A program made the translations under genes and the position numbers. The notes under the pieces were generated by a model, which saw nothing but the letters and a program-made list of their open reading frames with translations, had not been told where the DNA came from and searched no databases. A stretch of DNA of 64,000 nt from Eledone cirrhosa (Eukaryota): contig OZ024745.1 of assembly GCA_964016885.1 (NCBI GenBank), positions 118,296,001 to 118,360,000 of the forward strand, written 5' to 3'. This document shows, in pieces, positions 1 through 64,000 of this stretch; position 1 is the first letter of the stretch; the number at the start of each line of letters is the position of its first letter.

Positions 1-246
1 AGTGTACAATAACGATCAAAATCATGATTATCATAATCATCACAAACATCATAATTACCCTTTCTGCCCTTTCATTAATTACTCCATGTTATACGTATAT
101 TTCCAGCAATGCTATGGGATCAAATGTACATAACAAATGGAATATAGGTACTATAATGAATATGAAGAAAAGATTTTCATATTTCCCTTTATTAGATAAT
201 CTACATTTACACCTATTTCTGTGGTGTCTGCAGTTATTATGTAAAG

Positions 247-485
247 GTCTTCTTCTTCGCTCACTTATTTCTGAGAGGGTCGTGGAGGTAGAGTCCTCAA
301 AATCTCCTTCCAGTGGGTCCTGTCAGAAGCAACCATCTCCAACTGATCCAGCTGGATGCCCAAGTGAGACCAACCAAGCTCATAGATGTTAACCAACCAT
401 CTTGCTTGGGGTCTATCCCTGGGTCTCCTGCCTGTTGGTTTCGCCTGTATAATCTGTCCAGCAATTCTTTGTTGAGACATTCTAA
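247..485 (-). mobile_element. RTE-clade LINE 3' fragment
   Basis: Minus-strand translation GHVVRM..RIAGQIIQAKPTGRRPRDRPQARW..ASDRTHWK is the typical RTE ORF C-terminus. It ends in a (GAA)n tail and matches the copies at 3240 and 11088. Confidence 0.8.
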
Positions 486-492
486 CTACATG

Positions 493-890
493 CCCATTAA
501 GGGCATTCCACAAACATGTGTACTTTAACATAGTTCTAAGGGAGATTCAGCATGAAACAGGATATGATAAGGCTGGCCTTTTGATGTGCAGATACAACAC
601 ATTTTTGTTAGCTGAGTGGACTGGAATAATGTGAAATATAGGGCCTTGCTCACACATGCTAAAAATCCAATATACATTACAATCATGGGCTGAACACCAG
701 GTTTCTATTAATCAATTTCCTTTCACAAAGTACTGAACAATAAAGACTACTGCACAATGGGATTGAAACTAGAACTACATGATTGCAAAGCAAACTTCTT
801 AACCACACAACAATGGCTTGGGAATCAAACTCACAACCACACAATTGTGAACCCAACACTCTAACCACTAAGCCACATGCCTTCACAATT
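493..890 (-). mobile_element. tRNA-derived SINE remnants (CORE-like family)
   Basis: gctgagtggactgga..tgtgaaata..ccttgctc body plus reverse-complement tRNA heads (ctaaccactaagccacatgcct). Related copies lie at ~14575-14715, ~14960-15250, ~19835-20020, ~32333-32680 and ~61830-62045. Confidence 0.6.
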
Positions 891-950
891 AAACAACTAA
901 ATAACAACCATAAGAACAAAACTATTATAATGGCTATTTTTGTATCCCAC

Positions 951-1120
951 AATAATTGTTTCTAGTTTCAGCACAAGGCTAGCAATTACCCCAGTGCATT
1001 ACTGGTGCTTTATTTTATTGACTCCATAAAGATGAAAGGCAAAGTTAAGCTCGGTGGGATTTGAACTCAGAACATAAAGGGCCATAACTCTATGTTTGAA
1101 AGCATGATGTCTGACAATAT
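951..1120 (-). mobile_element. tRNA-derived SINE (dominant family of window)
   Basis: Reverse complement of gagttcaaatccc..ttgcctttcatc..aataaagcaccagtaatgcactgggg..ccttgtgc..agaaacaattatt. Confidence 0.85.
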
Positions 1121-1135
1121 TGGGTGGGTCCATAC

Positions 1136-1174
1136 CAGATTCCATTACTTCTTCCCATGTCAAACTGTTTTGAT
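1136..1174 (-). CDS. candidate 39-nt internal exon (DQNSLTWEEVMES)
   Basis: T-rich tract and ...cgaag acceptor, CTG|gtatgg donor, symmetric phase 1-1, no stop codon. No homology recognised. Confidence 0.25.
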
Positions 1175-1977
1175 CTTCGAAGTATTGAACAACAAATGAA
1201 AAACATAACAGGAGCATCAAATTACTTGTAAACTCTTAATGTCAAATCGAGAGCCAGTAGATAATTGTCATAAGTATTCATTAAGAATTGTTACAAGAAA
1301 AATATATAGATAAATAATGGTAATCATGCTGTGCCAACAGGAGCAAATTTTATCTTTTAAAAAATACATCTATCTTTCAGTTTTATATCTCAAATTTACT
1401 TTACATTTTAAAAATTATTTCTATCAAAATTTGTTTGTTTTCTTTTAAAAACGTTTATTTTATCAAGGTTTCAATGTCATGTTTGACCTTATCTTCAAGA
1501 TGTTTCTAATGTATCTTTTTATATAGCTTCATAGATGTGGAAAATGGTGATGATTGGCAGAATGATATCAGCAGAGAAATATTTCAATACAAATCTTTAT
1601 GACAAAGCCACTTTTCTCTCACTAAAGCTGAAGGCAATATTATCAAGATTTATTATTTCATTCATGATAGATAATAAGATAAATGACTGCATCCTTATGA
1701 GAATTATAGGTATAATGCAACATGCAACAATCTAATAAATAAAGATTCACTAATCATCTGTCATGGAAACATAAGTGTTAAAACAATAAAACATATATAA
1801 ATGTAATGAATATTATTATAGATGTGACTCAAGCAATCAATGTAATATATTGCGTTTAATCCAATGACGGGAGTTAAAAACTTCATAACAAAAATGTTTA
1901 CCTACATTCAAGTAATACCACACTTTTCCTTAAACTAACCCTAATTTGAGAAAACACAATGCATTAACCATCTTTAA

Positions 1978-2085
1978 CCCTCTTGGCACTGCGGGTGACT
2001 GAATGCACCAATAGAGTAATCTCCCCTTAATACAATATACAGTGTCAAGGGAAGTAATTCATAAAAACATTCAGCCTCCAGAAGG
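1978..2085. mobile_element. piggyBac-type MITE (TTAA flanks)
   Basis: TTAA|ccctcttgg...ccagaagg|TTAA. A near-identical copy lies at 11779-11885 and an inverted copy at ~37700-37815. Confidence 0.7.
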
Positions 2086-3199
2086 TTAACAAATATATTT
2101 GTATAATTATTCTTATTGTATGGTATAAGATCTAAATACTGAACAAATTGGATGCATGGTCCCGTAACTGCTGAGGGAGTTATAGGGGGGCTGTATTGAC
2201 ATATGATGTTTCTAGGTTTTTTTTAAACCTGGCAGAGCCCATCTCTCTCCCCATGTCTGAATATAGTAGATTTCTTCCAGAGAAGGGTAGAGTGAAAGTG
2301 AGAAAGAGACACATGTAGAATCAACCCCAGTATTTGACTGGTATTTGACTGGTATCATCCTCAGATGTATGAAAAGTTGATCTCGGCAGGATTTGAACTC
2401 AGAGAGCTGAAATAAATACTGCAAAACCTTCTATATGATATTCTAACAACTGCCAACTCAACGCCTTAAATAAATTATCTAAAGTTAAAAGAAGAAATTT
2501 CAGCCTCATATGTAACCCTTACAGTTTATGACTGAAAGCTAATGTTAAGGACTCCATGACCATAGCTGAAACACTACTCAAATTCTGGGGCTCAAACTGC
2601 AGCACAAAGACATCTTACATCTGTATATCCACATGTTCCAATATTCAATTCTCCAATAGTACAAAGCAAGGTTATTTATTCAGCAACAACTATTTCATTT
2701 TGACCTATGCACCCATATTACTCTGGAGTCAATAACTAACACTTAAAAATCTAATTCAAAGCAAACACCATCTATAGAAATAAGGCCGTATTAAACATTC
2801 TATTATACATTTGGAAGAAAACATTTTATCCAATATTTGCCAAAAGATATGAAAACAAAATGATTATTTTTTACATAACTACTCAGTATTTGAATTATAT
2901 TTTTGTATTACTTAACTAATATAAGCCAACAATATATGAAAGAAATTGTGGTGCTGCATAGCAATATGTGTGCTTATATTTTTTATTCTATTATGTTGAT
3001 TTGCATTTGGTTGTTTGCTTAACGCATAGTTTGAAGTGTACATGCCAAACTGAACATATCTGAGGCTGATACATCATTATGCAAATAACATGTTAAAATA
3101 TGAAAAACTTCAAAAACCAAAAAAAGAAAAAATAAAAAATTAAGACTTCAGTGCTACCAATATAGACATGTAAGCTAACAAACATCACAACACAGCAAC

Positions 3200-3560
3200 A
3201 TGATCAGATACATTGGTCTTAGGAGTAATGTTACTTGATAGAGCATGTAGCTTGAAGATGAGAGAGTCATTCCAAGTAGAGCCACTACTCCTCCGAATTG
3301 AGAACTCACAGCTCTGATATTATGATATTATGGGCATGTCGTTAGAACATCTCAGGAAAGAACCACTGGACAGATTTTATAGGCAAAACAAACCAACAAG
3401 GCGCCCAGGGGTAGACCCTGAGCAAAATGGTTGGATAACATCCATGAGCTTGGTTGGTCATGCTTGGGGATCCAACTGGAACAGTTGGGGATGGTTGCTT
3501 CTGACAGAACCAGCTGGAAGGAGAGTTAGACGACTCTGTCCTCACAGCCCTCTCAAGAAG
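3200..3560 (+). mobile_element. RTE-clade LINE 3' fragment
   Basis: KPTRRPG..W.. RTE C-terminal motif. Homologous to 11088-11520 and followed by an expanded (AAG)n tail. Confidence 0.75.
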
Positions 3561-3756
3561 AAGAAGAAAAAGAAGAAAAAGAAGAAAAAGAAGAAAAAGA
3601 AGAAAAAGAAGAAAAAGACGAAAAAGAAAAAGAAGAAGAAAAAGAAGAAAAAGAAGAAAAAGAAGAAAGAGAAAGAAGAAGAAAAAGAAAAAGAAAAAGA
3701 AAGAAGAAGAAGAAGAAGAAGAAGAAGAAGAAGAAGAAGAAGAAGAAGAAGAAGAA
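3555..3756 (+). repeat. polypurine microsatellite (AAG/AAGAAAAAG)n
   Basis: Directly visible. It is the expanded tail of the upstream LINE. Confidence 0.95.
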
Positions 3757-4143
3757 ATATTGGATAAGGAATAACGATAGGATGCACAATGCATTTTTAA
3801 AAAACCCATAAAAACCAACAGTATTTAAACAAAATCAAAACAAGTATTAAAACATCTTTACAAGCTGAATTAGTCAACTACACTCAGTCAACTTACACTC
3901 AGTCAACTACACTCAAAAGCAACACACACATATATCATCAACCTCCTTTTATGTCCATTTTCCAAGCTGGCAAGGGCTGATGGGTGGTTATGCCCATGTA
4001 ACAGCCCTCCAGATATGTGTAATATTACATGTACACTTTGATAGCGTGGGTGAGAGACATACCTTCTAAACTTCATCACCATATTTATCACCATTTTGTC
4101 AAGTTTTCACCCAATAGGTGTTTTTTTTTTTTTTTTTTCGAAT

Positions 4144-4402
4144 AGGCTATGCAGCCGGTAAACCCTAAAGGGACGCAATACACATCACTCTAGCATTCCA
4201 CCAGCCCCTTCTGTTGTCTGTATCTGTTTATGTATTTGTGTGTAGATGTGTGCGTGTGTAACTAAAGTGTAACGTACGTTACAAATGGACGACTAAATGA
4301 TTTTAACTAGTTTTTTAACAATTGATGGTGGAAAAGATTTTAAATTGTCTTAACTTGGGCCGTAACTCATGGTGTCTGACACTCTTACCGGCTACATAGC
4401 TT
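4144..4402. mobile_element. short TIR element (MITE)
   Basis: Terminal inverted repeats gctatgcagccggtaa / ttaccggctacatagc about 260 bp apart. Confidence 0.5.
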
Positions 4403-4919
4403 CTTCCATTTTCTTTTTCTCCTGCATTACCTGTCACCAGTTCTCAAGATTTTTTGCCACCCAACTCCTTCATGGCGTTCAGATTCTTAAGATTAGTCTT
4501 CACCACTTTGTCCTATTTCTTGCACAATCTCCCACTCACAAAGGTTCCATGCAATTCAAGCATTTGACATTTCTATATAGAGCTGTCAGTCTCCATACAA
4601 ATCCCATATCTTTACTGACACAGTCTCTCCTCTCGTACTACTACTTCAGATTCATCTTATATCTAGCATTTCTCTCAGCTAATTTGAGCTCTATCATTCA
4701 CACACATGAACATTACAAATATAATTGAATGTGTTTTGCTTCCTTTCTCCCAAGCTGTTTGTAAATATTCTGTTACCATGCAAATTTTTCACCTCATACT
4801 TAAGCACCATAAATCTGCTCTTTACTCTCACAGAACAGTTCTTTGTTATTCTGGCTACTATAATTCCTTTACATCCACCAGTGTTATTCATTAAGTAACG
4901 AAGTTAAGCTACACATCAT

Positions 4920-5079
4920 GTAGTAATGGCTATGATTGTGAAGATGATGATAGTGGTAATGATAATGAAGGGAATTACATTAATGATAGTGGTGATGTTG
5001 ATTATAGTGATACTGTTGCTGCTGATGGTGGTGGTGGTTGTAGTAGTAGTAGTAGAGGTGGTAGTAGTAGTAATAGTAA

Positions 5080-5117
<38 letters not shown>

Positions 5118-5290
5118 ATAGTAGTACTAGTAATAGTAGCAGTAATAGTAGCAGTGGTGGTGGTGGTAGTAGTAATGGTAATAGTAGTAGTAGTAGTAGT
5201 AATGGTAGTAGTAGTAGTAATAATAGTAGTAGTAGTAATGGTAGTAGTAGTAGTAGTAGTAATGGTAGTAGTAGTAGTAGTAGTAATGTT
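4920..5290. repeat. (TAG)n-rich trinucleotide microsatellite
   Basis: Directly visible. Confidence 0.95.
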
Positions 5291-5438
5291 GTATAGCCAA
5301 CCATAGCAATGTTGGCAATATAAGATTGCTTTTGTTGTCTTCCTTTCTACTCTCACTATCTTACTCTATCTGGCTTTTAAGTAGTTATTACTCCTTTATC
5401 TTCTTCTTCTCATCACCACCATTATTATTCCTCATCAC

Positions 5439-5627
5439 GGGGCGAGGAATTGGCAGTATTGGTAGAAGGTCGGACGCCATGCTTTGCAGTATAGAGTTAT
5501 GTCCCTTTATGGTCTGAGTTCAAATCCCGCCGGGGGTAACTTTGCCTTTCATCCTTACGAGGTTGATACAATAAAGTACCAGTAATGTACTTGAATAATT
5601 GCTGGCCTTGTGCCAAAAGTAGAAACA
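5439..5627 (+). mobile_element. full-length tRNA-derived SINE with TSD
   Basis: A box tggcagtattgg, B box gagttcaaatc, flanked by attattattc(c/t)tcatcac direct repeats. Confidence 0.9.
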
Positions 5628-6189
5628 ATTATTATTCTTCATCACACTATTCCTTGTTTTCTATTACTAACACCACAGACCTAATAAACAAATCTAGGAA
5701 ACAACTATCAGAATAGCTCCAGATGACCGTGTAGGTTATCTAAAGAGTTCGAACATTGAATAGATCTGGAGTAAACCATATATAGCTTGTTATGCCCTTC
5801 ACACAACTGGAGAAGCCATCTTGACTGTTTATACCATGGTTTCTACAGCTAGATGTCTTTCCTATCACCAACCACCTTATTCCCTCTACCTGACCTAATA
5901 ATGTTTTATTGTATTCCCACCTTCTTCCATTGATACTTTCTTTTCATAAGACACACCTAGCCCCACTCTCTTTCTCTCTCTAATACACATTTTCTTTCCC
6001 CAGTAAATTAGTGTGGATTTCTACTTTATTATTTCCCTTTCTACTCTACCTCTTTTGTATAGGAGATTTCACTAGAGTTAGATAAACAACATCTAGTAGT
6101 AGTAGCAGTAGTATCAGCAGCAGCAGTAGTAACAGCAGTAATAATAGTAATAGTAGTAGTAGCATCAGGAGCAGTAGCTGCTGCTGCTG

Positions 6190-6230
<41 letters not shown>

Positions 6231-8419
6231 GTATTTGTGTTGATAATGCTGATTTTCAAAAATGTCATTTTGACCAAACTTTATTTCTTCTAAAATAAAG
6301 TCGAAACTATTTTAAGTGGAAATGTAACAAACAGTAACCTCAACTGCAGTCCATCACCTGTGTATATGTAGGGTACATAATGACCAGAACTCCATTTTTT
6401 TAAAAACCTGAGGCCAGCAATAACTATGTGTAATTTCAAGGCTGATTGTAGAAGTTACATAATTACCATTTATTGGGCACTGATGTCTGCTCACTGAAAT
6501 GTGCATAAAACAACAGATTAATTGCTATCTTATTTGGTTTTGAGTTTTTTGGCTCTTTCATTGATTAACATTACATAGAAATCTATATAATGTTGATGTC
6601 TTCATTTATGTGTGTGTATGTGTGTGTGTGTGTTTGTGTGTGTAAGAGTGTATGTGAGAGTATGTGTGTCTGTGTGAGTAAGAGTGTGTGTGTGTGTATG
6701 TGTAAGAGTTTCTGTGTGTGTAAAAGAGAGAGATAGTGTGTATGTGTGTGTGCATATCTAGGTTTATATGTTTATCAGCAATTGAAAGGGTGGGGATGTA
6801 TGGAGTAGTCATACTTCTCAATTTCCAGAAACTTTCTATATTCAATGTCTGCTTACAGAGACATCTATTATTGGTTATCATCATAATTTTACATCCATTT
6901 TTTTAATGCTAGCATGGGTTGGATGGGTCCTTTAAAGTTCCACCACTTGTAGTGATCCCTCATCATCTCCTCTGTGAGGTTCAAGATTTTAAGATTAGCT
7001 CTAACCACCTCTGCCCAGGTTTTTCTCAGTATGTTTTTCTGGGACATGACAAAAACCATCAACATGTCTAAAAACCTCCGGGGTCTTGGATACTAAACTA
7101 ACAAAAGAACCAAATCCTGTCTAAGAAGGAGAAAAACCAAAAATTTGCTTCAATGTTGGAAATCATCAAATGAGAGAAACGCTGCAACAGGTTTAAAGCT
7201 TCACATATAAATGCATGTGAATGAGAGAGAAATGGTGGAAGGAAGGAGTGATTGAAAGAGAAGAGTGGCAATTAGGAAAGACAGATATCTTTTATAATTT
7301 ATAATATACTACACAGTAAGAGTGGCTCAATATTTTGGTTGTATTCAGGTAATGTGATGTCAGGTTGGCAGTGACCATATGCATTTGATAGAGGAAGAGG
7401 AGTAAATTTAATCATCATTTAACATGTTTTCTTTGCTAGCAAGGGTAGAATGGGTCTTCACAAACTGAACCAGTACTCAAGTGGGGTTACTGACTTCTTT
7501 GATGGGCTTGGGGGGGGGGGGGTCTGCATATCACTTACATAAAACCCTGCACTCTACCAAATGCATTTTATTGTGACACCAGCAGTAGGATGGTTGCCAT
7601 GTTTTTAACACAAGAATCTTCCAAACCGTTTGTTTGACAAGCTTTGAATGGCTAGATTCCCTTCTTAACACCAACCACTTTACAGCGTGTACTGAGTGTA
7701 TTTATGTAGATTACCAACATTAAGGAGATTGTTGTCTTTGCCACAACTGAAGAGTCCTCCTAATCCTTTGCATGGCAAGATTTCTTATTTATAGAGTTTT
7801 GCTTAGTCCACTTTTATGCGGGGGTATTTAGGGTTTTTTCCAACAACAGAGGTCCAAAATCTTTTTTAAGGCTTTGTACATAAAACATATACATTACAGT
7901 ATTCTAGGAGATGAATGTGGCTATTTAAATCAAAAGGTTGTCTGATTCATTTCCCAGACACACTAAATGTTATACCACATATATAATTGCAGCAGTACTA
8001 TATAATAAAAATTACTCAAAATACATTAAACACACAGATTGCCAGATTAGCTGTCTCTTCTCAGCATAATTTTGGTTGTATATGCACAACATAAAATCCT
8101 GTAATCAACATTTTTGCCTACTTAAGTTGTGTGGTTTCCTATGTATATAAGATTGTTTACATTGTATAGAATATCTAGTGTAGCTAACATAATTTTGGGT
8201 GTAAGATAATCTTTATCCAGTGAAAATTGGAAATTTAACTTACTGTGGCTTAGATTAGTTTTTACAAGTTTATAATGTTATAATTTAGTTTGAAATTTAC
8301 TATGACAGGCCTGAATTAGACAGAATAATATATACCATTCATATTTGTTTATAAGTCACATCTCCATTCTAAGACCAGTAGTTAAGTTGTGTGCTTGTTT
8401 TTCACATCATATATCTCTG

Positions 8420-8810
8420 GGGAAAAGTGCAATTTATACCCGAATATCTGGCCATCTGGTTCCTCTAATCTCACAGCAATGGGCTACTATGCTCTTCCAT
8501 CTTTTTCTAACTCTGGCAAGAGTTGGTGCTTGAAACCAGTTTGTGCCACACCAGCTGAGGTCATCTTTTAAGGTGGATCTCCAGATCTTCTTTGGCCTAC
8601 CCTTTGATCTTTTTCCACCAGCGAGCAACTGCCACATTGCAGTTCTTGATAGTATATTGACCAAATTCATAGGATATGTCCTGCTAGCTGCATTCTTCTG
8701 CTTTCTGCTCTTGATGACAAAACTCAGGCATGTGGCATTGGCTCTTCAAAGTACATCTTTGTGATCTAATGCCCAGGTTCTTTTCGAGACATCTTTGTTA
8801 GAAAGTATCA
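8420..8810 (-). mobile_element. RTE-clade LINE 3' fragment (second subfamily)
   Basis: Translation GGKRSKGRPKKIWRSTLKDDL..ARVRKRWKSIV. Confidence 0.7.
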
Positions 8811-8842
8811 CGATATCATTAGATACCCGAGTATATACAATA

Positions 8843-9031
8843 ATTGTTTCTACTTTTGGCACAAGGCCAGCAATTACCCAGTACATTACTGGTACTTTAT
8901 TTGATCGACCCCGTAAGGATGAAAGGCAAAGTTAACCTCGGTGGGATTTGAACTCAGAATGTCAAGGGCCGTAACTCTATGCATCAAAGCATGGAGTCCG
9001 CTCCTCTACCAATACTGCCAATCCACCACCT
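8843..9031 (-). mobile_element. full-length tRNA-derived SINE with TSD
   Basis: Complete head-to-tail copy flanked by tatatacaataat on both sides. Confidence 0.9.
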
Positions 9032-9399
9032 TATATACAATAATAAAATGCATTTCTATTGTCTCTTTCAATAAGGAATTACATCTTAAAATTGAATGAT
9101 CAGATAGAATGCATAATTTTTTCAACCTAAACTGAACTGTGAATGGTGAATATTTTATTGTTGGATGGTTTTATTCAGTAACAGTGCAAGTAGAAAATAT
9201 AATACTACACCCATTTTATTAAATAAATATCACTAGTGTCATATATCTAACTATACATTTTGAATTGGTGTACTCCAGTGAAAATAAGCATACTAAGATA
9301 TTTTAAAAGATAGGTCACTGACAAAGTAAACAATAATGAAAGCACTGAACCAATAAAGAATTACTCAATTATTATGATCCCACACATGGTGTTCCCTCA

Positions 9400-9950
9400 C
9401 CTGATGCAACCCGTGCAACCGATAACATTTCAGTGAAAAAAATATTGAAGAATCTTATCCTCGAGATTGCATGACACAAGAAATGTACTTAAATAAAAGG
9501 AAAGTATATTCTTGGCTAACAGTTAAAAATAGAAAGCTAGGTTGTGGTTTATGCAGCAATTGTCATCTTAGACATGAATTAACACAAGGAATTCTTTTAT
9601 CTCATGAGTGGGGTAGTGTTAATGCATTAGTAGGAGTGAGTGGTGACAAAGCAAAACAAATAATGAGTTTAAGAAGTAAGAATTGTCATAACAAAAACAG
9701 TGAAACCCATTACAGATGCAAAAAAAAAAAAAAAAATTCAATAAAGCAGATAATAAAAAAGTAACTCAAAATTCAGTGTATACGTTAATAAACATTGTAA
9801 AGCAAACTGAAATAGAGTTTTTAGAATTGTATACAGTATTGAGTACAAAATTTTGCCATACACAGTGTCCTGACATATTGAATTACAAGAAAGAAATGGC
9901 CTTAACTTAAGTTGTATACTCTTGTATGTCACGTGCCAGTATGGAACACC
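9400..9950 (+). pseudogene. hAT-type transposase N-terminal remnant (TTF zinc finger, ZNF862/KIAA1586-like)
   Basis: YSWLTVKNRKLGCGLC...EW...KQIMSLRSK...H..SETH..C resembles the W..LGCxxC...H zinc finger of these transposases. It is frameshifted downstream. Confidence 0.55.
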
Positions 9951-10134
9951 AAATGGTAAAACAATGGTGAAAACTTTAATTGCTTGTACATTCTATTTTT
10001 GAGATGGTTTCTATGGTTGGATGTCTTTCCTGTCACCAACCTCATTATAAAGTGTATAGTGTACATTTTATCATGGTACCAGCACTAGAAGGTATTACTA
10101 TGTTCTTAAGAATCTTTTTAACCCAATAACTATT

Positions 10135-10510
10135 AATTGTGGTTGCAATTTGGGGAGAGGAGAAGTCGATTAAATCAACCCCAATGCGTGGCTGGTACTT
10201 TATTTTATCGACCCCGTAAAGATGAAAAGCAAAGTTAACCTTGGCGGGATTTGAACTCAGAACATAAAAGGCTATAAACTTTATACTGCAAGCATGGTAT
10301 ATGATGCTCTACCGATAATGAATTCTAATTTAGATAGAAGGCTAGCAATTCATGAGGAGGGGAAAGTCAATTGTATAGACCCCTGTATGTTAGTGGTATG
10401 AAAGGCAACATTAAATTTGGAAGGATTTGAAGTCAGAATGTAAAGAGTCAGAACAAATACAACTAAACATTTGACCGATGCTCTCACAACTTTACCAATT
10501 CACCGCACTT
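10135..10510 (-). mobile_element. two tandem SINE copies
   Basis: ttttatcgaccccgtaaagatgaaaagcaaagttaacc..tttgaactcag, followed by an older diverged copy. Confidence 0.75.
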
Positions 10511-11087
10511 GGTTATCAGATAATGAAGCCAGAAAATATGCTCAAACACAGAAGACGACAAGTGAAATGCCATTTAATGAGATAAATCTGAGGGATAGTA
10601 ATGTACCTAATATACACCAACAGTTCCGAGGAGTCTAATCAATATGAAATCTAGACTACTTAAACTTACACAGAATTCCAATGATGAATCTAAAAAGCTG
10701 ATTAATCAGACAAAATATGATTAGACAATGATATTACAAATTCACATTTTTTCCCTTTAGTTTATAATATATATAAGATGGCAGAACAATTTGACTTAAA
10801 TGGCTAGTTAGAGCCTATAGAAAACTTAGGAAATAAAAATAGAAGATAGTTTCTACACATTTTTAACAGGGGTTGACAGCAGTAAGAACATTTACAGTGC
10901 CAACACCTGAATGTAAAAATGGCTTGGATTTATGTGTCCTCAAAATGTGCATGACTTCAAACATCATCTTCCAGCTCTTCTTTTTATTAAGTTGGTGAGG
11001 CTCCTTCTATTTAAGTTTAATATATGAGAACATGTCTTCTCAGTGGCAGATGTGCTGAAAATATGGCATACAGAAAGAAAGATGAAG

Positions 11088-11520
11088 TCTTCTTCTTCTT
11101 CGCCCACTTATTCCTGAGAGGATCTTGGGAGAAGAGTCCTCAAACACTCCTTCCACCAGTTCCTGTCAGAAGCAACCATCTCCAATTGATCTGGCTGGAT
11201 CCCCAAAGCGAGACCAGCCAAGCTCATGGATGTTATCCCGCCATCTTGTTTGGGGTTTAATCCCAAGTCTCCTGCTGGTTGGTTTTGCCTGTAAAATCTG
11301 TCCAGTGATTCTTTCCAGAGACATTTTAACCACATGTCCATAATATTGGAGTTATGATCTCTCAATTTGGAGAAGCAGTGGCTCTACCTGGAGTGTGTCT
11401 CTGATCTCCGAACTATGCACTCTATTGAGTAACATTACTCTAAAGATGCTTTGGAGGAACCCCATTTCAGCTTATATTGGCAATCGTATTCTTTCAGTCA
11501 TTACTCAAGATTCATGAGGT
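11088..11520 (-). mobile_element. RTE-clade LINE 3' fragment
   Basis: LGIQPDQLEMVASDRNWWKECLRTLLPR with a (GAA)n tail. Same family as 247-485. Confidence 0.8.
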
Positions 11521-11778
11521 GAGGGAAAAAAAAAAATCAAGATTATCACCTCTTATGAAACATTCTACAATGCAAGCCAGAATATAACACACTTAATACT
11601 TCATTTGTTCTTTAATACTTTCATGGTTGTATTTCTAATGTATTTCAATTAATTAATGAAGAATTTTGTGTTTTTTTACTGAAACTATTGATTATTTTAT
11701 GACTAAAGTAGCAACTTAACATTTGACTATCAAGTAAATTTATATTGAAAGATTTTAATTTAAATAAGAATCATTTAA

Positions 11779-11885
11779 CCCTCTTGGCACTGCAGAAGAC
11801 TGAATGCACCATAGAGCAATCTCTCTTCAATACATACTACAGTATCAAGGGAAACAATTTATAAAAAATTTCAGCCTTTAGAAGG
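11779..11885. mobile_element. piggyBac-type MITE nested in an older TTAA-flanked element
   Basis: TTAA flanks and a copy of 1978-2085. The host element ends ..gtatcacaatggttaa (11953) and resembles 15660-15902. Confidence 0.65.
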
Positions 11886-12169
11886 TTAAAATGGGTGGTT
11901 TTGTTTCATAGAACCAGAGCGTGTTTTAGCTGGGTTTGTATCACAATGGTTAACAAGTGAATAGACATTTTAGAAATTTAGAATTAAAAAAAATACTTAT
12001 AAGCAAATTAATTATCATATGTATAGAGTACAGATAGCTACATATGTAAATACATAAACTGCACAGAATTGTTATTCTCAATAAATTTATGAACCAAAAG
12101 AATTTAAATTTTACCAAAATATACATTGATGATAAAAATAAAAATAGATGGTCTTCAAATATGGTATAC

Positions 12170-12222
12170 CTTCGATTATTGGTATAACGGCTGATCTATG
12201 GTTAAACACCAATATCAACAAC
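12170..12222 (-). CDS. candidate 53-nt exon (LLILVFNHRSAVIPIIE)
   Basis: ctgtctctatgtag acceptor, GAAG|gtatac donor, one open frame. No homology recognised. Confidence 0.2.
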
Positions 12223-12724
12223 CTACATAGAGACAGTCTCTTAAATAAGTTGTACAAGTGAATAATATTAATTGTTAAATTATCATTTTAGTCAATCAAA
12301 TTAATGCATTTGTTACAGATAATGAGATAAATATAAATTTATTCAGATAACTGATAATCTACTACTGTAAAGCTGAGTCGAAGTGAAATTAATTACGTAT
12401 GAAACCATGCAGTACAATTATTTATTCAATATATAAAGAGAATGTGAATTAATATAAGTTCATACATACAGAATTAATTTCTGAAATAATAAGAAACCAT
12501 ACTTACATGGTTATACACATATACACACACACACACACGCACACGCACACATACATAGATACATAAATAAATACATACATACATATATGTATGCATCCAT
12601 GCATACATATGTACACACATGCATGCATGCATATATATGTATACTACAATAATTACATTACATTAATATGCGCATTTTGTTAGCGTATTGAAATCGCCAA
12701 CTTATCGGCTCATCATCATCAGAC

Positions 12725-12778
12725 AAGGCTTACCTGATGATCCTAAGTACACAGGTGAAACTCCAGAGTAACACAACT
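12725..12778 (+). ncRNA. degenerate minimal hammerhead ribozyme motif (probable Penelope pLTR relic)
   Basis: CTGATGA-tcct..aggt-GAAAC-tccaga-GTA. The core is intact but stem I does not pair. Confidence 0.4.
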
Positions 12779-12890
12779 CACCACTTAGCCATAATATAGA
12801 ATATTTAATCTCTACTTCAGTATTGAGTAATCATTCTACCATCCATCAATAACACACTCATGTATATAGAAGCTTTCAATGTTTGAAATT

Positions 12891-13084
12891 TAGTAGAAAT
12901 AGAAGCTTTCAGCGTATTTTTTACTAAAGAAATTTTTGTCTGATAGTGGGGTTTAAACCCCCTAAAAACGAAAAAGGATGAGTATTGACAACTCCTCCTT
13001 TTCCATTTTTAGAGGGTTTTAAACCTCACTATCAGACAAAAATTTCTTTAGTAAAAAATACGGTGAAAGCGTCTATTTCTACTA
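12891..13084. mobile_element. fold-back MITE / ~190-bp hairpin
   Basis: tagtagaaatagaagctttca... is mirrored by ...tgaaagcgtctatttctacta. Arms of ~90 bp pair almost throughout, with TA at both ends. Confidence 0.8.
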
Positions 13085-13094
13085 TATATATATA

Positions 13095-13602
13095 TCATCA
13101 TCATCTTCGTTTAACGTCCATCTTCCACGCTAGCATGGGTTAGACGGGTGTTGTCCAACTTGAGGCAAGGTTGGTCGGGTGACCGTGTCTCGCTCATATA
13201 GGACTATCTGGCAGGTTTTCTACAGCTGGATGCCCTTCTTAACACCAACCACATTTACAGTGTGGAACTGGGAACATTTTACCGTGTTACCTACATGGCC
13301 ACATTACAACATGGACTGTGTTTTTTTTCTTGTGACACCTACACGATCTTCATCTCATTATCTCATTTATTTGGACTGGATGTTGTGGTAGCAACTTTAC
13401 AGAGAGAGGGGGTAGTGGATTGGGGTGTATATTTGGTTAAGAGGTGCCTACTGACTGTAGATTTTGCTTTGTACATAAGCAAGGCGGGTCTTCTGTATTA
13501 CTGCGTAGCGCCAAAGATCTCGGTCCAGTGACATTGTCAGATCGTTCCAGATTTTTCTGGGTCTACCTACTCCGTAACTACCATCAATTTTGATCGCCTT
13601 GC

Positions 13603-13606
<4 letters not shown>
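13095..13606 (-). mobile_element. RTE LINE 3' end with (GAT)n tail, inserted in (TA)n
   Basis: KCKAIKIDGSYGVGRPRKIW..DRDLWRYAVIQKTR. Same family as 45082-46526. Confidence 0.85.
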
Positions 13607-13661
<55 letters not shown>

Positions 13662-15659
13662 GTGCGTGTAGTAAATAGACATTGGAGTGTCAAGTGACTT
13701 GAAATGTTTAAAAATGGTTAAAAGTGTAGAAAATCTTCAATACAGGAAAATAGCTGTGAAAATAGCTTCAGAAAATGGGTTAAAAATCCCTAAAAAGACA
13801 AAAGTTACCAGTAGCCACTACAGAGTATCGAACTCTGTACCACTCACATTCCAACTGTAGAGTTGTTGATGTTAGGAAGGGCATCTAGCCACAAAAACCA
13901 AGCCAAAACTGAATGTATGAGCAAAACATATTTCACGTGTCTGGTTTAACTTCAGAACATGACAACCTGTCTAACCTATGCAAGCATGGAAAATAAATAT
14001 TAAATGATGATACATATGGAGAATGTGTTAAAATACTATAGTATTTAAAATATTCAAATATTAACTGACTGAGCACTCAATGTTGGTCGGCGATCGCTTC
14101 AATGGCTAGCAAATGAAGCGATCAAGCTGAACCTTTGAAGTCACTGCACTTTTCTACTTGTATATATGTATGTATGTGTGCATACGTGTGTGTGTGTGTG
14201 TGTGTGTGAAATCTTCAATACTTTCTATGATAAGTTATATTAACCATAACAGTAGGTAACTTTTTCTCCATTTAGGGTTGATGGTCTGTATATTATCCTG
14301 CCATAAACAGGTAATGCGTGCGTGTGTCATCATCATCATCATTTTACGTCAGCTTTGTTCCCTTCTTGCAAGGGTGGGACGGGAACTGATTCTGGCTGAT
14401 TTCTACAGCTGGATGCCCTTCCTAACACCAACCTCAATTACAGTGAGTGCTGGGTGCTTTTTTTTTTTCTGTGGCACCTACACATCCACTTTACAGTGTG
14501 GACTGGGTGCTTTTTGCCGTGGCACCTCTACGACCACTTTGCAGTGGAATGATAGGGAACCCAGTCCTATCATCTCATTTCTACAGCTGAGTAAACTGGA
14601 GCAATGTGAAATAAAGTGTCTTGCTCAAGGAAACAACACATCACCCGGTCTGAGAATTAGACTCATCACCTTTCGATTGCAAGGCCAATGCTCTAACCAT
14701 TAAGCCATGTGCCTGTATGAACATATATTTAAATGTGGGAATAACATATTTTTTACAGTAAGCGGTGAATTGACAGAATCATTAAAACATTGGATAAAAT
14801 GTTTTGTGGTGTATGTTTTAACTCTCTGTGCCCCCGAGTTCAAAACCACCCGAGGTTAACTTTGCCTTTCATCCTTTTAAGGTCGATAAAAATGTTCCAG
14901 TCATGTACTAGAGCTGATTATTCATGTGTATCTCATCTTTACTCTCTCGTTCTGTGAGAGTAGAAGGAATCAGTTATGTTTAGAACTGGTGAAAGGATGG
15001 CCTCTCGACAGTCAGTTGACAAGATCCCAGACCTCATCCACTTAACGAGGTGGAGCTCATCAAATCAGACCAAGGAAACAATGTTTCCATTGGTCTTTCC
15101 AATTGCTATCTGTTGATTGCAAATCCAAGCAGAAGGAGTTACATGAAATAAAGTGTCTTGCTCAAGGACATAACGCATCATCCGGTCCGGATATCAAAAA
15201 GAGAACCTCATGATTGCAAATCCAATTCTCTAACCACTCAGCCACGCACCTTTAAAATACCCAATACACACTATTTCATTATGGTGCCCCTACATCTTCA
15301 TCAAGAGCTACAGGTCCAGCCACACATAGAAATAGAGATAGAGATTTTCTTATTTAGAGGTAAAATACTACTATAGATTCTCTACAATCTATGAGGATAA
15401 TCATATGACTTAGGGTACCTCTTCTGAAGTTACACTTTCTTTACTATTTTTAATGGTTTCACTCATAGAACTGTTGTCATGCTGAGGCAGTGCTTTCAAG
15501 GCTTTAATGAATTATACTGATACCAGTATGTAATTGGAACAGTTGACCTATGGGATTTGAGAATGGAATGCAAAAGGCTGTAACTAAATACCACAAGAAA
15601 TTTTGTTCAGCAGTTTCCTGATTCTATCATCAAAATACTATTGCAGGAATTATATATTT

Positions 15660-15902
15660 TAACCATTTTGATAGCAAACTGCCCATGGTTATTTGATACA
15701 AATCTGTTTGTTTTAAAGTGTAAATATTTATTTTAAAATGTTACATCACAATTCTATCTTTATTCTATCATTATTAAGTTCTGCTCCAAGCATCATGTTA
15801 ATAATGAGAAAATTAGATATAATACTAAATATCTCAAAATCTATGATTATTTTTTAAATTATGTGGAAATTATATTAAAAATATGGTAACAGATGGGTTA
15901 AA
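15660..15902. mobile_element. TTAA-flanked non-autonomous DNA transposon
   Basis: ttaaccattttgatagc...ggtaacagatgggttaa. A related partial copy lies at ~54512-54660. Confidence 0.55.
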
Positions 15903-16711
15903 CAGAAATGTGTTGTTTTGGTTGGCTGAGACAATTAAAACTTTCCATTTATAGTGATACATTGACATTCTATTGGAAAGAAAAAGACAATTTGCTTGGA
16001 ACCTTTATAAAGCCTAAATGCTATGAGTTTAAGCTTTGTAAAGGATTAGTATGTTTCTATGACCAGGAACATGGCATGGTATGAATGAATTCAATGATAC
16101 AACACTTCAGAGAAATAAATCTATTAAACAAGTAATATAAATATGAAAAGTCTTAGGTGAAAACTCCTGACAGATCAAGTCCACAGTCCAAATTTGGCTT
16201 CTGGTTGTCTGCAATCTATTTACCCTATTAAAGCTATTAAGAAGGGTACGAATCACCACCATCATCATCATTTAACATCCATTTTCCAAGCTAGCATGGG
16301 TTAGATGAGCTGTCCCATTGTGTGACAAGCCATATCAGATGACCGTGTCCATTTCTGTATGAGCAAGACATGATCATCTGACCTGGCTTGTCTCACACAT
16401 ATATATAATCATCACCATTTAATGTCCCTGTTCCCTGCTAGCAAGAGTTGGACAGATTATTATAGACCAAATCAGTACTTAATCAGAGCCAAATTTTGCT
16501 TACATTCCCATCACTTTACGAGATGTAATGGCTGTATTTTAACATGGCACCAGTACTAGGGGATTGTTGATCCTTTTCCCATCCAAGCCTTGCTAGCATG
16601 GAAAGGCAGATGTGAAAATGATGATGATGATTATATATATATATATGAATGAGACTGTGATTTTGCATCTCTGTGTTTATCTTGTCTGTTCTTGAACTAT
16701 ATATATATATA

Positions 16712-16811
16712 TAGGAAAATAGTCAGGACCCCGACGGCTGAGCTCCGGCCGTTTCAACACCTAGATCCAAACAGCCGGAGCTCAGCTGTCGGGGTCCTGA
16801 CTCTTTTCCTA
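16712..16811. mobile_element. GC-rich hairpin MITE in (TA)n
   Basis: taggaaaatagtcaggaccccgacggctgagctccgg / ccggagctcagctgtcggggtcctgactcttttccta. Partial copies lie at 47731-47812, ~33920-33985 and ~32968-33020. Confidence 0.8.
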
Positions 16812-16903
16812 TTACCCACTCTATTACCCTAAGTATCGAGTACTCTGGTGCGTTATGGTCCACCTGGTATCTTACCACACTTTCTTTGTTTTATATATAT
16901 ATA

Positions 16904-18120
16904 TCTATAATATAAAGCTGATGGCTGTATGTTTGTAACAAACTTTCCACCAAACGGCTGGACCAAACAGCACCAAATTTGCACCATAGATGTAACTTTT
17001 TCCAAGTAAAAAAAGTGAGGGTATTTTTATCTACTGAATTTTGTTAAAAGATTAAAGACATTATTTAAATATTCACTTCTTTAAAATTTCAAATGTCAAC
17101 ACTTCCAATTATACGACATTCCTCACTTTTTCTTATGACGTCGCACAACATTCCCTTCTTTTTCTTAGTCTGTCTTTTGAGATAGATATAACGTAGCGCC
17201 CTTATAATATGTCTATGTATGTCTGGCTGTCTCCATTAGATAACGTTTTTCGAAATATTTACTTCTGCGTTCACAGATTGATTTTTTTAGTTTCAGAAGA
17301 TCCCGTTAAGAGTGAAAGCCTTTGCTTAAACTTTAATCTGTTATTTTAATATATATTCGTATACAGATATTTTTGCATACACAAAAACAAAAACCTATTT
17401 ATTTCACGAAAGAACAGATGGCTTATCGTCATTGTTACTGTTCGAGGTTAGAGGACCACAGTCTTTCCAAGATCTGAGAACCATCAATGGCCATCAATAT
17501 TCCACTTACCGTTTGGCTTGCCAGATGCATGGTATGTTACACGATGGCAGCCATTGGCACCTCACCCTACAAAAAGCAGCAACTGCTAAAGTCCCTTCTC
17601 AGCTGTGAAAACCTTTTGCTATTATGCTGCACAACTGCAATCTCGCCGACCCTCTCGCACTGTGGAACAACCACTGCGAAAGTCTAGCTGAGGACATCCT
17701 CCACCGCACATGCAGACACAATCACGTAACATACGATGTCGTTTTCAATGAGGCGCTCACTTGTCTTGAAAACAGTGTCCTGGAGTTTGGTGGTAGGCCT
17801 CTAAGTCACTACAGCTTACCAGCTCCTGACAGGAATATCCAGAGGTCAACGTCTACAGAGCTTCTCCGTGAGCCGAGCTACGAGATCAGTGCTTCTTCCA
17901 TGGTCAATTGTATGTAGGATGGTCTAGGGTGAGCTCGCCAAACAATCTTTTCATCTTTGCTCAGGAGGGCCGAACAAAAAATATTGTATACTCTGAGGCT
18001 CTAACAATGTAATTTAAATATTTTCTGTTACTTGGAATTTCCATTATGGTTGTACAAATTATTTGTAGCTATCAATTTTCTTTAACGAACTGGCTGCTGA
18101 ACTGGGGAATGCTAAAAACT
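16904..18120 (+). mobile_element. internally deleted Helitron (RepHel remnants)
   Basis: 5' end a|TCTATAATATAAAGCTG..aacggctggaccaaa..accaaatttg. Translation LLLFEVRGPQSFQDLRTINGHQYSTYRLACQMHGML..DPLALWNNHCESLAEDILHR..EAL..LE..L.EFGG is joined to the PIF1 helicase end HGQLYVGWSRVSSPNNLFIF..TKNIVYSEAL*. Confidence 0.85.
17248..17352 (+). mobile_element. dispersed repeat (probable Penelope pLTR end) within the Helitron
   Basis: Near-identical to the reverse complement of 39965-40075. Confidence 0.5.
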
Positions 18121-19419
18121 ATTCAAACCCAACATCAGAGCATGTTAACCCCCACCAACCCCCCACCCCAACCTCGCAGACTTGAGAGGGCATGCAGTAT
18201 CTTTGCACTGGAGTGGAGGGGGGGATTCCTGAAAAGATAAAATGCTGGTATACCCATATGTATATTTATGAACTTTGAAATGTGTGCATCCCAATCAAAA
18301 TAACCATGATAATAGTCTATCATTATAAATAATAATTGAGATAAGGAGACAGAAGAAAATGGACAGAGGCACCTGCAAGGAGGTTCTTTCTGTTCACTTT
18401 TTTTCCATTTCCATTTGAATGCTAGACATATATCTTGCTAGACATGGTAATCAGAACATTTGTTAGCAATGTATTTTCTACCTGCCATGTCCAAATGGCA
18501 TTGAATTATTTCACTCAGCAGGCATCTCACAACTAGACATGAGATAAGTTCTTAAATTCTCAAATGTCATCTTAACCCATCCCCAACATTTAAAATAAGT
18601 CCCCTGTAGGAATACAAAACTAATAATGATAAAAACAACAAAAAGATACATGTAATATAAGTTTATGTCTCTTTTTCCATTGAAACATTTAATGAGCTTT
18701 CAGTGATCTCTTCACCTGAAAAGAACTTGTATGCTTTAATTAGATGACCTAAAGAGGAGCCTTAGCACTGCGGCCTGATGCCTGTAGCGAGGTGCAGTGT
18801 TGGAAAATGTAATTTCACCATTCATCTCAAGTAAGTGAGAACTTATGATGACAACACTTTAAAAAAACATTTTTCTTCATGTCTTAATTCCTTCTTGTCA
18901 GCTACATCTAAATTCCTGCTGTTGATTTATATAGATCTATATCACAAAGCAGTCGTTATTGAACCTTTTGTCTCATAAAATATACATCTACTGCTGCTTT
19001 CAACGTGTCATATTTTTTATTATTCCCCTTGCTGCAGCTGTAAATGACACATGGTCCCTATTCAAATTTAGCAGAAATAATTTTCTCCCTCACACTGCCA
19101 TCATCTCCATCACTATCAATACTATGATTGCCACCATTATCGTTACCCCAACCACCATCATTACATCTGCATCTATTGGTAAAGTTAGAAACACTAAATC
19201 TTTATTAAAGCTTCTTCGTATCAATGTGAGTGTAACATGTAACTGTTGTTTTCAAGGAACATCATTCAATTCAGCAGTTCTTTCAGTTATTTGAGGTAAG
19301 CATAATGTTTAAATAGCCGACTGAATACTGCCATACTTTAAAGGGTTTGGTTATGGTCAAGGTGCTGAATTACTGGTAATTTGGTTATTGACAAAGTTTG
19401 TAACTCATTATTGTCCTCA

Positions 19420-19640
19420 AGGGCAGTGGATTGGCAGTAACGGTAGAGTGTCGGACAACATGCTTTGTGGTATAAAGTTATGGCCGTTTGTGTTCTGAGT
19501 TCAAGTCCCACTGAGATCAGCATTGCTTTCATCATTATGAGGTTGATTAAACAAAGCACCAGTAATGCACTGGGGTCAATTTAATTGACTTTCCCCTCTC
19601 CCCAAATGTTTGGCCTTGTGCCTAAATCAGGAACCATTAT
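19420..19640 (+). mobile_element. tRNA-derived SINE
   Basis: ggcagtggattggcagtaacgg..gagttcaagtccc..ggccttgtgcc..attatt. Confidence 0.8.
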
Positions 19641-20671
19641 TGTCCTGATTAACCCACACCCTAAGCTTTTCATAACAAGGTAGATCTAATATCCGGAGAA
19701 ATCTCTTCCTACAGATATATAAAATCTATCTTATGAAATAAAATCTGAGACTTTGAGGCTAACATTTTTAACTACAGAACTGAGCAGTTCAAGCCAATGT
19801 AGACAGTATAAGATAGTCTAAAGTCTGTCTCAAGCCAGGAGGCTCATCAGGCTGGTACTTAACCCAGTTTCCATGGTGTTAAACTCCCAGCTCTTGTTGG
19901 TACTAATTTACATTTGAGTATACTGGAGCAACATGAAATGAAGTGTTTTGCTCAAGAACACAACACAGCCCAGGAATTGAACTCACAACATTATGACCAT
20001 AAGTCACCACTAGGCCACACAGTATAATATAGAGGTACCACAAAATACTTGTCTGACCATTTATATCATCAGATGTAAGAAATATCTGGAGGGAAGTTCC
20101 AAATCATGAATAACATTAGAGGAGATAAAAAAGTATGTTAAATATTTGAGAAGTGCCACGCTAGATGTCTGAAATGTCTGAAATAGATTCAGCCCTGTAG
20201 GGTGATTATACAGAACTGTTCAACTTACTAGAAATAGCAGCCAAACTCCCTTTAAATCACACTATATTGTCTGAAACAGTTAGAAATACATTAGATGATA
20301 CACAGTGTATATAAAAAAAAAGACAGGTTGTTCACAAATTGAACATCTTTGACCATATGTCTGCTCAATTAGGGTTGACTAAAGACCAAACAGCAATAAC
20401 ATAAACTATGTGTTTTACATGATATGGTCCTTTATGTTCTGAGTTCAAATCCTGCCATGGTTAGCTTTGCTTTTCATCCTTATGGTGTTGATAAAATAAT
20501 GTACCAGTAATGCACTGGTGGCCGTTTAATTGACTTTCCTTCCCACCAAAATTGCTGGCCTTGTGCTTAAATGATGATGATGATGTAAGAAATAATTATC
20601 TTTATTACTATGAAGAGAACAACATTGCACCAATGAAAATGTACTGAAAGAAATAATTTAGTACAATTTGT

Positions 20672-21228
20672 ACAGATACACACGCATATGCATCTAAACA
20701 GACACACATGCATTGAAACAGAGAGACACACTCACACATGCATCTAAACAGACACACACTCACACATGCATCCAAACAGATACACACTCACAGATACATC
20801 CAAATACATACACACACACACACTCACATGCATACAAACAGACACACACACACACACACACATCCAAACAGTCACACACACACACATGCATCTAAACATA
20901 CACCCAACCCCCTCACACACACACATATGCACCCAAACAGACATGCACATGTATCCAAACAGGCACACACACATCCAAACAGACACACAGACACACACAC
21001 ACACACACACACACAAACAAACAGACACACACACACACCCAAACAGACACACACACATATTACTATTGTTTGGCTGCCCCCAATTATTCCACTCCAAACA
21101 TCTTCTCAAGACATGCTTCATACAATTCCTTTACCAGTCTTTCAACAGAAATTTTTTTGTAATCTCATTTCTTGGCAACTTGGTACCGGCATTCTTTTGG
21201 TGCAATAGGTGTGTGTGTGTGAGTGTGA

Positions 21229-21267
<39 letters not shown>

Positions 21268-21385
21268 AGACAGAGCGTGTGTGTGGTGTGTGTGTGAGAG
21301 AGAGAGAGTATGTGTGGTGTGCGTGTGAGAGAGAGAGTGAGAGAGAGTGTGTGTGTGTGTGTGTGTGGGTGAGAGTGTGTGTGAG
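20672..21385. repeat. (CA)-rich minisatellite followed by (GT)/(GA) microsatellites
   Basis: cacatgcatccaaacagacacaca units, then (GT)n/(GA)n on the opposite polarity. Confidence 0.9.
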
Positions 21386-21607
21386 CCATGTGAGTCTTGA
21401 TTGGCTAATTAATTATGATAAGCTAGTATTCATAATTATGGTGAAACTGTGGTCTGGACAAATTTATATTTATTGCTTGGTTGTTATCTTAATAGTAATG
21501 TACTTAAATATTGTATCTAAATAACATTTTGAATAAATAATACTCTACAAAATAGAGATTTTAGCCTGTATAAAGCATATTTGAGCTGATTTATGTTATA
21601 TAATATG

Positions 21608-22630
21608 TAATGTCACTGGATCGAGATCTTTGGTGCCATGTAGTTCTACAGAAGACCCGTCTTCCCTTGCATTCAAAACTAGTCAGTAGGCACCTCTTAA
21701 CCCAATGTACACCCCACCCGAACACCCTACCCCATCCTCCCATTCCCATCGACCTTTTGATGACACAACAAAAAGCACCCAGTCCACACTGTAAAGGTGG
21801 TTGGTGTTAGGAAGGGCATCCAGCTGTAGAAAACCTACCAGAGACAGATCCGTACGAGCGAGACATGGTCTCCCGACCATTCTCATGTATATGTAATTCT
21901 TGACATGGAAAGAAAACTTAGAATCAAAAAACCTCAGGGTAAACCTAGTGAAAACTAATGTTTAGAAAGAAGCTATGTCATCAGGGAATTGGCCAGGTTC
22001 AATATGCAGAAAAGAAGTTGAGAGATATCCATATAGAGAACCCATTGTAAACTATGGGTGCACAAATGGTGTGGTGGTGTCTTAGGTAGGCTAACAGAGA
22101 AAGGAGATGAACAACAGTAGTTAGCAATAATAGCATCGATAAAATCTTTCTTATCCAATGAAAGCTCCATAGAAGTTCTCAGATTCTGTTATTTAGGTGA
22201 CCAAATTAGCAGTAGAGGACATACTCTGAAAGGATTGTCATCGAATGAATGGGAAAGTTTAGGGAGCTACAACTACTGTTGGCAATAAAGGGATTCTTTC
22301 TTTGTATGATTACATGATGTATAGTAATGAAAAATTGGCATTGAACGTTAGTGTGTATGAACGACAAAGCAAAGACGAGTAGAGAGAAAAACTGTTCAAG
22401 AAAGAAGATTGCATTCGTATGGACACATAATAGACATGAGTAATGATTGTTGAAAGAAGAAATGCCAAGAGTTACAAGGGGAACGAAGACACTGAAGTGG
22501 TGAAAGCAATCTTAGGATTTTGAATCCCACAAAGAAGATGATAAAAGAAAAAGACAGTACAAGGAACACTTTTCTGGAGAAGACTCATCTAAACCTTGCA
22601 CCTATGGAAAAATAGATGTTATTATGATGA
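21608..22630 (+). mobile_element. two RTE LINE fragments (a 3' end, then an old degenerate RT-to-3' copy)
   Basis: MSLDRDLW..QKTR plus 3' UTR, then degraded LESKNLRVNLVKT..WVHKWC..YLGDQISS similar to 45786-46526. Confidence 0.65.
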
Positions 22631-23417
22631 TAATGTAGGCTGCTGTATGCAGTGATGTCTATTTTTTCAGAAGAGGACATCCAAGAACTAGAATATGTTT
22701 TTATGAAACACATTCTGTTTTTCTTTGAAACAAGCTTTTTGAGTGTTTTTATTTATTCCTTTGTTATCCTAATTTTACATTCTACTAACATTTCATTTCA
22801 ATCCAAGAAATATCTAATATGTATGTTTATTGTATTATAAATTTATTTTTCTTCAGTTCCCAACCCCCTCTTCTATGCCTTTCCTAGTTGATGTTGTAGT
22901 TTCAGTAGTAGTAGTGATAGTAGTAATATATGTTTTCTCTTAAAGAATGTAAATATATATATATGAGAAATAATGACCTCCTTCAAAATAAGGAAAAAAG
23001 AGAGTTTGTCAAACTTTATAGCATATGAACAATAAAGACAAAAAGGGAGAAGGAGGGTGTAAAGGAGGCTCAACAAAGCAAAAGAGGAAAACAAAACAGA
23101 AACCTAGAAGGCAGCCACTTGAAATATCTAATCCCAAGGCAACAACAGCAATGGAATTTTAGATATAACAACAAGCAGGGATTTTGGTGTGAAAATGTAG
23201 AAGAGACAGACAGCCAGGCAGGTGGTGAGACATGAAATGGCCAATATAGATAACACTTTCTTGTTCTTCAAGCAAGTTTATATAGCTCAGGAGAAATAGG
23301 CAGAGAAGAGGAGGATAGAAGGGATATGGTGATGCTCTATCTATTTTCTCCATTTTCCAGTTTTTTTTTGTTTTTTTTTTGTCACTTTTGCTTCTTCTGG
23401 GTTTCTATGACTAATAT

Positions 23418-23485
<68 letters not shown>
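23418..23485. repeat. (GA)n microsatellite
   Basis: Directly visible. Confidence 0.97.
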
Positions 23486-23487
<2 letters not shown>

Positions 23488-23657
23488 AAAATATTTTATA
23501 GATGCAATTGTTTATATTTTCATTTTTAACAGAGCAATGGAAATGCCTTCTGCTTGCCTCCCTGCTACATACACACAAACTTTTTACTCTACATCAATTT
23601 GCTCCATCAAAATGTTTCCTCACCACGTTACCTAATAGTAATCATAATGAGAATAAT

Positions 23658-23970
23658 GATTTCTAGTATAGGCACAAGGCCAGTAATTTGGGAGGGGGGG
23701 GGGGGCGAACGTCAATTAAATCGACTCCAGTACATTACTGGTGTTTTATTTTATCAGTCAAAATATGATTAGACAATAATTGTTTCTACTTTTGGCACAA
23801 GGCCAGCAATTACCCCAGTGTATTACTGGTACTTTATTTTATCGACCCCCATAAGGATGAAAGGTCAAGTTAACCACGGCAGGATTTGAACTCAGACCGT
23901 AAAGGGCCATAACTCTATGTTTGAAAGCATGGCTTCCAACCCGCTACTGATACTGCCAATCCACCGCCCT
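23658..23970 (-). mobile_element. SINE cluster (3' fragment plus full-length copy)
   Basis: Dominant SINE family sequence ending ccaatccaccgccc. Confidence 0.85.
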
Positions 23971-24199
23971 AATGATAATAATAATAATAATACTGATAAT
24001 GACAATTTATAATCCGTATGATAGCAAAATAATGATATTACAACAATAATGGGGGGGAAATTTCTTCTTTCAGAGAATGTAGCACATTTGTGGTTGTTGC
24101 TATTGTTGTTTGTGATAGTAGTCATGGTTAAAATTTATAATTACTGACATGTGGAAAATGACAAAGAACTACAGTCAAAATAAGAAATAAGTTATAACA

Positions 24200-24558
24200 G
24201 AGGCTTGTCCATTTGGTGCTGGCATAGAAGGAAAAGAAGAAGAAATATCCACATATTACGGCCCCCTGAAGTATGAAATTTCTAGAATTTAGAAGATGAA
24301 AAAGGAGTATGTAATACCAGTTGTTGGCACCTTAGGTATTATCACAAAGAACTTTGATGGATTGATAAAAATATCAAACCTGAATCTCACAGTGGAAATG
24401 TTATAGAAACTCTGTTTCGAACAGCGAGGATAATATGAAAAGTTTAAGATACAAACTGAAAAGAAGGAAACAATGTTATGATAGCTAAGACCACTGGATG
24501 TGGTATCTTGACTAAACCAGGAGTTAAGATCAATTTTGAGGGAAGACATAATAATAAT
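24200..24558 (+). mobile_element. R4/Dong-clade non-LTR retrotransposon 3' end
   Basis: ACPF..IEGKEEE..YGPLKYEISRI*KMKK..VIPVVGTLGIITKNF..ML*K..TARII is the RLE C-terminus. It ends in a (TAA)n tail. Confidence 0.75.
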
Positions 24559-24738
24559 TGCTTCTACTTTTGGCACAAGGCCAGCATATCCTAATGCATT
24601 ACTGGTACTTTATTTTATCGATTCCATAAGGATGAAAGGCAAAGTTAATCTTGGTGGGATTTGAACTGAGATCGTAAAGGGACATAAATCTATGCTGGAA
24701 AGCATGGCGTCCAACCCTCTACTGATACTGCCAATCCA
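24559..24738 (-). mobile_element. SINE inserted in the (TAA)n tail of the Dong fragment
   Basis: Dominant SINE family sequence directly abutting taataataat. Confidence 0.85.
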
Positions 24739-25519
24739 GAGTGGCAAAGGACCTCATGGTTTACTCAAGCTCTACTAGGTTACCACTGACTATCCACTTT
24801 GGAGAATTTATTAATGGCAGAGGACCTGATAGTGCACCTAAGCTCTACTAGGTTGCCATGGTTTACCCAAGCAACATTTTAAGGATTAATTAAAACCATC
24901 TGTAATCTAAGCAGAAATCAACCCATATCTGAGAAGAGGCATCTGCAAAACATACAACCTGTAAGCCAGCTGTCTTTAAAAGATTGAATGCTTTCAGAAA
25001 TTAACGAACATTCCCTAATGATTAACAATGCACTGACAGGGAAGTGGAGATAAATAAGCCACATCCTCCTCGATGTTTCTGCAACATATGCCAAAGGTTA
25101 TTCCACAGCTGACTGGCCACAAAATTGTTTACATAGAGCTCCTAATATGGACAGAAACTTATAGGTCCCTATTTGGCATAGCGGCAACACAGCTGGAAAT
25201 AAAGAAATACACAGTTTGATTCTCTGTACTGGCTGCTGGCCACTCTTTTTCATTCCCATCGGCATTTCAGTCAATTTTCTAAAGCTATTACTATTTATTG
25301 CAATTTCTATGTTTGGATTTCAATATTTCAAATTGCAAATCCTCCAAATGACTTGATATCTCATAAGATTTGATTAATTCCACCTCTAGTTGCAACAATG
25401 ATATATAAAGCTCCTAATTTAGATAGAAAGTGTTGTCAGCTACCATTTGGCATAGTGGTAAGACATTCAGCCAGAATTAGAGTTGGATTCTCTGTTGTGG
25501 CTAAGAAAAGTTTTAAGCA

Positions 25520-25710
25520 GTTTTAGTTACAATAACTCAACCAGTTTCACAATTTCATGACTTTCAAAAGTTAAATGAAATTTAAAGACATGGAGTTATG
25601 CTGCAACTGTCTTTGTTCTGACTGGAGTTTGAAAATTCTTTCGTTTTTATTCTATAACTACTGAAACCCATGAAATTGTGAAACCAGTTAAATTATTGTA
25701 AATAAATATT
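25520..25710. mobile_element. degenerate inverted-repeat element (MITE-like)
   Basis: ttacaataactcaaccagtttcacaatttcatg / catgaaattgtgaaaccagttaaattattgtaa. Confidence 0.5.
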
Positions 25711-25788
25711 CTTAAAGACTCCAAATGCATTTTCAACTTTTTTCTTTTTTTCTTCATATTTCTACCTGTGTGGAGTAAAAAACTTTCT

Positions 25789-25821
<33 letters not shown>

Positions 25822-27875
25822 CATTTGCACATGCGTGTGTGTGTGAATGTATTAGTGTTATCATCGTTTTCATCATCATCGTTTTAATGTCCACTTTCCT
25901 TGTCAGCAAAAGTAGAATGGGTCTTCATAGACCAAGTTAGTACTGAAGTGGGGTTACAAGCTAGGAGTCTGTTCATCTCGCTTGCATACACCTAGTAGAT
26001 CCTATAAAGTGGGAGCGGTGGTGCCATGAAAAGACATACCCAGTTCATCTGGTAAGGAGGTGGTTAGCATTAGGAAGGGCATCCAGCTATAGAAACCATA
26101 ACCATGCTAAACATGGAAGATATGGGCAAGCGAGATTGCTCTTATCTGTCTCGTCTTGTGATAAATCATCCATCCCATGCCAATGAGGAAGGATGATAGT
26201 TATTAAATATGCACATGTATCCGCCCACCCCACAAAAATGCATGTACATATATATATATATTCCTTGTGTATGAATGTGTGTGTGTGTGTGTGTGTGTGA
26301 CAACATATATAAGCACAAATGTGTACTGCTTATAACTGTAAATAAATAAACATGCACACAAACATATGCATGCATATTTAATAGATAAACTCTTCTCCTG
26401 CATAACACATTCATGCAAAATGTAGTTGAGTGAAACCCTATGAGATAATCATAGACCTAAGTGAAGAAGAGGAAGCTGCCTCATCAAGTTTGTAAATGCT
26501 ATGTCCATTAACAGATCTAAACATCTCCATTAGCTACAAACACACTAATCTGTAAATACAAATGTTAATCCTTTATCCAAATCAGAGGAAGATAAAAAAC
26601 ATCTGAAGAACTAAATACAGTGTGCATGTGTATGTGGTAGGCCACACCAGCAATATTCTCAACAACAACATTATACTATCAAGACAAAAATAAAGAATAT
26701 ATTTGATTGTTGTTGCTTTTGTTCTTGTTTATCATTTAGATGAATGAAGCAGAACCAGTAGAAGGTTGGATAAAATGTCTTGCAATATTTAGCTTTTGTT
26801 TCTTTACATTCTTTACCAAAGATCTTGACTTTGCCTTTTAATTCTCAGCTATGCCTTTCACCATTGAATTCTCAGAGCTGTTAGAGAGTAGGATGAAATG
26901 CCTTGAGCCATTTGTTCCAGTTCTCAGTGCTTTGATTTCATATCCAGCAGAGATCAACATTGCTTTCCTTCATTAAGGGTTGATAAAATAAAGCACCAGT
27001 CCAGAATATTAGAACATTGAACAAAATGCCATTCAACCTTTATTTTTTATTCAACACCTAGTTTAACACCACCACCTAATCCTTGGGTGTCTTTGGTAGG
27101 GTCCACACAGTTGCAACTGCTTGGGCTTGGTCTCTAGTTTGAGGATACCTTCCTTTAACTCCAACTAGTCTGAGAGTTCCTGAAAAGGATCATGGGTCAT
27201 GGCCACTGCTCTTCCTTTTTTGACTAAACAGTAAAAAAAAAAGAAACAAAAGTTTTCTGTGGTCAATAAAATAAGTACTAATCAAGTACCCGGTTGATGT
27301 AATCTCCTGTACCCCTTCTTCCTACAGATGTGCAACCTTATATGTAAAGGTGCAGTAAAGTGGGAAAAATGGAAGAGTGCCAGACATAGAGGAATTAGTT
27401 TGATCTCTATATGTTCTCAGTTCAAATTCTGACATTGTTTGTCATTCCTTAATAATTGCTTTTAGACCCAGTTCAACTCTGACTGAGCAGATCCTATTAT
27501 TAAAAGCACTCTGTGCATGTGTGTGTGTGCGTGCATGCGTGTATGTATGTGTACGTGTGTGTACATAAGTATGTATGCATGCATGTATGTACTTTCCATT
27601 ACAAATGATGTCAAAATGACAATAGAAAGAAAATATGAATGAAAAATTTATTCAAAATATAAATTTAAAAAGAAATCATTACAAAATATGAATAATGTAA
27701 TATTTGCCAATGATTAAATTTACAGCAGTAATGTATGAATATATTTGCACATACAACTGTGTGCCTGTGTACTTGTTTCATATGATGCTTGTGTGAAAGC
27801 ATTAAAAGAGTATAGCAATTACATTGTGAAGAGTCATTTTAGCAGGAGGTGTACAAAAAGCAAATCTTTGTACAA

Positions 27876-30800
27876 ATGACCATTCTATTATTTTGTATGT
27901 GCATCAGTAAATGTGAACATCATCATTGTCATCATCCAGCAGCCTCAGCCGAAATGGAATCAACAATTTCTCTCTCAGTGACCAGACCCTCACACTCCTC
28001 AAGCACTTCTCTCTCAGTGGCCAGACCCTCACACTCCTCAAGCACTTCTCTATCAGAGGCCAGACCCTCCAACTCCTCAAGCACTTCTCTCTCAGTGACC
28101 AGACCCTCACACTCCTCAAGCACTTCTCTCTCAGTGGCCAGACCCTCCAACTCCTCAAGCACTTCTCTCTCAGTGGCCAGACCCTCCAACTCCTCAAGCA
28201 CTTCTCTCTCAGTGGCCAGACCCTCCAACTCCTCAAGCACTTCTCTCTCAGTGGCCAGACCCTCCAACTCCTCAAGCACTTCTCTCTCAGTGGCCAGACC
28301 CTCCAACTCCTCAAGCACTTCTCTCTCAGTGGCCAGACCCTCCAACTCCTCAAGCACTTCTCTCTCAGTGGCCAGACCCTCCAACTCCTCAAGCACTTCT
28401 CTCTCAGTGGCCAGACCCTCCAACTCCTCAAGCACTTCTCTCTCAGTGGCCAGACCCTCCAACTCCTCAAGCACTTCTCTATCAGTGGCCAGACCCTCCA
28501 ACTCCTCAAGCACTTCTCTATCAGTGGCCAGACCCTCACACTCCTCAAGCACTTCTCTATCAGTGGCCAGACCCTCCAACTCCTCAAGCACTTCTCTCTC
28601 AGTGGCCAGACCCTCCAACTCCTCAAGCACTTCTCTCTCAGTGGCCAGACCCTCCAACTCCTCAAGCACTTCTCTCTCAGTGGCCAGACCCTCCAACTCC
28701 TCAAGCACTTCTCTCTCAGTGGCCAGACCCTCCAACTCCTCAAGCACTTCTCTCTCAGTGGCCAGACCCTCCAACTCCTCAAGCACTTCTCTATCAGTGG
28801 CCAGACCCTCCAACTCCTCAAGCACTTCTCTATCAGTGGCCAGACCCTCACACTCCTCAAGCACTTCTCTATCAGTGGCCAGACCCTCCAACTCCTCAAG
28901 CACTTCTCTCTCAGTGGCCAGACCCTCCAACTCCTCAAGCACTTCTCTCTCAGTGGCCAGACCCTCCAACTCCTCAAGCACTTCTCTCTCAGTGGCCAGA
29001 CCCTCCAACTCCTCAAGCACTTCTCTCTCAGTGGCCAGACCCTCCAACTCCTCAAGCACTTCTCTCTCAGTGGCCAGACCCTCCAACTCCTCAAGCACTT
29101 CTCTCTCAGTGGCCAGACCCTCCAACTCCTCAAGCACTTCTCTCTCAGTGGCCAGACCCTCCAACTCCTCAAGCACTTCTCTCTCAGTGGCCAGACCCTC
29201 CAACTCCTCAAGCACTTCTCTCTCAGTGGCCAGACCCTCCAACTCCTCAAGCACTTCTCTATCAGTGGCCAGACCCTCCAACTCCTCAAGCACTTCTCTA
29301 TCAGTGGCCAGACCCTCCAACTCCTCAAGCACTTCTCTATCAGTGGCCAGACCCTCACACTCCTCAAGCACTTCTCTCTCAGTGGCCAGACCCTCCAACT
29401 CCTCAAGCACTTCTCTATCAGTGGCCAGACCCTCCAACTCCTCAAGCACTTCTCTATCAGAGGCCAGACCCTCACACTCCTCAAGCACTTCTCTATCAGT
29501 GGCCAGACCCTCCAACTCCTCAAGCACTTCTCTCTCAGTGGCCAGACCCTCACACTCCTCAAGCACTTCTCTATCAGTGGCCAGACCCTCCAACTCCTCA
29601 AGCACTTCTCTATCAGTGGCCAGACCCTCCAACTCCTCAAGCACTTCTCTCTCAGTGGCCAGACCCTCCAACTCCTCAAGCACTTCTCTATCAGTGGCCA
29701 GACCCTCCAACTCCTCAAGCACTTCTCTATCAGAGGCCAGACCCTCACACTCCTCAAGCACTTCTCTATCAGTGGCCAGACCCTCACACTCCTCAAGCAC
29801 TTCTCTCTCAGTGGCCAGACCCTCCAACTCCTCAAGCACTTCTCTATCAGTGACCAGACCCTCCAACTCCTCAAGCACTTCTCTATCAGTGACCAGACCC
29901 TCACACTCCTCAAGCACTTCTCTATCAGTGACCAGACCCTCCAACTCCTCAAGCACTTCTCTATCAGTGACCAGACCCTCCAACTCCTCAAGCACTTCTC
30001 TCTCAGTGGCCAGACCCTCCAACTCCTCAAGCACTTCTCTCTCAGTGGCCAGACCCTCCAACTCCTCAAGCACTTCTCTATCAGTGGCCAGACCCTCCAA
30101 CTCCTCAAGCACTTCTCTATCAGTGGCCAGACCCTCACACTCCTCAAGCACTTCTCTCTCAGTGACCAGACCCTCACACTCCTCAAGCACTTCTCTATCA
30201 GAGGCCAGACCCTCCAACTCCTCAAGCACTTCTCTATCAGAGGCCAGACCCTCACACTCCTCAAGCACTTCTCTATCAGTGGCCAGACCCTCACACTCCT
30301 CAAGCACTTCTCTATCAGTGGCCAGACCCTCACACTCCTCAAGCACTTCTCTATCAGTGGCCAGACCCTCCCACTCCTCAAGCACTTCTCTATCAGTGGC
30401 CAGACCCTCCAACTCCTCAAGCACTTCTCTATCAGTGGCCAGACCCTCACACTCCTCAAGCACTTCTCTCTCAGTGACCAGACCCTCACACTCCTCAAGC
30501 ACTTCTCTATCAGAGGCCAGACCCTCCAACTCCTCAAGCACTTCTCTATCAGAGGCCAGACCCTCACACTCCTCAAGCACTTCTCTATCAGTGGCCAGAC
30601 CCTCACACTCCTCAAGCACTTCTCTATCAGTGGCCAGACCCTCACACTCCTCAAGCACTTCTCTATCAGTGGCCAGACCCTCCAACTCCTCAAGCACTTC
30701 TCTCTCAGTGGCCAGACCCTCCAACTCCTCAAGCACTTCTCTATCAGTGACCAGACCCTCACACTCCTCAAGCACTTCTCTATCAGTGGCCAGACCCTCC

Positions 30801-32132
30801 AACTCCTCAAGCACTTCTCTCTCAGTGGCCAGACCCTCACACTCCTCAAGCACTTCTCTATCAGTGGCCAGACCCTCCAACTCCTCAAGCACTTCTCTCT
30901 CAGTGGCCAGACCCTCACACTCCTCAAGCACTTCTCTCTCAGTGACCAGACCCTCACACTCCTCAAGCACTTCTCTATCAGTGGCCAGACCCTCCAACTC
31001 CTCAAGCACTTCTCTCTCAGTGGCCAGACCCTCACACTCCTCAAGCACTTCTCTATCAGAGGCCAGACCCTCACACTCCTCAAGCACTTCTCTATCAGTG
31101 GCCAGACCCTCCAACTCCTCAAGCACTTCTCTCTCAGTGGCCAGACCCTCCAACTCCTCAAGCACTTCTCTCTCAGTGACCAGACCCTCACACTCCTCAA
31201 GCACTTCTCTCTCAGTGACCAGACCCTCACACTCCTCAAGCACTTCTCTATCAGTGGCCAGACCCTCCAACTCCTCAAGCACTTCTCTCTCAGTGGCCAG
31301 ACCCTCACACTCCTCAAGCACTTCTCTATCAGAGGCCAGACCCTCCAACTCCTCAAGCACTTCTCTCTCAGTGGCCAGACCCTCCAACTCCTCAAGCACT
31401 TCTCTCTCAGTGGCCAGACCCTCCAACTCCTCAAGCACTTCTCTATCAGTGGCCAGACCCTCCAACTCCTCAAGCACTTCTCTATCAGAGGCCAGACCCT
31501 CACACTCCTCAAGCACTTCTCTATCAGTGGCCAGACCCTCCAACTCCTCAAGCACTTCTCTCTCAGTGGCCAGACCCTCCAACTCCTCAAGCACTTCTCT
31601 CTCAGTGGCCAGACCCTCACACTCCTCAAGCACTTCTCTATCAGTGGCCAGACCCTCCAACTCCTCAAGCACTTCTCTATCAGTGACCAGACCCTCACAC
31701 TCCTCAAGCACTTCTCTATCAGTGGCCAGACCCTCCAACTCCTCAAGCACTTCTCTCTCAGTGGCCAGACCCTCACACTCCTCAAGCACTTCTCTATCAG
31801 AGGCCAGACCCTCCAACTCCTCAAGCACTTCTCTCTCAGTGGCCAGACCCTCCAACTCCTCAAGCACTTCTCTCTCAGTGGCCAGACCCTCACACTCCTC
31901 AAGCACTTCTCTATCAGTGACCAGACCCTCACACTCCTCAAGCACTTCTCTATCAGTGACCAGACCCTCACACTTCTCTATCAGTGGCCAGACCCTCCAA
32001 CTCCTCAAGCACTTCTCTATCAGTGGCCAGACCCTCACACTCCTCAAGCACTTCTCTATCAGTGACCAGACCCTCACACTCCTCAAGTACTTCTCTATCA
32101 GTGACCAGACCCTCACACTTCTCTATCAGTGA
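27876..32132 (+). CDS. hypothetical Ser-rich mucin-like tandem-repeat ORF (SLSVARPSNSSST)n
   Basis: Stop-free frame with a short hydrophobic N-terminus (MTILLFCMCISKC) and one N-x-S sequon in most units. The openness may simply reflect the 39-bp unit. Confidence 0.2.
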   Translation: MTILLFCMCISKCEHHHCHHPAASAEMESTISLSVTRPSHSSSTSLSVARPSHSSSTSLSEARPSNSSSTSLSVTRPSHSSSTSLSVARPSNSSSTSLSVARPSNSSSTSLSVARPSNSSSTSLSVARPSNSSSTSLSVARPSNSSSTSLSVARPSNSSSTSLSVARPSNSSSTSLSVARPSNSSSTSLSVARPSNSSSTSLSVARPSNSSSTSLSVARPSHSSSTSLSVARPSNSSSTSLSVARPSNSSSTSLSVARPSNSSSTSLSVARPSNSSSTSLSVARPSNSSSTSLSVARPSNSSSTSLSVARPSNSSSTSLSVARPSHSSSTSLSVARPSNSSSTSLSVARPSNSSSTSLSVARPSNSSSTSLSVARPSNSSSTSLSVARPSNSSSTSLSVARPSNSSSTSLSVARPSNSSSTSLSVARPSNSSSTSLSVARPSNSSSTSLSVARPSNSSSTSLSVARPSNSSSTSLSVARPSNSSSTSLSVARPSHSSSTSLSVARPSNSSSTSLSVARPSNSSSTSLSEARPSHSSSTSLSVARPSNSSSTSLSVARPSHSSSTSLSVARPSNSSSTSLSVARPSNSSSTSLSVARPSNSSSTSLSVARPSNSSSTSLSEARPSHSSSTSLSVARPSHSSSTSLSVARPSNSSSTSLSVTRPSNSSSTSLSVTRPSHSSSTSLSVTRPSNSSSTSLSVTRPSNSSSTSLSVARPSNSSSTSLSVARPSNSSSTSLSVARPSNSSSTSLSVARPSHSSSTSLSVTRPSHSSSTSLSEARPSNSSSTSLSEARPSHSSSTSLSVARPSHSSSTSLSVARPSHSSSTSLSVARPSHSSSTSLSVARPSNSSSTSLSVARPSHSSSTSLSVTRPSHSSSTSLSEARPSNSSSTSLSEARPSHSSSTSLSVARPSHSSSTSLSVARPSHSSSTSLSVARPSNSSSTSLSVARPSNSSSTSLSVTRPSHSSSTSLSVARPSNSSSTSLSVARPSHSSSTSLSVARPSNSSSTSLSVARPSHSSSTSLSVTRPSHSSSTSLSVARPSNSSSTSLSVARPSHSSSTSLSEARPSHSSSTSLSVARPSNSSSTSLSVARPSNSSSTSLSVTRPSHSSSTSLSVTRPSHSSSTSLSVARPSNSSSTSLSVARPSHSSSTSLSEARPSNSSSTSLSVARPSNSSSTSLSVARPSNSSSTSLSVARPSNSSSTSLSEARPSHSSSTSLSVARPSNSSSTSLSVARPSNSSSTSLSVARPSHSSSTSLSVARPSNSSSTSLSVTRPSHSSSTSLSVARPSNSSSTSLSVARPSHSSSTSLSEARPSNSSSTSLSVARPSNSSSTSLSVARPSHSSSTSLSVTRPSHSSSTSLSVTRPSHFSISGQTLQLLKHFSISGQTLTLLKHFSISDQTLTLLKYFSISDQTLTLLYQ

Positions 32133-32308
32133 CCAGACCCTCACACTCATCAAGTACTTCTCTATCAGTGACCAGACCCTCACACTCCTCAAGTACTTCT
32201 CTATCAGTGACCAGACCCTCACACTTCTCTATCAGAGGCCAGACCCTCACATTTCTCTCTCAGTGACCAGACCCTCACACTTCTCTATCAGTGACCAGAC
32301 CCTCCAAC
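27967..32308. repeat. 39-bp minisatellite, ~110 copies
   Basis: Unit cacttctct[c/a]tcag[t/a]g[g/a]ccagaccctc[ca/ac]actcctcaag. Shortened 28-bp units appear at the 3' end. Confidence 0.98.
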
Positions 32309-32332
32309 GTTCTAGCCAATCAGTATAGAGAA

Positions 32333-32680
32333 GCAGGCTGAATGGTTAAGAAGTTCATTTTGCAATCATTAGATCCTGAGTTTGATCCCATTGCATGATA
32401 TCTTAGGTAAGTGTCATTTACAATAGCCTTGATTCAAGCCTTGCCTTGTCTTGTCTGTGAAACTGGGTAGATGGAGACTGTGTGGGAGCCCATTGGATGG
32501 ACTATACATGTAAATCAAGAGGCAGTCTTCATGCTCTCTGTGTCGCAATGAACCTAACAGAAAATGATGTTAAGAGTACATATCAATAGAATGATTGGTG
32601 ACTTACAGGTTAAATTTACAAGCAGATAGTTTTGATGGTTGGACAACTGAAACACTTATTGTATAAACTAACGGAGGGCC
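32333..32680 (+). mobile_element. tRNA-derived SINE (CORE-like), old
   Basis: ggctgaatggttaagaag..gagtttgatccca..cttaggtaagtgtc..tagccttg. Confidence 0.6.
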
Positions 32681-33074
32681 ATATTCCATTCCATACCCAA
32701 TAATGCTCTCATATAAGTTTGGTGAATACAGTCAAATAGCTTCATATGTATTTATTAAATTTCATTATCCCAAAGAAACAAAATATGAAAGTGTACCACA
32801 TAGATAAATGAACTTATCAAATACAAATATTGAAGATTCATAGCAAGGATTCTCAGGGAGCAGAGGGAATATCTTTTGTTTTATAGATATACAATATACA
32901 CACACATATAATTGTTTCGTGTATGTATATTTATATATTTAATAAAGGTTTAATCCTGATAAACAGTGGGCCCTGACTCTTTCTAGTATGGCCACACTAT
33001 CCCAAGTATCGAGTACTCTAATGAATAAAGATCTTACTAGTTCAAAACTGATTTAATCCTGATTATATATATAG

Positions 33075-33141
<67 letters not shown>

Positions 33142-33250
33142 TTCGTTTTTTAATTTGTTTTGCAAGATTTCTTATCTGAAAACGTGTGTGACATCACACA
33201 AAAACAAGATGGTGTAGAACAGAAGAAAGGAGAGACACAAAATAAGAAAT

Positions 33251-33297
33251 AAATCACTGAGGAGGTCACAGAATGTGTGACGAAAGAGCTTTGACAA
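33251..33297 (+). ncRNA. degenerate hammerhead-like motif
   Basis: tca-CTGAGGA-g-gtcaca..tgtgac-GAAA-gagctt-tga, with a short stem I and a bulged stem II. Confidence 0.3.
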
Positions 33298-33420
33298 CAT
33301 ATAAACAACCATCAGGTTACTCAATCAACCAACTGGAAATTTATAATAAATTGAAGTGAAACCACAGGTAGATGTGTTTTTATTAGCAGCATGACCTACC
33401 CAAATATAAGAATATATATA

Positions 33421-33421
33421 T

Positions 33422-33469
<48 letters not shown>
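33421..33469. repeat. (ATG)n microsatellite
   Basis: Directly visible. Confidence 0.95.
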
Positions 33470-34502
33470 TACTCACACACACACAGATGCACCCTACACT
33501 GTACTGCCATGTCATTCACAATGCATAAAGCATCTCCTCTCACCTTCCTTTGACAAATGACAAGTAGTTCTCATCCCTCCCCTGCCAGTCACGTCAATGA
33601 CAGAACCACCCTGGTGTTGAAAAGTGGTAGTGCTGCTACCACAATAAAATACATTCAGCCTACACTGTAAAGTGGTAGTGCTAGCGCCAAAGTAAAAAAA
33701 GCAATGAAGTCAGATGATAGTGGCATTAGGAAGGGCATATAGCCTTAGGAACTATGCTAGAATGGAACCTATGAGTGAGACACACCCATCTGGCCTGTCA
33801 AGCTGTAGAGTATGATAACCTGTTTTAACCATGCAAACATGGAAAATAGACATAAAATGAGGTTGACGATAATGATAATGTACCTATGATCATATATATA
33901 TATATATATGAAAAATTTGTGACCCTGAGAGCTGAGCTCCTTCTGTTTCAACAGCTAGATCTGAACTGCTCAGGAAGCTGAAACTCACAAAGACAATGAA
34001 GGAACATAACTGGTAGAGGGAAGTGAAAACAAAAGTGGATGAAAAAATGATGATGGTGATGATTGATCACAATTCCAATTAATTTCTAATTAGTTGTAGA
34101 GTGAATGCTTTGATTAGTTAAATTAAATATCTTAATTAATATGCTTAAGTTGAAGTCCATGTTCAGTTGCCAACTCTATTTCTCTGATGCCTCTTAATTT
34201 TTCTTACAGTATCTTCCCTACTCGAATATCTGAGAGATATCTTCAATATCTCAGTAAGACAGACATTTTTTCAACAGTATACCAATGTATTTACTTCATT
34301 CCCATTGTTTGTTTAAATCCATCATCATCATCATCACCGTTTTACGTCCATTCTTCCATACTAGCATGGGTTAGACGGGTTGTCCTGTTGTGGGCAGTGC
34401 CCAGTCGGCTGACCTTGTCTTGTTCATACGGGCACTGATTTTTGAAATGTTCATAGTATAATAAACCTTTAAGGAATTACACCAGTCCAGCCTCCTGTTA
34501 TT

Positions 34503-34563
<61 letters not shown>

Positions 34564-34762
34564 AAAGTAAATAACAACAACAAGGAGTACGGCTACGAAA
34601 GCTGTTAGGTATTAGGTTCACACTTGGGGTGGGGGAAGACATTTCGGGCATATATATATAGCGTGGAATATGGACATTAAACGATGATGATATATATATA
34701 TATATATATATATATTAAATAGCTCCGTTTTATACATAGAGCACTTTGCTTTTCCTTCGGAG

Positions 34763-34835
<73 letters not shown>

Positions 34836-36358
34836 CCATCACTGTCATCGTTTTCTTTGTCTATATATAGGTAGGTGTATGTGTGTGTATGTGTGTGTTT
34901 GATTGTGTGTGGGTGTGTGTGTGTGATTGTGTGTGTGTGTGTGTTTTTGTTTGTGTGTTGAACAATGTAAATAAAACAAGACGGAGATCAGTTGCAAAGT
35001 AGTTGAATGTTTTATGATCGTTTGAGAGGGTTGATTGATATATCGACTAGCATGCAGTTACTATGTTACTACTTGTTTCTAGTCTCAAAATACCCCATTC
35101 ATCGCAAAATCTTCCTCATAATTGTGTGTCGGCGAATAAACCAGCAGCCCCACCAAGTTTACTTGACGAGGAGGGTGATTTTGGACACCCTGCAGGACAA
35201 AATACAAAACTTGACAAAGGGCGGAAGAACTCATTAGAGTCAATGGCCATCTAAAATAAAAAATCCTGCCAAATCAATGTGTGGCAGTAGTTCCAGCTGC
35301 ACACATCGAAAGACTGTAATAGTTCTGAGAATAATGCGGCTTTGCAGATGATCAATGCAAATTGACAATGGAAAGGTGCTCCCGCTCGAGTTAGAAGAGA
35401 ACTATTGACCCTCAGGAGAAGCAGCGACCCCTGATTGTATTCAGCAACTGAAACAAATATGAAGTACACCAAATCCAATGCTCCTAGGGGCGGCCCTGGT
35501 TCTTCTTATTTGCGAGTGGAAGCTCGGCCAGATTAGAGTAGATTAGATATGTGTGTGTATGCAATCACTGGGTGGCACAATTGGTCAAGTTAAACCTTGT
35601 GAACATAATCACTTAAATGTAAACAAGTGTGAAAATCTGTTAGGTGGTCAGTAACTGTCCATGGGTGCTATGGTATATATAATTCATCTCTTGAATTAAG
35701 TCTCCAACCTAGCTCTTTGGTGTATATGTTTATAACAAACCCCACACTGGTCTGTTTTTCCTTTTCTACCACAAATCTGACTATGCTGTTGTCCCCCATT
35801 TTATGCCTAAATCATAAAAAATTAAGCGAACACAATTTTTATTCTAACATTAGGATGTGATGAAAGTAAATTTTTTATGGCATGTATAAGAGATTTGTGT
35901 GTTTCTAATAAACGAATATGAAAGTAAGGTGTAGTACAGGTGATAAGTGGCTTTTATATATTATAATACATGCACAAACACACACATGTACTCTATTGAA
36001 ATTGTTTTATATTTTATATTATGTATACTAGTAGAAATGGAGAGTCTATTAATATTTATTCAAATTCAGATAATGTGTATTGAGGAATTAAAGTAAATAC
36101 ATGTGTGTGTGTCGGGTAGTCGTGGTGGTCGTATAAATAATAATAATGATAGTAATAATAATAACAATAATAATAATAACAATAATGAGATTAAACTAAA
36201 TAATGTGCATGTATACATCTGTTAATTTGACAGGTATTTTACATAAAACTGAGATAAATGGTTATGTTTAGGACACTGTGTTATGATAATACTGAAAGTT
36301 TGTACATGAATAAGGTTTAATGCAGTGTCTTAAGAGCTTTGGGGAATTGATATATATA

Positions 36359-36551
<193 letters not shown>

Positions 36552-37508
36552 TTAACAATGAATGTGTCTACATAAATGAAATGAGATAGTTTGCTAAAAT
36601 AGGTAAAAAAAAAATTAAAATATTGTACTACATAATTAGTGTTTAAGTTACAACTAATACTATGAAATTGTCTAAACGAAAGTATAAAGTATTTGCATAA
36701 AGATGTATTATTTTAGCTTTATTGTAGATTATACTAAACAAGTGTATATATTAGTTTAAAAGGTTTATAATACATATTTATATCATTCTGTATATGTGCA
36801 TGTGTGTGAGCATATAATTAAATCTCCTTATATAAATATTAGGCACTTTATCATCATCATCATCCCTGTTTTATGCCCATTTTCCACACTAGCATGGGTT
36901 AGATGGGTTGTCCTGTTGTGGGTAATGCTAAGTCAGGTGACCATGTCTTGCTCATACAGAACTGATTTTGGTTTGGTTTCTACAGCTGGATACCCTTCCT
37001 AACACCAACCTCATTTACAGTGAGTACTGGGTGCTTTTTGTCATGACACCTACACGACTACTTTTTATAATATGCATAAAGTTTATACACAAACACATGT
37101 GTTCTTCTGTATGTGCATGTGTATGTATATGTATGTGAGTATATATTCAAAGCTTTTCTGAGTGTCCTTTTTTACTTCTCTCCCACTCTTGTTCTTTTCT
37201 TGATGAAGGAATAGCATCTGATACATTGACAACACTTTCTTTTCCATTTCACACAAGCCTTAACCTAATAACACATTTCGTAATTGTTCTCCATATCTGT
37301 TATTATTGTTCACTCTGGAATATGAGTTTCAGCAGCATCTAGTCTTCATTCTTACTTATTAGGTTTACATTGGCCTAGATTTTGCTTCCACGTCTGAAAT
37401 TCCCATGGGAAGCTGGTTTTAAAGCCCTCTATTATGTTTAAAAGATTATAAAAAAAAGAAGAAAAAAGAGACGGCTGAGTATAGAACCCTGAAACACCCC
37501 GAAATGTT

Positions 37509-37593
37509 ATTGGGTGGTCAAGTATGAAATTTGTAGAAATCTGGGTTTTTTTTTCTACAAATTTCTACAAATTTCATATTTGACGACCAAATA
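37509..37593. mobile_element. mariner-like mini-MITE
   Basis: TA|ttgggtggtcaagtatgaaatttgtagaaa...tttctacaaatttcatatttgacgaccaaa|TA. Same termini as 44975-45077. Confidence 0.6.
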
Positions 37594-37906
37594 GTTTATT
37601 TTGCTGTGACACTTTTCGCTAATTTCTTAAACTTTCTAAAATGAAATCAGCTTTGATGTTTTTATCCATTTTATAATAAACCTTTTCTTGTGTCTTCATT
37701 TAACCATTAGCATGCTAGAAATTTTTATGAATTGCTTCCCTTGACACTGTATTATGTAATAAGGGGAGATTACTCTATTGGCAACATAATGCGCCTGGGG
37801 TGTCCAGAAGATTAAGTTAAAAATAAACACACACTCAAAGTAAAAAACACTATATGTAAACAAATATGCCTTGTAAACATATATATAAACACAGACTGAA
37901 ACTCAT

Positions 37907-37937
<31 letters not shown>

Positions 37938-39217
37938 CACATATATGATCAATATCTTGAGACAGGTGGATGAAAAGAATATTGATGAATCCTAAAACTA
38001 AAAACAGCACAAAAAAAAGAACAAATAAAAACAGGCTTCTTAGGAAGCCTGCTGCCCATTTAACAATGTTTTAAGAAAAATACTAGAGAAACGAGACATT
38101 TATAAAAAGTTTACAAATCTTATACTCAAAATACACTTTTACTTTTAAACCCAGTATTATTAGAGTAACAATTCAGTTGGATCAAATTATAGGTGAACTT
38201 GGATTCTTGGAGAAATAATAAAGTTCCTTAATATTCTTTTCCCTTTGATATCTATGATATCTGGGATAATAAAAACGAGAAAGGCATTCATAATATTCAA
38301 AGGACCAACAGTTACACAAAGTCTGACAATTAGAATAAGATCCTTTACTTTAAAATTTTGTGGCTGATCAAAATAAACTCTAAAACTCCAATAAGTATAC
38401 GACATAGAAATACAATTATATTTATATATTTTATACACATGTATACACATGTATACACAAGTAAAAATAGAAGAAAAATGAATATTTAACCAATGTTTCA
38501 TCAGTCTACAATGAAGATGATACTCCTTCACAAATCAATAAAAAAGTGCATATTGTGTGCATGCCTGGTTCCATAAATCCTGAATCATTAAAGTGCCATA
38601 TAGGGTATTTTAAAATCTGGTAGTGTCCATATCTTCCCCAGGTCTAAATACTGAATACAGCAAAATTCTTCCAGAGAAATATATAGTGTGAGAGAATGGA
38701 AGTGAGAAAAAGAAACAGAGGAAAAAATAATTAATTTAAAGGTAAAAACATAGATATATGAAAGAAACTCTGAAGTACTTACATATTTTCGATATGGCAA
38801 GAGAAGTATTCCAAATGATTGTATAAGTAACTCTGAAATAGAAATGAAAAGAAAATCAAAATATCTAAATAAATGGCTAAACACACACATCAACAAACAT
38901 GTAATGTATTCACATAATAACTACAGCCATCAATCACAACTGAGCATGACTTGGTAGTATGCATTACATCTTTACCAAAAAAATGTTAAGTGCCCATGCA
39001 GTCACATGTAAACACAGACAGCCCCCCCCCCCATCCAGTGTAACACCCAAGATGTGACAGCTGAAAGGAGAGAGAGGGCTGCCCTGGCACTGGGCTGGTA
39101 TTTTATTGACCCCGGAAGGATGAAAGGTAAAGTGGACATTAACAGGTTTTGAACTCCCAATGGAACAAATATCAAATGCTCTCCAAACTCTACTCACAAG
39201 TACATATGTAATAATAT

Positions 39218-39430
39218 TTAACCCTTTAGCATTTGAACCGGTAAGAATTCACCCACTTCTTTCTGTCCAAACTGGCAGTAACCAGCCAGTCATACTGATG
39301 TTAAGGTATTGTTCTCAAAATAAATATCAAAATCTTATAGATCGATATTTTGTGAGATAATTATGTGAAATAAAGCTTTTACCAGAAAATACAATAGTAA
39401 ATATAGAAGAATGTAAATGCTAAAGGGTTA
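39218..39430. mobile_element. piggyBac-type MITE
   Basis: ttaa|ccctttagcatt...aatgctaaaggg|ttac. An inverted-orientation copy lies at 48037-48265. Confidence 0.7.
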
Positions 39431-39896
39431 CATTCTAAAATCTCTCCTATTATTATATCTCTCAGTCACATTTCATTACTGTTTCTATCCAGCCCAATGC
39501 TTTATAGAACGATATCTCAACTTATCTACCCCCCAACACAATGGAGACCCCTTTATACAACACCACATCAGACTGCTACAATGTCAGCCATATATTGTAA
39601 GTCCCTACATCTGTAGAACATGGACAAAGACATTCTATCTCTCTCCTTAATATTTCTCACATTTATCCTCATCCACCACTCTATCTTTCTCTTCATTCTT
39701 TTCCCTTAACATGCTGCTCATGCTACACTTAAATTCAATTCCTTCTCTAACATTTAATGGCCATCACTGTTTCTCCCCACCCTCCCTCTAACAACCTCTC
39801 ATTCCAATCACTCTCTTTTTATTATCTCTTCTTTCACCCTCTTACTCTGATTCTTCTTCTGTCATTACTCTTTTCTTCTAATCATAGATATGTATG

Positions 39897-39964
<68 letters not shown>

Positions 39965-39967
<3 letters not shown>

Positions 39968-40633
39968 TAAAATAACAGATTAAAGTTTAAGCAAAGAATC
40001 GCTGTTTTCACCCTTAACGGGATCTTCTGAAACTAACAAAGTCAATCTGTGAACGCAGAAGTGAATATTTAAAAAAACGTTGCAACCGGAGGAAGACAGG
40101 AAGACGATACTTTGGTTCGTGGAAACGTTCGCTGGCAAAGAACGGGAAAAAACGAGTATAATACATCATTATTTAGAGCAGTGAAAAACAATTACACGCT
40201 AAGACAAAACCACGTTTATGGTATAAAAGAAGTCGTAGACTAATATTCTATTAGGTGGTTCATAGAGACGTTCTCTGGCAATGAACGAAAAAAATGAAGA
40301 TAATACGTCATATGTGGAACGGGGAGAACAAATGCACGCAAAGACAAAACCATGTAAATGGTATAACTGAAGTCGTAGACTAAATTCTAACTAGGAAACC
40401 GAAAGATTCTCAGCTTCAGAGTTAAGAATAAAGTAAATAAAATACAGAGGTAAATGAAATTAAATAAATACATACACGCATCCATATACGTACATACACA
40501 AGCATACGCGAAAACACTCGCCATGAAAAAAAAACAAAAAAAAACGCGCGCACATACAGAACCCACGCAACGCCTGTACCTGCACACATACGAATGTATA
40601 CACCAAATACACATAAAAATATATATCAAATAT
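39965..40633 (-). mobile_element. probable Penelope 3' pLTR segment containing a ~142-bp tandem duplication
   Basis: Diverged direct repeats at ~40115-40256 and ~40257-40395. It ends in a hammerhead-like motif and (TA)n, and its composition continues that of 43955-44350. Confidence 0.45.
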
Positions 40634-40690
40634 ATAAATTAATAAAAACAATGAATAAAAACAAAGAAACAGTTCCTTATATTAAAAAAT

Positions 40691-40828
40691 TCATCATTTT
40701 ACGATCGTTTCTAGGATATATATGTGTGTGTTGGTATGTATATCATATAGATCTATGTAAAAGTTTTACAAACTATCAGAGGGAATATACATACCTACAC
40801 ATATATATATGCTGTCTTCAGAAATAAT
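40691..40828 (-). ncRNA. type I hammerhead ribozyme (inverted pLTR copy)
   Basis: Minus strand reads attattt-CTGAAGA-[long stem II]-GAAAC-GATC-GTA-aaatgat, with a palindromic ACGATCGT stem III. Confidence 0.7.
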
Positions 40829-40930
40829 TGTTTCTACTTTTGGCACAAGGCCAGCAATTACCCAGTACATTACTGGTACTTTATTTTATCGACCCCGTAA
40901 GGATGAAAGGCAAAGTTAACCTCGGCGGGA
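40829..40930 (-). mobile_element. 5'-truncated SINE inserted into the left pLTR
   Basis: Absent from the right arm (gaaataatgatatt uninterrupted there), with an aat duplication. Confidence 0.9.
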
Positions 40931-41197
40931 ATGATATTTGTTTATTGAAAAAACCCAACAAAGATTTAATATAATAGGTCTGTTTAGGAACAGGTTTTGA
41001 ATTGACCAATAGAAAAGTAGTAAGTGGTCAAGTTGATAGAATAGTAGTAGTAGAAATTTAATTTAGGGGTAGAGGAATGTAGACTTCAGTTTTGAATGGA
41101 AAGAGTATTTTGAATGAAAAGATTACTTTGGGGATGAAAATAGGTCAAGCCGGTGAAAGGTACACGAAAATTTGATGTTATTAAAGAATAATGCTAA

Positions 41198-42884
41198 TTT
41201 TATCACGCACGCTAGACAAACACTACTGGTATTTCAGAAGGAATACTGGACCAGAAATACATATAATAATCTATTCGACATTACTATGGGCTCTAGTGAT
41301 TTTGCCCAAATAACCGATCTTGTGGGCCTCTTTCTTCTATTTAACATAGATGCTTCTTTTCCCCACCTTAAAGATGGTTTATATCGTGATGACTGTCTTC
41401 TTCTTTCCACTAACCTTAGCCTATCAGAAATTGAAAAAAATAAGAAATTTATTAGAATTTTCCTCAAAGACTATTATAGTCTCACTATTACATTCAAAAA
41501 CACAAGTAAAATAGTTAATTTCCTTGATATAACTTTAGACTTATCTACGGGTATCTACCAACCTTACCATAAACCTAACCAAAACTTACATTACATACAC
41601 ACAAAATCTAATCACCCTAAATCTATCCTTAAAAACCTAGCATATAATATCTCACTCAGAATTTCTAACCTTTCATCTAACCAAGATGTATTCGATAAAA
41701 ATGCGACCTTTTATAACGAAGCTTTAACTAGAAGCGGCCACAAAAACAAATTAGTATATATACCTTGTACCAAAAATACTACAAACATACCACCCAATAT
41801 TACCAACAAACACCAAATGAAATATACACACCTAAATACCACTCACACTATACCCCAAAATACCAACTTAAAACTTAATTTCTCTACCTCTTCTAATATA
41901 CAATATAATAACTTTCAAAAAACCATTCATCCTAATATTCCAATATATGTTAATAACATTACTAACAAAATTCCTAATAATCAGGCTAAAACACCTAAAT
42001 CAGTGAATCTAACTAAAAATATGTGTAATAAAATCACTAATACTAATTCTCTTAGTAAACATCAGGATACATCATATACTAATAAAAAACAACATCGAAA
42101 CCATAATAGACGAGTTACTTGGTATAATGCTCCATTTAATCTACAAATTAAAGATAATATACCTAAAAATCTTTTTACTATCCTAGAGAAAAACTTCCCG
42201 CCAAACCATAAATACAATCAAATTTTAAATAGATCAACGGTCAAATTCTCCTACTCAACAACCAAAAATATACAACAAAATATAAGTGCCTACAATGCAT
42301 ATAAATGTAAAAAAACCATGAATATACCACCAACACATCAAACTAACCATAATACTAAAATAAACCACAGCAAACCACCATCTCATTCACATACAACAAG
42401 TCGAGAAAATTCCACACCTAATTTGACTAACTCCTCTGATATAACATTCATGAAAGGTTGTAACTGTAGAAACAAAGCAAATTGCCCATTAAAAGGAAAT
42501 TGCCTTATTAATAACATAGTATATAAATGTAAAATTAGCACTAAGGACTCCACTTATTCATATATAGGAGCTACTTCTAACCAATTTAAAGTAAGATTTA
42601 ATACCCAGAAACACAGTTTTAAAAATGCTGCATTAGCTAATACAACATCCTTAGCTGAAATAATTAATAATTATAGAAAAAAGAATATCGATTATAACTT
42701 GACCTGGAGTGTGCTCAAAAGGGCCACCCCTTATCAAAATAATAGATATGAATGTAGATTATGTTCCCAGGAACTTTTTGAAATAATGAAATCTAAGGAT
42801 AACCTATTAAATAAGCGACAAGAATTAATTATATCATGTAATCATAGAATTAGAAAAACTTTCAAATATTATAAACCTAATTAA
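41198..42884 (+). CDS. Penelope-like RT C-terminal half plus GIY-YIG endonuclease (5'-truncated ORF)
   Basis: LFDITMGSSDFAQITDLVGL, GLYRDD, VNFLDITLDL..YQPYHKPN, HTKSNHP, CNCRNKANCPLKGNCL..IVYKCKI..YIGATSNQFKVRF..HSF, CRLC..E..LNKRQE..SCNH. No internal stop codons. Confidence 0.93.
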
Positions 42885-43577
42885 TATACACTTATATTTT
42901 ACAAATTATTATAATAAATTTTTTTTTAAATTAGTTAACCTATAATTAATATTCTACTACTAAGAACTGCATAATTTTATTTCCCTTTTACTAAAACTTA
43001 TACCAATAAGTATACATATAAACTATTTTAATTTCCTGTTATGAATCTAAATTCCTTACAATCTATATAAGTTTGTTACTTCTCACTATTACATTTATCC
43101 CCCACCCCAAAAAATTTTTTTTTTCTTTTTCTTCGATTCTTTCACAACATTCTTTAATAACATCTAACTCTTATTTATCATATCTTTATGAATTAATATA
43201 AATTTATCCCTATAAATATACCTATCAATTAAATTAATTTAATTTCTTTTTATAGATCTATATTCCTTATGTTTTAAATAAGATTGATATTTTTCTCTAA
43301 CACATTTATAGTAAAATTTTATTCTCCTTAGATTTTAATATTAGCATTATTCTTTAATAACATCAAATTTTCGTGTACCTTTCACCGGCTTGACCTATTT
43401 TCATCCCCAAAGTAATCTTTTCATTCAAAATACTCTTTCCATTCAAAACTGAAGTCTACATTCCTCTACCCCTAAATTAAATTTCTACTTACTACTTTTC
43501 TATCGGTTAATTCAAAACCTGTTCCCAAACAGACCTATTATATTAAATCTTTGTTGGTTTTTTTCAATAAACAAATA

Positions 43578-43717
43578 TCATTATTTCTGAAGACAGCATA
43601 TATATATGTGTAGGTATGTATATTCCCTCTGATAGTTTGTAAAACTTTTACATAGATCTATATGATATACATACCAACACACACATATATATCCTAGAAA
43701 CGATTGTAAAATGATGA
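43578..43717 (+). ncRNA. type I hammerhead ribozyme with extended stem II (3' pLTR)
   Basis: 9-bp stem I tcattattt/aaatgatga, CTGAAGA at 43587, GAAA at 43697, GTA cleavage triplet at 43706-43708. Confidence 0.75.
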
Positions 43718-43905
43718 ATTTTTTAATATAAGGAACTGTTTCTTTGTTTTTATTCATTGTTTTTATTAATTTATCTTGGCTCTGTTTTCCTGTGTTTTTC
43801 ATCAAAAACATTTTGAATACATCTCTTTTCATGATATTTGGATTACATTGAGTTCTTCATATGGATTGGACACTACCGTATATTTTGGTAGATTTATCTA
43901 CATAT

Positions 43906-43954
<49 letters not shown>

Positions 43955-43963
<9 letters not shown>

Positions 43964-44765
43964 CGTGTATGCATATAATCAAATAAACGTATATAAATAA
44001 ATAAATACGTTTATATAACAAGCGCACACACATACCTACATGTAAATACACTTATGTTCGGAGACGTACGTCAACCAAAACATGAAGTACACATATACAC
44101 ACACCTTACATACGTACTAACCCGCATACTCACACAGACGCAAAACTCACGTATACACAACCAAAAGTATATGTACCAGAAAAAATAATATATACGCCAT
44201 AACATATACAATCAAATATACGTACAAGAAAGTATACGTACCTTCACAAAACGTGAAGGTAATATATACTTACCTATACAAATAAGTAATGGTATAAACA
44301 TAACATATACTTAGCTACCACATCAAGACGTAAAATATCCGCGTATAGTTCGTACTATCCGTTAGGGTATAATGTGGGGCTGTAATACAGGAATGTTTTG
44401 TGCAATTTATGTTTACAAGCCGAAATTGCCTCAGAATTTTTGTTTAAGATGTGGTCTTTGGCGTAGAGTATTTCCAGGCCCTCAGCGGCGCAGAGGTCAC
44501 ATGGTCTTTTATTTCCGGTATACGATCTAGCCCTAGCTAGGATCTCCCAGTGTAACTTATATTGGGTGTGGTTATCTTTTAGACTCCAGATATAAGCTGA
44601 AAGTGACGTCATATTCCTTCTTAAAGGGTAACGAAAAGAATGGGTATGCATGTAAAGACGCTGCTTGAATCTATTGGCGGTTAACCCTATGTAGGCCCTT
44701 CGGGACGTGGGTGTTTCAACCTTACATTTGTAGACAATATTACTAGAGAGGCATTTCCCGGATAG
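43955..44765 (-). mobile_element. second Penelope-like element: GIY-YIG fragment plus 3' region
   Basis: GKCLSSNIVYKCKVETPTSRRAYIGLTANRFKQRLYMHTHSF..WEILARARSY..CDLCAAEGLEIL..LNKNSE..CKH. Confidence 0.88.
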
Positions 44766-44769
44766 GAGG

Positions 44770-44946
44770 ATATGTGACAGCTGGAGGGAAATGAGGCAAG
44801 CATGCTCTGTTGGATGTGCAGTGTCAATATGCGTGAACGACCCAGTATGAATGTGTCGAGAGAAACTGTGTCTGAGAGAGGAGATTCCCGTCTAAACCCA
44901 TGCTAGCGTGGAAGGAAGATAGACGTTAAACGATGATGATGATGAT
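44770..44946 (+). mobile_element. internally deleted RTE fragment with 3' tail
   Basis: LEGNEASMLCWMCSV followed by cccatgctagcgtggaag..gacgttaaacgatgatgat. Confidence 0.7.
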
Positions 44947-44974
44947 AAGTATATATATATATATATATATATAT

Positions 44975-45017
44975 ATTGGGTCATCAAGTAAGAAATTTGT
45001 ATATATATATATATATA

Positions 45018-45053
<36 letters not shown>

Positions 45054-45077
45054 AATTTCATACTTGATGACCCAATA
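44975..45077. mobile_element. mariner-like TIR pair around a (TA)n core
   Basis: attgggtcatcaagtaagaaatttgt-(TA)n-acaaatttcatacttgatgacccaat. Confidence 0.65.
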
Positions 45078-45081
45078 TATA

Positions 45082-46524
45082 TCATCATCATCATCATCAT
45101 CGTTTAACGTCCATCTTCCACGGTAGCATAGGTTTGGACGGGAATTTTCCCACTTGAGGCAAGATTGGTTGTCTTGCTCGTATAGGACTGTCTGGCGGGT
45201 TTTGTACGGCTGGATGCCCTTCCTAACACCAACCACGTTTACAGTGTGGACTGGGAGTTTTTTACCGTGTTACCTACACGGCCACATTACAGTGTGGACT
45301 GTGTCTTTTTTTGTCGTGACACCTACACGATCTCATTTGTTTCGGACTGGATGTTGTGGTACCAACATAACTTTACATTGAAAGGGGTGGTGTGGATGGG
45401 GTGGGGGTAGTGAGACGGGGGTGTATTTTGTTAGAGGTGCCTACTGACTGTAGTAGGTTTCGCTTTGTACTTAGGCAAGGCGGGTCTACTGTATTACTGT
45501 GTAGCGCCAAAGATCTCGGTCCAGTGACATTGTCTTGGAGAGGTGTAAGTGTGTGAGGTCGGAATTTATCAAGTCGTCCCAGGTTTTTCTGGGCCTGCCT
45601 ACTCTGTAGCTTCCTTCTATTTTTACCGCCCTGCACTTTTTTATACAGCTGTCGTATTTCATGTGCATCACGTGACCGTACCAACGTAGTCTTCTCTCGA
45701 GTAAACAACATCTGATCCCTCTTATTCCTAATTTCTCCCTTAGTTCATTTATGTTTTGCCGTTCACGTCTATTACTACTACCCATTCAGCGAAGCATGCA
45801 AGCTTTGTTCCTCTCCAGTCTGCGTGTATCCTCTGCACACAATGCCCAGGTCTCACTGCCATGTAACATTGTTGTTCGTATGCAGGCATCATATAGTCTG
45901 CCTTTCATTTTTAGAGAGAACCCTTTAGCAGCCAATAGTGGTATAAGCTCTCTGAACTTTTTCCATCCCGTTCTGACTCTAGCTACTGTACTTTCAGAGC
46001 ATCCTCCACCACTGCTGATTTTGTCACCCAGGTAATGGAAGGTGTCCACTATTTCTATAGAACCATCTGTGCAATGGAATGAGCTAGTATTCTGTGGGCA
46101 CTTGCTGCTACTTATTGCACCAGAGCACCGGCCACATATAAAATCTATATTCTTAGTTAGCTTACCTGTGATCCCACTACATCTTTTATGCACCCATACT
46201 TTACACTTGGGACATAAAATGGAGTTTCTGCCTACTCCCTTCCTACACACTGAGCATGGCCATTTCCTAGATGGGACTGGTGCCCTATTTTCCTTCCTAC
46301 GAACTAGAACTTTAGTCTTAGACAGGTTAATTTTAAGGTCTTTTGATTCTAGGCCATGCTTCCATGTTTGGAATTTCTTCTCTAGTTTGGCCATTGATTC
46401 AGCTATTAGCGTTAGATCCTCTGCGTATAGGAGTTCCCATGGGCAGCCGGTCTTGAACTCCTCTGTTATAGCCTGAAGGGCAATAATAAATAGGAGGGGG
46501 CTAAGGACAGAGCCCTGATGAACA

Positions 46525-46526
<2 letters not shown>
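45082..46526 (-). mobile_element. RTE-clade LINE, 5'-truncated (RT domain to 3' tail)
   Basis: GVHQGSVLSPLLF, ELLYAEDL, Cys-rich insert, FHYLGDKISSGGG, LHGSETWA, RRLRWYGHV, GRPRKTW, (GAT)n tail. An in-frame stop lies at ~45786. Confidence 0.95.
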
Positions 46527-46555
<29 letters not shown>

Positions 46556-46563
<8 letters not shown>

Positions 46564-46643
46564 AATGCAAGGAAATAATAGACAAAAATATACATATTCT
46601 AAATATTATATTTTTGTCTATTATTTCCTTGCATTTATAATTT
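46556..46643. repeat. perfect 37-bp inverted repeat with 14-nt spacer
   Basis: aaattataaatgcaaggaaataatagacaaaaatata / tatatttttgtctattatttccttgcatttataattt. Confidence 0.9.
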
Positions 46644-46809
46644 GATAAAATAGATCTGACTAATTGATTATTTTAATTCTTTTGATTATTTTAAATCTTT
46701 CGGTCATTGAGCAAAACTGGTCAAGCTGGGACACCACACACACATATACTTATGTATCTGTGTGTGTATCTCATTACTATATATATATATATATATATAT
46801 AGATATATC

Positions 46810-46821
46810 TCGAAACTTAAT

Positions 46822-46911
<90 letters not shown>

Positions 46912-46923
46912 ATTAAGTATCGA
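46810..46923. repeat. palindrome: unique flank-(CT)n-(GA)n-inverted flank
   Basis: tcgaaacttaattac(tc)n(ga)ngtaattaagtatcga. Confidence 0.9.
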
Positions 46924-47719
46924 AAGAGAGAATAAGAAGAAATAGGCGATACATGTAGTTATTTACCAATAGCATATGCAAAGGGTGTCAATGTGTGTGC
47001 CTGCAGTGTTAAATATTAGAAGTGTTAATATCTAGTGGGCGAGAAAATCAGCAGAGCGGATACACATGGAGAAATATATATAAAGGAGAACAAACCGTTA
47101 AAACATGTTTATTTAAAATAGCAGCGAAGTACGTTTCGCCTGAAAGGGCTTCTCAAGGGCATAAAAACTAAAAAGCGTTCCTTACATGTCCCGGAATGGG
47201 TTTTTAGAAATAAGTTCACGTCACAGTTCATTCTTCATAACAAATCATGTATTGATTTTGCAGTAGGTCAAGGGAGATAACTCTAACCGGTGTTAGAGCA
47301 GCAATTCTCTATGTGACTTTTTATCCGTCATTTCTTTGTAGTTGCAGCTTTACCATTGTCCATACGCACAGGATCAGGTATGCAACGTTATTTTCCAGAT
47401 GTTTGCTTGCTGCGCCTGCCTGCCTGGGTCGATTTGTGCTGGGTCTAGGATGCATGGTTAGTTTCCGGATGTTTTTTGCAGCGCCTGCCCGTTAGGGTGT
47501 TAAAATTTGGTGCAGGGCGATCTGGTTTACGGTTTTTTACTCCCCATTCTTATTCCATCTGGAGAAGGATATTTTTAAGCGGTGTGTACAGCTTATCGTC
47601 GATTCTGCTCTGCTGTTGATGAGCTCGTGGGGTGCCGTTATGATGTGGTAAAGCTCCATGATGCAAAGCTCACACTTTCTCTTGAAATTGTACGGTGCTG
47701 CTCTGCCGACAATTTCCCA
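46909..47719 (-). mobile_element. third Penelope-like element: endonuclease C-terminus plus 3' pLTR
   Basis: Minus strand from 47719 reads WEIVGRAAPYNFKRKCELCIMELYHIITAPHELINSRAESTISCTHRLK, which aligns to the end of the 41198-42884 ORF. It is not in the ORF track. Confidence 0.8.
47122..47162 (-). ncRNA. hammerhead-like variant (U3/A8 core), degenerate
   Basis: TTGAGAA-gcc-ctttca-ggc-GAAAC-GTAC-TTC inside a Penelope 3' region. Confidence 0.4.
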
Positions 47720-50039
47720 ATATATATATATAGGAAAAGAGTCAGGACCCCGACGGCTGAGCTCCGGCCATTTCGATAGCTAGATCCGAACTGTTCGGAT
47801 CTAGCTGTCGAACAGATGTAAAAACGATGATGATGATAATACAGTGGGATACCCTTCCATATGAAAAACATTTTACAGAGTACACTGAGAGCATTTTATC
47901 ATAGTGGCAACACCACCAATAAGTTTGCCTTGGATGTTGTGAGGACAAAAGACTTTCTCATGGATGCAATAAAAGAGAGAGATTCTGTTGGAGAGAGTAA
48001 TAGAGGACGTTTGATTTCTGTTTTTTCTCATCATACTTAACCCTTTAATATTTACATTACTCTATATTTACTATTATATTTTCATGGTAAAGGCTTTATT
48101 TCACATAATTATCTCAGATAATTTTGAATCTATGAGATTTTGATATTATTTATTTTGAGAACAGTACCTTAACATCATTATGAGAAGCAGGTGATGGCTG
48201 GTTTGAACAGAAAGAGGTGAGAGAATTCTGGCCGGATATGGCCGGTTTAAATGCTAAAGGATTAATATAAACCTCTCACTATTTTGCTATGTGTTGTCAC
48301 CTTATTGTTAATGTTTGAGAGTGTCCTAGTAATGAGACCTGTCTTTCGCCCTTGCAGACAGGATTATTATTATCATAATAATCCTCATTAAATGACACAA
48401 ATGGTAACATTCTCAACAACATATTGCACAATGCGCTTTCACTTTGAACATATTAACAACCAGGTTGCAATGTCCTGTGCTGCAAAAAACAACTTTTTCA
48501 AATGTCGGGCAATGACACCCAGACTTGCCAAAGACACCCCATCACCAGACACATCTAACCAACAACGATGCAAACCCCACCCATCCACTTAAATCTCTCC
48601 CTCCCCTGCTGTAAGTAACTGCATATTGATGACATACATGCCTGTGAGCATGCACTGGTACAAACCTCTCTTTCGCTTTCTCAATATACACACATATACA
48701 CATATGTATATCAATAAACACATAACTATCTATTGCTCTCTCTCTAAATATATATATATACACACACACACACACATATATGAGTTTGTGTGTGTTTATA
48801 TATATATATATATGTGTGTGTGTATGTGTGTATATATATATATACTCACAAACATACATTCACACAAACACACCCATACACACACACACACACAATCATC
48901 ATCATCATTTTATGTTGCTTTTCCAAGCTGTCATATAGATACATACACACCACACACACACATATATACATACACACACACACACACATACATACACACA
49001 CACATACAACATACACACATATTTTTCACAAATTACTTTTACTTTTTTCCTATTTTTTCTTAACATTAAAGGTCGCTGACAATGACAGTGCAGAAAATGT
49101 CACTGACTGGTGCAGCAATAAGTTGCAGACTTATGGTGCACATATAACCTAGTTGAGAGCATATGCATGCACATTGTAGACCCCTTTTACGTTAGACACA
49201 GATGCTACCACCACCACCACTGTCATTACCATCACAACTACCACCACCACCACCAACATTAGAGTAACTACTACAACCATTAACTCTATTACCACAACTA
49301 TCACCATGACTACCATTATAGATTCAACCATTTTAAACCACTACCACTGCCAATGTCTTCATCTCCTCAATACTACAGAAACCCCCACCATATTTAACTT
49401 TGAGGAAAACTATTTAAAAAAACAAATTATCTAATTTAAATAAAAGTAATTAATTTCTTTTAAATTATAAATTAATCAAGAGATATCCAAATAATTTAAG
49501 AGTGAACCTACTGTTAAAATTAGATTTTGTTGTTATCATTATAATCACCACCATCACCATCACCATCACCACCATCATCATCATCATCATCATCATAAGT
49601 GTTTAACATCTATGTTTGATACTATCACAGTTTAGATGGGTTGTTACCTTCTCAAGTTAGACAGACCAGGTGATAACATCTTTCTCATACATTCCAATTT
49701 TAGCAGGCTTTCTATAGATAGATGCCCTTCCTAATGTCAACCATATTACAGTGTGTACTGGGGGGGAATTTTATCTGGTACCGGAACTACCACTTAACAA
49801 GGTGGACTCGGCTTGATGTTTTGTAGTTTGACACAAGCACTACCACCTTAAAAGGTTGAGTGGATGCTTATTATCGTGGAACAAGCACTACCACTTTTCA
49901 AAGTGTGTTGGGTACATTTTTGTTGTGGTACCAGCACCCCATTACAACACTAGTACAGTCGTTGAGTCCTCAGCCAGGCTGGAAAGTTAGTGATCGGAGT
50001 GAGAGGTGTAAGATGTGAAAGGGTGTAGAAGTTGTCTTT

Positions 50040-50455
50040 ATTTAATTTTCTTATGAAGATACTGAAAGCTTCAAAATCCTATCATACTCCACTACCTTCA
50101 AAGAAATCCCTATTTCCACAACGGCCATCAATGTTATTAATATTACCCTCATTACAGGGACAATCAGCTACTTTATTTCACCTATATGGTTCATGACATT
50201 GAAAAAGGCACCAACCTCACAATACCTCATTGTGCTCCACTTTGGAAAACCTTTTCTAACTCTTCAACAGATTTAGCTATGAAAAGAAGGCCATTAGCAT
50301 ATGGAAGTTTCCATATACTCTTTATGATCAAGAGAACTATAATAAACTGGTGGAAGTTGAGAACCACTTTTACCATCACCTTTTACAAGCACCTTTGATG
50401 AGTTGTAGTGCACCTCAGCACTGTACATAATAATTTTCATTATCATTATTATTAA
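50040..50455 (+). mobile_element. old CR1/L2-group LINE 3' end with (ATT)n tail
   Basis: APLWKTFSN-like terminal motif followed by ..gttgtagtgcacctcagcactgtac..attatcattattatt. Confidence 0.4.
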
Positions 50456-51620
50456 CATCGACGCACATCATTATTATTATTAACATTGATGTGCGGTGGA
50501 TTGGCAGTGTTGCTAGAGGGCTGGACACCATGCTTTGCCTTTCATCTTTGCTTTTCACCCTTACGGGGTCGATAAAATAAAGCACCACTAATGCACTGGG
50601 GTAATTGTTGGCCTTGTGCCAAAAGTAGAAACAATTATTATTATTATTAACATCACATAAATTAAGCCAAAGAAGAAGCCTCTACATCACTGCTTAACTT
50701 GCCAGAAATAGCAGCCAAATTCCCATTCAAACTATTTCCCACCATCTTAATAAAGAAAGTTATGCTTGAAAGTAAAAATAAAAAGATTCTACTGTCATGG
50801 CTGGAATGCCTTAAATCATAGGTTTATTTGATTAGGGCTGGCCTGGAATTAAGTAGCAACTGATGGCTTTTATCAATGGAAAGTTGCCCCTAATCCTGGA
50901 CCAAGATGATCTTATCAATAACTGCAAGACATATCAATTCATTTACAAATATTGGATGATCCCCTGGTCTCTTATGGTTATATCAGATCTATTAGGTTTT
51001 AACTATTTCTTTTTGTTTGCATTGTTTCTGAATATTCTTGAGTACAGCCCTGTTTGAAAATCAATTCACTTTTTTCCATTACAGCCTCTTGCCTATGTTT
51101 ATATCATATCTCTTCAACATCAACAGCCATTTCTTTATGTATTTTCAAACAGAAACTGACCAGCCACTCTGTTCTATATACAGATATAATCTGAGGACTA
51201 TGTAGTCACTTACAAGCAACATTCTAGTTATTATTATAGTTGTTTAGGCCTAGTCAGTGTTAACTGAGCATACCTATGTTCTAACTAGAACAACCCTATC
51301 TTCTGAGGGGTATCTACTTCTATATTGTCCAATGTGGCCTTCCATTCAGTGCTGGACTTACTTAAATAAGCTATTTTTGGGGAGGGCAAAGTCGATTAAA
51401 TCGACCCCAGTACATTACTGGTACTTTATTTTATCGACTCCGTTAGAAGGAAAGGTAAAGTTAACCTCGGCAGGATTTGAACTCAGATCATTCATAAATA
51501 ATAATCATGTATAATTATTTAACATTTTTTTAACCAAATTTTTTAGAGAAGGGCCTCAAATTTCATATAGCTTAGGGTTTCATCAGGTGAAAGTCTGGTC
51601 CTGCTTCCATCTTCCAAGAT

Positions 51621-52326
51621 GGTGCTGCTATTCCTAGCAGGCTGAGAGGTCATGTGCTGTTATTTCTAGCAGGCTGAGTGACCAGGTGCTGCTATTCCTA
51701 GCAGGCTGAGTGACCAGGTGCTGCTATTCCTAGCAGGCTGAGTGACCAGGTGCTGCTATTCCTAGCAGGCTGAGAGGTCATGTGCTGTTATTTCTAGCAG
51801 GCTGAGTGACCAGGTGCTGCTATTCCTAGCAGGCTGAGTGACCAGATGCTGCTATTCCTAGCATGCTGAGTGACCAGGTGCTGCTACTCCTAGCAGGCTG
51901 TGTGACCAGGTGCTGCTATTCCTAGCAGGCTGAGTGACCAGGTGCTGCTATTCCTAGCAGGCTGAGTGACCAGGTGCTGCTATTCCTAGCAGGCTGAGTG
52001 ACCAGGTGCTGCTATTCCTAGCAGGCTGAGTGACCAGGTGCTGCTACTCCTAGCAGGCTGAGTGACCAGGTGCTGCTATTCCTAGCAGGCTGAGTGACCA
52101 TGTGCTGCTATTCCTAGCAGGCTGTGTGACCAGGTGCTGCTATTCCTAGCAGGCTGAGTGACCAGGTGCTGTTATTGCTAGCAGGCTGAGTGACCAGGTG
52201 CTGCTATTCCTAGCAGCATGAGTGACCAGGTGCTGCTATTCCTAGCAGGCTGAGTGACCAGGTGCTGCTATTCCTAGCAGGCTGAGTGACCAGGTGCTGC
52301 TATTCCTAGCAGGCTGAGTGACCATG
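51621..52326. repeat. 32-bp minisatellite, ~22 copies
   Basis: Unit ggtgctgctattcctagcaggctgagtgacca. Confidence 0.97.
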
Positions 52327-52518
52327 TATGTATTTTGTTGTAATGTTGAAAGCAATGGTGACAGCAACAGTGAATATCTTACAATAATGACAATGCCAGG
52401 AAGTTTAAATTGAATGTAAAATCCCAACAGATGGTGACAGGAATTGCAGTAATTGAAATTGTCACCCAGTACTTCAACTCAGACTCATGTTATCCATTTC
52501 CTTCATAACAATAATTAT

Positions 52519-53025
52519 TAACTTTGCCTTTCATCCTTACGGGGTCGATAAAATAAAGTACCAGTAATGCACTGGGCAATTGCTGGCCTTGTGTCTAACG
52601 TAGAAACAATTATTATTATTATAGGGCGGTGGATTGGCAGTATCGGTAGAGGGTCGGACGCCATGCTTTCCAGCATAGAGTTACGTCCCTTTACGATCTG
52701 AGTTCAAATCCCGCCGAGGTTGACTTTGCCTTTCATCCTTACGGGGTCGATAAAATAAAGTACCAGTAATGCACTGGGTAATTGCTGGCCTTGTGCCTAA
52801 AGTAGAAACAGTTATTATTATTATAATCATGGCGGGGAATTGGCAGTATCGGAAGAAGAAGGTCTGACACCATGCTTTGCAGCATAGAGTTATGGCCCTT
52901 TGTGGTGAGAGTTCAAATCCCGCCGAGGTTCACTTTATCTTTCATCCTTACGGGGTCGATAAAATAAAGTACCAGTAATGCACTGAGATAATTGCTGGCT
53001 TTGTGCCAAAAGTAGAAACAATTAA
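52519..53025 (+). mobile_element. head-to-tail cluster of three SINE copies
   Basis: One 3' half and two full copies, each separated by (ATT)n. Confidence 0.92.
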
Positions 53026-53359
53026 TATAATCATGACAATAATACTTTCTGAGAGTGAGAGAGAGGAAGTGAGAAAGAGATATAGAGGAAGAATCACGCC
53101 CCCCCCCCCCCGTACAAGACTGGTACTTTTTTTATCGACCTTAAATAAAAAAAAATAAAAAAATAAAAAAAATTTAAAAAAATACTAACATTATAAGTAA
53201 GTAAAATGACTTCCACTGATGGTTGTCATTGAAGTCTCAGCTTCTCAGGAGATTATCTTTTGGATCATGAGGCTCACCAAAAAACCACACTGATGGTTGT
53301 GTAATGGCCGGGCTAGTCTTTTTATGCTGATGACATTAGCAATGAAAGCAATCACAATC

Positions 53360-53490
<131 letters not shown>

Positions 53491-55175
53491 CGCTGAGCAC
53501 TATTTTGTAGAGCACTATTTTGTGGGTTGCTACGATATTTAACAGAATTATCCCGTGTAAATAATAGATTGTGTGCATTGGTCTGTGTGGGTAAAATAGT
53601 GATGTGTTTCTTTCTGATGTTTGGTCATACACGCATGAGTGCATGTCAGTAAATAAGTGGAAGAATACATGTGTTTGAAGAGCTGTTATTTGTTAGTTGT
53701 GTGTATATGTAGTGTATTCTCTCTTTGTCAATGTATATGTGTGTGTGCATGAAAAAGAGAGTATGTGCTAGTGTGTGCGTTTGTGTGTGTGTTTACATAA
53801 ACATGCATGAATGTCTGTGTGTGGGCATGTAAGGATGCATTGTATGAAATTGTGTGTGTTAAGTATCATATACTAGGATGTATATACATGCATATGTGTG
53901 CGTGTGTGTATATATATGTGTGTGTGTTGAACTTATTAGATGATATGTGTGCATTACTCCATATATGTGTGTTGAATTTATTGCATGATATGTGTGCATT
54001 ACTGCATATGTTTGCGTTACTGTGCACACTGTGTGCAAACGTTGTTTGCATTACTGTGAATACTGTGTGTAAACGTTTACATCTACATGTGTGTGTATAT
54101 GTGTGTGTATGCATATGTATTGTGTGTAAATGTAAATAAAAAAATTGTTCATGAGTGTCCTTATGATACAGCGTATGCTAACAGTAAGTGTGGGTGTGTG
54201 AATATGTCTAACGATATACATTTCTGGGATGATCTTAGACTGTGTTGTTGATATTGTTGGTGGGACTGATTAACCTGAAGTCAGCTCTGATCAAGTAGAC
54301 CGATGAGCAAAGCCATTCTAGCTGCAACATTCCTATATTTGATTTTCTAACATAATATCCCCTTTCTTTATTTAGATGGCATATTTGACCTCTTGATTAA
54401 ACCAAGGGGTCCTCCTGCCACCTAACACCACACCAAGCTGCTTTGCCCACAGCATTTAACAGCTTCACTTCAACATAACCGTCATTTCTTTTAAAAAGAC
54501 TAACTTGTGATTTAACCCTGTTGATACCAAACTGTCAGAAACATCCCTGGATTTATGATACAAAACTGCTTCTTTTTTTTAATATTTCTTCCTATATTAA
54601 AACCTTCTATCAAGATTTTGTCATGATTTTGTTTTAGAAATTTTTGTTAAATAACGTTCTAAGTATCAGATTACAAATGAAATGTGTGGGTGTTTGTGTG
54701 TAACTACACAGCATTCAGTTGTTATGGTCAGCTTTTGTTGTTTTGGAGAACAAATTTAGAGTTTCAGCTGTAGAATAGAATCTAATCTTCCTACTTATAG
54801 AAGATGTAGCCATTGCTACAACCACCACCACCACCGCTATCATCATCACCATACCTACACCACCATCCCACCATTAACACCATTTACCACTTCTAATCAC
54901 TGTTCTAAACTCTGCAAGAATTCTGATAAAATGTATAAATCAGAAAGAGGAATTTAAGATGGAAACCTGCTAATTCAATGTTCTTTTTAATTTTGTATTT
55001 AACAATATTCTATGGCTTACAATATGTGTATGTGTAAGTATGTGCGAAAGAGTGATCACGCAAGATTTGTGTGGTTTATTTAAAGAAATTTGATCTAAAT
55101 ATAAAAAAAAAATGATGAGTGTCACAGCAACAAAAAGCAAAATAAATATATTCAATAACTCTGTTTAATTAATAA

Positions 55176-55394
55176 TTGTTTCTACTTTTGGCACAAGGCC
55201 AGCAATTATCCAGTGCATTACTGGTACTTTATTTTATCGACCTCGTAAGGATGAAAGGCAAAGTTAACCTCAACGGGATTTGAACTCAGAAAGGCAAGGA
55301 CTGTAACTCTATGCGTCAAAGCATGGCAAGGACTGTAACTCTATGCGTCAAAGCATGGCGTCCGGCCCTCTACCGATACTGCCAATCCACCGCC
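55176..55394 (-). mobile_element. full-length SINE with TSD and internal tandem duplication
   Basis: TSD ctctgtttaattaataat. The segment ggcaaggactgtaactctatgcgtcaaagcat is present twice. Confidence 0.92.
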
Positions 55395-55919
55395 CTCTGT
55401 TTAATTAATAATGATTTTACACAAGGACAAATATTTCAAGGGGATATTTACCGTGGAAAGATAAAAAGCAAAATCAATCTTAGTGAGACTTGAACTCAGA
55501 ATGAAAGTTATGTGAACAAATACTGTTATCCACTGATTCAATGATGTCCCAGCTTAAATCATGATTTGTGCAAATTTAGAATTTCATCTGTAGAATGAAA
55601 TCGAATCTACCTATTGATAGATCATGTAGACATTGACACAATCACCACCAACACCACCACTATCATCATCCCCATACCCACCCCAATCCACATAACGACC
55701 ATAAAGGACCAGAAATTTGGAGGGGGGATTTAGTCAATTATATTCTCCTCAGTGCATGACTGATTTTTCATTTTATTAACCCCTGGAAGGGTAAAAGATA
55801 AAATTCAACTCAGTGAGATTTGAACTCAGAACAAAAAAAGACATTACTATATAAATGTCCTAAGGCATTCTGTCTGGTGAGCTACCAATTCTGCAATCTA
55901 AGACTTTTGTAGCTTAAGT

Positions 55920-56262
55920 AATAATGGTTTCTGATTTAGGCACAAGGCAAAAACAATTCAATTTTGAAGAAAGAGAATGTCGATTAAATCAACCCCAGTC
56001 ATTATTTTATCGACCCTGTATGGATGAAAGGCAAAGTTCACCTTGGCAGGATTTGAACTCAATAATGGTTTCTAATTTAGGCACAAGACCAACAATTTGT
56101 GGAAAGGGGAAAATCGATTAAATCGACCCCAGTGCATTACTGGTGCCTTAATTTATCAACCCCGTAAGGATGAAAAGCAAAGCTAACCTCGGCAGGATTC
56201 GAACTCAGAACATAAAGGGAAGTAACTCTATACCACAAAGCATGGTGTTTGAAGCTGTATCA
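55920..56262 (-). mobile_element. two tandem SINE copies
   Basis: Dominant SINE family sequence. Confidence 0.8.
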
Positions 56263-56414
56263 ATAATTTAAATAATATGATTCCACAAGGACACATAACT
56301 GAAGGGAATGAAGTTATTATAATGTCATCCACAAACAGAAAGAAGCAAACATACACAAACTCACACACACGTACACCAGGTCCAAATACAGAGGAGCCGG
56401 ACTCCCACTGTCAT

Positions 56415-56555
56415 TGCCTCCATCTCTCTTGCCCACCCCATCTCCCTTGCCTTCTCTATCTCTCTTGCCCTCCCCATCTTTCATGCCTTTCCTATCTCTC
56501 TTGCCCTCCCCATCTCTCTCGCCTTCCCCATCTCTCTCACCGTCCCTATCTCTCA
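56415..56555. repeat. pyrimidine-rich 18-bp degenerate tandem repeat
   Basis: ccccatctctcttgccct-type units. Confidence 0.8.
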
Positions 56556-56714
56556 CAATTATAAGAAAATGGGGTCCCATGCGCTGGCTGCCTCACAGCC
56601 CCGTTGAATCTAACCTTCCACAATTATTTTATCAACATTTGAAGGAACAAAAGGGGAGCTGAAAGGGATGGATTTTGTTCAATTAGCACATGTTTCATTA
56701 ACTGATTTTTAAAG

Positions 56715-56905
56715 AGAAGTATACCAGCCACTGTTGTGATCTCTGGTGTCCTTGGTCCCCACATTGCAGATTTCCTCCACACAATTGAAAAGACAGCAGC
56801 CTATCTGAGGAAGGAACCTTGTCAGGCTGGGTGGTTGTTGTAGCAGGTCTTGTTGGCCATTTTCTGTGGAAATACCTTCGCCATTCTGTCTGCAGGGTAT
56901 GGCTG
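56715..56905 (+). mobile_element. CRE-clade non-LTR retrotransposon RLE C-terminal remnant
   Basis: The frame not in the track reads PATVVISGVLGPHIADFLHTIEKTAAYLRKEPCQAGWLL*QVLLAIFCGNTFAILSAG, resembling the CRE-type ETxGxxGP..FL..EPRE..WL.QRLS.AI.RGNA..IL motif. Confidence 0.6.
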
Positions 56906-57349
56906 AATCACCACTCAGACTGGGGTGTAGAGTCTGTTCCTTGCTCCCTCTCTTCTTTTCCTTCATCACTTCATTCTCTTTTCCTTCCTTCCCTTTCCTC
57001 TTTTTTTTATGAAAATATTATTTTTTTGTCTAAGTTTACAATGTTATCTTACGTTGTGATAATATTTTGAATAAAAATCTAATTAATTAACAAATATATT
57101 TGAAATTTCCCTGCCAACATTTAACTAGGACAGATACACTTCTACACCCTGTTAACTAGGAACTCAGAATAGAGGAATGAAACTAAATCCTGCATATCTC
57201 TATTTCCTTCAGCTTTCATATTATTTATTTCTCATGTTAGCACAAGATCACAATTCTGTAGAGAGGATATATATATGCTTGATTAATGGGTAACTGATGT
57301 ACTTGACACTGGTTTAATTTGAATAAAGAACAAAGAAAGTGCCATAATA

Positions 57350-57862
57350 AAATGCACTAAACCCGCACTGTAAAATGATAGTGTTGGTACCATGATAATA
57401 ACACCTAGCCTACTCTGTAAAGTGGTAGAGTTGGTACCATGATAAATACACTCAACCCACACTGTAAAGTGGTAGAGTTGGTACCATGATAACACCCAAC
57501 CCACACTGTAAAGTGGTAGAGTTGGTACCATGATAATAACACTCAATCCACACTGTAAAGTGGTAGAGTTGGTACCATGATAAATACACTCAACCCACAC
57601 TGTAAAGTGGTAGAGTTGGTACCATGATAATAACACTCAATCCACACTGTAAAGTGGTAGAGTTGGTACCATGATAAATACACTCAACCCACACTGTAAA
57701 TTGGTAGAGTTGGTACCATGATAATAACACCCAACCCACACTGTAAAGTGGTAGAGTTGGTACCATGATAAATACACTCCACCCACACTGTAAATTGGTA
57801 GAGTTGGTGCCATGATAATAACACTCAATCCACACTGTAAGGTGGTAGTGCTAGTGCCATGA
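57350..57862 (+). repeat. 47-bp tandem repeat (~11 copies) derived from RTE 3' UTR subrepeat
   Basis: cacactgtaaagtggtagagttggtaccatgata(aat/ata)acactcaa(c/t)c. The same cacactgtaaagtggt motif occurs in RTE 3' UTRs at 62704 and 21785. Confidence 0.9.
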
Positions 57863-58001
57863 TGTGGTATGAATGTATATAGTGGATATACATGCATATA
57901 GTGTGTTATGCTAGGATTGTAGACTGTGTATATATGTGTATAATAGTGTAAGAGGTTTGTGTATGTGTGTGTGTGTTTTATAATGTCATTATCACTATTT
58001 A

Positions 58002-58187
58002 AGGTCGGTGGATTGGCAGTATCGGTAGAGGGTCGGACGTCATGCTTTCCAGCATAGTTACGTCCCTTTACGATCTGAGTTCAAATCCCGCCGAGGTTGA
58101 CTTTGCCTTTCATCCTTACGGGGTCGATAAAATAAAGTACCAGTAATGCACTGAGTAATTGCTGGCCTTGTGCCTAAAGTAGAAACA
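58002..58187 (+). mobile_element. full-length SINE with 15-bp TSD
   Basis: attatcactatttaa on both sides. Confidence 0.92.
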
Positions 58188-58980
58188 ATTATCACTATTT
58201 AACAGCTGTAGCAGATGACCACAATTCTCATCTACTCATTCCAGCTTTCATTATCAGTTGTGGTCCCCTGTCAGTAAAATTAGAACTCAGAACACAAAGT
58301 GCTAAAACAAACAATGAGGCATCCTGTCTGATGCCTTAACAATTCCACCAATCCCCTGCTATGGATTGGCACTTTATTTTATTGAACCTGAATAGATGAA
58401 AGCCAAAATTGACCTTGGTAGAATGCCGAAAGCCAGAACAAATACCAAATATCTGATGCTCCAACAACTTTGTCAATTTACTGCCTTAGTGAATTTTATA
58501 TGTAAACATGCCTGTTGAAGAATGAGTATATGCTTGTTAAATATCAGACAGTAATTTCAACATTTTTTACTGCTTCATCAGTTATCTATTACTAATTTTC
58601 CTGACCAAAGAGAGAATATGTTGTGTAAACTACAAATATAGCTATTTGTAGTATACACAAACTCAAATATATCTAAATTGTTCTGCATTAATTTGCCTAC
58701 CTGCAAATATTAGCAACATGAATAGATCCACATTCTATTCAATATCAATATCTACAAGCATCTATTCTCTCTCTAGTCAAGAAAATGAATAACTATATGT
58801 TTAATTTCAGTAAGTACAGGTTTTAAATCTGCACCATGGTTTATTGTAATTCTATAGAGCCCTTCTTTACTTGAGGCCCTAAGCACATGCTTATTTTGCT
58901 TAATGTTTAATCTAGGACTGGTGAGAAGATATACTAGCTATGAATGAAATGCAAAAATATATGTCCTTATAAATGTCAAC

Positions 58981-59163
58981 CATAATGCTTTTGAAGTTCC
59001 TCTAAGCTGAGTTTCTGAAGAGATCTAATGTATCCAATAACATATTCTATTCTCAATTGATTGCAAGTGGTGGACTTGTGTTGTACTATAACTTCATTAG
59101 ATAATCGAATAAAAGCAGCTTTTAAAGCAGTTAGAGTGCCATCAGAAATTGTTTTCAAATTTT
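58981..59163 (-). CDS. candidate 183-nt host-gene exon (NLKTISDGTLTALKAAFIRLSNEVIVQHKSTTCNQLRIEYVIGYIRSLQKLSLEELQKHY)
   Basis: Strong acceptor ctctttttttcctcag, GT donor (ATG|gttgac), symmetric phase 1-1, stop-free, non-repetitive helical-looking peptide. Product unknown. Confidence 0.5.
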
Positions 59164-59212
59164 CTGAGGAAAAAAAGAGTTTGTTAAGAATTTCAAATAA
59201 GAGCCTCTAGAT

Positions 59213-59509
59213 CAGTGGTTCCCAACCTTTTGTATCCCCATGCCCCACCTCAACATCTCAAACAATTTAATGCCCCACTTTGATATAGAAACAGCGATGA
59301 CAAACTACAAAGTGTAAATAAATTGGTGTGTAGGTGATGCCAGATGCACAATAACATGTGGAGGAGGTGAGACAGGAGTTTCTGACAGTAATTTGTTCCA
59401 AAGTTGCCTTGATGTACAAGTAATAAGGTAAAACCTGAGGTTTGCTCTCATTAACATCATTTTCAAATTGCCCCAATGTGGGGTGTGCACCCCATATTTA
59501 GAACCACCG
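59213..59509. mobile_element. hAT (Charlie-like) non-autonomous element
   Basis: Termini cagtggttcccaa / ttagaaccaccg with 8-bp TSD ctctagat / ctctatat. Confidence 0.8.
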
Positions 59510-60112
59510 CTCTATATACTTTGAGTATAGCTTTATACTACATAAAGACAAATAGTCAATAGTTGAGTTTTTCAGATTGTAGTTCAAATTCCATGCCAAT
59601 GTTTGTGACATTTAGTAAATTAAATTGAATTGTGAATAAGCCAAGATGAGAGCATATATATAAATGAAGCTTTAGTCTACTAAAAGTTCTAATGACATTT
59701 ACTAAAAAACTATAGAGAGAGTAGTTTATTAATCTATTTATAGTTGCAGTAACAGGAATTACTGACAGAATCTTGTGAAGATTCAATAACCATAATTATT
59801 ATAACATAGAATAATTTACATGAAATAATTGCATGCATTTTGATATTTTGTGTCAGTGTGACCTTCTGGGGCAGCATGTTAATGAGTGTATATATATTCA
59901 TATTGATATGCATCTTATTTACCAGCAGCCATGTGTCTATATATCTTACATCAGTTAAAGCATCCCTGTGTGTGTGTATTTGTTCACTGTTGGTCTACTT
60001 ATGCTATACAACTGTATCTGCATATGCTTATGCAGAAATGAACAAACATATATACATACAAGCTGACACCAAGGTCAACTTCTGTCTGCACATTTCTACA
60101 ATAAACATAGTA

Positions 60113-60144
<32 letters not shown>

Positions 60145-60559
60145 AACTATACACACACATGTATGCACGTATGTATGTAGGTAGTTAGGTATGTATGTTT
60201 TCATGTATGTATGTTTGCATGTATGTATGTATGTTCTTCTGGTTTTATAATTTCACAAAGTTTTACCAATAGAGAGAGAGTTGGTTTCTAACATAGACAC
60301 AAGACTCTCTCATTGGAATTTATACAACATCAACTAGGTAGATATGTATGCATGCATGTGTAGATATGGATGTTATTGTATGTGTGGATGTTTATATTTT
60401 GAGTTATATGTGTGCATGTGCATATGCTTTGTATCTGTACATGTGTATATGCAGTTATTAGATGCAGAATTTTTGGAATGCTTTACATATATTTTACTGT
60501 TCCATTGATGGATTGTACTTGTAATTTCCTAACATATGTATGTATGCATGATGTATGTA

Positions 60560-61270
60560 TGTGTTATCTCTTTCTCTTAATTTCGAGTATATTTTTTTGA
60601 CCGGCCACCTTCCTGGTGGCAAGGTTGTAAAAGAAAAGAAATTGTCATCCCTTGAATCGCAAGAATGTTTTGCAAATTTTGAAGGTGCCTGCTATCACGG
60701 CCATTTGTAGACTATAAATTAGGGAGCTGCGCTCTTTGTCCGCAAATCCAAGTTCAGTCATACTTTGGTCCAAGCGGGTTGGTATATAACCCGTAGCTCC
60801 AATAATGATGGGTATGAAGCTAAAGGTGTATCTTGGATACTGGATTTGTAAACTCCTCATCAATGGTCCGTAGATGTCCTCCTTCTCCTGTATTTTTCTG
60901 ACAACGTTTACATTAAGTGGGCAGCTGATCTCCACAACAGAAAACGTTTTCAATGTGTGGTCCCAAACAACAATATCAGGCCGGTTGTGCTTTAATTTGG
61001 TGGCAGTTTTTATTTTCAGGTTCCACTAGTATTCCTTCGTGCCATCTGTCTCAATATATTCTTCCTCGTTTGTTGTTAATTTTGTTTTCCGAAGTGCGTT
61101 CCAGATGGTTCTAGCTATCCCATCGTGTCTCATGGGGAGGTAGTAGCGAGATGACATTCTTTCGCAGCTGGCAACAATGTAGCTTACATCCTCGATCTTT
61201 GTTTTACATAGCCTACATTTATTGTCAGCTGATGGCCCTCCCCTTTTGTGCAGCAGATATTTGGTAGGGA
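60560..61270 (-). mobile_element. R4-clade non-LTR retrotransposon 3' end (zinc knuckle + PD-(D/E)XK endonuclease)
   Basis: CRLCKTKIEDVSYIVASC..RHDGIA..*WNLKIKTATKLKHNRPDIVVWD..VVEISCPLNVNVVRKIQEKEDIYGPL..IPIIIGATG..KICKTFL. Flanked by (TATG)n. Confidence 0.88.
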
Positions 61271-62289
61271 GTATGTATGTATGTATGTAAGTATGTATGC
61301 TTGTTTGTAAATGCACACATACATGACTGAGGAAGACCATCATTGACTATAAAGTCAATATGACCCAGGTAGAGCTTTAGATCCAATAAGGCTAGCACAA
61401 TACCTTACAGACCACCTCCTCCCAATTGGTATAATCCAAAGTCTGAGGCAAGATATCTATTGTCAATAAAGGTGACAGGCATAGGAGTGTGGGAATGTCA
61501 TGATCTTCAGCTGGCATTGAAGATACTCAAAATATTGGAGAGCATTTTATATCAAAGTAACCTTCTCCTTAAGACATCCTTTTATGAAAGTTAAGGGGTG
61601 TCTCATTACCAGTGTATTTGCAATACACCTGACACCAACCCTGAATTTCTAAGTTCTTCCATACTTAAGGATGTAAATAAATATTTACATTTGTACACAT
61701 TTGTACACATTTGTCTACATAAGCATTGAAACATATGTAAGTATGAATATGACCCACACTCTACTAGAATAAACAGTCCGATTCCAAAGAAGTCATGAAA
61801 GGTTCAAAACATAAATACACTTGAATTTAGGAAGGCTGAGTAGTTAGTGAATAGGATTCACAATCATGAGGTTGTGAGTTTGATTCCCAGACTGGTTGAT
61901 GTGTTATGTCCTTGAGCAAGACACTTTATTTCACGTTGCTCCTTCTACCTGGAGTTGTGACTGATAGATAGTATTAGTAATTGGAAAGACCAATGGAAAC
62001 ATTGTTTCCTCGGTTTGATTTTGATGAAAGTCAATTGACTCCTTAGGAACAATACTGCTCCAATTTAAATACAAAGTACCAAAAGAAAAAAAAATACAAA
62101 AACCCTCAAAATGACCAATCTAGAGCACAGTTGCGTATTCCATATAACATTTATATATCATCATCATTTTTACATAGACTTTTCCATTTTGGCATGGGTT
62201 GGATGGGACTTTATGGGGTACTGTTTTACAGTCAGATGCACTTACAACATACAAGGAAATGGTGGACCTATTCTAAACCAGATATGTAT

Positions 62290-62426
62290 AAATGTGGTTG
62301 GCATTAGGAAGGGCATCCAGTTGTATATGAGCAAGATACGGTCACCTAACCCAACCTGCCTCAAATGGGACAACCCGCTAACCCATGTTAACATGGAAGG
62401 TGGACGTTAAACAGCGATGATGATGA
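62290..62426 (+). mobile_element. RTE 3' UTR fragment with (GAT)n tail
   Basis: ggcattaggaagggcatccag..aacccatgttaacatggaaggtggacgttaaacagcgatgatgat. Confidence 0.8.
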
Positions 62427-62494
62427 TATATATATATAATCATCATCGCTGTTTAACGTCCACCTTATATATATACGTCCCACTATATATATAT

Positions 62495-62947
62495 AGTGGG
62501 ATGAGGTGATAAAAACTGACCATGCCCAATTGCACCTCTCAAAGGTGATGACACAAGACCGTGACCTCTGGCGTCATGCAGTAATTCAGAAGACCAGACT
62601 TCACACGAGTACAAGCTGAAGCTGAAGCATATAGACAGTATGCCTCCACCCCATCTCATTGCAAAGTGGTTGTGGAGGTGTCACAACAAAAAAGTACCCA
62701 TACCACACTGTAAAGTGGTCGTGTAGGCACCATGGTAAAAAAGCATCCAGTATTCACTGTAAAAAGCACCCAGCACTCACTGTAAATGAAGTTGGTGTTA
62801 GGAAGGGCATCCAGCTGTAGAAATCCAGCCAAAATCAGTTCTGTATGAACAAGACAAGGTCACCCGACCTAGCATTGCCCACAACAGGACAACTCGTCTA
62901 ACCCATGCTAGCGTTGAAGAATGGATGTAAAACGGTGATGATGATGA
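62495..62947 (+). mobile_element. RTE LINE 3' end
   Basis: WDEVIKTD..MTQDRDLWRHAVIQKTR plus 3' UTR and (GAT)n tail. Confidence 0.85.
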
Positions 62948-63304
62948 GTGCTTTACTGTGGTGGTATCGGAACAAGTTCTCTATGCACAGGCAGAATGTA
63001 TATATTGAAAAGAATGATGAAGTTTTGTTTACATGTATTTAGATACACAATAAAAAATCTATATACATGTAAATGAAATTTCATTGTTCTTTTGGATATA
63101 TATGTATATACACTTGTCAACGTCCATGTGCAAAGAATGGTCAACTCATATACACTTCTGGTTTCAGCACAACCTCACTGGAGTTGAAAATCCGTTGGGT
63201 GAGACGGAGTATGGTTTGCTAATTTGTTGTGGAACTAACTTATATATATGGATTGGTGCAGCAGCATCATTGTCAACTGCTACAAGGGTAAAGGTGATGC
63301 ACTA

Positions 63305-64000
63305 GATAGAGGAAACTATAGATGTATAAAGCTGATGGACCAGGTCATGAAAGTAACAGAAAGAGTTATAGCATAGTTGATTAGGGACCAGATAAAACTA
63401 AATGAGATGCAATTTGGGTTTGTACCAGGAAAAGGCACCGCTGATGCCCTTGTGAGGCAGTTACAGGAAAAGTACCTAGCTAAAAGTAAGCTGCTATACC
63501 TGGCATTCGTCGATCTGGAAAAAGCCTTCGGCACAGACCCCGTGCTATAATCTGGTGGGCTCTTAGAAAATTAGGAGTAGATAAATGGCTTGTGAAGGCT
63601 GTACAAGACATGTATAGAGGAGCAGTCAGCAAAGTTAGGGTTAGCAATGACTATAGCGAAGAATTTAGCATACAGGTCGGTGTCCACCAGGGCTCTATTC
63701 TTAGCCCTTTCCTGTTCATTATAGTTTTGCAGGCAATAACGGAGGAGTTTAACACTGGATGCCCATGGGATCTCATATATGCAGATGATCTTGCACTTAT
63801 AGCTGAATCTATGGTGGAACTAGAGAAGAAATTCCAAAACATGGAAGCACTGACTAGAAAGAAAGGGTCTCAAAGTCAAGCTGACAAAGACTAAGGTTCT
63901 TGTAAGTAGACGAGAAAACATAACCCAGATCCCCTCAAGGAAATGGCCTTGCTCAGTATGTAGGAAAGGTATAGGTAGGAACTCCATCCTCTGCCCCATA
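63305..64000 (+). mobile_element. RTE LINE reverse transcriptase region (frameshifted; runs off window)
   Basis: NYRCIKLMDQVMKV, MQFGFVPGKGT, LAFVDLEKAF, GVHQGSILSPFLF, LIYADDL, KWPCSVCRKG. Confidence 0.93.

Follow-up and report, generated by a model that had tools for sequence, protein, structure and literature searches.

The closest described systems are the hammerhead ribozymes located in the pseudo-LTRs (pLTRs) of Penelope-like elements (PLEs). In the rows of File S2 of Craig et al. 2021 (PMC8557442), the Hydra clade has approximately 12-26 nt between the two halves of the core (approximately 23 nt in Hydra-1_Obim), the longest row of any clade is that of PLE-X1_sMoe (approximately 54 nt), and a U-U or U-C mismatch adjoins the core in 15 of the 26 Hydra rows. 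The minimal metazoan PLE hammerhead described in Cervera 2014 (PMC4209133) is characterized by a 6-8 bp helix II in which the G10.1-C11.1 pair is preceded by a bulged base, and U3-A8 is a core variant published there. Concerning function, uncut RNA has been described as the main template of the Anolis Poseidon element PAc, with a protein-assisted hammerhead (Frangieh et al. 2024, PMC11167929), and an internal promoter has been reported for Penelope of Drosophila virilis (Schostak et al. 2008, PMC2377424). No 100-nt stem II in a PLE hammerhead was found in the literature searched, and Lunse et al. 2017 (PMC5785218) or the supplements of PMC4209133 may hold such cases. The "long helix II" of PMC13725137 was considered as a precedent and rejected, as the term means 6 bp in that source.

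In the present study, a type I hammerhead was located at 43578-43717, in the pLTR of a Hydra-clade PLE, within the window, i.e. the whole 64-kb stretch of DNA under analysis (Table 1). The initial annotation, made from the sequence alone, had listed the parts of this motif, including a stem II spanning 43594-43696, and every part was found at the place it gave; its identification of a Penelope-like pLTR and of a type I hammerhead with an atypically long stem II was likewise correct. The core order CUGANGA ... GAAA ... UH is present and is kept across families, stem III consists of an A-U and a C-G pair closing GAUU, and the predicted cut is after A43708 of GUA. The fold of 43570-43725 gave z = -3.9, with none of 200 shuffles equally stable. 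A relaxed scan of both strands of the window (stem I of at least 6 bp, arm of at most 200 nt) returned 2 matches only, namely this motif and its inverted copy at 40821-40700. The expectation that the motif escapes standard models was borne out by Rfam, whose hammerhead models had no match in the 64-kb window at E<=1 or in 43500-43800 at E<=10; the other Rfam results were only low-complexity miRNA matches under the gathering scores.

Table 1. Coordinates of the hammerhead, its host element, and adjoining features in the window
Feature	Position	Strand	Remarks
Stem I, 5' strand	43578-43586	+	Contains the 5'-end hot spot 43579-43583 (mode A43580, TCA+1TT) and the SINE hot spot
Core CUGAAGA	43587-43593	+	C3-G8, replaced in sister family B by U3-A8
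Long stem II arm, 103 nt	43594-43696	+	C.A adjoining the core, C.C at the fourth pair
Apical module GAU/AUC and UGUA/UACA with internal loop	43631-43658	+	Near-invariant in A1, A2, A3, and B
GAAA (43697-43700), 2-bp stem III, loop GAUU, GUA	43697-43708	+	Family loop is GAUC, palindromic
Stem I, 3' strand	43709-43717	+	9 bp with 43578-43586, one G-U
AATAAA	43566-43571	+	Start hot spot follows directly downstream; shared by A1, A2, A3, and B
Predicted competing hairpin	43708-43763	+	43708-43719 pairs with 43752-43763; would take the stem I 3' strand
One-sided tail	43775-43905	+	Copies stop close to 43774 or 43905, followed by (TA)n
5'-truncated Hydra-type ORF	41203-42884	+	End of RT, CxCX5C linker CNCRNKANC, GIY-YIG endonuclease, CxxC, CxH; open to stop
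Inverted 5'-truncated pLTR arm with second hammerhead	40634-41202	-	Core at 40821, predicted cut after 40700
5'-truncated SINE-like repeat in stem I of the inverted copy	40829-40929	-	3-nt duplication; leaves a 7-bp stem I
Second young Hydra family	44355-44891 (-), 43950-44354, 39960-40630		Split by the insertion

The stop-to-stop frame of the host element (41157-42884, of which the element's own part starts near 41203) contains CNCRNKANC, ECRLC, and SCNH without CCHH, fitting a Hydra-clade GIY-YIG endonuclease (EN) located C-terminally, and the reverse transcriptase (RT) motifs match by eye the alignment excerpts of PMC8557442, so that clade placement stands on the motif level. At its 5' side this ORF ends before the RWK/DKT region; sister family B carries RMRW and DKT, and Pfam gave no match for either ORF. 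At one family B locus (L124) the layout is pLTR-ORF-pLTR, with the cut site approximately 290 nt before the ATG. The Hydra-clade traits of (TA)n insertion, an inverted truncated pLTR, and a one-sided tail are all found here; the tail ended at the short position in 69 and at the long position in 31 of 100 copies. A non-LTR retrozyme was ruled out, since the motif lies behind an RT-EN ORF and the copies are dispersed or inverted; family D may differ. This family (L125, L127, L128, and L129) has a 95-nt arm, the canonical G10.1-C11.1, and a 4-bp stem I, and occurs in direct repeats at a spacing of approximately 700 nt. The DNA examined there contains no Hydra ORF, and the family is possibly non-autonomous; a different RT ORF lies upstream of its motif in L125.

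The insertion itself interrupts a second young Hydra family in its 3' region, splitting it at a (TA)n run. In 14 of the 15 listed variants of that family's hammerhead-like motif (about 39990-40035, minus strand), CUGAAGA is replaced by CAGAAGA; the motif is also without a proper stem III, so that its ribozyme may have been inactive while the family spread. Elsewhere in the window, a 4.3-kb array of a 30-bp C-rich unit at 27843-32328, open in several frames on both strands, is likely a minisatellite, and other RT-like ORF fragments at 45786-46598 (-), 63490-63894 (+), and 60645-61346 (-) are of non-LTR type by eye.

Several findings bear on the long arm and on its role. First, an arm of approximately 100 nt is a lineage trait common to several diverged families. 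The core followed by 85-115 nt and GAAACGATCGTA has 5,173 exact genomic matches (control, 1), and the same pattern with an arm of 6-36 nt has 52, some of which are internal deletions of long arms; other palindromic loops with a long arm account for 6,305 further matches (control, 403), all these counts being confined to arms shorter than 37 nt or of 85 to at most 118 nt. In the DNA search, 40 of 1,170 candidates were scored, and all were 97-100% identical, the arm included. Among 98 distinct sampled motifs, 96 have an arm of 95-110 nt (commonest length, 101 nt), and 62 have the arm base CAGC/CCUA, which is the source of the C-A and C-C mismatches. The long-armed motifs of this genome range from 90 to 107 nt in the arm, with the tip conserved, and the fourth pair is non-canonical in 10 of 11 families, being C.C in five and G-U in five. 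In other words, the "~100-nt stem II insertion" of the initial annotation is not peculiar to one copy but is inherited by many families, and the C-A and C-C mismatches, which it had read as signs of a possibly impaired copy, are a family-wide feature and not damage.

Other variation was observed alongside. Arm length varies widely among the hammerhead-like motifs of this genome, and motifs with a stem II of 12-36 nt were met by chance at L070, L076, L080, L086, and L090. Some subfamilies (L099, L118, and L140) contain the 5' half of the motif a second time, in degenerate form, approximately 225 nt upstream. AATAAA, which is located upstream of stem I in families A and B, occurs approximately 0-8 nt downstream of the cut site in the long-arm families E, F, G, and I and in one further pattern match, and was seen after the cut triplet at L301, L302, L304, L312, L319, and L324. 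Families E and G (L301:1501-1609 and L324:1501-1609) have a well-folded 90-nt arm and are almost without a canonical stem I; their post-cut bases are complementary to a stretch within the arm (E) or to a downstream stretch (G), which hints at another topology.

Second, the arm is kept as a structure. RNAalifold on a MAFFT alignment of 23 copies of A1, A2, A3, and B recovered stem I and the tip and not the basal arm helix, because indels misalign the arm; therefore, the basal helix was examined by ungapped pairing anchored on the core halves, using a single copy per family for 11 families selected by eye. At pairs 2-11 of these families, 89 of 110 positions were paired, compared with 50.5 +/- 6.3 when the 3' strands were permuted (none of 20,000 permutations reached 89) and 28-47 when the strands were slid. 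The arms of the 11 families are 48-83% identical to A1, and arm folding gave z <= -2.3 in nine of them; families H and I folded no better than shuffles. In A1 itself, nine of pairs 2-11 are paired and the first position is C.A. Outside the arm, both sides have changed at 4 of the 9 pairs of stem I (MAFFT alignment, 23 sequences of A1, A2, A3, and B), C3-G8 of the core is replaced by U3-A8 in family B, and the loop III palindrome differs in sequence between families yet remains palindromic. The core nucleotides, for which the initial annotation had proposed a comparison among family copies, are intact across families. The tip, GAU/AUC and UGUA/UACA, is near-invariant in the 23 copies of A1, A2, A3, and B, and the apical module therefore provides no covariation. 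Both-side changes were found at only 5 of the 20 named pairs, a value reached by 26 of 500 shuffles, and variation within the young A1 family was too low to show covariation. Contiguous stem I does not exceed 3 bp in families E, G, H, and I and measures 9-11 bp in intact copies of family B. A Hydra ORF lies upstream on the same strand in A1, A2, A3, B, E, and F; families C, D, G, H, and I were not tied to any Hydra ORF. The invariant tip is likely a binding site or a promoter element and not a part of catalysis.

Third, the active fold is predicted to be a minor state of the monomer. With the core constrained, as the initial annotation had suggested, the active fold was obtained at -33.0 kcal/mol; the unconstrained minimum (-33.5 kcal/mol) differs, with CUG paired with CAG. 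The active monomer fold comprises 0.7% (family) to 1.8% (43578-43717 copy) of the predicted ensemble and approximately none of it when 57 nt more are included downstream, and the predicted dimer fold is approximately 10 kcal/mol below two monomers. The duplex of the competing hairpin (-7.3 to -8.3, vs -6.5 for the full stem I and -1.9 for a 7-bp stem I) is predicted in A1, A2, A3, and B and is absent in E and F; it is kept through one-sided changes only. The 43578-43717 copy also has a lesion of its own, a C>T change at 43705 in the dimer palindrome, where C accounts for 513,876 of 515,283 of the summed contig depth (run X1). The palindromic feature formed by 15.2-16.2 and loop 3 is present in the family (ACGAUCGU) and broken by this change, and the palindrome duplex is -10.0 kcal/mol in the family vs -5.8 with T43705, which still pairs with two G-U. 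The initial annotation had described stem III and the loop GAUU properly for this copy and had not recognised the lesion. Both pLTR arms of the insertion share an extra AT, and C>T at 43705 occurs in the right arm only; the left, inverted arm has an intact palindrome and a SINE in stem I. The 43578-43717 copy is probably weaker than its family, owing to the palindrome mutation and to the inverted arm 2.7 kb away, and a transcript of the whole locus could pair the two pLTR arms.

Fourth, the genomic copies preserve the positions at which element copies begin. The 5' ends were mapped in the first 100 consecutive copies of 1,808 retrieved with an anchor placed downstream of the cut site, and stops at 43487-43509, where the reference has a 21-nt deletion, were counted as extending upstream. 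Twenty-six ends, representing 23 insertion events, are located at 43579-43583 in stem I, with 4 more up to 43589, whereas the 113 nt of 43591-43703 hold 22 ends and 43704-43714 hold 4, corresponding to an approximately 25-fold pile-up per base in stem I. Of the remaining copies, 9 have a SINE at 43580, 2 end at 43564-43566, and 33 reach further upstream. None of the 100 copies begins at the cut site 43709, i.e. there is no genomic footprint of cleavage at 43708/9, and 96 cross the cut-site region. Because no copy begins at 43709 and 26 begin in stem I, the templates were likely uncut. The most frequent end, A43580, falls on the A of TCATT, a sequence similar to the initiator consensus, and an added G, as expected from copying of a cap, precedes only 6 of the 26 ends. 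The start hot spot was also observed in A2 (5 of 9 copies), with 0 of 8 in B, 0 of 9 in F, and 1 of 7 in E, all of these being small samples; a DPE-like AGACGT lies at +28 in A2, a weaker ACACGT in B, and none in A1. We consider 43579-43583 the likely RNA start.

The same site is a target of a tRNA-like SINE. There are 433 exact SINE junctions at the stem I site genome-wide, and SINE insertions mapped to the element lie at 43580 in 14 of 19 cases, at 43346 in two, and at 43537 in none, the loci being biased to the motif. Among 30 SINE loci (L201-L230), of which 23 have native upstream sequence by the rule of the script, the truncations differ and the duplications range from approximately 3 to 18 nt, and the insertions at stem I are therefore independent. 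Some of the SINEs are tandem, and insertion restores a stem I of 7 bp. Specificity of the SINE for hammerheads was rejected, as its 71,835 exact genome-wide matches show insertion at ATTAT in many contexts. The hot spot could be caused by open chromatin where transcription starts or by nicking through the endonuclease of the element.

Such nicking leads to a different explanation of the 5' ends, in which the pile-up at 43579-43583 reflects a DNA nicking or joining hot spot, or else the fragment left downstream when RNA is cleaved at a poly(A) site following AATAAA (43566-43571). We regard it as unlikely, despite the coincidence of the SINE insertions with exactly this site, the 5'-ATT-3' cut made by the Anolis protein in its own pLTR (PMC11167929), the position of AATAAA 8 nt upstream in A1, A2, and A3, and the indistinct cap-derived G. 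Eight of the 26 ends abut unrelated or microsatellite flanks, the partner arms opposite the ends terminate at no fixed position, which is what run-off at a constant RNA end would produce, and the mode falls on the A of an initiator-like TCA. Moreover, 8 nt is a short spacing for poly(A) cleavage.

Herein, we propose, as a fairly probable reading, that the motif is a PLE type I hammerhead with a conserved stem II rod of approximately 100 nt. The monomer is predicted to be mostly inactive, with cleavage expected only from the dimer or with protein help, and the motif probably constitutes the 5' end of the element RNA. Transcription would start at A43580, from an internal pLTR promoter, and the resulting RNA would be limited to a 7-bp stem I and a 2-bp stem III and would include the competing hairpin downstream, so that the ribozyme would stay uncut. 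Reverse transcription would start internally, at the ends near 43774 or 43905, and pass over the motif to the RNA start. Read-through RNA of tandem copies would instead contain the full stem I of 9-10 bp and would offer the ACGAUCGU palindrome a partner, making cleavage possible. A lineage-wide version of this proposal is possible and put forward only tentatively: stem II might be a functional domain with a conserved tip, the non-canonical fourth pair might replace the loop II contact, and the hammerhead might be a switch, with the RNA starting in stem I as the uncut template and the read-through RNA cleaving as a dimer.

Alternatively, the hammerhead may be vestigial or optional, with selection acting on the rod and tip for a non-catalytic task (binding of the element protein, export, or promoter function) and the core carried along. 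The missing cleavage footprint in the 100 copies, the mismatch adjoining the core in most families, and a tip that is invariant where the flanks diverge are consistent with this explanation; catalytic mutants of the Anolis element still insert in vitro (PMC11167929), and an intact core may be dispensable because the neighbouring young Hydra family has spread with CAGAAGA in 14 of its 15 listed variants. Nevertheless, the core and the GAAAC-palindrome-GUH segment are intact across families whose arms are only approximately 50% identical, loop III stays palindromic through change, and C3-G8 switches to U3-A8 as a pair, so that we consider a vestigial core rather unlikely.

It is also conceivable, although quite unlikely, that the arm contains a retained spliceosomal intron of 84 nt, from AG|GTATGT at 43614 to CCTAG| at 43697, whose splicing removes or reshapes stem II. 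A donor-like GTATGT or GTAAAT and a YAG before AAAC are found in A1, A2, A3, B, and F, a branch-like TACCAAC lies approximately 25 nt before the AG, and in Penelope a 75-nt intron follows 46 nt after the start and adjoins the hammerhead (PMC2377424). However, the AG is absent in families C and D and in one F variant, there is no pyrimidine tract, and the spliced form is without a good stem II by eye. The spliced junction was found in none of the 52 short-arm genomic motifs, which is weak counter-evidence because PLEs retain introns. Three contig sets from one sample, of unrecorded kind, contained no intron-like joint or start/end pile-up, and say nothing on splicing or cleavage. Finally, the arm as an accidental insertion in one copy, inactivated by the basal mismatches, is extremely improbable, despite AT/AC microsatellite-like sequence in the arm, as arm and mismatches are common to thousands of copies and many families and the pattern counts refute it.

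Because surveys of hammerheads limit stem II to a few tens of bases, they overlook a class with more than 10,000 matches to the motif in a single genome, and Rfam misses it too. Moreover, the genomic copies record the start points of templates and their passage over the cut site, which bears on the question of why PLEs keep hammerheads. The natural variants, including C.A, U-A (found in family A3), and G-C at the core base, U3-A8, and the CAGAAGA family, are ready-made comparisons for one cleavage experiment.

Compared with known systems, the motif shares with the Hydra-clade hammerheads of PLEs with a C-terminal EN (EN+) its position behind the ORF, type I topology, CUGANGA/GAAA core, and short near-palindromic stem III, and also the mismatch at the core, (TA)n targets, and an inverted truncated pLTR (PMC8557442). 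In contrast to the Hydra hammerheads listed in that source (<= 26 nt), its arm of approximately 100 nt is roughly four times longer. The pLTR location, palindromic loop 3, predicted dimer dependence, and U3-A8 variant are shared with the PLE hammerheads of Cervera 2014 (PMC4209133), whereas the rod of approximately 30-35 bp and the C.A at 10.1-11.1, with G-C in family D only, depart from the minimal type described there. Similar to PAc (PMC11167929), the element has a one-sided tail delimited by two probable internal RT start sites, a likely uncut template, and no ends at the cut site; it belongs to another clade, its tail is approximately 130 nt vs 30-40 in PAc, and its ORF does not start in stem II (in family B, it starts approximately 290 nt downstream). 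Like Penelope (PMC2377424), the element has a likely start in the pLTR near the hammerhead, and family A2 has its DPE-like AGACGT at +28; unlike in Penelope, a promoter and an intron are only putative here, and A1 is without a DPE-like word at that spacing. In terms of the sources cited, the motif belongs with the PLE pLTR hammerheads (PMC4209133, PMC6765202), minus the traits of a short helix II and G10.1-C11.1.
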